From: Octopus sinensis
Lineage: Eukaryota
Reading direction: 5' to 3'
Length of the DNA stretch: 64,000 nucleotides
NCBI RefSeq assembly: GCF_006345805.1
Contig: NC_043003.1
Coordinates: forward strand, 67,518,001 to 67,582,000
The notes beneath the pieces are model-generated. The model worked only from the letters and a program-made list of their open reading frames with translations. It searched no databases and was not told the DNA's origin. Position 1 is the first letter of the stretch, and every line of letters starts with the position of its first letter. The position numbers and the translations under genes were made by a program. This document shows, one piece after another, positions 1 to 64,000 of the stretch.

Positions 1-126
1 AAACTTCGCCGACGTGGACTTTGCTTTTTGTCCTTGTGGGGTTGATTATATAATCACAAGTTATACCATTTGTCTGTCGTTGTTTTTCCCCTCTATGTTT
101 AGCACCTTGTGGGCAATAATGAAATA
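1..126 (+). mobile_element. SINE family A fragment
   Basis: Matches the 3' half of 27896-28125. Confidence 0.65.
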
Positions 127-1645
127 AATGTTTATGGTGCCAAATGAAAGAAGGCAGACGTTATTTGTTCAAACACAAGTGATGTACGTAAGAGTTTAAA
201 TACAGTTCACATACTTGAGCCTACACTTGCTGACCTCACCCATCACTGCATGAATACATTCGGTTAATTTCGATGTAAATATATGTGTTGTATCCGCTGC
301 TTTTTTAATCATAACTACTCATCAAGCTAATGATTTCTCCCTCCCGACGGATGAAATTTTAATTAACAATGTTTAAAAACTGTAACTGTTGATCAAACAC
401 ACGCAGGTATTCGCGCGCGCGAACACGTTCACACACACATATAGGCAGACACACACTGAAGCACACAGGGAACGCATATTAGGTTACATTTGTAATAAAA
501 AGTTAATTAATATAAATTTCTTTATAGAATTCCTTTATAGACCAAAAATTGTTAAATAATTGACACGATTAGAAAAGACAAATCGATTACAGTACCAGTA
601 ATCATGTTCCGGTGGTAGGCTGTGAGCACACACCGAAACGAATATCTAATTAAAGTGAATCATTTTAAAAGATGGTTCTTTAATTTTACAGTTTTATTTT
701 ATGCTACTACTAGTTGCTACTTAATTTAGATTATAGTTGACCAGTAAGACACTAGTATTCATGGATCACGGTTAAACGTCCGAAATGTAGAGGATTCATG
801 ACTTACTCTCGATTTACAAGGATATTTGAAAGCCTGAAGCATTGAGGTACTGACCTTGTTCTGAAATTTTCATGCTTCGAATTCTTTCATAGCCATTTTA
901 TCCTTGAAATACCTTCGAATGTCTGAGGTATGCACGAATGCCCAGAAACGACCGTTTATATTCTGTTGTTCTTCGTATTGATGTTTGCTCGAATGTAAAT
1001 GAGAAACATTTTCGTATGTCTTGATGCTTTTGGAATACTTAAGCTAATTTCATTTTTTAGCGCACAAAGCTGTAGCAGAAATTTCAAGAGAATTTCATCT
1101 GATAATCCAGTACTCTGCCCTGTAATGGAAAATATTTCTCAATTCTGGAAATATAAAGAACGAAGTTGACGTCATCTGGAATACACTCAGATGGAGAGAA
1201 GACGAAACACCGACAAAATTCGCAAATATTTATTGGGCATCTCTATATTCAGTAGGTTAAAACCCATTTACATACAGAGAATGTAGGGAATAATTATTGC
1301 CACATATAATTGGAGGTGATAATATAATGAATCTAGAAGTGGGCTTGTGGTAAGTAAATAAAAAGAAATTAAAAATAGTCTACGACTGAAATAATTGTGA
1401 TAATTTCGATACTTGTGTAAAAACACGCTGGTCATGTTTCAGTATCTTATGAAAACCATACTTTGCGAAATGTAGACATCAACGTAATCACATATGAAAT
1501 CTTAGCACGATCATTAATTCAATGCATAATAAATTACACTGGAAGCCATAGAAAAGGAGAAATAAATAGCGTAGACATTTCACTGCTTATTTTTTAATTT
1601 TGTATACATACATACATACATACATACACACACACACATACACAT

Positions 1646-1682
<37 letters not shown>

Positions 1683-2736
1683 ACAGCTTCATTCATATAG
1701 TTATCCAATATGTCTGTCGCATTTTGTCTACGTGCGTTGTAATGCAAACTAAAAATGATCAATAATTTTATGTCTTTGGCAAAATCCTCATTTATGTGAC
1801 TACAATATATTATTTTGTAAACTAGAATTTAGTATGTGTGAGTCTGTGTTTATTTACCTATAAAAGGGCATAATCGTTCATGTGTTTTCCAATATAAATC
1901 AACCATATTCTATCTATGTGATAAAAGTAACATTAAAAAATGATCAATAATTCTATAACTATAGTAAAAACCACTTAAATTAGTTCAGTAAATTTTTGTG
2001 TATTAGTATTATATGATTATAATGTCCATTGCGTGTTTGTATTTCATATGTTAGGGTCACACAGTGAAATACAGCCCATTACTTCAACTCCATTTATATA
2101 GGTTAAATGACTTTGTTAGTATGGTCCATTATTCAACAATATTTTATGAGTTTACAATCGGAAACATTGCATTATATATGTACGCGTTTCGGTATCAAAA
2201 ATTATTCAGCTAACGCCATAGTTTACATCTAAATAAGTCTGAATAATTTAGAGTTTGCAAAAGTAAAGTCTGCTGTAAATTGAAATATTTGAGTTTATTA
2301 AAAGAAGTCAAAAAATATTTAATGAGAATAGTAGATTCAATATTTCTTAACTCTGAGTTATAATCGAGACACGCAAAGGAAATTATATATGAAATTATAC
2401 GAAAATTAATGGTATTAGTTTGAAACTGAAAACATTAATCTTCCTTGAGAAGAAATATTAACGCTAGTATATTTTTATTTGAAATATATAGCAATATCAT
2501 ATTCATGATGGCGTAGGTATCAAATAAAGGTATAGAAATTCTTAAAAATATTATAAGATATCTCATTTATTCTCAATGTATTTACATATGTAGTGTGTCA
2601 GTCATATCTCTATCAACACTATCTATGGAAGCACTTAATCGGTAAGCACAAAGACAGAGGAAGTTATAAAATGTTTCATAACCTTGTTTTTAATGAAACA
2701 AACACTCTGTATCGCAGAGGTTTGTGAACAAACATA

Positions 2737-2782
<46 letters not shown>

Positions 2783-3184
2783 TGCATATATTTCGTTTTT
2801 GGAAGAGAGTCAAGACTATTGAAAAGGTTGCAAGACGCAACAAAAATTTTAGGAAAATACAAAATAAGAAATAAGTGGAAATTTTACTGGCGAGTGTGTT
2901 AAATCACAAGGCACAAAAAGAAAATTACTCTCCCCAGACACAACAGTATATGCATATATATATATATATATATATACGGCTATGCCTGTGTGTGACTGTA
3001 TGTGTGTGCGTGTGTGTTTTTATATGTTTATATAAATTTCTATGTAATATATGTTCATATGAAGAGAGAGAGAGACGGAGAAAGTCAAACTTCGTCTTTT
3101 CATTAATTGCTAATAACGCATGCTCACATATATATGTATTGCTTCATCCCATAAATAATGCAGTTTTCTAATACTTCTTTTTAA

Positions 3185-3640
3185 TTTTGAGGACTACGGA
3201 ATATATGATAATCAGATAGGGCAATGTTCGGTGCATATGGTGGGTGGGGCATCGTTTCCCATTCAAACTACCCCAGCCTCTGGAATGTCATCCTCGCTGC
3301 ATGTTGATTCGGAAAGTTGTGAGGAACTCATTCACCCAATTTTCTTACTTTCCCAATGGAACTCAGGTGTCGATGAATGGGTGAATGACCAAGTCCCAAT
3401 TTCTCTGCTAGTTCCTCAACAATTACGATGAGATGTCTTTTCCACCGAGATTTGATGGACATCCTCGTTGAGCTCTACAGATCTTCCAGGACGAGGCTCG
3501 TCCTCTAGACTGTAGGTTCCGGCTCGGAATTTCTAGAGCTACCGTTGAATACTATTCCACTACCATAGGATGACTCCCAGACAGCAATTCTCCCAACTCA
3601 TCCAGGTAAAGAGAAAAAATAACGCATCCACCCGGCTTTG
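3185..3640 (-). pseudogene. Internally deleted mariner transposase remnant
   Basis: KFRAGTYSLEDEPRPGRSVELNED..ELAEKLGLGHSPIHRHL..GKVRKLG.VPH joined to HAARMTFQRL..WETMPHPPYAPNIALSDYHIFRS (YSPDLAPSD-like). Contains stops and frameshifts. Confidence 0.8.
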
Positions 3641-4130
3641 ATCAACTATATACACGTTTATGGATTAAAGAGAAGTAAAATTTTATTTTTACTCATTTAT
3701 TTCCGTCTTCAGTATAGTATTTCAATTATAAATTCGAGAGTACTAATAATTAAAATATTATTCGACCAAGCGCGATCGAAGTAGCTTATATCCCAGGACT
3801 TCTGAATTTATATAGACGAGTGAGAACACGCATTCTTCCCCAATCACTCACGTGTGCTACAAGTAATCCGGCAGATTCGTTATTTTTTCTCTTTACCTGC
3901 GTGAGTTGTGAGTATTGCTGGCTGGTAGTTATCTTATGGTAGTGCAATATTATCTAACTACTATTTCTAAATTTCGGTATATGGTGAAGCAATTTTTCTG
4001 AACCCTAATTATAATTATACTTATAATCATAGAATTTTTGTATAAAGTTACCGATAATAGTTCTTCTAACATAACGAACTACTTGGTAAAATTATTAATT
4101 ATTAATTGATTAATTAATTTTACCCGTATT

Positions 4131-4190
4131 TATGTATGTATGTATGTATGTATGTATGTATGTATGTATGTATGTATGTATGTATGTATG
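4131..4190. repeat. (TATG)n microsatellite
   Basis: Direct reading. Confidence 0.95.
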
Positions 4191-4202
4191 CATATATCTA
4201 TA

Positions 4203-4767
4203 CAGGGTGCGATGGATAAATTATCGCCATTTCATACCTTTCATTTCACGCAGGCACATTGCGTGTTTTGGGATTTGTCGACTACACAATACAGAATAGT
4301 TGGTTGGGCACCGTTTGTGCGAAAAACACCACCATGTCGCAATTAACTCTGCCAGAAGTTTGGAAATGACATGCTGTACAGGTTGGTATTTACTTCAGAA
4401 GCTCCAATACGAATATTTCAGAGTGCTTGGGTGTCAATCTGAGGACACTGCAATCTGAGGATATGTACCGAGTGTGGTGAAAAATCAAGCATCCAATCAA
4501 CATCATGATGTTTGATGTGATCACTAGTAATGGTGTTATGCATCCATTTATCTTCCCACACTGCCTCAGACTCAGAAGAGAGGCCTATATCATGTGCCTG
4601 GAGGAGGTAGTGCTATCTTCGGTCATAGCGATTTAATGGAATAAATTTACTCTGAAGTATTTCAAGATATTTCCATGTAATTTTGATAAGTATATCTACT
4701 AAAGTGAGATTTCAGTGTTATTTTTATGTTTGCGCAATTTAGACGACAGTTATTTCACCACACCCTG
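4203..4767 (+). mobile_element. Non-autonomous Tc1-like element
   Basis: TA|CAGGGTG...CACCCTG|TA ends and transposase remnant HPINIMMFDVITSNG..PFIFP. Confidence 0.75.
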
Positions 4768-4827
4768 TATATATATATGTGTGTATGTATGAATGTATGT
4801 ATGTATGTATGTATGTATGTATGTATG

Positions 4828-4860
<33 letters not shown>

Positions 4861-5459
4861 ATGTATATATATACATATACATACATACATACATACACAC
4901 ATACGTACATACATGCATACATATATGCACGTGTTTGTGTATGTGTGTGTGTGTGTTCTCTATCTGCATTAGTGCGTTCGTGGTAAAGTAGATGAATCTA
5001 TTTCCGCACCCAATTCGGAATTTTGAAGCAGCAGTTAGCTCTTCAGACGTCCGCTATGCAACCAAGTATTCATGGCACCATGAAACCTCCTCAACGATAA
5101 AACTCCTATGCAGCATTTTATGTGTCACACATACAATAGAATCGCTATAGGGAACTAAATGCTAGCAAAGGGTAAGTTCATCTTAGGCTCTGTTCCCTAT
5201 GCTGGTTGCAGTATATCGCAATAGCATCAGTATTATTTCATGTGTATTTAACACCCCATTCTTTGTAACTTCATGACTTTCATACATGAAATTTACTCAT
5301 TGTTTTATAGCCTTGAATTTGGTAGCCATTCGGATTTAATGATATAGATGTGATTTATTAAAGCGAAACACCGAAGAAAGCGAGGTTGGGCATTACGAAA
5401 GTCACAATAACGCAGTTAAACGATCATAGCAGCATTTTATAATGTGTATTGTGTGCAAC

Positions 5460-5690
<231 letters not shown>

Positions 5691-5769
5691 ACATATGTAT
5701 ATCACTAGTTCCTAATCTAGTGAACGCTAACTGTGTGGAAGATACAAACATGGAGAAATTGAAATTAAA

Positions 5770-6197
5770 CATATGTAGCCCTATGCCTTGCCACACAATC
5801 AGGAGGACCCAGTCATGGCTGACAGATAATTTCTGAGACCACATCTCCCCTAGCATACGGCCACCTATATCTCCAGGGTATACACCACTTGATTAATATG
5901 TCCGAAGCGCAGTTGGTCAGGAGACCAACAAAACTCCTTGGAATCGCCAAGTTGATCTGAAGGCAAGAATTATGGTAATATTCACCAACTTAAACAAGAT
6001 CATCTATAAGATTTGCAGAAGATTTCGATGTCATCTGGAGGCCGAGTTTGAAACCAATGGCAAATTTATCAAATGAATTTACTCTATAGCATTTCAAGAT
6101 ATTCCTATGCAATTTTGATAAATGTATCTATTAAAATAAGAAGATAGTGTTATTTTCCTTTTTGAGTAATTTAGACGACAATATATTCACCGCACTG
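5770..6197 (+). mobile_element. Tc1-like transposase 3' fragment
   Basis: HTIRRTQSWL..PP.SP...PLD.YV..ETNKTP..LKARIMVIFTNLNK..CRRFR.HLEA..NGKFI*. The 3' end resembles 4640-4767. Confidence 0.75.
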
Positions 6198-6214
6198 TAT
6201 ATATTCATACATAT

Positions 6215-6257
<43 letters not shown>

Positions 6258-6302
6258 TTGTATGAGTGTGTCTGTGTGTCTGTGTGTGTGCGTGTGTGTG
6301 TG

Positions 6303-6342
<40 letters not shown>

Positions 6343-8481
6343 TGTGCGTGTGAGCGTATACACACACATACCTTTATTAAAATCTTTTTAATTATTTTGT
6401 TATATTTTTATAGCAGACTCTAAAGATTTGTCGGCTCTAAACATATTTCAAATCGAATAGATACAATAAAGTGTAATGTTATAAGAAATCACTGTGGAAT
6501 CATACACTCATGTATTTGATTAGATGGGGAAATTAAAGAGATTTTATAAATCTAATAAATTTAAACACTAAATTGTATTTATACTATTTCTCTTCTAAAT
6601 GATATGTATTTCCAGTAATACAATTTTAAAGTATGTTTTTCCTAATTTTCCTTTAAAGAACATTAATTTATTCAATAGTTTCCATAAATTATAGCGCCAT
6701 CTAATAATGAAAATACTTAAATTGTGATAGGTAATAATAATACAAGAAATTCAAATTTGATTTATTTTTATAATTTCGAATAAAAATATAACAGTGATGC
6801 GTTTAGCTATTAGGATAGCGAGCGATTAAAATGTAAGTCTAGGAGGTCCGTAGACTTATTGCATTTATGCCCATCTTTAAACCTGCTCTTATTCTAGATC
6901 TCATACAATGTATATTTTTGCAAAATATCTCTTAAAAAAAACAACGATAAAGTTTGAGGCGTTTCATATGATCTAGCTATAGATTTTTATCAAGCGTGCG
7001 ATACAGTCAACTTTGGTTAAGTCAGTGTATATAAGCGATAACTAATATTCCTTTTATATATTTCATTTCCTATAAAACCTCCATAATTCTTTTAGTATTA
7101 TAGTCACAAAAGTATGTCTAGAGTTCAACAGCTATCAATATTTCATTTCAAAAAACTATACAATGTATGAAAAACATAATGTTCGAAATAATGCATGTTA
7201 TCTCAATACTGAATGCAGAATAACGAAACTACGAATTTTATAAAATATATATATCACCTTAGAAGTCAACTATTTTGTGACCTATTTCTAGGACGTAAGA
7301 TTATCGATCGTGTCGAAATACAATGTCGAAATATAGTACATTTATCACTCATCCTGTCCTTACGTACCAATATTGCTCTAACGTGCTTATCACAGTTTTC
7401 ATACCGAGACGCATATTAGTGGTATCTCATCCAGTGAATATGAAACTAGTTTATCGCATGCCTTTTAATCATTTCAAACAACATTGAGTGGTTTATTTCA
7501 CAGACTGTTATGAACTTTGCTATATTGGGTCCCGGGTTTTTTACTCGCATTTATATGACGACTTATTGCATACATGGTGATATTAAGCAAGAAGCAGACT
7601 TTCAAATTCAAAGTAGACGTTTTCTACAAGTCCCACATAGAATGATGCTTTTCTATAAAGCACCATGAAAGCACGTAGATATACGCATGCAGGTACATTC
7701 GCACATGCTCATGCAAATACCCATGCACACATGCAAACATATATCATAAGCACAAATATAGGAAAGCATGTGCTCATGTCTCTGATCGTGAGATTCTGTC
7801 TGTATCCATGTATGGGTGCAGTTTTGTGTTAAAATCTGAAACCACGGTGGCATTGTTTATGTTTGTTTTTTTTTTTTTCATATAAAAATAAAAACAGCTG
7901 TCAGTAGTACACTATATATGAGATAAGAATCTTGTAATATCTGGAGGTACATGAAAGTATATATTCCCACGTTTATCTATACCGAATGTCATAAATAAAT
8001 GTCGGTGTAGAATAGTATTTAAATATGGAATTATAATATCGAAATGCATTATTTGCTTTTATAAAAGATTAACAGAGATTTTGAAATTAAGAAGTTTGAG
8101 AGAGTTTCTACTCGAATGCCTTTAGGCTTAGATTAGATTAAATGAATAAAATAAAGTGATCGCGAAACATGATCTTTGCCTTAATACCATTATCTGAACA
8201 TATCATGAAGCTTGGTAAATAGAAAATTAACTACACTCAGACTCACATACATACATATACACACAGAGACACACTCGAACACACACAAGCACAAACACAC
8301 ACATACATTTATACAGGCACGCCTTGTGTCACTACTCTCACATCTCGGCGCCACATTAATACTACGCACATAAACAGTGGCAACACTCTTGCAGCAATTA
8401 GACAGATTCATTAGAGCGTTAGATAGAGTGCTTATATCATATTTGTACACTCTGAGTTCAATATCAGGCATGATCAATACC

Positions 8482-8711
8482 TATTTCTTTATTACCCAAA
8501 AGGAGCTAAACACAGAGGGGACAACCAAGGACAGACATAGGTATTAAGTCGATTACATCGACCCCAGTGCGTAACTGGTACTTAATTTATCGACCCCGAA
8601 AGGATGAAAGGCAAAGTCAACCTCGGCGGAATTTGAACTCACAACGTAACGCAGACGAAATACCGCTAAGCCTTTCGCCCGGCGTGCTAAAGTTTCTGCC
8701 AGCTCGCCGCC
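8482..8711 (-). mobile_element. tRNA-derived SINE family A, full length
   Basis: Reverse complement of 27896-28125, with A-box-like TGGCAGAAACG and B-box-like GTT(G/C)AAATTCC. Confidence 0.8.
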
Positions 8712-8863
8712 TTGATCAATACTGCTTTCGATACATTTGGATAGATGAAAAAAGTATCATCCTTGCGCGGTGATTTGGTGCAACTGCTTGAGGGTGGAGC
8801 ACGTTTTTTTATGTAGTGCCAGAAGCGCTCGCTAGAGCTGTTGTCAAAACGTATGTGCCCAAG

Positions 8864-9076
8864 CTCTTTTACTCTTTTACTCTTTTACTCGTTTCAGTCA
8901 TTTGACTGTGGCCATACTGGAGCACCGCCGTTAGTTGAGCAAATTGACCCCAGGACTTATTCTTTAGCAGCCTGGAACTTATTTTATCGTTCTCGTTTGC
9001 AGAACCGCTAACTCACGGTGACATACATACACCAGCATCTGTTGTCAAGTGATGTTGTGGGACAAACAAAGACACA

Positions 9077-9159
<83 letters not shown>

Positions 9160-9321
9160 GACGGGCTTCTTTCAGTTTCTGTGTACCAAATCTACTCAGA
9201 AGTATTTGGTCGACCCGAGCCTATAGAAGAAGATTTCGCCCCATGTGCCACGCAGAGGGACTGAACCCGGAACTATGTGGTTCGTGAGCAAGCTACTTAC
9301 CACACAGTCACTCCTACGCCT
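8864..9321 (-). mobile_element. tRNA-derived SINE family B with internal (TA)n/(TG)n
   Basis: Reverse complement of 61609-61958, with (cttttact)n tail. Confidence 0.8.
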
Positions 9322-9977
9322 AGCTGATGGCCTTGCACTTACATATCAGAAGCTTTGCTCTCACGGGCAATGATACTCCTCCTTAAATAATATCGTCTAG
9401 GCCTCTGAATACATGTGCACATGCATGGTCACCATTGATTAGCAAGGCCTTATACATTGTATTACTGGGCCTGTAATTATAGAGTGATGACAGAAATAAA
9501 ATACGTTTATTTTCAAACAATGATAAATAATATGAGCTTATCTTAGTTGGTCACCCAGCTCCGTAGCATTAACTGGAGCTAGATTTATGCATTCCCATGT
9601 CTGATCAAGATATGAAGAACGACAACAAAATATCTTTTATAAAAGTTGTACAAAGATAAACAGAAAGAGTTAGCAACGAGAAGCTTATAGGTCATCGCAT
9701 AATATATGATGTTTCATTTTATATTAACGCATTTAGTTTGAATCAGTATATTTTTCTTAAGCGTAAGCAAGTAATCTACTGCTTGAACTGAAACTATATA
9801 ACCACGTGAGGCGTTCAATTAGGATGAGATATATACTCATGCAAATAAACAAGGTTGCAGAATTTATAAGTGGAAGATTTGTTTCCGCTACAACCAATAA
9901 CTATATAAGCAGTGATTTGTTGCTACTCTTAGTTTTGTTAGAGTTGGTGTTGGTAGTGGGAATTTATGGCACTGGTA

Positions 9978-9993
9978 ATGGTGGTGGTGGTGG

Positions 9994-10037
<44 letters not shown>
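9978..10037. repeat. (TGG)n-(TAG)n compound microsatellite
   Basis: Direct reading. Confidence 0.9.
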
Positions 10038-10038
<1 letters not shown>

Positions 10039-10892
10039 TAATCGACTTCAGCACCTGATACCTACTGCTAGAAATTGGTATGAAATTAATGCGAAGATAA
10101 TTACAAAGAATGCTCGAAGTAGAAACGTTAGAGTTTGGGTTTTCTGTTAGTTTTCTGAGTTGTGCATTATTGATGCTTCACCTTCCAGCGAATGAATAAT
10201 TGATGCGATTTGCTTTAAGTGCAATCTCACTCTTTTCTTTTTGCACATTCGCTAACATCAAACTTGCCCCCCCCACACACACACACAGAGAAGAATATAC
10301 ACATATCTGTACCTGTGTATGTATTGTTCTCCTTGTGTTTTTCATTCTTTATGTTCTGTATGTCCGTGTGTCTGTATATGAACATTATATATTTTCCAAT
10401 ATTATTTACTAGGATTCTGAAAGGATTTAATACCATTCAAGTAACTGTGTTAGTGCCGAGTTTGAAAATATAAAGCATAAATTATTGAAATTTATTTCAC
10501 TATTTCGTAACACTAATCAGATCCGTCTGATATGCAGCAGAAAGGAATAAAAAGATTAGTCGGTATTTTTTAAAGCATAATACAATCATATAATTATATT
10601 GCATGTTAGATCCTTTTTACTTAGAACATAACGTGTTAACTTACTTCAATCTGATTACAGTACTACAACTAGAGCAGACTCTTGTCTTCATATATGTTTA
10701 AGCTAACATCATTTCCACATAAGACACAAGATTTTCGCATCTGTCGCCATTGTTTTTCTATTCTTTATTTCTTTACTAATTGCTATACACATAACGTGGC
10801 GCCAACGTGATTCCTTTCGTACACATTTACCTTTACTTTTACGCCCTTTCCAGCTGATGAAGGAGAATCCCATGTGTTGTTCTCACTAAAAT

Positions 10893-11172
10893 CAATTCAA
10901 TTCAATTCAATTCAATTTTTATTGGCTCAAAAAGCAAAAGCAAGGCCATGTAGGAGGACAGGGAGTTCTGTACAGGGAGGGTGGTCATACAAAGAGTTCA
11001 GGCCATTTCTGGTCAAGAGAGACTTTGAACCGAGCGGTAGTCGGCATTTTCACTATCTCGTCCGGCAGCTTATTCCACAGATCCGCAACCCGGACAGAGA
11101 AAGCTTCTCTCCTTCGATTGAGATGAAATCGTCGTAGATAGAGCTTTTCGGAGTGACCCCGGAGTCCACGCT
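10893..11172 (-). mobile_element. 5'-truncated CR1-type LINE 3' end
   Basis: Open frame 10985-11170: RGLRGHSEKLYLRRFHLNRRREAFSVRVADLWNKLPDEIVKMPTTARFKVSLDQKWPELFV*, followed by a (TTGAA)n tail. Confidence 0.8.
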
Positions 11173-13818
11173 CTTACAGAAAGCCTGTAAGTGCAATGGC
11201 CTCAGTAAGTCCTTCCAATGTCTACCATGAACGATGCCAGCCTAAATTAATGTTCTAAATATTTGATTTCTTATTAGCAGGCGTAAAGTTAAGTTTCAAA
11301 TCACGTGGGAAGAACTGTCAATAAAAACAACTACTGTTGCATATATCTTTTTCTATGCCGGAGGCATAAGAGACGTAGACGACTTTAGGCAGTTGAAACA
11401 AATCCACCTTTCCCCAGTTGTATGTGCAGCTCTGTTACTGCTTTCTTCAACAACGTCCTGCAGGAGTGAAAAATATATATAAATAAAAAAAACATATAAA
11501 TCATTATTTAATTACACAAAATACTAATTTACCACTTTCCTTGTAACCTAAAGTACGAAGCTTGTGAATTTGAATTGTAAATTAATGAAATCACCCTATA
11601 AATCATGCACTCTCCCGGGCTTTATGAAATAATTATATGTAAAATATATTTCTGAACAACGTAGTTATCTATATTATAGGAAATACTGTCGCCTAATTTA
11701 CATTTAAAGATCAACTTAATGCTTCGTAGATAATATATGATGTTCATCAAATTTATGTTGATGTTGAGATATTGATGATAATAAAAGATTTTGCTGATAA
11801 AAATGGCTATTTTTGTTAAACATTTAATAACAAGATGACATAAGTATATTTATTGTCAATAACTTCCCCAAACTGATTACAACGATTACATTTAATATTC
11901 ACTGGCAAATTTCCTGTATCATAGTTTACAGCACCATAACTTTCAGGACAAAAACTTGTGAGAATATAGAGAAAAAATGTATTTCCCTAATTTTAGTGGG
12001 ACCCCCTACTCCTTTATCTTGCACCACGTTTAATCTCTTGTGGACAGGAATTTATATATGTTTCTAACGTTTGTTTTCAGTATTTTTGTTTATAATTATG
12101 TCAATGGCTATTTTACAATCCCTATCAATTTTCCATTTACCAAAACCTCGAGAATAGAATTTCCTTAAAGCTCAAGAGATCCAGCATGGAATGGGATAAT
12201 ATTATTTTCTTTGTGGAGGCAGAATCTGATTCTACATTGTCCTTTGCATTTCAAAAGATTAAAAATTCAGTTACGATGACAAATAACCGAAAAGATAAAT
12301 TTCCAAAACCATTTCCTGCAAATTTCCGAATAATTATCATTGATTTACGAGTAGACATTAGCAAAGAGATACATGATACTGTTGTACAGCCCATTAATTA
12401 CTTTCATACATATAATGCAAATTCAAAAATAATGTTGGGGTTCTACTTTGAATGCAAGGATTTCGTTCAACGCAAACAACACGCCCACTTAAGCACACAC
12501 TCAAGCACACGCACACACACTCAAGCACACGCACACACACACGTCACACATACGCATGTACACATACTTTTCTATATATACATATATATATATAATCATA
12601 TATCTGAACTGTGTGTGTGTTGTGTATGTACTTCCCAAGTTCTCATGTTCTAAACTGAATTTACCTAACGAAATCAATTGAGAACTACTTCTAAAATGTC
12701 AAGAAGTGAATGCATATTTGTCCGGGTAATAAATGGTTTATCAGAGACCAAGAAGAATATTACACTCAGCATAATTTACTAGAAACTTGTGTTCTACTGA
12801 TTTTAAATATCCAAAGTTGCATTTGGAGACCACGAGATTGAAATGATTCACCTGGAGTTGACTTGGAATTCGGAATACATGGGTAGAACATATGAATCAT
12901 ACCTCAATGCAGAGCAATATGCATCGAGTTTGTAACACATTTCCTCTTCAAACATGCCATGAATCTAAAATCTTCCTCTCTAATGAAATCTATCGATATT
13001 CCGAAATTATTTATGAAATATCATAGCTTGTTAAATATGTGAAGAAAGGTAGGGCATAGTCTCAAAACATTGAAATTGTTTATGCACAGTGGAAAAATAT
13101 CCTTTTTCTATTATTATTCTGTGGTACTTCACTCGGAGTCGATAGCGCAAGCATTGCGAAATCTGTATCGATTATAGACAAAAATTTTAGAATAATTGAA
13201 ATAAAACAGAAATTTTCTTAACAATTTCGTATTGATTTTTTGTTCAATTTACATTGTAAAGACAACTAATGACACTTTTGGTATTCAGAATTGTATTATT
13301 GAAAAAAGAAAACATAAAGAATTAACTCAAAACAAACCACAAAAACAATATCAATAATAATATTAAGAATATATGAATGAATAAATAAAAGAATATTGTT
13401 ATCTCTATCATTGTTTTTGCTGGTAGCAGCAAAAAGATGAGAGAAAACCATGAGAGGATAGAAGAACAATAAAAATAATAATATAATGATGGGGATTAGA
13501 ATGCAAAAAGGGGTTAACGAAAAATATGTGTGTATGAGAAAGAAGGCTAGCTAAAGAGTGGGGAAAATACTAAGAAGAAGAGAAGAAGAAATCTAGAGTG
13601 ATATCATTACCAGCAATCACTAAGAGAAAAGAAATTTATGGAGAAAATTGCTTGATGGCTGAAACAGAGGTTAAATTTGTGAATGTATATTATTATTATC
13701 TTTTCGTTTATATGTCATTGAAATATCGGAAAAAATGTTCAGAAGGAATGTTAAAAGTGTTGATGCATACGTAATCCTGTATGTAAACTAATTGGATTCA
13801 CGGAGAATTAACAAATGT

Positions 13819-14209
13819 GGAAACAAAATGCCAGGTTGTGTTTAGTATAAGACTAGAGCGTTAGATAGTTTTGTTCAACACAATAGATGTGTAGACATTA
13901 TCATCTTGATGAGGTAATTCTTTTGTTTGTGATTTATATTAGTTCTCACAATTATTTCACATCCTCACATGTAAGGGAAAAGAAAATCGTTAGAACCGTC
14001 AACAATGGGAGGGAAACAAAATACCAGGTTGTGTTTAGTATAAGTCTAGAACGTTAGATAGTTTTGTTCAACACAATAGATGTGTAGACATTATCATCTT
14101 GATGAGGTAATTCTTTTGTTTGTGATTTATATTAGTTCTCCCAATTATTTCACATCCTCACATGTAAGGGAAAAGAAAGTCGTTAGAACCGTTAACAATG
14201 GGAGGGAAA
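13819..14209. repeat. Tandem duplication, 2 x 193 bp
   Basis: Units start ggaaacaaaat at 13819 and 14012. About 6 differences. ggaaa microhomology at all three boundaries. Confidence 0.9.
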
Positions 14210-17084
14210 TGTCATGATATATTTGTATTTAGGGGAATACTTTTGTATTTTGGGTTCATATCACTTTAATTTCGATTTAGTTTTCTATTGGAATTTGATA
14301 CATTCATCGAGTGGAGATTATAACCAACGGCTTTGCCCATCTGGCATCAATCATGAATAGTGTGGGATGCTAGGTCCTGTGCAAAGTTTTGCTGCTATTC
14401 TCAGCCAAGAGACTGCACAGACGTCCAAATATGATATTTAACAACTGGAACTATATGTCTCGCAAAAAATTTCTTTAAGTTTCGTATAAAGATCCTAACT
14501 GAACAACGAGAGAAACCGTAACATTGCACATAATATATCTCGGGGGCCCAGTTGATAAAACTTTTTCCTTTAGTTATTGGAAAGCAGATAGCTGCTAGTT
14601 GACACTGAAACAGCCAACACATTTCATGAAATAATATTAACTGTCAATTATAGAAAACATGTATCGCACTGTCGACGTATTATACCGATTCTCGCAAATA
14701 CTATTTTGCATGATATAAATTTTATCATGAATCTATTGACACAATCCAGGTAATAAAAATTGTTTCGCAATGCTGTTAACATTAACGATACTCCCAACTA
14801 TAGGACTAATTTTCCCAATTATCTTCAAATAGTGACCCTCCTAATAACTTCCTTCTGAAGGCTGGTGAACTCATTTTTTTAAATACAAATTTCAGGTGAG
14901 CCAAAACTCTGTAGCGTGGGACAAGTATTGCTGTGAAACTTCTTATGTTTCATCGAATCGAAACTACCAAAATGATTCAATGTAGTAAGCATGTTAATTT
15001 GACGCATCCCACATCATTCAACCGTGTGTTATTTTTAGTCGCACTTACTCGAATGTATTCAACTACACCGCGCACAAAAATTTCTTCGTGGAAATTATTT
15101 GTACATACAACATTTGAAGTGATTTCCCACTCATTGGTGACCGTCTAAATTTGAAACCTATTTTAATTAATTGTTATTATATTATATTGTGAACTAGTGT
15201 TGCCTTGGGATGAGTGTTACATTCACGATCGAAAGTTCAGGGTTTCGATTCCTGGACTAGGTGGTGTGATTTCTGTTTCAATTCATGATGATCCAGTTCA
15301 TTCAGCTTCAAATGAGCAGCCCTGAGACAGGCTGCTGCCCCATTCAGTGGTGTATTGTGAGTTCAGTCATGTACACGTAACGAACACCAACCAAACCGGC
15401 TTATAAGTTCGACAACAGGAGACAATATGTCCAGGTTATTTATTACGCCATATCATTGATATCCTGATATACCTGTTTCATGTTAGCTGAAATAGAAACG
15501 TATCAGAAATATGCCAGATAATTTCAGTATAATCACACTACGAACTACTTAGGTGTGGATTGCAAATTTCAGAACTTCGTGTCATACGGCCACGTATCAT
15601 GAAAAAATAGAACTACTCAACACGTATCGTGTCACTTACAAAAGTGATAATGTCTCTGACACCGGCCATATTGATTAGGGCGTTGACTAAAAATCCAGCG
15701 ACAATTGATATGCAAAGTTTTTCAAGTTCTGCTTTTCTTATAAGATGAACTCCAGAATACTTGTCTTTCGTCAAAGTTGTGCATCATTCTCCTGAAATCC
15801 TCACGTTATTTGAGAAATAAAATAGATTTGAATTTGTGTTAGGAGAGGATTTGTGGTATATCTGAATAGTTTGTGGAAGAAATTGTGTGAGATTATGAAC
15901 AGTGGATGTATCACATCGAATTGGAATATGAAATGGAAATGTCAACAGTCACCTACTAGGAAATTTTCAAATCTGAAGAGAAGTTATGCTGACAGTGCTT
16001 CAGTGGTTTATTTTAGGACGGGACTTGATGGTTCGTGGGGACCAATTCGTTATTAGGATCTAACAGTAAACTGTTATCTTAATTGTAAGTTCCTTCGCTG
16101 CAAGGTGACGCCTGTACTTCCAAGCAAATGCCGACTACTCTAGAGACACGCTGTGGTAATGTAAGACAATTTTGCTCCCAAAATGTTACTCAACCCATTG
16201 AAATCCACTGAGAATTGAATTTCGAGAATTTGAAGGTTAGTTCATATAATTCTGCTCTTGCCATTATCATTCATTTCAGAGTCGCCTTCCGCAGCCTTCA
16301 ATTTATCGCAGATCAAGAACCGAAGACAGCATGTAGACTTCGTCATAATTTCGCTGAAAATATATATTACAAATAATGGGAATATATTGAAAACTGAGGG
16401 AGTGGTATATCAAGAATTATATACTTGTAATAATAAATATTAAAAAAAAAGTATTTTATATGGTGATGTCTCAACATGGCCACTAACTCTGGCTGAAATA
16501 AGTGAAGGTAAAAATAACACGAAAAATAGGTCACTGGTCATTATAGATTACGGAGCAAATGAAAGCAGAATTTTATCAACAACATCAAAAGCAAATGTTA
16601 CATCGCGATCGTCATTATCAATTGTATGATCAAGGAAAATACCATCACCTAATCATTAACTTTACATTGACAACAACAAAAGCAATATAAACAAAAGCAG
16701 TGAATAAAGCAAAATACAGCACGAATTTTTTTTTCAGGTATATACATTTATCGTAGTGAACAGAGAGAGACGACGATTAATGATGCACGTATAACTAATT
16801 TCCCGTCAATAGGAAAGATAATTACAAGTGCAATGCAGATAAAAGGATGACAACCCCCTTTCTTTTTATAACACAATTTAAAATATCAAATTATAATTCT
16901 GCGGCTGGAGAAAAGTTCCTACATTTTTGTTTGGATTGAATTTCCATCGCACTGATATGAAGTTTTACTTCAGGTACTAGAAATTTATCATACAATCATT
17001 CTATTTCTGTACATACATACACACACACGCATATATATAAATGAATGCCTTTAAGTGTGCGCGTGAGTGTTCATGCCTGTATAT

Positions 17085-17115
<31 letters not shown>

Positions 17116-17123
17116 ATATATAT

Positions 17124-17195
<72 letters not shown>

Positions 17196-17417
17196 TATAT
17201 GCACACACACGCACACACACACATATATGTAGCTAGGTACGCGTTTATGTATGTATGCATGTATGTGTATGGCAGCGGTGAAATGAAAATTTATTGAATT
17301 AGATATATTAGAGATGTACAGAATCCATTAAGAAGCGTACAATAATATTCACCAAAAGATTACATTCCTGGCTTTTAGCGTACTTGGCTACTCAACAGGC
17401 GCACTTCTGACAGCATA

Positions 17418-18008
17418 AATATACTTTTCTATTCGAGCAACAAGGCTCGCAATTTTGGGAGAGGTGGCAATTCGATGAGACCTATCACAGTACGGAACTG
17501 CTACATAACTTATCAAACACGAAAGAATGAAAAGCAAAGTCAACCTCGGCGGAATTTGAACTCAAAACATAATGACCGACGAAATACAGCTAGGCATCCC
17601 CCCCCCCCGGCTTGTTAACGTTTCTGCCATTTCGCCACTTTAAAATATTCTTTTCTACTAAGGATGAAAGGCAAAGTCCATATCGGCGGATTTTGAACTC
17701 AGAACATAAAGAAAGACAAAATACAGCTAAGAATTCCACCCGACGTGCTAACATTTCTGCCTTCTCCCCGCTTTAAAATATTCTTTTCTACTAAGGATGA
17801 AAGGCAAATTCAACCTCGGCAAAATTTGAACTCAGAACGTAAAGACAGACGAAATACAGCTAGGCATTTCAACCGGCGTGCTAACGTTTCTGCCATCTCG
17901 CCACTTTAAAATATTCTTTTCTACTAAGGATGAAAGGCAAAGTCGATTTCGGTGGAATTTGAACTCAGAACCTAAAGACAGACGAAATACAGCTAAGAAT
18001 TTCATCCC
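17418..18008 (-). repeat. Tandem array of SINE-A-derived 133-bp units
   Basis: Linker tttaaaatattcttttctactaagg recurs at 17639, 17772 and 17905. Confidence 0.8.
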
Positions 18009-18712
18009 CATTTTGTGGAATTTAACTTGGTCATATTTTAATATATTTTAGCTAAAGTTAGTAGGTTGAAGCTTGTGGAGTAAAGAGAATAGAGACTACT
18101 AATGCTCCAGAGATTTCTAATGTCCTTTACCATTTAATAGACATAATTCTTCTTGTAAATTTTAAATAAATATCCTTTAGATAGTTTTACCAAAGGATTC
18201 CGATAAATTTTAGTATCTTATATAGGGATAGAAAAATATAGAAATCATTTCAGCGTTAATCCGTGTCCTTGCTTTTGTCTTTAACGTGAATAGCCTGCAG
18301 CGTATATCTGTCAGAGCTTGCATAATCCAAATTTGTTCACCTGTCTAGTAGCTTCATTATTCCAAAAGTGGTAATACCCTTTACCTATTCTCATCATAAG
18401 GAATAGAAACTATAATTATTCGTTGCTTCCATCAAATGAAGTAGTAAGAGCCTATCATATGTCTAAATAAATAACAGAATTATGCATTCGTTCAAAATGA
18501 CAGCGAAAAGAAATTAATTTCATCTGCAACTTCAACTTCATTATTTATACATTAGACATTTCACATCTACCGAAAACAAATCAATGCTTCTATTGACTTG
18601 TTGAAAATAATGAAAACACTATTTACAAATTGATGTATTTATAAGTACATATTAATATCTTGACTCGAAACAAAGATTAAATTTAAAAAATCGATTACAC
18701 AGTCTCTCTCTT

Positions 18713-18758
<46 letters not shown>

Positions 18759-18764
18759 AGTATA

Positions 18765-18809
<45 letters not shown>

Positions 18810-18942
18810 CTAATGTTTCCATTTTAGTGGATGAATTTAAGGTAAAATTAAACGTTTTGGGACAATGTGTGTATATTTTTTCATGCGAGGTAGATGTACA
18901 GTTAAAGAATTTATTATGAAGAGAGTAAAATTTGTGTGTGTG

Positions 18943-18984
<42 letters not shown>

Positions 18985-20137
18985 GAGGTTGTTTATATTT
19001 ATAGGCGTAGTATATATGTGTGTGGGTGCGTGCGTGCATGTGTGTTTGTGTGTGTGTGAGTCTGCGTTTGTTTGTTCTTCACTGCTGCTTCAAAAGCTGT
19101 ATTGGTTTGCTTACGTCCCAGTAAATTAGCTGTTTCTCAAAAATCTCTGGTTTAATGACTACCAAGTGTACATAAAACGTATTGGGATGTATTCATTCAA
19201 CTAAAATTTCTCAAACCGGTGTCCCAGCATGACTACAGTTCAGTAACTGAGGTAAAAAACAAATAGGTGGGGAAAGAATAGAAAATGTAACTATAAAATT
19301 CATTTTTACGATTATATTAATATTTATGTAGTAAATGATTTTACAACTAAAGGATTAGTGTTATTGAATGGTGAAAACTTTTATCGACTTAAATATTAAA
19401 AGTCTTTTAAATTTACTCTTAAATAAATATCGCGCATAAGATATTGAACGAAGGGAAAACTAGAAGACAACGAGTAAAATGTTTCTGAAGCACTGATTAG
19501 ATGTTTACGTTATTTTTCAACAAGATAATGGTTTATTAGCACATTATTTTATGTAGATATTCGGTAAATATTACTGGTTATTTCTAGTGCCATGCACTCT
19601 AACTGACGTTTTTAAAAAAACTTAAGACTTTGCAATAAATATATAGAGAAAGCTTTTAAAAGAAACCTAACAAGTCTTCATGCATATTTCATCGCAACTT
19701 ATCAGTCAGACGGGCATCAACTCTTTTGGTAACATGAAAGTTTTCTTTTTATGTATCATTATTATCTATTTTTTCTTTTGAAATATTTAAGTATCGATTG
19801 TAGTTTGCTTCAAATTCCCTGCACAGAAAAACTAAGACTTAGCTGTACCAATTCTAAGGAAACACATTATTTGCTAAATATACACTACTGAATACCAAGA
19901 AGAATAGTAGAAACGAAAAATGAAAATAAACAAGAAATCTTCACGTAAGATACAGAGGTGAGCAGAACTAGCCTCAGGAACTTAGAGTATTGAGTCAAGA
20001 AAAAGGAAGAATTCTTTGAAAAACTAAATGAAAATTGCATTGTGTAGTCATATGTATGTGCTTGTATGAAACACACACACGCACATATATAAACGAGTGT
20101 GTTTACAATTTTATATAGATGCATATACACACATGGC

Positions 20138-20170
<33 letters not shown>

Positions 20171-20239
20171 GCACACACACACACATACACACACACACAC
20201 ATACACACACACGCAAATACACACACATATATATATATA

Positions 20240-20329
20240 CTTCTAATTGTTGTTTCTCTTGTCCGCCTTTGTATCGTCTATCTGTCCAAACTTTTTAATG
20301 TCCTCTACTGCGTTTTTGTTCCATTTATA

Positions 20330-20390
<61 letters not shown>

Positions 20391-21112
20391 GCGGCGTACT
20401 TACACCCTTGTTCTCACCTTATATCAGGTATGTATCTAAATTTTGGACGACTCTTACTATATCTTTTATTCTCCCCCGCTTTTTCTTCCTTTCTCTCGCT
20501 CCCATCTCTCACACTTCTTGGCCCTCTCTTTACCTCCCACTGTTTCCCACTCGTTTATCTCCCCTGCACTTTTCCCTTTCTCTCTAATGTTTTTGTAACC
20601 CTCCAACCTCCTCCTTCCATGTCACCGGTGTCCGGTCAACCATGATCTTTCTTTCTTGGCCTGATTCCCGACTGTCAACACGTCTAATGTCTCCATCTCC
20701 CATGTTCCTGCCTTTAGGGTTTCACTTCATACACGCCAGCTCAATTTGAATCGTTCTCAGTCGAACGACGCCTGTTGTTATTTCTTGTTGTATTCGTAAT
20801 TGTGTACCATGTTCTCCGTTTTTTTGTTTGTTTGTTTGCTTTTCTGCCTTTGTTGCCGTACACATTCGCTACCTTTCTTAAACGGGGTGTAACACTCTTA
20901 GCTTAGACATTTTTGGGGACAACCAGATCGAGTCATCTGAAGTGTAACTGTCCGCAATGGTCGTGACTTTTGATACTTTACTGTTGAAAGAAACTCAAGA
21001 TGGACCCGTCTTTTTCTACCTGTCCTTCTAATTGTTGTTTCTCTTGTCCGCCTTTGTGTCGTCTATCTGTTCGAACGTTTTAATGCCCTCTATTGCGTTT
21101 TTGCTCCATTTA

Positions 21113-21114
<2 letters not shown>
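20240..21114 (+). mobile_element. Partial-tandem Penelope-like terminal element
   Basis: About 90-bp direct repeats at 20240-20329 and 21025-21114. Body starts gcggcgt at 20391, then a pyrimidine tract and ttagcttag..ttttggggac, paralleling the 28353-32588 host element. Confidence 0.45.
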
Positions 21115-21156
<42 letters not shown>

Positions 21157-21158
<2 letters not shown>

Positions 21159-21278
21159 AAGCTTGCTTCCCACCCACATGGCTTCGGATTAGTCCCACTC
21201 CGTGCACTTTGATCAAGTGTCTTCTAATATAGCCTCGGACCGATCAAAGCTTTGTCGGTGGAAACTGAAAGAAACCTG
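21157..21278 (+). mobile_element. SINE-B fragment
   Basis: aagcttgcttccc..ccgatcaaagctttgt..ggaaactgaaagaa. Confidence 0.65.
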
Positions 21279-21280
21279 GG

Positions 21281-21336
<56 letters not shown>

Positions 21337-21480
21337 TCAAATATTGAGAATGTAATTTCCTTGGAAGGGATTTAAAAAAAATATCTGAATATCAGCTGGT
21401 GTTATCTAATATATTAAAAGTTCCACAATATATATGGATAAACTGTCATATAATGTGTAAAGTAATATCATATAAGAAAA

Positions 21481-21995
21481 TGAAGAAGAAATATAGTGGA
21501 TACTGTATTAATTTTATTTGTATTTGTATTATTTGTATTTGTATTACGATGAAAAAATGTAATTCATATAAGATTTGAGATTTAAAGGAACAGCATCAAC
21601 AAAAGACATAAAACTAAAAATAAACTCCTACATATGTTTCAATCCGACCAGTAAGTTCAGATCATCACCATTCGAATGATGTTAGATGTAAAATAACCCC
21701 GCATTATTTCCGGATATCATTTTGAAAATACGGTCATTATCTTACTTATTTCGTTGCTCACCACCAGAATGTAAACCTCTTCTCTGCTGTTATCCTTACA
21801 TAATATAGGGTTTGCATCTAACATTGCTTGAATGGTGATGATCTGAACCTACAAGACGGATTGAAACATATGTAGGATTATTTTATGTTTATGTCTTTCG
21901 TTGATTCTGTTCCTTTGAATCTGAAATCTTATATGTTTCACTTTTGTTCATCGTAATAATATTAACCAAGTATCCACTATATTTTTCTCCTCTTT

Positions 21996-21997
<2 letters not shown>
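21481..21997 (+). mobile_element. Older inverted-repeat Penelope-like remnant
   Basis: Arms 21481-21692 and 21811-21997 are inverted (roughly 85% identical by eye). Hammerhead-like tgatga...gaaacatatgta at 21836-21874 with palindromic ACATATGT. Ends in (TA)n. Confidence 0.55.
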
Positions 21998-22070
<73 letters not shown>

Positions 22071-22072
22071 AT

Positions 22073-22118
<46 letters not shown>
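22073..22118. repeat. (GATA)n microsatellite
   Basis: Direct reading. Confidence 0.95.
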
Positions 22119-22119
<1 letters not shown>

Positions 22120-22619
22120 CACACACACATATATGTATGTATGTATGTGTCTATATTTGTATATATATATATATATATATAAATGCTTATGAATTGTGTT
22201 GCAAGACTCGCTGATGTGAATATCTCTGTTGGAACAGAGATTTTGTTGTATTTCGGGATGGTCTTTTCATTTTCCCAAAAAGCACTCGCACAATATATAT
22301 ATTCTTCACACGTTTATTGCTATTCTTATTTTATGCCATGTCTATTGTCCAGAAAGATTTCGTCACACGTCAGTGCCCTCTTCAAAGACACTTTTCGTTT
22401 TCGTGTCTGGCACTTGCTCCACTTACTCTATTCTGGTCTTCTATAGTATGTATCCTTGTGTCCGTGTTTGTGTGTGTGTGTGTGTGTGTTTGCGTCTACG
22501 TAAGTGTATGTGTTATTGTTCTTAGTAAAAATATGGCATTCCCCTCAGTCCTATTTTCTCACCCTGTTGTGCTGCTGCTGTCTTAGGAGCCGAAAATTTG
22601 GTACAGTTCCTGTATCCCT

Positions 22620-23983
22620 CTGTGTTTGTGTGTTAGCCCACGGTATTACCATCGTGATAGTTGCTATTGTTGTTATTGTCGTCGTTGTTACCGCCGCAGC
22701 TGCTGCTGTTGTTAGTCGTACTGTTGATACTGTTGCGGCCGTCTGTGAAGTTATTTTGTGTTTGTTTGTGTATGTATATGGGTTCGCTTGTCATATTGTT
22801 TTTATCCATGCCGCTTATATCTATATTTATTCTTTTTTCATCAATCTCTGTTTCTTCTGTTTATCACAATTGCAAACTTACGGTATTGGAAATACACATA
22901 CAACACTTCATCCACCGTATGCAGTTCTACGGCTACAATCAAAGTTACAGGATTAGAGTGTACAAAGGAGCCATGACTAAGTACAAAGCCTTCATAGTGA
23001 GTGATGCTAAGGATCTGTCCGCTGTACAGGGGTAAAGTCTGGAACAGCCCATAAAGGACAGGAAATAAGATAGATAAATCCAACTCTTGGCATGACAACA
23101 AAATATAATAGAGCGTCGTGTTTATCAATGCAACCCCTGGAGGCAAACTAGCATACCTTTCTAGAAAAGCTTTAAGTAAGTCTAATCTACGGATTAAAGC
23201 AGTAGAGAGGTGTGGTGTTCCTATAAAATCCTTGATCTGTAGACCATATCCCTTTGCTAAGTCCCCACCTACGGAGAACAATTGTGTTCTATGTGGGATG
23301 AACCTGCAGATTGAATGTAAGGTTAGGAAAATAGTGTATAGCTTACGGTACACTGAGTGAGGGTACAGAAACATGACAACTACCTACATTGCATGGGCTG
23401 CACGCAGTATAGGAGAGCGCATAGGTGATTATTGGCGAGAGCTCAAAGACGAAAAAGGCTCGTCAGTGCTCTACCAAGATGCTCCATGCAGACCATGGGC
23501 ACACGATTAATAGCACACAGGTTAAAATATCGACGCATACAACTGACACGACACTTGGAAAAGATCACAGAGACTGTACACGTAGCAGTAGATAGACCAA
23601 GCCTCAAACACGAATGGAACAATAATACCCACCACCATACCACACGACATGACTAAAGATAGAAGAGAGGTGAAGAGAGAGGAAAAATATAATAATAAAT
23701 GAAACACAGATACAAACAGGATAATACACGCACAATAGACATAAATGCACGTTACATACAAAAAATAGCCTACGTTCCACATAAAAAAATAGATAGATAA
23801 ATAAAAATAAATAAATGTATTTGTCAGGTATCTGTGATAAATATCAGAAAAAGAAATAAATAAAAAAAAATGAATCTCTTTAAAGGGCATGGATACAAAC
23901 AACATACCCATATACACACACGATAACTTCACAGACGGCCGCAACAGTATCACCAATACGACTAACAACGACAACGAAATACA

Positions 23984-23995
<12 letters not shown>
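22620..23995 (+). mobile_element. Decayed Penelope-like element with GIY-YIG ORF end and inverted terminal copy
   Basis: Broken reading 22955-23656: VFINATPGGKLA..IKAVERCGVPIKSLICRPYPF..CVLC..CKVRKIVYSLR..YI..ARSIGERIG..ITETVHV..PSLKHEWNNN, typical of PLE C-termini. Inverted repeat 22708-22812 vs 23886-23969. Confidence 0.7.
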
Positions 23996-24048
<53 letters not shown>

Positions 24049-24096
24049 GTGAATTGAAGAAATGGAGCTGAACGCAGATTGAACAGAAATCGTTTT

Positions 24097-24188
24097 ATTT
24101 CATTCTACACGTGTTTCGAAAGGCACAATTTACCAAAATCCGATTGAATAATGGGACCATATTGTGTCTTTCTCTTCAGGAAGAAAAT
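24097..24188 (-). ncRNA. Type I hammerhead ribozyme, exact inverted copy
   Basis: Reverse complement of 24773-24864, lying in the left arm of the 217-bp inverted repeat. Confidence 0.8.
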
Positions 24189-24772
24189 AGGAAATCCGTT
24201 GGAAAAAACAAAAACAGAACAGAGGCGGAGCAAATCGAACTAGGCTCCTAAGAGCCTAGTTCGAGGGGGTAGAAAACATTTTTTGTGTACGTGTGTGCGT
24301 TTGATCGTTCGGCTGTCAGTGGCTACTGCAGTGAGAACCGTTGGGTGGCAGAAAAAAAAAATATATATATATATTATGTTTTATGTGTGTGTGTGTTCAT
24401 CTAAGCCTGCCTTGTCAAGGAAACCCCCCGTTGTGAAAAAACCAAGCCCCGTTTATCTTACAGGAGTAATTCCCCTTGCAGTGGTTAATCGTAGATATCT
24501 TAAAGGCTATTTCAGAATTAGTTACCAAGGGCTATGGGTGCCGGTATTATTTATAATCACTATTTAAAAGCCAGATAAGTGTAACGCCGCCAATGGGGGC
24601 ATCGAAAAGCCGACTGTAAAAGCCCGTTTACCATCCGGCCTCTGGCAAACAAAATATCGAAGAGTTCGGAGACACAAAGGTTGCACTGCTTTCTGCCCCC
24701 CATGGGCTCTTAGGAGCCTAGTTCGATTTGCTCCGCCTCTGTTCTGTTTTTGTTTTTTCCAACGGATTTCCT

Positions 24773-24864
24773 ATTTTCTTCCTGAAGAGAAAGACACAAT
24801 ATGGTCCCATTATTCAATCGGATTTTGGTAAATTGTGCCTTTCGAAACACGTGTAGAATGAAAT
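24773..24864 (+). ncRNA. Type I hammerhead ribozyme (Penelope-type)
   Basis: Core CUGAAGA 24782-24788. Helix II gaaagacacaat/attgtgcctttc. GAAA 24844-24847. Palindromic helix III ACACGUGU. Cleavage triplet GUA 24853-24855. Helix I attttcttc/gaatgaaat. Confidence 0.8.
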
Positions 24865-25067
24865 AAAACGATTTCTGTTCAATCTGCGTTCAGCTCCATT
24901 TCTTCAATTCACCAATAATATTTTAATTTCAATTATCCGCACCAACGCACGGTTGCAACACCATATGGTTGTACCTCCAACCGTGCTGTTTACTGCTGTG
25001 GTTTTTGCTACCAAGGTATCGGTTAAACTTTTGATTAATCTACTACAAGATTATTCATCTTTCTATT

Positions 25068-25098
<31 letters not shown>

Positions 25099-27107
25099 GG
25101 TCTGGGTATGTTGCCGTGCGTGTATTTGCGTGTGTACATGTAAGCAGAGGTAATCAGCATTGCCAGTAAACTCAATATGTTGAAACTTTCATTACGCGAA
25201 ACTTTTGCCATGCTTTTTGATCAGCACATATAAACTTATTCATATATATAGCTTATATTTTAAAGCTTGTGTCAACAGTTGAGTTTTCTAGCTTAGTTTG
25301 ATGTCGGAAATTTTGAAGTTTATTTATCAATAATTTACATTTTGTGTTTTCACAAATGTCGATACTAATGTTTCAGATTCTGTATTGCAATTTTCCACTC
25401 ATATGAAGAACATGAATTATTGATCTCCGTAAGAGTTCTCTAATGAACAACGCTTTCTTTTTTTGTTTGCACTTTGTGTTCCGCGGAAAATGTCCCTGCT
25501 AGACCTAACGCGGGGTTCCAGAACGATGAAACTCACACCCAGTGGACGTTGGATGTGTGGATTCAATCAGAAGAACACACGTGGGCGATACTTGTGATAT
25601 GGTAAAGTCATTAATGAAGCAGGGATTCTCTGGGAACTGAATGCACTTTAACACAAATGTTTTATGTGATGGGAGTGTGGTAATACGAGAATAAAACAAA
25701 ATCTTCTAGGCCCAATTTCTTGTGGTATTGGCTTCGGTCTTATGCACAGTTTTCGTGCATCCAAAATTTGTGGCAACATAATGGAGGTTCATACTCTCAC
25801 ATTCGGATTGTGAGGCTGGGAATATTTTGGTTCAAGAGATTTACGAAATTGTTTTAGCGCAAAGCTTAATGTCAGCTGCATTCTGAACATGAATTCATCG
25901 CTGAGATTGGGGTGGCATCTATTCTTACCTTGCCCATATTATCCAGCACAATATCATTTGGAAGTATGAATGCAATGTTCAAGAACTCATAAGATCATTA
26001 TTTCTAGAAACGTGTGTGTCACTAGAGTAGGATTTCTATTGAATTGCCGAGGTGTAGTGTTGATGTTTCGATATATTTATGATACACTGACTTACTAAAC
26101 ACATTGCCATTGTACAGCAAGCTATTACTCTCGACCTCAGAAAATGCTTAGAAACTAGGGTGCTGAGATTAATTTAAGATGTGTAATTTTCCTGATAGTA
26201 GAAACAAATAACTCGATCTCGTTTCCAAATATAGGATGTTTTGATGTCTTGCAGGTATATTATTTGCAAGGAATGAAAGTAGCCATTGTATGGTTCCACA
26301 TATGATGTTAGTGTTACATCAGATAGTTAATAGTTATGAAAGAAACCCTCCAATGCATATTGGTGACAATTGCATATCCATCATTTACACACAGGACTAG
26401 AGTTGTGCAATTTGGAGCCGGATCTGAAAACGCAATTTAGAAGGTCTGTCAACTGTGAGCAATTTTGTCGGATTCTATTATTAGGTTTCATAGAATACTC
26501 TTTGCCAAAATATTTCTATCGATATGGTTTTCCTTTTCTACCAGAGGCATCAAGAAAATGTATTCTTCTCGTGTCAGAAGTACTCTGATACCTGTATAAT
26601 TCGATTTCGTTTATGTATGACAAAGAGTGATTCATATTGTCGGTCAGATTGTAACGTGAATGCTATAAGGGACCCTTGCCTAATAAAACATTGCCGATTG
26701 AGAATTGGAGTTGCATACTATACAGTGCAATCCAATCCAGACAAGATCCCTTGCATCTACAGCAAAATGTGGGCGTTAGTCCTTTCTTCTAGAGTTCTTC
26801 ATACATTGTTTCTATCTTAATACCATAATGAATATTCTAAATTTGCGAACATTATTTCTCCTTTAACCGGGAGAATGGTAACACAACGTCTTTTAAAAAG
26901 CATTTTTCCAGTCTACATCTTGTTCCAACAGCTATCGCTCTTCTCGCATGATTACCAGTATCCGATCAAGACTCACCAAACAATTTTACTGTAAATATCA
27001 ATATTAAAGCCTTCTTACTAACTCTAGCATTATATCTAATAATATCAGGGACATCATAATTAACCAAGAATATATAGAGAGAGTATATATTAGTTTCAAA
27101 TTTTGAG

Positions 27108-27308
27108 ACAGGCACAGCAAGTTCGGGGGAGGAGGTAAGTCGATTACATCGGTCCTAGTACTCAACTGGTACTCAACTGGTAATTGTTTTATCGATACCG
27201 AAGGGAGGAAAATTAATTCGACATGGGTGAAATTTGAACTGAGAACGTGAACACGGACGAAATGCTGCTAAGAGCACTTCACCTGGCGTGTAACGATTCC
27301 GCCAGCGC
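27108..27308 (-). mobile_element. SINE family A, diverged short variant
   Basis: aagtcgattacatcg..aaatttgaactgagaacg. Confidence 0.6.
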
Positions 27309-27895
27309 ATCAACATACCGAAACGATATATGGTTGTAAGCCGTTTTCATGGAAACATCTCATTTAAAATTAAAACATTTTACGCGATTTCAAAGAACTT
27401 GCAACATAGGAAATGTATGTAGTTTGCACTAAATTTGTTTTTCCTGTGAAAAATAATCAGGTATCATACATGATAAACAAGATTTTCAACTTTTATCATA
27501 TTTGAAATATGCAGAAATATTCAGATTTAAAGACATCTGAACATGAATATTTAAGACCTAGATGCATTTTAAGTGTCAAACAATGAAATTACAAAATGCT
27601 CGATCTTGCATCGCAATAGAATTCGACTGTTAACTTTAGAAGATATTATTCATTGAAGTTGAAGGCAGAAGTTGAATGACTTAAGCATTGCAACTACACA
27701 CAAATACACGCACGCTAACACACATCTACGCGCGCACACGCACATTCATGCATACACATACCTATATGTATGCATATATTATAAAATTTATAACATATAA
27801 TATATATGTGTATCGAAGGTGAAAGACAGAAATCGAGGGAAAGAGAAAGCTTGAAAGAGAACAAAGAATATATGTATATATATGTATATATACCA

Positions 27896-28125
27896 GGCGG
27901 CGAGCTGGTAGAAACGTTAGCACGCCGGGCGAAATTCGTAGCCGTATTTCGTCTGTCGTTGCGTTCCGAGTTCAAATTCCGCCGAGGTCGACTTTGCCTT
28001 TCATTCTTTCGGGGTCGATAAATTAAGTACCAGTTACGCACTGGGGTCGATGTAATCGATTTAATCCCTTTGTCTGTCCTTGTTTGTCCCCTCTGTGTTT
28101 AGCCCCTTGTGGGTAGTAAAGAAAT
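27896..28125 (+). mobile_element. tRNA-derived SINE family A, full length
   Basis: ggcggcgagctggtagaaacgttagc..gagttcaaattcc..gtgggtagtaaagaaat. More than 10 related copies in the window. Confidence 0.8.
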
Positions 28126-28155
28126 ATATATGTATATATGTATGTATATATGTAA

Positions 28156-28194
<39 letters not shown>

Positions 28195-28754
28195 GTGTGT
28201 GTGTGTGTGTGTGTACCGTTGCCATATATGTACATATATATGTATATATATTTATGCAAATATGTTTATATATATATATATATATGTGTGTGTACTGTTG
28301 CCATATATGTACATATATATGTATATATATTTATGCAAATATGTTTATATATATATAAGAATGAATGTTTTTATATATAATGAACGTGAAATACAGGAAG
28401 GGACGAACACGGAACACAGACAAATCATTCGAAGCCTTCAATCTTCAGTCAGACACCGAATCATCATAGCAAATTTCGGCTGTTCAATTCTGATATTTGC
28501 TCCAACTCGGCCAGCCCCAAGAAAAAAAACTAAGCTGTAAGCATTATATTTCTTGGTAGAAGACAGGAATGTGAACGCACAAGACGGATGTGAATACAAG
28601 AGACGAAAACGAAATTGAAAACAGTAATGAATAAACAAAATATATATAACGGTGGTTGTCATACGACTTTAGACCAAATGAGACAAAAACAACAACAACA
28701 ACATAGCTGGCGTAGAAATAATTACCGTTTCGGTAGCGGGGACACATGTTGGTC

Positions 28755-30469
28755 CATTTTTTTATTACCCACTAGGGGCCACGAAGAGGGAACATTACAA
28801 AACATGGGGGACACAAAACAATGCGATTAAAATTATGATTAAATGAATGTTAAAATGAAAAAATGATAACATGAAAGCGATGCTAACGGCCCCCTCCGCC
28901 AGCATCACTTACCTTTCCGTTTCCTATCACGATTCCAAAGTTTTTCACCTCACCTTTCATTTCTCTCTCATATCTCTCTATCATATCATCCCTCATAAAT
29001 GCTGATAAACAATTTATACGTAGTTCATTGCACTTGCTCATCAAAGAGCCCATGAGTTCAAAATCGAATACCGCATAGCTTCCATCCTCATACTCCTGCC
29101 ATACATCGTCTTCAAAAAGCCTTCTTGCGTTCTCAGTATCCCCCTTCCCCACAACACATAAAAAGTAGGACTGGGTCTTGTGTATGTTCTGTGTGTCAGT
29201 TTTCGTTTTTCTTGTAGGCGGGGAGTGGGTGGGATTGCTGTTTGCGGGGGCAGGATGGGTCTCCAAGGGTGTGGGTGGTATTGGGGTGGGTTGGGGCTTC
29301 GCACAGGTTTTCCTTTTCTTTCCTTTTCTCTTCTTTCTGCCCTCCTCACACTCTTTTTGCATCTCCTCCTCCTCTGTCATTTCCCTTTCCGTCTGCTTCT
29401 CTTTAATTTCTTCTTCTTTTGGGGCCTCCTCTTTTGGAGTTTCCTCAACGATTTCCTTTTCTCTTGGTGGGGGAGGGCAGAAGGCTCTTATATGGCCCCT
29501 CAGGCCACACTTGTAACAACGTGGAGCTCTGCCCTCCACCCACACTCTCATAATCACGTCTCCCAATTTAATGCACTCCGCCAGGTCCACCAGTACCTCG
29601 CTCTCCGCCTGCACGTTTAGCTCCACTATTACGCCTCTCCAGCCCTCGGTCTTGACCGAGGCATGGAGAATATCTACTTTCTCCTCGTGGCCGCTGATCA
29701 CAGCCGCCACAATCCACTCAGCCTCCACGTTTGGTGGCACTCCCTCCACCCTTACTCGTGTGATCTTTCTATTCAAGTACATAGGTAAAAGTGTTACCTT
29801 TTCTGACTTCACCGCCTTCACCGCCATCTTCCTCGCTGCAGTCTCGCTTTTAAAATGTACCACTACAGTACCGTACTTCGATCCTCGAGTCAGAAAAATG
29901 ATTTCCTCCTCCGATCTTCTCAGGGCCTCCTCTATCCATTCCATGTTTACGATCTCTATTTTCTTTCTTTCGTTCGCGAACACCCTGTAAATTATGGTCC
30001 TTTTATTGTACCATTCCTTTCTCTTTGGTGGTGGTTCCAGTTCCACCTCGCCGCTGTCCTTCCTCATATACCTCTGGAAACCTGGCAATTTTTCCAGGTT
30101 TATTTCCTTTTCCTGTTCCGTCTTCTTTTTTGCAACTCCTGCGTACGTTTTCCTGTTTTTTGTCTCCACATTATTTACATCACCGATTTGCTCGTCTTCA
30201 GAGTCCGATGTCTCCGACAAGCTCTCAAATATCCATTCTTCCTCCGACTCCTCCACTAGGGAGTGGTCATCCATCTCCTCCCGCCTGACAGGCCAAAACG
30301 GCCGTCAAAACAGAAAAAGTGTAACGCGCAGAACCAGTGGAACGCGAAACCGCTTTAACGCCGTTCAAAATTTCCACAACAACAACAATTCTTTTTTATC
30401 TTTTTTTACCGAATTTTACGAGCGTAAAAAACACGACCGAACTCAAACTGACGAACAGACAACTGATCC
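28755..30469 (-). mobile_element. ORF1-only non-autonomous non-LTR retroelement, copy 1
   Basis: 5' end GGATCAGTTG (Inr-like TCAGTT), about 195-nt 5' UTR, ORF1, 128-nt 3' UTR ending AATAAAAAAATG. Flanked by gcggggacacatgttggtc at 28736-28754 and 30470-30488. Confidence 0.8.
28883..30274 (-). CDS. Gag-like ORF1 protein (463 aa) of a non-LTR retroelement, Tx1/L1-type
   Basis: Uninterrupted 463-aa ORF. Acidic N-terminus, TYAGVAKK motif, RRM-like region, CX2CX4HX4C knuckle CYKCGLRGHIRAFC (29477-29518), E/K-rich stretch with KKRKGKKRK, P/T-rich linker. Clade call is inferred from architecture. Confidence 0.85.
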   Translation of the reverse strand: MDDHSLVEESEEEWIFESLSETSDSEDEQIGDVNNVETKNRKTYAGVAKKKTEQEKEINLEKLPGFQRYMRKDSGEVELEPPPKRKEWYNKRTIIYRVFANERKKIEIVNMEWIEEALRRSEEEIIFLTRGSKYGTVVVHFKSETAARKMAVKAVKSEKVTLLPMYLNRKITRVRVEGVPPNVEAEWIVAAVISGHEEKVDILHASVKTEGWRGVIVELNVQAESEVLVDLAECIKLGDVIMRVWVEGRAPRCYKCGLRGHIRAFCPPPPREKEIVEETPKEEAPKEEEIKEKQTEREMTEEEEMQKECEEGRKKRKGKKRKTCAKPQPTPIPPTPLETHPAPANSNPTHSPPTRKTKTDTQNIHKTQSYFLCVVGKGDTENARRLFEDDVWQEYEDGSYAVFDFELMGSLMSKCNELRINCLSAFMRDDMIERYEREMKGEVKNFGIVIGNGKVSDAGGGGR

Positions 30470-30488
30470 GCGGGGACACATGTTGGTC

Positions 30489-32204
30489 CATTTTTTTATT
30501 ACCCACTAGGGGCCACGAAGAGGGAACATTACAAAACATGGGGGACACAAAACAATGCGATTAAAATTATGATTAAATGAATGTTAAAATGAAAAAATGA
30601 TAACATGAAAGCGATGCTAACGGCCCCCTCCGCCAGCATCACTTACCTTTCCGTTTCCTATCACGATTCCAAAGTTTTTCACCTCACCTTTCATTTCTCT
30701 CTCATATCTCTCTATCATATCATCCTCATAAATGCTGATAAACAATTTATACGTAGTTCATTGCACTTGCTCATCAAAGAGCCATGAGTTCAAAATCGAA
30801 TACCGCATAGCTTCCATCCTCATACTCCTGCCATACATCGTCTTCAAAAAGCCTTCTTGCGTTCTCAGTATCCCCCTTCCCCACAACACATAAAAAGTAG
30901 GACTGGGTCTTTTGTATGTTCTGTATGTCTGTTTTCGTTTTTCTTGTAGGCGGGGAGTGGGTGGGATTGCTGTTTGCGGGGGAAGGATGGGTCTCCAAGG
31001 GTGTGGGTGGTATTGGGGTGGGTTGGGGCTTCGCACAGGTTTTCCTTTTCTTTCCTTTTCTCTTCTTTCGGCCCTCCTCACACTCTTTTTGCATCTCCTC
31101 CTCCTCTGTCATTTCCCTTTCCGTCTGCTTCTCTTTAATTTCTTCTTCTTTTGGGGCCTCCTCTTTTGGAGTTTCCTCAACGATTTCCTTTTCTCTTGGT
31201 GGGGGAGGGCAGAAGGCTCTTATGTGGCCCCTCAGGCCACACTTGTAACAACGTGGCGCTCTGCCCTCCACCCACACTCTCATAATCACGTCTCCCAATT
31301 TAATGCTCTCCGCCAGGTCCACCAGTACCTCGCTCTCCGCCTGCACGTTTAGCTCCACTATTACGCCTCTCCAGCCCTCGGTCTTGACCGAGGCATGGTC
31401 ATTATCCACTTTCTCCTCGTGGCCGCTGATCACAGCCGCCACAATCCACTCAGCCTCAACGTTTGGTGGCACTCCCTCCACCCTTACTCGTGTAATCCTT
31501 CTATTCAAGTACATTGGTAAAAGTGTTACCTTTTCTGACTTCACTGTCTTCACCGCCATCTTCCTCGCTGCAGTCTCGCTTTTAAAATGTACCACTACAG
31601 TACCGTACTTCGATCCTCGAGTCAGAAAAATGATTTCCTCCTCCGATCTTCTCAGGGCCTCCTCTATCCATTCCATGTTTATAATTTCTATTTTCTTTCT
31701 TTCGTTCGCGAACACCCTGTAAATTATGGTCCTTTTATTGTACCATTCCTTTCTCTTTGGTGGTGGTTCCAGTTCCACCTCGCCGCTGTCCTTCCTCATA
31801 TACCTCTGGAAACCTGGCAATTTTTCTAGGTTTATTTCTTTTTCCTGTTCCGTCTTCTTTTTTGCAACTCCTGCGTACGTTTTCCTGTTTTTTGTCTCCA
31901 CATTATTTACATCACCGATTTGCTCGTCTTCAGAGTTCGATGTCTCCGACAAGCTCTCAAATATCCAATCTTCCTCCGACTCCTCCACTAGGGAGTGGTC
32001 ATCCATCTCCTCCCGCCTGACAGGCCAAAACGGCCGTCAAAACAGAAAAAGTGTAACGCGCAGAACCAGTGAAACGCGAAACCGCTTTAACGCCGTTCAA
32101 AATTTCCACAACAACAACAACAATTCTTTTTGATCTTTTTTACCGAATTTTACGAGCGTAAAAAAACACGACCGAACTCAAACTGACGAACAGACAACTG
32201 ATCC
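30489..32204 (-). mobile_element. ORF1-only non-autonomous non-LTR retroelement, copy 2
   Basis: Same ends and layout as copy 1. Third target copy at 32205-32223. Repeat period 1734-1735 bp. Confidence 0.8.
30774..32006 (-). pseudogene. Second copy of the gag-like ORF1, frameshifted near its 3' end (410 aa)
   Basis: About 98% identical to 28883-30274. Two 1-bp deletions in C-runs (gagcccatg to gagccatg near 30782; catccctc to catcctc near 30724) truncate it at ELMAL*. These could be homopolymer sequencing errors. Confidence 0.8.
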
Positions 32205-32587
32205 GCGGGGACACATGTTGGTCGAGATACGAAGGCCAACAGAATAGTTTAAGAAGCAGCAGGTCGCAGGAGAGAGAGAAAGAGAGACAGAGAGAGAGGG
32301 AATCAAAGAGGGTGGAAGGCAGGGGACAGAATCAGTGACCAAGAGAAAAGGAGAAAGAAGGGATTAAGGAGGATGGGAGGAGGATGGGAGGAAGAGAGGG
32401 GAAGAATCGGAGGGCGCCAAAAAGTTTGGTGAAGAAGCAATGGCGGGTAGGAAAGACAGAGTGTATAGAAGCCGTGCAGGGTTTAAAATTGGACAAACAA
32501 ACGGGGGGCGGGTGCACGTAACGCCGCAATAATATAAGAATGAATGTTTTTATATATAATGAACGTGAAATACAGGAAGGGACGAAC

Positions 32588-32620
<33 letters not shown>

Positions 32621-33021
32621 TATTATTTACTAACGCATATGTATAAATATATGTAGTTATATATGTATATGCTTCCTTATAAATGTGTGTCAGTGTCCAT
32701 CTATGCGCTTATATATCTGTCCGTGGGTGTAAGCCACGCCCCAATCAATAAAATTATGATTAAACTATAGAGCTGCAATTCACTAGATAAACTGTAAATT
32801 AAAACAATATAGCAACTATACTTACCACATCAAAGTAAATTATGCTAATTTGCAGAAAATCATTTTAATATGTTTATTTACTGTCAACAATGTATACTAG
32901 AAGAATTAGACTATTAATTAAAACTCTAATTTAATTTATGCAAGAACTTTTTCAAAAAAAAACGTGTGTTATTAATTACATTAATGCAAATATATAAATG
33001 GATTTGAAAACATTATGCATT

Positions 33022-33216
33022 GGCGCAAGCGTGGCTGTGGCTTTTAGGCGCACGCGTTGTTTTACAGTAAGGAGATTTGCTACTCAGCTACATGTTCCCG
33101 GGTTCAGACCCTTTACCTAGCACTTTACGTATCATCTACTCGTCTTCTATAGTCGAGGGTCGACCAATGCCTCGTGAGAGGATTGCTTAGACGGAAACAA
33201 AAAGAAATGAGTCGTA
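33022..33216 (+). mobile_element. SINE-B, decayed
   Basis: gcgtggctgtg..gttcccgggttcag..gacggaaac. Confidence 0.55.
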
Positions 33217-33489
33217 TATATATGTAAATATATATACACGATATGATATATGAGGATTATAAGATCCCTATGATTCAAAATATTGCATTTTAAAATCAAA
33301 CCAATGGAAACATCTTACATCTAATAATCAATATTAATTCACATCTGATATTCTTCTTACCGGTATTTTCGGCCCAACCTGCAAGTGGAAAAAGAAATTC
33401 ACAAAATTTCCTACCGTATTAGTCCCGTACAGTTTATGATAGGAGGTTTGGCAGAAGAGCACACAAGCTGACCAAAATAATTTCATGGA

Positions 33490-33600
33490 ATGTAAAGAAA
33501 TGACGTTTATTTTTCAACATAGTCTCTCTAGCAATCCACACAACACTTTATCGTCGATGCAGCTTTTGGATCCCTTTGGTGAAGCTATGCGGCTGTATAC
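33490..33600 (-). mobile_element. mariner 3' end remnant
   Basis: Resembles the terminal GIQKL.HRW.KCV...GDYVEK* segment. Heavily decayed. Confidence 0.35.
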
Positions 33601-36360
33601 CTGAAATGATATTAGAACACGTATTCTAGAGAGATGGACTGGAATTTTATTCTTTTTATCATAACTTGTGAATACTTAAAACAATTGTGTGCCTAGAACA
33701 TTGATTCATATAGAATATCTCAAATAATTGCCCGGATAAATAGTTTATTTACCAAGAATAATGAATGGAAAGATAAAATGTAGATCCACCTGTACTGAAT
33801 ATTCAGTAACGGTATTTGAATGAGAGCGATTTAGTGATTTGTAAATTTATCAAGAAGAAATTGCTTGATAAACATATTCAGGGAAGATAATAAGGAGTAT
33901 ATGGACAGAACAACTGTGAATCTTAAAGTCTATCTTTAGTCGAGCATTTGATGCTTTATAAGCCTTTTGAAAATCGTAACGACGATGGCCTGGGGGGGGG
34001 ATTCAATCATAGATAGGAAAGAGAAAGATATCTGTTCATAGCCATTTTGCGAAAGAAAAAAGAAATAAAAATTGCTTGGCATTTGAAATGTGAAAAAAAA
34101 ACCAAATTAAAAAAAAAGAAAAAAGAAAGGGGGTGGCCTTGGAGATAGGGTACAATCAGTCAACTGCGCACAATCATAGAGCAGCGAGAATCGAAGCATC
34201 AAAAAATTCTGAGAAATGACAAAATCTAAAAATTACAGCGTTGTTCCTGTCATAATGTTTGATGCCAGTGCTTGGATAGCATCAAAAATCAATATATAAG
34301 GAATATGAGATGAGAAATATCAGATTTGAAACTAGCGAAGGATCCATTCTACAACTTCAATGAAAATGAATACTTTATTCCCAAAACATTACAAAGATGT
34401 CAAGGAACGGTCCTTGCTTTTGTATTCTTATTCTGGATAAAATATAACTCTCATAGTAAACGTTCAAAAATGGAATATTTCATACAAAACAATCGTTGGT
34501 ACGGAGATATAATATTTAGATTTTCAGTGCGTTTGTTACCTTAACTATTGTGTGCGATAAACACATCTGAAGGAATTCTCAACTCTTTTGTATATGCTTT
34601 GTTATATCTGCACTAATATTTAAAATATATTCAAGACAATCTCAAGAATTTTGATCCGATTTATAGAACTTATCTGTAACCATGAATTATAGAAAAGCGA
34701 TTATCAAAAACTTTTGATCGATTTTTCCAACTACAAACTAATTAGATTACTATTTGAACAATTTTAAGCCTATTGTGCAAACTATTCAAAACATAGTTTA
34801 AGTCACAAGGAAAAATATATAACATATTTAGATTTTTGTACGTTTGTAAACTTAATTATGAACATAATCATACACGTATCTCCAGACTTATGTTATTGCG
34901 ATATTAAACTTACTGAAGTACATTCAGACGTCAATTAATCCGAAACTACCTTGATAGATCATCCTAATCGAGGAATATTTTTGTCAAAGTACACAATTAC
35001 AAAACTGAACGTGTAATGTATACGAGGAAGTCTTGAGAGATTTAACTGAAACGAACATTTTCGTTGAAAGCCAACGTAAAGTGCTCTGCACAAGATCTAG
35101 TATATTACAATCCAATTACTGCTATTAAACGTATTTCGATAAACACAAGCAAACTTTATAGCATCTCTACAATAGAAGATTATATCGGAAGAAACAACGT
35201 CTTTTGAAAAGACGAATACAGAATATCTTTGCTGATATTCAATATTGTTACGTTAAAGATTAACCCAAACATCCCAATTTAGAGAATCTTACGAATTTTA
35301 TCAATGATTGACATAGGTTTTAAATAGATTAACATGTTTTTTTAAAGATTTTAATCAATTTTTTGTTAATTCATTGCTTGTGCTAGTTCGAAAAAATAAT
35401 CAGTTAATTGCTCGAAAGTCGTTGTATTAATCAGTGAAACATTTGCTATAAAACTGATGACAGATAAATATTCTTTGGGGAAATACTATTGGTGAACTTC
35501 CTGTAGACAGAAAGGCAAGCCCAGACACATAGTCATACAGAGAAGCGCACACATATGTAATTTCACTTGTGTAAAGTAATATATATTTACGCATAATATA
35601 TAGAAAGAAATTTATATACGGAGTGGGAGATTCGGAATCCAGAATTTTTGCTGGTGAAGTCGTAGAAATTCTCTGACAACCTCTTCAGTCTCTTTCCGGA
35701 GATATGTCAAAAATGTGGCCTTCCAGTAGGAACCCAGAGATTGCCGATAGTTTCTATTAATTTCATATAATTGAATTGAGCCTAAACATAATTCGAATAT
35801 GTGGAGACGTATTCCAGCTTTTACACACGGTAACAATACCTTTTCCGTAGTCTCTTCTGCCAGTAAAGTTTTCATAGCCTTCGTTAAGTCTTGCAACTCT
35901 ATATATCGTTCATAGAACATTCAGTATCAGGTATGATTTAAAAATTTTCTTTCCGGCGCAAATCCTCATGATACAAGTAACTCTTTACCAGTATTCAGAC
36001 GGCTTCAATTCCTGCATGCCAGCTAACTTTCTTTCAACTGTAAATGTAATCAGTCAATGCCGTCGACGTATCCCTAATGCATCAACCATTTGCAGAATAA
36101 AAGGGAACATCACAATTGTTCAATTTTGTATAAATTCCTTGTATTTATGTGTGCATATTTGGGTATAATTGACCCCGCTTTATAACGGGTGCGGGTTAAT
36201 TGCCGTAACTTTAATGTTAGAGAAATACACAGATACAAAAAATACCATGCTCACATAAGTATATACTGTGTTGATTAGTTCGTCTACATGGGTGTTCCAC
36301 CATGTCCAAAGTGACATGACTGAAATAAGTTTAAAAGAACAAGGGAAAGTATAGAAAATT

Positions 36361-36393
<33 letters not shown>

Positions 36394-36432
36394 ATGTGTA
36401 TATATATATATATATATATATGAATATATATA

Positions 36433-36471
<39 letters not shown>

Positions 36472-36654
36472 TATATATATATGTGTGTGTGTATGTGTGT
36501 GTATACATATATGCATATGAGAGGGATGACCACTATGTGGAAAACACTTATGCTAGATGTAGATCCGCTGTTGTCATTCCACTAAGGAATGTTCTCAAGA
36601 AAATTCACCAAACACCAGAACGTAAGTGATATAATTATATATATATATATATAT

Positions 36655-36701
<47 letters not shown>

Positions 36702-38664
36702 AGATAGATAGATAGATAGATAGATTGATAGACATACAGATAGACACTCACACAGACACACACACACACATATATATGTATATAATCTTACTGTTAATAA
36801 AAGCCAATGTGCGTTGCATTCCGTTACTTAATAAATGAGAAAAATATATTGTAAATACACAAATGACAAATAAAAAAGTTATAACGTATGCTGAGTGTAC
36901 AAACGGGCGTAAGACAGACACAGAAGGTGTCTAAGTCGTTATCAGTTATTAACCAGATGGTATAACTCAGTTTCTTATCACTGGTGATAAAACTGAAAGG
37001 CTTCCCATTCATGAGGTGCCCGCGAACGTTACGGAGAATATAGGACCGAGAGCCAACAATACATGGATATCAAACGATACAGAAATGAACATTCGAAAGT
37101 GAATAAATGTAATGTAAGACGATGGACGAAGGAGAAAGATGGAATAAATAAAAAAAAACGAGCAAAATATATCCTCAAGGCCAAAAAGACACGAATGATG
37201 GGTAAAGCTTAGAGGCCAGCTCCCAAAGGATTAGAAAAACAATAAATAGCAAGTCGTGCCAGTGAGACAGAGAATTGAGGACTGGTAAGCTACGAGATCC
37301 TTGTAAAAATAGGGTGATATGTATGTTTGTCATTGTTCAGTTTTATTTCAAGATTTCCTGCCAATAGAGAAAGAACCGGCTCATTCATTGGATTTTTAAT
37401 ATCAACAACAGAGTATTTTTGTGTGTATGTATGTATGTATGTATGTATATGTGCAAATGTATGTTTTGCTTTATGTATATATTCTCATGCATATAATTAC
37501 ATAGCTAGACATTCTCATATAGATTTAAATGATAAACTTTTGAAAAGTTTTACAGAATTTTTCCAGTTCCACTGATGGGTTGGTTCAGTAGTCTTTCAAT
37601 TCACTTTCTCATTTCTGGTTTTGTGAAGCTTAATTTCTCAAGATTGGTATTTAGACAGCAGTGTATTGAACAGGTATCGGTAACGTTATGCCTATATAAT
37701 TTCTCTGAAACTTTTGTATTAATAATCATGTCCTTCGAAATTGTTTCAGAATGATTTTAATGTCGTTGGAATGCAACCCACTATCAGTTTACTGGCACAT
37801 CTGTGAATTCCTGTTTCAATCAACCTTTAGGAATAAAACTGTATGTATTCTTAATCACAAATCCTACCTTAATTATTTGCAAACTGAGAAATATACGACG
37901 TGATAAATTTGAATTTTCCAATTCCATATTATATTCAAATGTCTTAAAGAACATCGTAAGCACTCAGATATTTTATATTTAACGACATATTTTTCAGTTA
38001 AAAGTATCTCAAGTAAACGATATTTAAACAGGCGTTCATTACAAATAATGTGTTTAGCCATGTACATAAGTACATTGATCTATTACCAATGGATTCCTTT
38101 CATAAAATATTCTCATTTAATGAGTATCCAAGAAATATTCTGACGATGCATAATCTTAAACAACGCTCTCCAATTCACATTTTAGTATCAGCCATGATTC
38201 TTTATATTCTTATTCACTAAGATAATGTGCGCTCATGCTTTATAAATTATTTACTCGTCAACATCAGATAGATATTTAAAGAGGAAATGAAAGTTAACAT
38301 GCGACAGATGATATAATTCTTTGTTTAAAAATTCATGCTACAACATAAAACGTAGTTGCTGGATGTGTTACATTCAACGCTATAAGAAAAGTAACGTGAA
38401 AATTTGCAAAAACCTGTTGGCAGCAGAGATAATCAACACAGATTTATTCAGTCTATTTTTTTTATTTATTAGATATTCAAAGATTTACTATTCATGTATT
38501 TTAGGTTTCTTTTCAACTTCCGATTTGATCTGTTTGGTTTCTAAGGGAAATGTGTGTAACAAGTAAGCAAGCTTTCCCAGCTGATTGTGAAGGGGCCATC
38601 CTATCTCCGTTTAAGCTCTACATGATGCAGTCACGTTTACCTACGCACAAACACACACGCATAT

Positions 38665-39559
<895 letters not shown>

Positions 39560-40037
39560 TATGTGTGGTTTTGTGTGTGTGTGCGTATGTATGTATGTAT
39601 TTATGGGTCCATTGTTTTTCGTTAACTTGAGACATATTTCAAAATGATTTAACCAATATATTTACTGTTACATAATTTTAACCTCACAAAATGCTTATAC
39701 AATATCTATAAATTCACAACGAATTAATGTGACAGGATAACGCTTCATAAATATGTACGTATATTGAATAAAATATTCATATGATCCTTGGAATTAAGTC
39801 ATTTTTCCATTCATCTATTCCATTCCATGGTTTTCTTCTTCACCTTAGAATTACTTTTTTCAGTTATATGACTGCGGCCATGGTGGAGCACTCCAGGACT
39901 TATTCTCCCGAACCGCAGATTTATGGGGGTGTATATAAACCAACATCGGTTGGGAGACAAACGCTGACAAAAATGCATGCATATACATACATCACATACA
40001 AACATTACATACATACATACATACCATACATCCATAC

Positions 40038-40118
<81 letters not shown>

Positions 40119-40124
40119 ATATAT

Positions 40125-40267
40125 ACGACGAGATTCAGTTTTTTCTACCAAATGCATTCACAAGGCTTTGATTGGTCTGTGGTTGTAGCAGGTGCTACGC
40201 AGTAGGACTGAACCCGGAACCGTGTTTTGAGAAGCAAGCTTCTTATCACACAGCCACTCCTGCACCT
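40125..40267 (-). mobile_element. SINE-B 5' part
   Basis: gactgaacccggaacc..aagcttcttatcacacagccactcctgc. Confidence 0.7.
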
Positions 40268-40921
40268 ATTTACATACTTTCGTTTGACATAGTTTCCTTA
40301 TTCTCTTTATTTCTTTAGTTCTAGATTATTCGTGACATATTCTTTAATAACGGAACAAAATTAGCTTGAATGTTACATGACACAGTCAATACATTTCATG
40401 GATGCAACAATAGAGAGAACAAATAAGCATTCAAATATTTCTTCTTCATTCTAAATCATTGTTTCTCATAACTAGGTCATATATATTCCGAAATTGGAAT
40501 ATTTCCCGGCATTATCACGCTTCACACTGAAAAATTAATTGAATATTTTAATTTATTTTGATCACTGTTAAGATATTCTTACAATTTCGAATTCAAAAAC
40601 TATATCCGTCGATAGAATACACTGCAGATATTTAACAGTTCACCGAATTATAGTAAACTTAATTGTTTACAAATACATAGCAGGTATACATAATAAATAT
40701 GTGTGTAAGCGGGTGCATGTGTGTATGTGTGTGTGTGTGTGTGTGTGCGCGCACACACACAAATAGAAGACGTTGTCGTAGAGTAATAGATGCACTCAAA
40801 TACGTGCTGGAGTCCTACTGTTCAACTAAGGTACTTTTTATATATTGGAGTCTTTCGCCAAACCGCTTCCGGATAGACACACAAACGTATGTATTCTTAT
40901 ATGCATGCATATATATATATA

Positions 40922-42440
40922 TAGTTAATCCAAACAAGAAAACACAGAAAAAAACAGCAACGCGAGGACGTGGAACAATTAAAGTATTATTTGACGCTCA
41001 GGAAAGAAGGGAAGTAGGGTTTAACGTTTCGAGCGGAGCTCTTCGTCGGAAACAAGGAGAAGGAAAGATCCCAAGAAAGGAAGACAGAGGAAAAAATATT
41101 TTTGCTGGTGGTGCTCAAGAGATCACATGTTGATCACATATATATATCATCAAAATAAGCAACAAGGATATCCAGAGGTAATGCAGTACGATCGTTTCAT
41201 GCAACTCCATTGACTTGAACAATGCAATCATTACATCAATTAAAAACGTAGAGAAATCTTCAGCTGCACAAAGACATAGAATTGAATTAAATTAGAACAG
41301 ATGTACATATTAGTATAACTATACCTAAAATCTCCAAGAAGTTAAGGCGAAAGACAAAGAACATGCTGTCCGAACTCCAGTTTAGAAGTTACTGAATTTT
41401 TCAAGAAGATATACATTGTTACAGACTCTGCCAGTCAGTGATTTTTTTTGTTTGTTTTTATGGTGTCAGTTTTAATTTTCTAGACTAGTTTATTAAATCC
41501 CTTGTATATCTAAGTCTGATAGAACAGAGGGCCGTATCTATTGGGAGTAGGGCTGAAGGTGCAGACAGACATCTTATTTGGTATAGTCATAAAAATCAAT
41601 GTTGCTATATTGTATACAGTTAAAGTTTAGGCTTATTCAAGGGTTTATTAAGATATTATGACAAAAAGATACACATTTATGAATATTTGTGAGTACATAC
41701 CCAACTTTTACCATAGTAGCGGGAGGAAAAGAAATTATCCAAAAATAGTTTAATATTTATACATATTGTACACTTAAATACTAACTCATTAGATGGTATC
41801 TGGGAATATTGATTAATTGGTATATACTGGTATTAATAAAGGAGTATTGAGGTAAAGGAACAAGTCAATAATATATTAATAAAATTATTATCTAAGCAGA
41901 ATTTGTTTTATAAGTAGTGAATATACCAGTATAATTTTATATTAGCTAAGTATGAATTTATAGAGATTCGAAAATTAGATTAATTTTATAAATAAACAAA
42001 AGCTAATTATAAAATAATAAAGAAATAAAATAAAATAATCAAATAGGGCAGAACACTATAGAAAAGGAAATAAAATGGCTTAATTACTAATACTATGGTA
42101 AACTATATGTAGCTTATTAACACCCATAGAGAAGATTTTTAGAAAAAGTAAAATAATTCAGAATATATCAGACTAAAAATTATATATTTACTTATTTAGC
42201 AAATATCAATAAAAGACTGATGTCTGGTATCGGCTTGAGGAATATTTAGGGTAGAGCATCATAAAAAAGGAATAAAAACAGCCTAATCACTAAAAACCTC
42301 AATAAAATATCCATACCTTATTAACTTCAATAACATGTATAATAACTTAAGAATTATGAGCTAAAATTGTTAATTAACTTATTTAGCTTATTATAGTCAG
42401 GACTGAAAACGGGTACTGTTTTAAAAAATAATTGTTGTTA
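40922..42440 (-). mobile_element. Penelope-like 3' terminus (40922-41140) with hammerhead-like motif, plus AT-rich probable decayed body
   Basis: Terminus abuts (TA)n. Hammerhead topology at 40987-41055. The extent beyond 41140 is uncertain, with only weak PLE-like peptide remnants. Confidence 0.45.
40987..41055 (-). ncRNA. Variant hammerhead-like motif (core CCGACGA)
   Basis: Minus strand: ttgttt-CCGACGA-a-gagc/tcc/gctc-GAAA-cg...cg-UC-aaataa. Helices I, II and III can all be drawn and the triplet is GUC. Confidence 0.5.
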
Positions 42441-43001
42441 AAAGGACATGCCTGCAACAAATTAAGATCTCTCCATCGAAAAGTGTCATGCATTATATTC
42501 AGATATATCACTTGGAATTCTCTGACTATTTGAAAGTGTCAGCAATTGTCTTGCTTCTTTTGGAACTGATGACCTTTCTACGATATACTGTACACTACGA
42601 CACTACGTAATGTCTTGTTAAAAAGTATGGTGATGCACAGGAAAGGGTCAATTGTATGAGTAGCGTCAGAATCCATACATGCACACAGACATGTAAACAG
42701 ACACATGTTTAGAAACACACACACACACACATGCATGCACGCGCAAACGCAAATGTATATATTCAAATTATGTAATCGTAACATTTCTACAATGTAAACA
42801 TCACTAATATCGCATACTAATTACGTGTGTGATTATTTACGCTATGAGCCGCGGTTTCTTGTCTGGGATAAAGAAAATTAGAGAGATATAATTTTGATAA
42901 TTACTCCATAATTCTTAGCTACACGATACGAAATCTTCTCGGAAAGGATGTTGAGAGTGGCATTTACTGTGTTTCGCTGTTTTAGCATCTTATCAATGTG
43001 C

Positions 43002-43065
<64 letters not shown>

Positions 43066-43097
43066 AATGTATATGTATATATATGCATATATATTAT

Positions 43098-43152
<55 letters not shown>

Positions 43153-45261
43153 TATATATGTAAAAGAGAGAGACAGAGTCAGAGCGATATATATATATGA
43201 GAGGTATTGATATCCAGAAGATCCACGATTACAGGTATGGCTATGTAAGTGCTACGGGTGGACCGTAGTTAGACTCTCGTTTCGATAATAATACGAGTGA
43301 GGAGTATAATGCAAGTCTTGCATGAGTATGTGTATGTTCAATAAAATGAGAGTGCAAAGCTGAGCTGAAGGTATTCTGTGTCAAACAGCTTTACTCTGCG
43401 TGCTTTATCTTCCTTACTAAGACAACAGTCCAAATACTTATTGATCAGACCACGTGTTGAATATATGTGTGTATATGTCCCTGCGTGTGTGTAATTTCGG
43501 TGGTGCAAACACGTCAAATGAAGCTGAATTTCATCTGCAAGAATGCAAGAGACATCATAGCAATATTGTCGTCACCGGCTAACTCATGAAATGCTGTAAC
43601 AATATCGTCGTCAATCGATCACCCTGGACTGTAACGTAGAGCATTATCTGAATTCTGACTGGTAATGTACTGCAAAATACGATAGATATATTGCACACCT
43701 TTTAGTACCACTAAGGAATTGCAAAACTATATAATTTAAGTTTGTCTTGTGAAGTGAATTATCATAAATGCTACTGAGAAATTATGAATAAAGTAAAAAT
43801 AGTGAAGGAACTAAAATTTCTTTAATCTCACCCGATATTTCGGACTCCAGCATTCACAATTCTGCGTTTAAATGAACGATCAATATGGTGATAAAGACTT
43901 CCTCCTTAGGGATATTATTCGTTTTTCACCAACAGAAATTAGTCTCAGTTGAAACAAGAAGATAATCATTCTTGGCAGATCAATAAGCAAACAGACAAAT
44001 AGCCATTTGGAGATAAAATTATGTGTATTACAAGTGGATATCTTTTAATCTATTGCATTAATACATTTTTAGCGAATGGTTTTTAGGAAATTATTGTTTT
44101 ATATAAGTATCTGTTAGAGCTTGTATCCATATAAAACGACATTCGCGCACAGTATTTTGAGAGATGTAGACTAGGATATCGTTTGGAAAATTGTTACGAA
44201 TCAAATAATAAATTCTCAATAGTCAAACACCATTATACACTGTAATTATTCGAAATAATTTTTTTTAAATACACCATCATGCTTGCAGACGGATGTAAAC
44301 AAAGTAGCGCGAGGAAAGAGAATGTGTCAAAAACATTGCATTTGTCGTGGTTCTAAGTTATTGATAGAAAGGGTGGAACTCGTATAATATATGAATAGTC
44401 ATACTGCAGATCTTTCACACAGAAGGTCTCATTACAATAATGCTTCTCCAGAGCTAGGAACTTACAAAGATCTTTAAATATATCTAGAAATAACCAATAT
44501 AAAGTGCCAACACAATTTCATGAGGTGAAAGTATACCCACCAAGAAGGGAAAATATGTGTTCTACTACCCTCCGTATATTCGCGCAGACTTTACTATCAC
44601 GTTTTCAAGCAGAGTGTCAGACGATATTGTTTTCCGTTTGTTTTAAATTGTTATGTCTTCCTGTATTTGTTTGCAAGAAGACTATTTATATCCCAAATCA
44701 TGTTTCTTTATTATATCTGGTGTAAGGTATACTCTTCGCTGAAGAGATATAATAAGAATAAAACATGTCCTGAGTTGTTTAGAATGCTTTCGAGCACAGA
44801 TTCAATACTTAATGCATTGTTCGCCGAAGTTGATTGTTACAAAAATGATTCAAAAGCCCCGCTACGTAAATGAATTTAATTCGATAACATTTATTAGGTG
44901 AGTGTATTGAGTAAGTTGCCGCAAATATTTGCAATTTCTTTTGGATACAGCTGGCGTTTCGACGAATTTTTCTTAGAACTTTGTAATTAAAAAGGTGTAC
45001 AAGAAATTTTGCGTTTGCCTCGTATTTGCCGCCACATATAGTTATGTATATATGCTTATATACACAGACGTGTATATGTGCATGTCTGTGTGTATGATTG
45101 CATGTATGAGTGTGTACGTATCTGTGTGTTTTTATATATCCTCTCTAGGTATGTTAAGCGTTTGCCTCTTCTTACGCTGTTTAACGTGAAGAGCAGCCAC
45201 AGGCCTTTTAAAAGCCAAACTGAGAACGATTCTTGTTGTCACTGTTTTTATTGTTGTTGTT

Positions 45262-45884
45262 AAGGCTGCGAGCTGGCAGAATCGTTAACACGCTAAGCAA
45301 AATGCTTAGCGGCATTTCGCCCGTCGCTGCGTTCTGAGTTCGATTTCCACTGAAGTCGACTTTTCCTTTAATCAATTCGGGGTGGATAAATTGAGTAGCA
45401 GTTACGTACTGGGGTCAATAGAATCGACTATCCAACTCATTTACCTTTTGACTATAGTAGAAAGGATTATTGCTGTTGTTGATAAGGCGGCGAGTTGGCA
45501 GAATCGTGAGCATGCCGGGTGGAAAGATTAGCGGTATTTCGTCTGCCGTTACGTTCTGAGTTCAAATTCCGCGGAGGTCGACTTTGCCTTTCATCATTTC
45601 GGGGTCGATTAAATAAGTACCAGTTACGCACTGGGGTCGATATAATCGACTTAATTCCTTTGTTTGACCTTGTTTGTCTCCTCTGTGTTTAGCCCCTTGT
45701 GGGTAGTAAAGAAATAGGTATTTCGTCTGCAGCCAAGTTCTGAGTTCAAATTCCGCCTAGGTTGACTTTGCTTTTCATCATTTCTGGGTCGGTGAAATAA
45801 GTACCAGTCAAGTGCTGGGGTCAATGTAAACAAATTGCCCCCTTCCCTCAAATTCCAGTCCATGTACCTGTAGTAGAAATGATT
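45262..45884 (+). mobile_element. Cluster of three SINE-A units
   Basis: Units at 45262-45430, 45486-45716 and 45717-45884 (the last lacks its head). Confidence 0.75.
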
Positions 45885-47204
45885 AATGCTGTTGTTATTA
45901 TTTTATTTTAGTTGCATCCACATGGGTTTCTGAGAGGTGTGGCCTCGTATATTTGCGACTGGTTTTTATTTCTCCTACCACTTTGTGCGAGGTTGTTTAC
46001 AGTTTGTATAAGGGGAGAATATATATATTTAGCCTTAAAGATATCTCGTTGTATTTATTTCTGAACATTGATAAAGTACATTGCAGCACAATGATTAAAT
46101 AATTATGACGGTAATTTGTCGAAAACGCGTGTACATTCTGTAAAACATTGACTGCCCTACGTATTTTAGATATGTTATCATTCGAATATACATTCACATA
46201 ATAATATATTTGCATTTGTATATAAAAAAAATATGAAAATGAAGACATACTTATTTTGGATTATAAACTGTTCGGTTACATGAATTACATGAATGTAATT
46301 GAGATATCGCATGAGCTTCTATACTGCCTTTTAAAACTAACAACAGCAGACAAATATACCTAAAAAAATTCCAACTTCGTATTAATGGAAGTATATGGTT
46401 ATTTATGATTCCAAAATTCATTATTTCTAAATATGAGATATATGTTCCTGATTGCAAAATATTTGTATACAATTCTGTTTTATTACGCGGGATAACTTGG
46501 GGGCTTACGAACATCAACATTATAAAAATCAAGTACGGCACATTTCCCACTATTTAAAAATTGTACCGATGTGCCTCGACGAAAACTAATCATTGTTAAA
46601 AGATCTCAGAAGTTTCGTAGGAATAGAAAATCGACAACGAGTAAAAAAGTTGTGGTATAACTAGTAGCATAATAAATTTGTTAACATCAAATCTATATCT
46701 GAAGAATAAAAAATCAGAAAACCATGAAACATTGTGCTAGACTCTTTGGAAATCGTGTTCATGTTTTAGCGTTTCTACTGAACTGCAAAAAAAAAGCCAA
46801 CATATTAATAACGTTAATGTTTAGTGAAGCAAAAGAGTTGAAAGAAAGTTACATTCCCCAATTTAATTATACTATCGGAAGGAATGTGCAACAACAAAAA
46901 AATGGTTTTCTCTGATGTTCATATATCTGTGAGTATGTATTCGTATATGTCTGGATACGCATACTGACAAACGAAAATAAACGCTTTCATGCAGAATAGT
47001 GAGAAACGTACATTAGGCGCACCCATACACAAACACACACACACACATATTCCCATGCGCACACGCGTGCACACGCACCCACACGTTGTGCATTTGTGAG
47101 TATATTTTGTATTTATATTTGTATTTGTATATATGTTTTGGTTTTATGTTTGTGCATGTAGCTACGTATGCATGTATACGCTATGTAGATATGAGGGAAG
47201 GTAG

Positions 47205-47390
47205 CGCACTGGGAGAATCGTTACCAAGCATGGAAAAATAAGTTGCGAATTCCAAATCCACCGAGGTTTACTTGGTCTTTCCACGTTTCGGGGTCGATAA
47301 AATAAGTACCTGTTAAACACGGGGTCGAAGTAATCGACTTACTTCCTCCCTCGAAATTACTGGATTTGTGCCAAAATTTCAAATCAATAT
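47205..47390 (+). mobile_element. SINE family A, short variant
   Basis: ttcggggtcgataaaataagtacc..gtaatcgacttacttcctccc. Confidence 0.6.
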
Positions 47391-48084
47391 CTATGTGTAC
47401 GAGAAATATCTTCAAATTCCAACAGTTCTATTAGGAGCCGAAGGGAACTTGGTTTGGGATGAAATATCACCAGGACCAAGTTATTACCTAACAGTTTAAT
47501 GGGTGGAAAACAACAGTCTTTTTTATTTACTAGCGAAATTAAGAGCAAGGATTCCCTATGCAACCAAAGAAAAAGATTTAAAAATATTGTTCGCTGTAAC
47601 TCTTTCTCTTTTACTAGAGCTCTTTCAAATCCAGGATTCATTATAATGCACTGCATCAAATATGCATACGCATAATAGTGATTAAGAGAAGGCAGATGGC
47701 CACGTAAAGCTACATCAGCACTAGTCGTTTTTATCGTATGTTTCTACATAACCACACGTTTCCATCATGGCTTAGCGTTTAATAATTTATTTGTTGTTTG
47801 TAAATTAGCCGTTTTATAGCTATGGGGTCTTGATACTTCAGTTATTCATACTTCGAAGCCTGGTATTTATTGTTGATGTTGTCACTGTTGCTGTGGTTCT
47901 GCAAGTCCTTGCATCGCATTTACATCCTACTTATCCTTTCTATCCAGTGCACATTTAAAACACCTAAGTACCCCAAAGAGGCTGAAATATTGTCATTGCC
48001 GAAACTCAAGCAGGAATAAGCGATTGAAGATATTAGCTTTACAGCTATATATATACACACACACACACACCACACACACACACA

Positions 48085-48193
<109 letters not shown>

Positions 48194-49549
48194 GCACACA
48201 GAAAAATTGATGAAATCAGCAGGTAGTAATGTTTCTCCAGGAAGGAGAATTACGATTGTTACTAAATGTGACCAGGTTGTTAATGACACCTACATTGCAA
48301 AGAATAAGCGCTAAAAGGATCTAATGCTGTAGTTAACACACATGAGTGAACAAATTTAAACTAGCAGGGACCATAAGTTTCCGAAAAATACCGACATCAT
48401 TGGTTAAGCAAGCAGAGTATTCGACTATTTCCGGACCTGTCTGTCTATTCCTATATGTGTTTGCGTTATTCAAAGTAATGGATAATTTAGCGATTCGCTA
48501 ATGTGTGTACAGAAAATTAATGTAAGCAGCAGGTTGAAATGTTTCACGAAAAAGAAGAATTATAATTATCACTAAATATGACTAGGATGTCAAACACGCC
48601 TACATTGCCAGAAATAAGAACTAAAATGCTCTAATTTCTGAACAACTCTCGAGATACTTACACGCATATAAATGTATTTTCGCTCAATGCGGTGGGAATG
48701 AATTTTGAATAGCCGTTAACTTAATTTAATTTACTTTAAGGTATGGATGATATAAGCTTACATTTAACCTCCCTATTTTTAAAAACACAAAGTAGAGAGC
48801 TAACTCACTTTGTGATCATAAGTGCACCAAACCTCACGTGTGCGTATGCTTACATTTTTGCGGATGCTTGTGTAAGTGAGTGTATTCGCGAATTTTAAAT
48901 ACTTTTAAATACTTTTCTCGCTGGATTGTGTGTTCGTTTCTCCTTTTGCCATATGTGAATTATTTTTGATCTTCTATAGAAATAAAGACAATTCTTCGGT
49001 CTGGCTGCTTTTATTTCTACAAAACATGAAGTTACATTGCGGTACATTTATTTAAAGAATGGTGTTTTTTTTTAAAATCCGACGAGATACATCTACACAC
49101 CCAGATGCTCCTGAACCAGTTGTTGAGTGTCCCACCCATAAGGAATCGATGCTAGATGTGTCGAAACAATTCTGGTGATTAATAATAATACTCGTGTATC
49201 CCATCTTCCGTCTTTCATATATATATGTGTGTGTGTGTGTGTGTATGTATCTATGTATGTATATATTTTCTTCAGGGTGAATAAAAACAATATTTATGCG
49301 CTTTGAGTACTCAGATATTTAAGCCACTAAAGTTTCGGTGTGAATCACAGTTGACGTTGTGGTTTTGTGACTGCCATATAACTCACAAATTTAAATTAAA
49401 ACTTAGAAGCAAACAAATTGGCAGGACTTCGCAAGGACATTTAATTCAATTTCATTATATACCTTTCGTTATATAACTAAATTAAATTAAATGTCCTCTA
49501 CAATCTTGACCAATTTGTTTGCCTCTGCTTTTTAACTTAACCTATATAT

Positions 49550-49582
<33 letters not shown>

Positions 49583-49588
49583 CACATG

Positions 49589-49656
<68 letters not shown>

Positions 49657-50240
49657 CATACATAAATACATATATATATATATGTATGTATATGTATGTA
49701 TGAATGTATGTATACGTAAGTAATTTTGTTCTCCAACTCAGGATAATGCTAATAGAATAGCATGAACAGGATAAACTACCCATATTTTGCAGAAAAAATG
49801 AGTCGGCAGCCAAAATGGAACTCGTTATTCAAGACCAAGCTGATTGGAGAGATGATATGAAGTTTCTGTTCCACTTGAGCAATATATTAATATTTAGCAG
49901 AGGTAACAGATTGACGCAGGTTCCGAGAGTTTCGTGACTTTGTGCCACTCTGTTACTTCTGCTCTTCTAAATATTATATAGATTTATTTATATTTTGAGT
50001 TAAATTTTCCTGTTTGCATCAACATACCTGTTTCACATGTCATTGTACAAAGTCTTCAGGCATCTTGCTTTTTTCACATCACATTACACACATATATGTC
50101 TATGTGTATATGTGTGTGTGCGTGTTTCTTTGTGTATGAATTCGTGTATGCGCTCATACGTTTCTATATCACATAACGTGTTTATATATATATATATATA
50201 AGCCTACATAGATATATTATGTAATGTATATTTATGCATA

Positions 50241-51071
50241 AAGGTGGCGAGCGGCCAGAAACGTTAGCACGCCGGGCGAAATGCTTTCTGGTATTTAGTC
50301 TGCCGCTGCGTTCTGAGTTCAAATTCCGCCGAGGTTGACTTTGCCTTTCATCCTTTCGGGGTCGATAAATTAATCGACTTAATCATTTTGCCTGTCGTTG
50401 TTTGTCCCCTCTATGTTTAGTCCCTTGTGGGCAAAAAAGAAATAAGAAACGTTAGCACGCCGGGCGAAATGCTTAGCGATATTTCGTCTAACTGTACGTT
50501 CTGAGTTCAAATTCCGCCGAGGTTGACTTTGCCTTTCATCCTTTCGTGGTCGATAAATTAAGCACCAGTTACACACTGGGGTCGATGTAATCGACTTAAT
50601 CCGTTTGTCTGGTCTTGTTTGTCCTCTCTGTGTGTAGCCCCTTGTGGTCAGTAAAGAAATAAGAAACGTTAGCACGCCGAGAATGCCTAGATATTTCGTC
50701 TGTCTTTCGTTCTGACTTCAAATTCCGCTGATATCGACTTTGCCTATCATCCTTGCGGGCTCGATAAATTAACTACCAGTTGCATACTGGAGTCGATCTA
50801 ATCGACTGGCTCCCTCTGCCCCACCAAAAATATATCAGGCCTTGTGCCTAGAATAGAAAACAATATATATTTATGCATGAAGGGAGCGAGCTTGCAGAAC
50901 ATTTAGCACGGTGGTTAAGATGCTTACCAGTATTTCGTTCGACTTTAATTTCTGATTTCAAATCTTACCAAGGTCGACTTCATCTTTTAACCCTTTCGGG
51001 GTCAATTAAACAGGTATCAGTTAAGCAACGGTGTCCCCTAAGTTGCTGGGCATATGACAAAATTTGAAACC
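50241..51071 (+). mobile_element. SINE-A trimer (50241-50862) plus a decayed fourth copy (50880-51071)
   Basis: Junctions aaagaaata|agaaacgttagc at 50444/50445 and 50661/50662. Confidence 0.75.
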
Positions 51072-51164
51072 AGTATATATTTATGCATGTTCTACATTTC
51101 ATACAATCGGGCATGTGTTTATATACCTGTAAAAATTAGGCATGATAATATTTAAAATCAAAAC

Positions 51165-51422
51165 AATAAATAAATGCGCCCTTTTAAATCCTAGCCAGGC
51201 TCATGGGCCCGATTTCCCGGTTTCAATTGCGTGTTTGTACCCCAGCTGGACGGGACGCCAATCCATCGCAGTGTTACTCATTTTTACCAGCTGAGTGGAC
51301 TGGAGCAACGTGAAATGAAGTGTTTTGCTCAAAAACACAACGTGTCGCCCGGTCCTAGAATTGAAACCACAATGTTACGATCATGATGCTGACACCCTAA
51401 CCAATAAGCCACGCGCCTTCAC
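51165..51422 (-). mobile_element. tRNA-derived SINE family C (MetaSINE-like central motif)
   Basis: tRNA-like head, ctgcgatggattggcgtcccgtccagc motif, gaaaccggg..atttattt tail. Near-duplicate at 60055-60303. Confidence 0.7.
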
Positions 51423-52009
51423 AATATTTAAAATTAATGAAATTTATTTAAAGTTCCTCTCGATTTTGAACACAAAGACTAGCCAGCTATTTAAACTATA
51501 TACTTAAGGAATCTTTTTACACAATTAAATGCCTGAATGCTAATTTATTTAAATATGAATACACCTAATTGTTTATGTTGAATTTCTGCGACTGTTGTGT
51601 AATCTGACCATTTATTTTCAATAAAAACATCTCTGAATAATTTATAGAATTTGTATTTGCTGAATAATGCTTTTATTATATTTTGAAAGATTTGCGCATA
51701 ATATTTCGGAAACATTTTAAAATGCATGTGCATATTCGACCAATTATAGGATGGTGGTAAAATATGAAACATAAATTTCATTATAAACTGGCAATACTTC
51801 GCGTAAGGAATTTTAATAAGCAGGCGTCTGAATTCACTAACAATTGAGATTGATTTATATGTCACTCAAGAAATAATTTTCAGGTATCAACACATTAATA
51901 TATGGTCAGTATCTAAATGTTAAGTCGGTTTTCCTTATATTTTGGCGGATAGTATTTCATGCAAAAATGTGAATATATTTGGGCTAACATAAAACTTACA
52001 ATCGTTATA

Positions 52010-52182
52010 GGCACAGTCAAGGAAGTGGTGTTAAGAATCTTACTTTGCATCCAAGTGGTCTTGGGTTCAATTCCATTGAGTGTCACCTTGAATAAGTGCC
52101 TTCTTCTATAGATACGAACCGACCAGTTCCTTGCTAGTGAACCTAATTGACAGAAAATGTCTTGAGACCCGTCATAAATATA

Positions 52183-52225
<43 letters not shown>

Positions 52226-52383
52226 TTCGTTTGTCTTTACGTTCTGTGTTCAAATTATGCCAAGGTTGGCTTTCATCATTTCGGGTTCGATAAATTGAGT
52301 ACCTGTTGCTTACTGAGGTCGATGTAATCGACTGGGTCCCCTCACCCATAATTTCGGGCCTTTTGCCTACAGTAGAAAATATT
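52010..52383 (+). mobile_element. Decayed SINE-B (52010-52175) followed by a SINE-A fragment (52222-52383)
   Basis: Similarity to the 61609 and 27896 copies. Confidence 0.55.
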
Positions 52384-52727
52384 AGCATCTATATATAGTG
52401 CCGGGGAACTGTGTGTGTGCGTGTATTAGTGGTAGCATCCCCACTGCTAACCAACTGTGAGTGAATTTCCTTCGCTGTAACTTAGCCGAAAAATGTAGCT
52501 GAAAAATAAAAACAGATGTAAACAATTGCCAATTTGTTCGATGCGAATCAACAGATACGAAAATTGAGAAGAGGATTCTGGACAAGAGAAGAAGAGGATT
52601 CTGGACATATGAAAAGAATGATATGCATATATATGTGTACATATATATATATATAGGGAGAGAGAGAGGAGAGAGAGAAGGACACAAAGAGATGTGTATT
52701 TATATATATATATGTGTGTGTGTGTAA

Positions 52728-52813
<86 letters not shown>

Positions 52814-55263
52814 GTTCATGTGTGTATGTATATATTTATATTTGTATGTGCCTGTTTATCTATCTTGCTATACACACACACACACACATACACACACCCA
52901 TATATATATATATATATATATATAATGTATATATAGGTTGCATCTTCGTAGGATATGTCATCATAGGTTTCACCATGCGAATAATTAGTTTTGTTATGTA
53001 TGATACCATTACTTATTATTAATTCAATTCTTTCAAGTCAAACGATGTGAAGCGGAACTTACAGTATAATATGTAAGTACAATTTATAATCCGATGTAGT
53101 TTTGAAGTGAAATGGGAATAGTCTATTTTGTTTTTTACAAATAGAAAATATTACTTGCACTGATTTATATAAATATCTAATTTATATTATTTCCAACATG
53201 ATTTGACGTGTGACCCGGAGATGTATTTATTTATAAGTTAAATTTCGAATGCAAAACAGACATGCCGAAACATGTATAACAACAACTGACATATGTATAA
53301 GTATTCAGCATACAGATCTATTAACAGACTTATGTGTACGGAGAAGAACGCGTACTAATATTCACAAACAATCAATAAAAGCACAATTTATGGACGAATT
53401 TGATGTGCGAACTCCTCGTAGTTTTAAATAATGCATTCGTCTCTGCAAAATCTAAGAATTATAGTCTTCCCTTGACACAAAAATGCATATTTTTACATAT
53501 TAAATGACTTAGTAGTGCATAATTTACATATTTAATTAAATTATCAAATGTATTGTAAAACAAATTACCGTTTTCTTAGAACTGACGTTCTTAAGGTTTT
53601 GTACATGTCATTTATTTTCAATTTTCTTGCTTGATAGGACATTTTTTAATCATTTACAACAAAAATAAATAATATAATCTTTGAGTTTAGAACATCAAAG
53701 TTTTGCTTTTTCCAATGTATCAATTTAACAAAAGCTTGCGAGCAAGCGACGAAGAATGTTTCGTCGAATTTATTGTTTCTGAGAATGGTTTTCCAAACTT
53801 TTTATGATCTTCATTTGCTGAAAGTTTTTATTACTGCAGCATAAGTGATGTTCTTTCCATGCATGAATTGCATAATGTTGCTTCACTTCATAGTTGCTTC
53901 ACTTTTCTTCAACAAACTATATCATTCTTATGGAGAGTAAAACCGATTCCAAGGCTTCAAACGAATAAATAAGCAAAAAAATAAATGTAATGTTTCTGGG
54001 AGTGTAACTTGAGTGACTAAAAAACCCGTGGAGCTCTAAATCAATGATTCTCTAAATATTTTCCTTTGCATCGCTTTCATTTCTCATTCATTAATATTAC
54101 CCAATTCCCACCTAAATATCTATCTGAATATTTATTTACGAATGAATTTCAGCCATGCATACCGAAACCATTGTTTAAACTGCAATTTGTCTGCCCCTCC
54201 TAGCTGCTTCTCATGCTCTCCATGGTCTACGCTTATTTCACAAACCAATTAAAGAGACAGCAATAGAACAGAGATAAATATCATAGGGAACCACAAGTTT
54301 ACGATTCGTATAGACTAATCATTTACATGCATACGTACACACACACATATATATATATATATATGCACACGAATACACACACACATATATAAATATGTAT
54401 GTATGTATATAGGTATGTATATATATGCGTGTGTTTATGTATAAATATGTATATATATATATATATATATATAAAACTTATTATTATATACGAATCCTAA
54501 TATGTATATATAACTATAACAGAATAGGAAATTTATGTAGATATCGCTAGAAGTTATTTTGATTTTCTAATAAAGTTATAATTCTTACCGATAGACACAT
54601 ACACGGCTTAGTGGTTAAGGTGATGCGCTCACGATCGAAAGGTCGTTGTTTCGGTGCCAAGATAATACCTTTTCTTCTTGAGCTTTACACTGTATTTCGT
54701 GCTACGCTCTTGTTCACTCTGCAGGAAATAGTTAACATTGCGACGAATTAGCATCCCAAGCATTGGGATGTTGTGCACGATAATATTCATGCGCCATAGA
54801 GATGAGGTAAACGGCCTCGAGAGACTTTTGAGACAGTAATGTCCAGGGGACTTTAATGATGCGCAAGCGTAAAACCAACAAAACGAAAATGCCAGCTTCA
54901 GAATCGGTCTCTGCCATATACAAGATGAAGAAACTGTGAAGTGCTTCACGTAAGGCTTAGGATAATTTGTGAGAGAGTATTTTGCAACTCTACTTACACC
55001 TAAAGTTATTATTTATAAATTAATCAACAGGCAACACTAATCTACTTCTTATAGGATTTCCGTTACGTAATACATTAAATTCATTCTAGATTACTTGGAT
55101 GGAACCTCGATACAAGACTTTATTTTGTTCAAGGTGGGGGTGTACTATATCAATCGTATAGCAATCCCTAATTTTATTCTAAGATCAAGAAAGCACATAC
55201 ACCTATAATGGTAAACTGTTTTATATGATACGATACGCTTTCTTTTATTATCAAATTTTGAAA

Positions 55264-55373
55264 AAAGCGGCGAGCTGGCAGAACCTTTAGCATAAATAAA
55301 AAAATGCTTAGCTGCATGTCATCTCTCTTTACGTTCTGAGTCTAAATTCTGCCGAGGTCGAGTTTGCCTCCAT
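55264..55373 (+). mobile_element. SINE-A head fragment
   Basis: gcggcgagctggcagaac..gttctgagtctaaattctgccgaggtcg. Confidence 0.6.
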
Positions 55374-55394
55374 GCGTCTATAAACACAATAAGC

Positions 55395-55575
55395 ATAAAG
55401 TTTCAGAGATGGTAAGAACTGTTCAGGGACTTAGACATGAAGATCTCAACATCCGCAAAATTTGTGCTAAGTTTGCTCCCAGTGACGAAAAGAAGGAAAG
55501 GCACGTTGGTGACAGGAGGGAGAGAGTTGATCTCATTACCTCCAGTCCAAGATCATTCGCATCTCTGATGACCTG
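55395..55575 (+). pseudogene. mariner transposase fragment
   Basis: TVQGLRHEDLNIRKICAKF..SDEKKERHVGD.RE.V.LI.S.P....LMTC. Confidence 0.65.
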
Positions 55576-55899
55576 TCAAAAAAATCTGTATCTACTGTAC
55601 TAGCATTTCCGCTTTTACATGTGATCACATATATATATTCTTCAACAACACTTTCCAAACAATATTAGGTTTCACTTTCGCCATCTCGTATACATGTACC
55701 GACTTCTTAGATACATCCATTACCTGTAAGCAAATATCGCTGGCCACCCCAGCGTTCATAAAGCCATTCTTAATATAATTGTGATTCCTTATCCACCCCG
55801 AACCCCATACAAGAAATCGGCTACATCGTCAACTTACTTCTCCTGTGTCCCCGCTTCCATAGCTGAGTTTCGGTTTTTAAAATTACCTCTAAACTAATT

Positions 55900-56345
55900 T
55901 TCCATTATATTATCGCAGGCAAACTACTATACCTCTATATTTTATCCTCTGATATATCACGGATGGTAATTCGACGATTTCCTCTCACGGCTACACGCAG
56001 TTCTGCTGGTTGTGGGTCTTCCAGAATGTTCGTCAATATCGACATTTTTTCGGCCATCTTGGAATTGTCTGAAGCACTCGTACACTCGTGTGCAGCTCAT
56101 ACGCTCTTCTACATACACTTTCTACATTTTTGCGTAGGCCTCTGAGCAGGTTTTGACATGACAACTTTCTCTGTCATGTTCAATGCGATGATCACACACT
56201 ACACACCTTCCTTCCAAGGACTGCTGTAAACGAAAAAACTTAGTGCGCATGCACAGTAGAGTGGAGGGTAAATCATTGCCAATCAGCGTGCTTTAGCTTA
56301 GTTTCTATGGCAACAGTCCGAATACTTATTGATCACACTGCGTAC
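55900..56345 (-). mobile_element. mariner 5' end with TIR and transposase N-terminus
   Basis: Starts tacgcagtgtgatcaataagtattcggac (mariner-type TIR). MTEKV..TCSEAYAKM.KVY....TRVYECFRQFQDGRKNVDIDEHSGRPTTSRT..NRRITIRDI. Confidence 0.7.
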
Positions 56346-57455
56346 GTGCCAATTTGTCAAACATTTCGTGGGGGCTAAATATAAATTCTGTAACTTTGTT
56401 AATAGGTGATGCTCTTTGTCGCTTTACAGATCGCTTCAAAAGCAAACATCTGAAGTGCTTTCCACACATGTCACCTCTTTTGGCATCAACAGCATATACT
56501 GAACCCTACACAGAATCAGCCCCATATACGGTCAGCAAAACAGTCTCTAGTATCCACACTCACGGAAGCCCATAGAATCTCATAGACGGACTTTCTTGCA
56601 ACTCATTGGCATATGGCCGATAATTCAGTCCAACATCCATCCCCATTGTACTCTTTTCACAAACCTACTTTTCCACCTAGTAACATCACTTCTGTGTAAA
56701 ATATACTTTACTCGTCCCAGTAAGTTCTCTTGTCTTTAAAAAGAAAACTACCTGCAAATTTATATATTGCATTATTATCTTTTATTTAGGTCAAATATAT
56801 TTACTTCACAGTTAGCTTAAATATCGGCTTGTTGCTAGGAATAGCATTAACAACTCAATACTACGTTACAAGTAAATAGGTGAAGTTTCAATCTTTTGTT
56901 AAACAGAAGAGAAATCATATGACTCACGACACACGTGAAATGATAGAGAAAAAGTTAGCATAGTATATCTAAGTCAGTAAATGTTTTTGATACTTGATGA
57001 AGTAGATTGATGGGCATATCCGTTATGTTTTGAAAGAATTTGTAAGCATAACCTTGGTTTGTATTTATAATGGTGATCAGCTCCCTACTGACTGCCCCAA
57101 ATATTATGCAGACAGGGAATATATAGGTTCTTAATCATCTTTTTGCAACTAGCATCGCGCTGTCGTCATGGTCCACACACCTAACTCCTTATATCCCAAC
57201 CCAGTAAACATCAATAAAGAAAAGGACCTGGTAATATCATAGTACGAACCGAAAGACTGGTGTATGAAAATGATAGTGGTACTTCAAATGTCTGTCGCTT
57301 TTCTGTTCTACCACCAAAAGAAAGTTATTCCTAAAAGACATACAGCTAAAGATAGTTGTCAATCTTAGTCATATTATTCTCGTATACTGTCAAACAATGT
57401 TTCGCCTTCCCTGTAGTTTCTATCGAAGTTTAAAGAGTAACGGTATCGTCTTGTT

Positions 57456-57636
57456 CAATGGTCTCAACCGGGGTCCAAAGGCCTCTGGAGGTGCATTTTA
57501 GATTTGGTGGGGGTTCCACAGAACAAACCTGTAAATTGGGGAACCGCGCTAGTGTTTTAAGGGCCTCTGAAAAAAGTTTGCTTCAGATGTATGCATAAAA
57601 AGGGGTCCATAGACAGAAAATGGTTGAGAATCCCTG
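57456..57636. mobile_element. hAT-type MITE
   Basis: Ends caatggtctcaacc / ggttgagaatccctg. Decayed 8-bp TSD gtcttgtt/gtgttatt. Confidence 0.6.
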
Positions 57637-59134
57637 GTGTTATTGAAGGATTCGAGTAGTTGCTGAGGAGACGTTGCAGCCGTTAGTTTAGTACCTTTAT
57701 TTTGTATTTAGGACTGCATTATGGAATATGTCCTTTCATTTGCCATGCTATGACTTACCACTAGTACGAAATCACTTTTTATTAATATCAGAGATTTGAA
57801 CTGGTAACACTGTTGAAGTGGAAACCTACTAGGAACTTTGATCAATAACATACCACGTTGTTTTCAACACGATTTTGTGGTTTAACAAATGGGAGCGCAA
57901 CGTTGAAAACTAATTCATTAGGCATTGATTTTAGAACAATAGTGCTTCCTAGAATTTTGAAATATATCTGCCGCAGTATCAGATGGCAATAACGTAGATT
58001 GGTTGATTTTTGTTTTAAATAATTTGAACACTTTCGGCATATTAGTAATACAATCAAATATGATATAGTAACAGTTATATTACCGAATCATCCATTTGCG
58101 CTCTCGTAAACACGTAATATTATGATATCACATGTTATAGGAATTAACTCCCATTAATCCATTGAATTTTACAGTGAAACCAACATAATTGCCTTTTAAT
58201 TTAATTCTTAGTTACATGCCTGCAAATACTATTTAATATATTTATGAATATATCGCATTCAACTTAAAACAAACAAGGGTCTTTGTAATCCCTGTTAAGC
58301 AGTATCTACTGTATATGGGCATTCATGGTATATATATATATATATATACATACATCATATTAACTATTGCTTTATTTGAGGATTATTTTTCTAATCATTA
58401 TCGATATTTTCATAAGCATTAAATAAATATTAACATATTGTATTTTCTCTCAAAGCGATTTCATTACCACCGTAACAATGGCCTTGTAGTAAGCTGTAGC
58501 GCCTTTCAAGAATTCGTAAAACGTATATTCATGGACTATTCATAATTTCTAATTTTATTGTTAGCTTTCGGCTATATATTCAATACTTAATACTGACGAT
58601 ACATATGCTATATTTCTTCTAAATGAATTTTCACACAGAAACAATTTGCTTGATATTATCACAGTTTAAATTATCGTTATCAACGTAGATGAATAGATGT
58701 AATATGGGAACAAAGGAAACACATTGTTAGATGTCAGAATGTTTTTTTTTCCGAGTATTACACAACAAAAGGCGTTACCAACATCATGATAATTGGTCAA
58801 ATGTATATTGTTAAACATGAAAACTAATGTAGCATAAAGTTGTTTTATCTACACTAGCTTTACTTCAAACATCCGCCGTCACTTATTTAAAAGCTGTACA
58901 AAAAGATATTACTCAAATGATTTCGAAATATATTTATCAAATAAAATAATGTGTTCCTAGGCCTCGGAGCAAATGCATCAAATTCGGAAAAATGTAATAG
59001 ATATGATCGTTTCTAGTATCGTATCGACCGTAGTGAATGATACTGTTTATCACACGGACGCATAATAAGTATAGCACCTACTCAGATTGCTACTTCTTTA
59101 TTTACATATTAAATACAGTATGTGTGTATGAGTG

Positions 59135-59980
59135 TGTAAAGTATTATATCTGAGTGATAATTTACGCAAAAATGAAAGTAACACTGACATCTCATTTTAA
59201 CAGATATATTGCCCAAAATTGCATAAAAATATCTTGAAATACTAAGGAATAAATTAATTAAATATAATCGCCATTGGTTTCAACCAAGGCCTCCAGATGA
59301 CTTCGGAAACTTTTGAAACCCTGCTGGACGATCTTCATGTTTAAATTGGTGAATACTGCAATAATCCCTGTTGTTAGTTCATTTTTGGTGTTACAGGGAG
59401 TTTTGGTGGTCTCTCGCTCACTGCGCCCGATACACGGTAATCAAGGGGTTTGCAGTCTGTGGAGTGAGGTGGCCAGTCAGTGGTGTTGTCGCAAAAATTG
59501 GCTGACAGCCATGAATGGATACTCCTGCTTCTGTGGCATGGTGTAGAGTTCTGCTGGAGCAGCCACCCTCTTGAACTAGGGCAGCACTAACTCCTGCAGG
59601 CATTTATTGTAGACCGCCGTGTTGAGCTTGAGGCCGTGGGGGAAGATAAATGGAAGCATAGCGTGGCCATCACTAGTAATCACTCAAAACACCATGATGT
59701 TGATTGGATGTTTGATATTTATCACTCTCGATACATGTCCTCAGATTGACACTCAAACACTCTGAAATGGTCATATTGGAGCTTCTGTACGAATACCAAA
59801 CAGTACAGCATGCCCATTTGAAACTGCTAGCAGAGTTAATTGCTTCATGGAGCTGTTTTTTGTCACAGACGGTGCCCCACCGACCCAACTGTCCTATGTA
59901 GTCAACAAAATCGAAAACCAAAAACGCGCATGCGTCAAATTAAAAATATAATATAGCGACAATTTACCCATCGCATACAT
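59135..59980 (-). mobile_element. Non-autonomous Tc1-like element, same family as 4203-4767
   Basis: Reverse complement matches the 5' region, transposase C-terminus and 3' region of the 4203 and 5770 copies. Confidence 0.75.
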
Positions 59981-60054
59981 ATATATACGTACATATACGC
60001 ATATATATATATGTACATATATACCTACATACATGCGTGCATATATATATATAA

Positions 60055-60303
60055 AATAAATGCGCCCTTTTAAAGCCTACTCGGGCTCATGGGGCCGGTT
60101 TCCCGATTTCTATGGCGTATGTGTTCCCCAGCTGGAAGGGACGCCACTCCATCACAGATTTACTCATTTTTGCCAGTTGAGTGGACTGGAACAACGTCAA
60201 ATGAAGTGTTGTGCTTAAGAACACAACGCGTCGCCCGATCCAGGAATCGAAACCACAATCTTACGATCATGATGCTGACACTCTAATCACTAAGTCACGC
60301 GTC
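60055..60303 (-). mobile_element. SINE family C
   Basis: Matches 51165-51422. Confidence 0.7.
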
Positions 60304-61147
60304 TCTACGTATATATATATATATATGTATATATATATAAATATATATAGACCTTGTCCATGTACACATATCTATTAGGTGTCTATATTTCAATTTAAGT
60401 ATAAAATCAGCATACGTCACAGATTTCACTTTTGTATCACACACACTGAGGTAGATTTTCTCGTTGGTTGAGCATTTATCGAAGCGTTTACAACGTCATA
60501 ATACAGAGCATGAAGCTGGAGAGACGTAAAAGCCACCGTCTTGATAGGTATGTCTGTATGTGATTATGTATTAATGTGTACGTGTGCTCGCGTCTGTTCA
60601 TGCGGGAGATGGAAGGAAAGAACGAACGAGTTTATCCCATCCCCTAGTTTCGTCTAGACATCCAATTGTACAGATCAACATCTTTGAAATTAATCAGATG
60701 ATCAAAGGCCATAAGGCGGAAGAAGTTCATCATATTTCTTTTATCGGAGACAGGAGAATCTTTGAAATTGTCTGAAAGTAAATAATGAATGTGTTAAAAG
60801 ATGAATTTATTTTAGCCTGATTCATAACAGACAGTAATGGGTGATTTGCACGTATAGAAACACCTTCAAGGAATGTCTGGCTTTCAAACTAAATAAAGTG
60901 TCCCGCACACCGACAAAACTAAGATGATATGTTCTGTGTATTCTTAGCTTGTTTCAGAAAACTTATATTCCAAACTACACTTTTATACCTTTTTAACGCT
61001 CGAGAAATAAATTCATGTACGTACGTATGTATGTATGAATATGTAACTGTACAGGTACACACATACATATCTATATTTATATATACACTCACACACATGC
61101 ATAAATATCGATCTATCTATATATCTATCTACCTATCTGTATATATG

Positions 61148-61440
61148 TCACCGTGATCACCGTGAGTGACCAGGCTATCAAATGTTGCTACATATCGCTG
61201 ATCACAATGCGCTTCGCTTTGTTTCAGCCTTCAAATGACGCCACCGCACTGGGTAAGTGAGCAACCCACAGACGAAAAAGTGAAAGTTGTGGTGAAAGAG
61301 TACAGTAGGGATCGCCACCACCCCCTGCCGGAGCATCGTGGAGCTTCAGGTGATTTCGCTCAATAAACACTCACAACGCCCGGTCTGGGAACCGAAACTA
61401 CGATCCTTCAACCACGAGTCCGCTGTCCTTGCACCTCCAC
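61148..61440 (-). mobile_element. tRNA-derived SINE family D
   Basis: On the minus strand a B-box-like gtttcggttccc follows ggatcgta. Single copy in the window. Confidence 0.45.
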
Positions 61441-61512
61441 CTGTATACACGCCTCCACACACACACACGCCTCCACCTGTATGCATGCATACATATATAT
61501 ATGTATGCGTAT

Positions 61513-61558
<46 letters not shown>

Positions 61559-61562
61559 TATA

Positions 61563-61608
<46 letters not shown>

Positions 61609-61612
<4 letters not shown>

Positions 61613-61958
61613 AGGAGTGGCTGTGTGGTAAGTAGCTTGCTTACCAACCACATGGTTCCTGGTTCAGTCCCACTGCGTGACATCTTGGATAAGCGTCTTC
61701 TGCTGTAGCCTCGGGCCGACCAAAGCCTTGTGAGTGGATTTGGTAGACGGAAACTGAAAAGAAGTCCGTTGTATATATGTATATATATATATGTGTGTGT
61801 GTGTGCGTGTGTTTGTGTGTCTGTATTTGTTCCCCTAGCATTGCTTGACAACCGATGCTGGTGTGTTTGTGTCCTCGATACTTAGCTGCTCGATTAAAAG
61901 AGGTGCTCCAGCATGGCCGCAGTAAAATGACTGAAACAAGTAAAAGAGTTAAAGAGTA
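61609..61958 (+). mobile_element. tRNA-derived SINE family B
   Basis: gcaggagtggctgtgtggtaag..ggttcagtccc..gacggaaactgaaa..microsatellite..atgactgaaacaagtaaaagag. Confidence 0.8.
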
Positions 61959-62808
61959 TATATACGTTTAAATATTTGTTGTGCAAGATTTTTTATATAT
62001 ATTGTTGTATCGCACGTTCGACGTATGATATAACCGGATAATAATAATAATGTCCTCGCAGATCATTGTACTCGAGATACTGGTAATAACCTTCGACAAA
62101 ACGCAATTCTCGAATTTACACTGCACTGAAGCATCTCTGCGTATGTCCATTTATCTTATTTCCTGCTTTAATTTTTACATTGATATGCAAATCACACATT
62201 TATCTACACAAAAACACTCGTATGATTTTCAGAATTCCCTCTTGTGATGTGTGGTAAGTAGGAAGATGCCCCCTCAGTCTTAGACTCCAGAGCAATGCTC
62301 CCATCAGAGAATGTATTACTGTTAGCATCCAGAAGTATAATACCACTGTGAAAACCTGTGAAGACCGGTGAAAAGAACGCATCTTTCAAAGAAGATTTAC
62401 CAGATTCCTATTTAACAATTTTCATACCGAGCAGAATTTTTGTTAAAACACTCTTTCACAGGGCGCCGATTACTGAGTACAAAATCCAAAATTTTGTTGA
62501 ATACTTCTATACATGCTGCCTTCCTCGATATAAAAATTGTCAGCACTGAAAGGATTTACATCGAAATATCTTTGGAAAAAAATGTTTAAATGACGCAAAA
62601 CATGCAGCAAGTATTTTGATATTGGAAATAACTACTGTAGTATGAAAATCTATACGTGAAATTTCACACTGTGAGTTCGTATACGTTTCCGTTTTATTCA
62701 AATTCTCTGCACCAACCAGCTTGAAGCTTAAACATTCACATTTCCTTCATTGTAGGCATATAAAAAGAAATCATTAATATATGAAAAACTAAACAGAAAG
62801 CCCATGTG

Positions 62809-62847
<39 letters not shown>

Positions 62848-64000
62848 GCGCATACGCATATATACATACATCCATATAGACATACTTACACACACAAAGA
62901 CACACGCACATACAGCGGTTAGCTTTTGAAGATAATGTGTTGTATAACAAAAAATTGTGTAAACAATATCATAAATAGTTACAAGAGATGCTGCAACTTT
63001 TTCCGAAGGTTTTCTTCAATAACAACGCTATACGATTCGATCGCATACTATCCTATTGTATGAAACAACAAAAGATCACACGTAAACATCCTTTGTACGA
63101 AAAGAACCAATCGACAAAGGAGGGAAAAAGAAAAATCTTTCGTACGTTTACTTTTCGTGACCAACATTAAACAAATGCACTAATTCGTAGACGGCGATTC
63201 AATTCCAGCTCAAAAGAAGACAACTGGAATTAAATATGTATCTCGTTTGAAAATGTTTTAATTATTTAGTTTTTTTATTTTCTATTTTTCTATTTCAACG
63301 AAAATGTCTGATTATGCTCGAAGCACATATCTGCAAATATTTATAGAACTATATGCATAAAAACACTGCAACAATCATATGCATACACGTCGTTGTTCAA
63401 TCATTTTTGCTCTAATGATGGAACAGGTTGCAAATAAATCAAATGTTACTTTGCACTCTATCACTTCTTACAGAATACGTGATTTAAGTCTCATCACAAG
63501 TTTAACGATGCCTGTAATTATATTGAACGTACATTTATTTAATATTCATTGTCATAATATCCCTGGCACTGCAGGTGCCTCGCTATCTCGCATTTTAATA
63601 GTTAATTCTTTGGCAATGATGTGAATGGTAATATAAACAACCAAATTTCACTCAGCACGTTACGTTGACTTTATAATCTATGTGCATATATATGCATACA
63701 CGTAGTCACGCAAACACACACACACTCACATACATTTTAAGCATTAGTTGGCGTTGTAACCATATTTTGATTGACATAGACTAAAATTAAGTAACTACGT
63801 GTTAATTCATTTGTTTAGTCATTTGGCTAAACTAAATGGAGTATTTATTCTCTTGTGTCTTAATGCAAAACGTATATAATATTTACGGTTAGTAAATTTA
63901 TGATATATGCCAAACTCAGACTGACTGTTAATATTCCTTATAGAAATATTTAAAACCCCCCGCTTCTGAGTTAATTAATTTATACTGTAGTGAATGGAAT

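What the first reader, a model, noticed from the sequence alone, without database searches (positions are those of the whole stretch)
28736..32223. Full-length retroelement that encodes only ORF1, arrayed in tandem at one 19-bp target
Seen: two 1.72-kb units head-to-tail, with gcggggacacatgttggtc three times (28736, 30470, 32205), once on each flank and once at the junction. Each unit has an identical 5' end (GGATCAGTTG, Inr-like), a 5' UTR, one CCHC/RRM-like ORF and a 3' UTR ending AATAAAAAAA. There is no room for APE endonuclease or RT. Established: Tx1-clade elements are often sequence-specific and stack at their target, and ORF1-only derivatives are known for mammalian L1 (HAL1). Inference: this is a non-autonomous, target-specific half-LINE that makes its own RNA-binding protein and borrows ORF2 from a Tx1-like partner. 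I do not know of such an element described in cephalopods.
Basis: partly seen in the sequence, partly recalled or inferred. Interest (0 to 1): 0.85.

Follow-up and report, generated by a model that had tools for sequence, protein, structure and literature searches.

The report
Octopus ORF1-only half-LINE, tandem dimer
Two head-to-tail copies of a 1.7-kb octopus retrotransposon that keeps only its RNA-binding gene and must borrow the copying enzyme of a related full-length element; this kind of parasite-of-a-parasite is known in mammals and flies but apparently undescribed in cephalopods, and it does not home to one target sequence as first proposed.

Summary
Two 1,715/1,716-nt units (sense strand is minus) are 98% identical and are separated and flanked by three exact copies of one 19-mer. 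Each unit has a 5' UTR, one ORF (463 aa; two RRMs plus a CCHC knuckle) and a 128-nt 3' UTR. Homologous ORF1s sit upstream of APE+RT+zf-RVT ORF2s in autonomous octopod LINEs. The unit keeps those LINEs' ORF1/ORF2 junction (GTAAGTGATG, including the ORF2 start codon) and their 3' tail, so almost all of ORF2 was deleted. A 52%-identical lineage shares the same deletion with dN/dS <= 0.18, and a third ORF1-only lineage branches separately. This is therefore an old, selected state and not a one-off. The abundant octopus SINE carries the same tail. The ORF1-only, ORF2-borrowing reading is supported. The target-specific reading is not: four insertions have four unrelated TSDs of 17-19 nt, and one copy is 5'-truncated. 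The dimer is either a double insertion at one nick site (favoured, because differences between the units are enriched for synonymous changes, P about 0.003) or an unequal exchange between the TSDs. It is a new member of a known kind (HAL1-like or HeT-A-like). A perfect 57-nt repeat bracketing the whole block is unexplained.

The parts
32205..32223 (-). 19-nt target-site duplication, upstream copy in element orientation (GACCAACATGTGTCCCCGC on the minus strand)
   Evidence: Exact, one of three copies; none expected by chance.
30489..32204 (-). Unit u2 (1,716 nt), the upstream copy in element orientation: 5' UTR, ORF1 (30774-32006, cut to 410 aa) and 3' UTR
   Evidence: 98.0% identical to u1. 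Two GGG-to-GG contractions near 30783 and 30725 break the frame.
30470..30488 (-). 19-nt TSD copy at the head-to-tail junction
   Evidence: A TSD copy inside a tandem junction is the published signature of a double insertion (PMC5932611); unequal exchange between flanking TSDs gives the same layout.
28755..30469 (-). Unit u1 (1,715 nt), the downstream copy, with an intact ORF
30275..30469 (-). 5' UTR of u1 (195 nt); starts GGATCAGTTG (TCAGTT at nt 4-9, Inr-like, untested)
   Evidence: Both units share the same 5' end at the TSD boundary.
28883..30274 (-). ORF1 of u1, 463 aa: variable N-terminus, two RRMs (about aa 60-245), a CCHC knuckle (aa 252-265), a low-complexity linker and a C-terminal alpha/beta domain
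   Evidence: 317 homologues found by exhaustive HMMER. AF2 with the family alignment gives pLDDT >93 for aa 50-270. Foldseek top hits are tandem-RRM proteins, E about 1e-5, probability 1.0. C252, C255 and C265 are (nearly) invariant.
28903..28912 (-). Relic of the LINE ORF1/ORF2 junction: GTAAGTGATG (conserved GGTAAGT motif plus the former ORF2 start codon)
   Evidence: Identical to the junction of the autonomous O. vulgaris LINE (L006: TAAG-GTAAGT-G-ATG, where the ATG starts ORF2). The same motif occurs in L008, L005, L003 and in ORF1-only lineages B and C.
28755..28882 (-). 3' UTR of u1 (128 nt), ending in the clade-wide tail ...GGCCCCTAGTGGGTAATAAAAAAATG
   Evidence: The tail aligns with the 3' ends of autonomous LINEs L003, L004 and L006 and with the octopus SINE tail.
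28767..28779 (-). Small hairpin in the tail of u1 (4-bp stem, loop CTAGT; CTTGT in relatives); the same in u2 at 30501-30513
   Evidence: Across 15 tails 91.7% of cells pair versus 76% in shuffles (0/500), and 3 of 4 pairs change on both sides. The structure was derived by eye from these sequences.
28736..28754 (-). 19-nt TSD, downstream copy
28410..28735 (.). Left arm of the 'host' sequence carrying the 19-mer site; its first ~160 nt resemble an old repeat
   Evidence: 71% similar to L002 19412-19565 and to L001 23468-23529, with the similarity starting at 28413.
32224..32531 (.). Right arm of the 'host' sequence (purine-rich, no match elsewhere)
28353..28409 (.). Outer 57-nt perfect direct repeat, left copy (abuts a TA microsatellite)
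   Evidence: family D10.
32532..32588 (.). Outer 57-nt perfect direct repeat, right copy (abuts a TA microsatellite)
   Evidence: family D10.

Best explanation
Each 1.72-kb unit is a non-autonomous 'half-LINE'. It derives from an octopod APE-type LINE that has a Type I ORF1 (two RRMs plus a CCHC knuckle), and nearly all of ORF2 was deleted, from just after the ORF2 start codon to the last ~110 nt of the 3' UTR. What is shown: the unit keeps a 5' UTR, a selected ORF1, the ORF1/ORF2 junction motif and the clade's 3' tail with a small hairpin. What is inferred: it is transcribed from its own 5' end, its RNA is coated by its own ORF1 protein, and it is reverse-transcribed at a nicked chromosomal site by the ORF2 protein of a related autonomous LINE that recognises the shared tail. 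That inference rests on its 17-19-nt TSDs, the 5' truncation of a copy, and the defined tail in place of a long poly(A). The same tail is carried by the abundant octopus tRNA-like SINE, so LINE, SINE and half-LINE share one machinery. Insertion is not specific to one sequence. The dimer in the window most likely arose when a second, slightly different copy inserted at the same nick site as the first, which leaves a third TSD copy at the junction. This last step is the least certain (about 0.5); the confidence given here is for the identity of the element as an ORF1-only, trans-mobilised LINE derivative.
For: ORF1 family: 317 homologues, 71 at E<=1e-10, mostly Octopus and Argonauta; tandem-RRM fold plus CCHC. 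Autonomous relatives with a homologous ORF1 followed by Exo_endo_phos + RVT_1 + zf-RVT: L004, L003, L005, L006/L009; L009 copy 1 has an uninterrupted 1,131-aa ORF2. Deletion mapped: GTAAGTGATG in the unit equals the L006 ORF1/ORF2 junction, where the ATG starts ORF2. Shared 3' tail in LINEs, SINEs and ORF1-only units, with a covarying hairpin. [quoted passage not shown] Not a one-off: A and B share the post-ATG sequence, are 52% identical in the ORF1 core, and have saturated pS (0.72-0.78) with dN/dS <=0.18; C branches apart (A+B+C monophyly 8% bootstrap). Double insertion: a full TSD sits in the junction (PMC5932611), and 13 of 25 ORF differences between u1 and u2 are synonymous against about 24-26% expected (P = 0.002-0.004).
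Against: Only two loci of this exact family (A) and four ORF1-only insertions in all could be reached, so copy number, the share of copies with ORF2 and the target spectrum are not measured genome-wide. The nearest sampled autonomous ORF1 is only ~33% identical, so the actual ORF2 donor is not identified. No transcript, protein or retrotransposition evidence was available. The full-length 5' end rests on two adjacent copies that may not be independent. For the double-insertion step: both units have the same 5' end, so there is no distinct-truncation proof. There is no substitution in the last 425 nt (P = 3e-4), which points to gene conversion between the units; conversion from dispersed copies could also mimic the synonymous excess. 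Unequal exchange between the flanking TSDs gives the same layout.
Confidence: 0.82

Rival explanations
1. There was a single insertion, later duplicated locally. Unequal exchange or replication slippage between the two flanking 19-nt TSDs turned TSD-unit-TSD into TSD-unit-TSD-unit-TSD. The copies then diverged by ~2% and were partly re-homogenised by gene conversion. This rivals only the dimer-origin step, not the identity of the element.
For: It produces exactly the observed layout. Both units share the same 5' end. The element has no fixed target. The last 425 nt plus the TSDs are substitution-free, as expected for conversion between neighbours. Tandem arrays of the related LINE and of SINEs show that local amplification is common in these genomes.
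Against: Differences between the units are enriched for synonymous changes (13 of 25, P about 0.002-0.004), which is not expected from neutral decay in place. 19 nt is a very short substrate for homologous exchange. u1 still has an intact 463-aa ORF.
Confidence: 0.35
2. One reading: a sequence-specific (Tx1-like) half-LINE that homes to the 19-mer GACCAACATGTGTCCCCGC and stacks there.
For: Three exact copies of the 19-mer with a unit between each. Type I ORF1p is typical of the Tx1 group (PMC5203782). Stacking recurs in the clade.
Against: The family-A copy in L001 has a different 17-nt TSD and L001 has no 19-mer even at 3 mismatches. Lineages B and C sit in two further unrelated targets. The 19-mer (up to 4 mismatches allowed) is absent from the loci held (L001-L008) and occurs in the window only at the three sites. 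The target is not a known RNA gene. The surrounding 'host' is not repeated in the window.
Confidence: 0.05
3. Assembly artefact: one unit, or two haplotypic alleles, falsely assembled as a tandem duplicate.
For: Both ORF-breaking differences in u2 and the other indels lie in short homopolymer or microsatellite runs, typical of consensus errors. A related array in the O. vulgaris assembly ends in a gap.
Against: There is no N in the window. The duplication boundaries fall exactly at element plus TSD, which assembly errors would not respect. The 27 substitutions are concentrated in one part of the unit, and 2.4% divergence there is high for alleles.
Confidence: 0.05
4. A host gene, not a mobile element: a domesticated ORF1-derived RNA-binding gene (L1TD1-like) that was tandemly duplicated.
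For: There is purifying selection on the ORF. Several homologues are annotated as genes in octopus assemblies.
Against: The units are bounded by TSDs and end in the LINE/SINE tail. A 5'-truncated copy with its own TSD lies on another chromosome region. Related lineages are inserted in SINEs and other sites. The annotated 'genes' are chimeric or fragmentary models.
Confidence: 0.03

Closest known systems
HAL1 (half-L1) of mammals
   Same: A non-autonomous LINE derivative that encodes only ORF1p and depends on the ORF2p of an autonomous relative. HAL1 arose independently several times (PMC5753468); here too ORF2 seems to have been lost at least twice.
   Different: HAL1 derives from L1 with a Type II ORF1p (coiled coil, RRM, CTD; Transposase_22) and uses a poly(A) tail. 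The octopus unit has a Type I ORF1p (2 RRMs + CCHC, no Transposase_22 hit), a defined non-poly(A) tail with a hairpin shared with a SINE, and keeps the ORF1/ORF2 junction with the ORF2 ATG.
HeT-A of Drosophila telomeres
   Same: A long-lived non-LTR element that encodes only a Gag/ORF1-type protein, has no RT of its own, and forms head-to-tail arrays (PMC5537684, listed; PMC5932611).
   Different: HeT-A belongs to the Jockey group and adds onto chromosome ends without TSDs. The octopus unit inserts internally with 17-19-nt TSDs and has a different ORF1 architecture.
Tx1-group LINEs (L1/Tx1 superfamily)
   Same: Type I ORF1p variants (RRM + zf-CCHC) are described as typical of Tx1-group elements in non-mammalian animals (PMC5203782). 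The ORF2 of the autonomous relatives has APE + RT + zf-RVT. L1-Tx1 is annotated in coleoid repeat libraries (PMC8967140).
   Different: Many Tx1 elements are sequence-specific; four insertions here have unrelated targets. Clade membership by RT phylogeny was not tested.
TE tandem dimers by double insertion (R1, P element, jockey in Drosophila)
   Same: Two copies of one element lie head-to-tail with a copy of the target-site duplication in the junction (PMC5932611).
   Different: The strongest proof used there, different 5' truncations in the two copies, is absent: both units are full length.
LINE/SINE pairs with a common 3' tail (stringent type)
   Same: The 3' ~45 nt, including a small hairpin, are shared by the autonomous LINE, the dominant octopus SINE and the ORF1-only unit.
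   Different: The third partner here carries a protein-coding ORF1 and so is not a SINE.

Membership tests
ORF1-only non-autonomous LINE derivative (half-LINE, HAL1-type) | ORF homologous to the ORF1 of autonomous LINEs | tested here: met
   28-35% identity over ~230 aa to ORF1s that precede APE/RT ORF2s in L003, L004, L006 and L008 (tblastn E 1e-20 to 1e-42); same domain order.
ORF1-only non-autonomous LINE derivative (half-LINE, HAL1-type) | No endonuclease or reverse transcriptase coding capacity | tested here: met
   1,392 of 1,715 nt are ORF1. No ORF2-probe hit anywhere in the window. Only 128 nt follow the stop.
ORF1-only non-autonomous LINE derivative (half-LINE, HAL1-type) | Retains the parental LINE's terminal sequences needed for mobilisation | tested here: met
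   3' tail and hairpin shared with L003, L004 and L006; inter-ORF motif and ORF2 ATG retained. 5' UTR homology to a LINE was not established.
ORF1-only non-autonomous LINE derivative (half-LINE, HAL1-type) | Dispersed copies with TSDs and 5' truncation, i.e. the deleted form itself transposes | tested here: met
   L001 truncated copy with a 17-nt TSD; lineages B and C complete with their own TSDs. Only four insertions were sampled.
ORF1-only non-autonomous LINE derivative (half-LINE, HAL1-type) | Mobilised in trans by the ORF2 protein of an autonomous element | not testable with these tools
   Inferred from the shared tail. A candidate donor with an intact 1,131-aa ORF2 exists (L009 copy 1).
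Tx1 clade / sequence-specific LINE | RT-domain phylogeny places the (partner) element in Tx1 | not tested
   No reference RT set was available, and source names of ORF2 homologues were uninformative.
Tx1 clade / sequence-specific LINE | Type I ORF1p (RRM + CCHC) | tested here: met
   definition from PMC5203782.
Tx1 clade / sequence-specific LINE | Insertion into one specific target sequence | tested here: not met
   Four unrelated TSDs: GACCAACATGTGTCCCCGC, GAAAGGTAGGAGAGTCC, CAGAAACGTTAGCACGCCG and CTGGGTTCG.CTA... The 19-mer is absent from the loci searched.
L1 sensu stricto (HAL1 proper) | Type II ORF1p (Transposase_22) and a poly(A) tail | tested here: not met
   Pfam gives only a weak zf-CCHC hit. 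Copies end in ...AATAAAGAAAT(A/G) with no long A run.
HeT-A-type telomeric gag-only element | End-addition arrays without TSDs | tested here: not met
   Exact 19-nt TSDs flank and separate the units, and unique sequence lies on both sides.
TE dimer formed by double insertion | Copy of the TSD inside the tandem junction | tested here: met
   30470-30488 is identical to both flanking copies.
TE dimer formed by double insertion | Evidence that the two copies are independent insertions (different truncations, or differences that predate insertion) | tested here: inconclusive
   Same 5' end in both units. Synonymous excess among differences (P about 0.002-0.004) favours independence, but the substitution-free 3' 425 nt suggests conversion.
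Stringent LINE/SINE common-tail system | 3' tail sequence and structure shared between the autonomous and the dependent elements | tested here: met

The most novel reading that the evidence does not exclude
The machinery of this LINE clade tends to re-use an already occupied nick site. Dimers such as this one would then be transposition products, and they would seed the many head-to-tail LINE, SINE and half-LINE arrays seen in octopus genomes. On this reading the ORF1-only lineage is an ancient, self-sustaining 'gag-only' hyperparasite that competes with the dominant octopus SINE for one ORF2 protein. It may also have kept the conserved GGUAAGU junction motif for a function, either translation re-initiation or use as a splice donor into host exons, as in the O. 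vulgaris gene model P0021.
Probability: 0.25. Interest if true: 0.6.

Novelty: new member of a known kind. Interest (0 to 1): 0.5.

Why it matters
Octopus genomes are about half repeats and are dominated by SINEs (PMC8967140), but the published work on active octopus LINEs that I found concerns RTE and Dong elements (PMC9115989). This locus shows a LINE clade with an RRM+CCHC ORF1 whose 3' tail is shared by the dominant SINE and by a protein-coding ORF1-only dependant. That names a candidate driver for the SINE expansion. It also adds an invertebrate example, outside L1 proper, to the short list of ORF1-only LINE parasites (HAL1, HeT-A). ORF1 stayed under strong selection long after ORF2 was lost, so the element needs its own ORF1 protein, which bears on the open question of what ORF1 proteins contribute in cis. 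The dimer, with its junction TSD, is a clean case for studying how retroelement dimers seed tandem repeats.

Tried and rejected
1. The word-indexed protein search with the ORF found nothing, and with a family alignment it returned only P0021. The exhaustive HMMER search was needed.
2. An exact-protein look-up of the window ORF found nothing on record.
3. Rfam (gathering thresholds) and tRNA scans of the window were negative, so the 19-mer target is not a known RNA gene.
4. Pfam on the ORF gave only a sub-threshold zinc knuckle, and a PDB sequence search gave only knuckle-level hits.
5. The single-sequence AF2 model was unusable (pLDDT 42). The alignment-based model was good only for aa 50-270.
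6. Naming the ORF2 clade from source names failed.
7. Extending the autonomous array to find its right flank ran into a 100-N assembly gap.
8. The synonymous/non-synonymous test on that array had too few differences to be informative.
9. A metagenome scan for more family-A copies found none.
10. The Logan ~1.7-kb contigs (L010-L013) carry an ORF1 homologue without ORF2, but they lack the octopus tail and junction relic, and their species and library type are unknown. I did not count them as evidence.
11. Origin of the deletion by splicing at the GTAAGT site was considered and rejected, because the GTAAGT and the following ATG are retained in the unit.
12. Template jumping was considered for the dimer and rejected, because a complete TSD lies in the junction, unlike the SINE and LINE arrays.
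13. The Bao and Jurka 2010 HAL1 paper is not held in the library.

Full report
**Observation**

The 19-mer GCGGGGACACATGTTGGTC occurs exactly three times in the window, at 28736, 30470 and 32205. No match is expected by chance, even allowing three mismatches. Two units lie between the copies: u1 (28755-30469, 1,715 nt) and u2 (30489-32204, 1,716 nt). The sense strand is the minus strand. In element orientation the order is TSD-u2-TSD-u1-TSD.

A careful realignment gives 27 substitutions and five indel events, for 98.0% identity. All the indels lie in homopolymer or microsatellite runs. u1 carries a 463-aa ORF (28883-30274), by far the longest ORF in the 64-kb window. It has a 195-nt 5' UTR and a 128-nt 3' UTR. 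The u2 ORF is cut short by two GGG-to-GG contractions, which could also be consensus errors.

**The protein**

Pfam sees only a sub-threshold zinc knuckle. An exhaustive HMMER search finds 317 homologues, 71 of them at E<=1e-10. Those with names come almost entirely from Octopus vulgaris, O. sinensis, O. bimaculoides and Argonauta hians.

The family shares one architecture: a variable N-terminus, two blocks with RRM-like sequence, one CCHC knuckle (C252, C255 and C265 nearly invariant), a low-complexity linker and, in the long members, a C-terminal 'FP.DVG' domain. With the family alignment, AlphaFold models residues 50-270 at pLDDT >93. Foldseek matches that core to tandem-RRM proteins (IMP3 RRM12, Sxl, HuR, hnRNP A1 UP1, NONO/SFPQ) at E about 1e-5 and probability 1.0. 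This is the 'Type I' ORF1p of Khazina and Weichenrieder (at least one RRM plus CCHC). Ivancevic et al. describe it as typical of Tx1-group elements in non-mammalian animals (PMC5203782).

**Autonomous relatives**

- *Argonauta hians* (L004): a homologous 527-aa ORF1 is followed 39 nt later by an ORF2 with Exo_endo_phos, RVT_1 and zf-RVT.
- *O. sinensis* (L003): the same layout in decayed form.
- An unnamed ENA contig (L005): ORF1 followed by RT and zf-RVT.
- *O. vulgaris* (L006/L009): at least three head-to-tail copies, 99.0-99.6% identical, with a period of about 5.27 kb. Copy 1 has an uninterrupted 1,131-aa ORF2. Copy 3 runs into a 100-N assembly gap.

**How the unit derives from such a LINE**

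Two features map the deletion.

1. *The ORF1/ORF2 junction.* In the autonomous elements the junction carries a conserved GGTAAGT immediately before the ORF2 start codon: TAAG-GTAAGT-G-ATG in L006, GTAAGT-C-ATG in L008, and variants in L005 and L003. The window unit has the identical GTAAGTGATG at unit nt 1558-1567 (window 28903-28912). After about 20 nt it runs into the 3' UTR.
2. *The 3' end.* The last ~45 nt of the unit (…TGTCCCCCATGTTTTGT…GGCCCCTAGTGGGTAATAAAAAAATG) align with the 3' ends of the L003, L004 and L006 LINEs.

The unit is therefore a LINE that lost ORF2 from just after its ATG up to the terminal ~110 nt. Splicing at the GTAAGT cannot be the cause, because that motif is retained.

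**The tail**

The same tail ends the abundant octopus tRNA-like SINE (…TTGTTTGTCCCCTCTGTGTTTAGCCCCTTGTGGGTAGTAAAGAAAT). It is present six times in the window and more than twenty times in L001.

Within the tail, a 4-bp stem around a constant CTTGT loop covaries between lineages (CCC/GGG, GCC/GGC, GGC/GCC). 91.7% of cells are paired versus 76% in shuffles (0 of 500 reach the observed value). Three of four pairs change on both sides, and slid controls give 22-43%. This helix is tiny and I derived it by eye from the same sequences, so it is supporting evidence only.

A LINE, a SINE and an ORF1-only element sharing one structured tail is the classical 'stringent' arrangement, in which the RT recognises the 3' end of its template.

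**The deleted form transposes and is old**

- *Lineage A, second copy (L001, O. vulgaris):* 91% identical, comprising only unit nt 982-1714. It ends in the same tail and is flanked by its own 17-nt duplication GAAAGGTAGGAGAGTCC.
- *Lineage B (L002, O. sinensis):* 52% identical in the ORF1 core. A complete 1.6-kb ORF1-only element with a 19-nt TSD (CAGAAA[C/T]GTTAGCACGCCG) inside a SINE.
- *Lineage C (L007, O. vulgaris):* about 30% identical, about 1.73 kb, same tail, with a ~17-nt TSD.

A and B share the sequence that follows the relic ATG (…GCGCTTTCAT.TT.TCATTTT…), so they inherited one deletion. Since then synonymous sites have saturated (pS 0.72-0.78) while pN is 0.26-0.33, giving dN/dS <=0.18.

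In an ORF1 tree, A+B (100% bootstrap) group with the autonomous L006 and L008 lineages (78%). C falls outside, and A+B+C are monophyletic in only 8% of replicates. ORF2 was therefore probably lost at least twice.

**Target specificity**

The four ORF1-only insertions have four unrelated TSDs of 17-19 nt. The 19-mer is absent from L001 even at three mismatches, and from the loci held (L001-L008) allowing up to four mismatches. It is not part of a known RNA gene, and the surrounding sequence is not repeated in the window. I consider the sequence-specific model unlikely (about 0.05).

**Origin of the dimer**

A TSD copy inside a tandem junction is the published signature of two insertions at one site. 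It has been reported even for LINEs without strict site preference, such as jockey (PMC5932611). Unequal exchange between the two flanking TSDs of a single insertion gives the same layout.

*For independent insertions.* 25 of the 27 substitutions lie in ORF codons 13-365, and 13 of them are synonymous, against 24-26% expected from the codon content and the observed transition bias (P = 0.002-0.004). Such a pattern arises in active source lineages, not during neutral decay in place.

*Against independent insertions, or at least complicating the picture.* Both units have the same 5' end. The last 425 nt carry no substitution (P = 3e-4), which suggests gene conversion; conversion from dispersed copies could also import 'selected' differences.

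I put double insertion at roughly 0.5 and local duplication at 0.35.

The other arrays seen here (the L006/L009 LINE array, and SINE arrays in the window and L001) have no separate TSD at their junctions. The SINE units all start at an internal position that shares 6-7 nt with the tail end (…GAAAT|AGGTATTTCG…, …GAAAT|AAGAAACG…). They are better explained by template jumping at microhomology or by array amplification, and they do not argue for a fixed target.

**Unexplained**

A perfect 57-nt direct repeat (28353-28409 and 32532-32588) brackets the whole block, 326 and 308 nt outside the outer TSDs. Both copies abut a TA microsatellite. The first ~160 nt inside the left copy resemble an old repeat also present in L002 and L001, with the similarity starting at the boundary. 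The 19-mer may therefore lie in an older inserted element that has an unusually long duplication. I could not test this.

**Comparison and verdict**

In function the unit is the octopod counterpart of mammalian HAL1, which encodes ORF1p only and arose repeatedly (PMC5753468), and of Drosophila HeT-A, which is gag-only and forms head-to-tail arrays. It is a member of neither. It has no Transposase_22 and no poly(A) tail, it does not add onto chromosome ends, and it has TSDs.

Membership of the Tx1 clade is plausible from ORF1 type and ORF2 domains but was not tested by RT phylogeny. The defining Tx1-like habit of a fixed target was tested and not met.

I found no description of such an element in cephalopods in the searchable literature. 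I rate it a new member of a known kind, with interest of about 0.5.

Noticed in passing
window 28353-28409 and 32532-32588: A perfect 57-nt direct repeat brackets the whole host + dimer block (spacing 4,179 nt), and each copy abuts a TA microsatellite. It could be an unusually long TSD of an older insertion that carries the 19-mer site, or the remnant of a larger duplication.
   Followed up: partly
window 103-124, 8484-8505(-), 28103-28124, 45693-45714, 50421-50442, 50638-50659; more than 20 sites in L001: The dominant octopus tRNA-like SINE ends in the same ~45-nt tail as the autonomous RRM+CCHC LINEs and the ORF1-only units. This points to this LINE clade as a candidate driver of the SINE expansion; published octopus LINE work concerns RTE and Dong elements.
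   Followed up: partly
window 50371-50807, 45252-45651, 17523-18001; L001 12050-12825: There are tandem arrays of 5'-truncated SINE units. Every unit starts at the same internal SINE position, which shares 6-7 nt with the tail end (AGGTATT or AGAAAC). This suggests template jumping at microhomology or array amplification. Most dispersed SINE tails are followed by AGGT[AG], so the true SINE 3' end may be ...GAAATAGGTA.
   Followed up: partly
L009 4445-19184 (O. vulgaris OX597840.1, 31862384-31883409, reversed); same region as L006: A head-to-tail array of at least 3 full autonomous LINEs, 99.0-99.6% identical, period ~5.27 kb. Copy 1 has an intact 1,131-aa ORF2. Junctions have ~10 variable nt and no clear TSD. 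The array ends in a 100-N assembly gap.
   Followed up: partly
window 28903-28912(-); L006 ~9333-9342; L008 1850-1859; L005 ~12260; L003 ~11805; L002 10901-10910; L007 ~9152: A consensus 5' splice-site-like GGTAAGT is conserved at the ORF1/ORF2 junction across octopod LINE lineages and one non-octopod contig, directly before the ORF2 ATG. It may serve termination-reinitiation or U1 binding. The O. vulgaris gene model P0021 uses it as a donor into exons up to 62 kb away (L001).
   Followed up: partly
P0033, P0065, P0095, P0003 (database proteins): Several annotated 'genes' are chimeras of this ORF1 with host domains (LDL-receptor class A repeats, WD40 propellers) or carry misleading names ('EPM2A-interacting 1-like'). 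ORF1-only elements are leaking into octopus gene sets.
   Followed up: no
It may be a transcript of another ORF1-only element or a domesticated gene in an unidentified species. It has neither the octopus tail nor the GTAAGT relic.
   Followed up: partly
window u1 versus u2 (28755-32204): Among the 27 substitutions, u1-to-u2 changes include 7 G>A but only 2 A>G. In the other direction this would be an A-to-G excess in u1, which could reflect editing of a template RNA in an animal with heavy ADAR activity. The numbers are too small to test.
   Followed up: no
window 28410-28570; L002 19412-19565; L001 23468-23529: The left arm of the sequence that hosts the dimer belongs to an old, unclassified repeat family (about 71-77% similarity).
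   Followed up: partly
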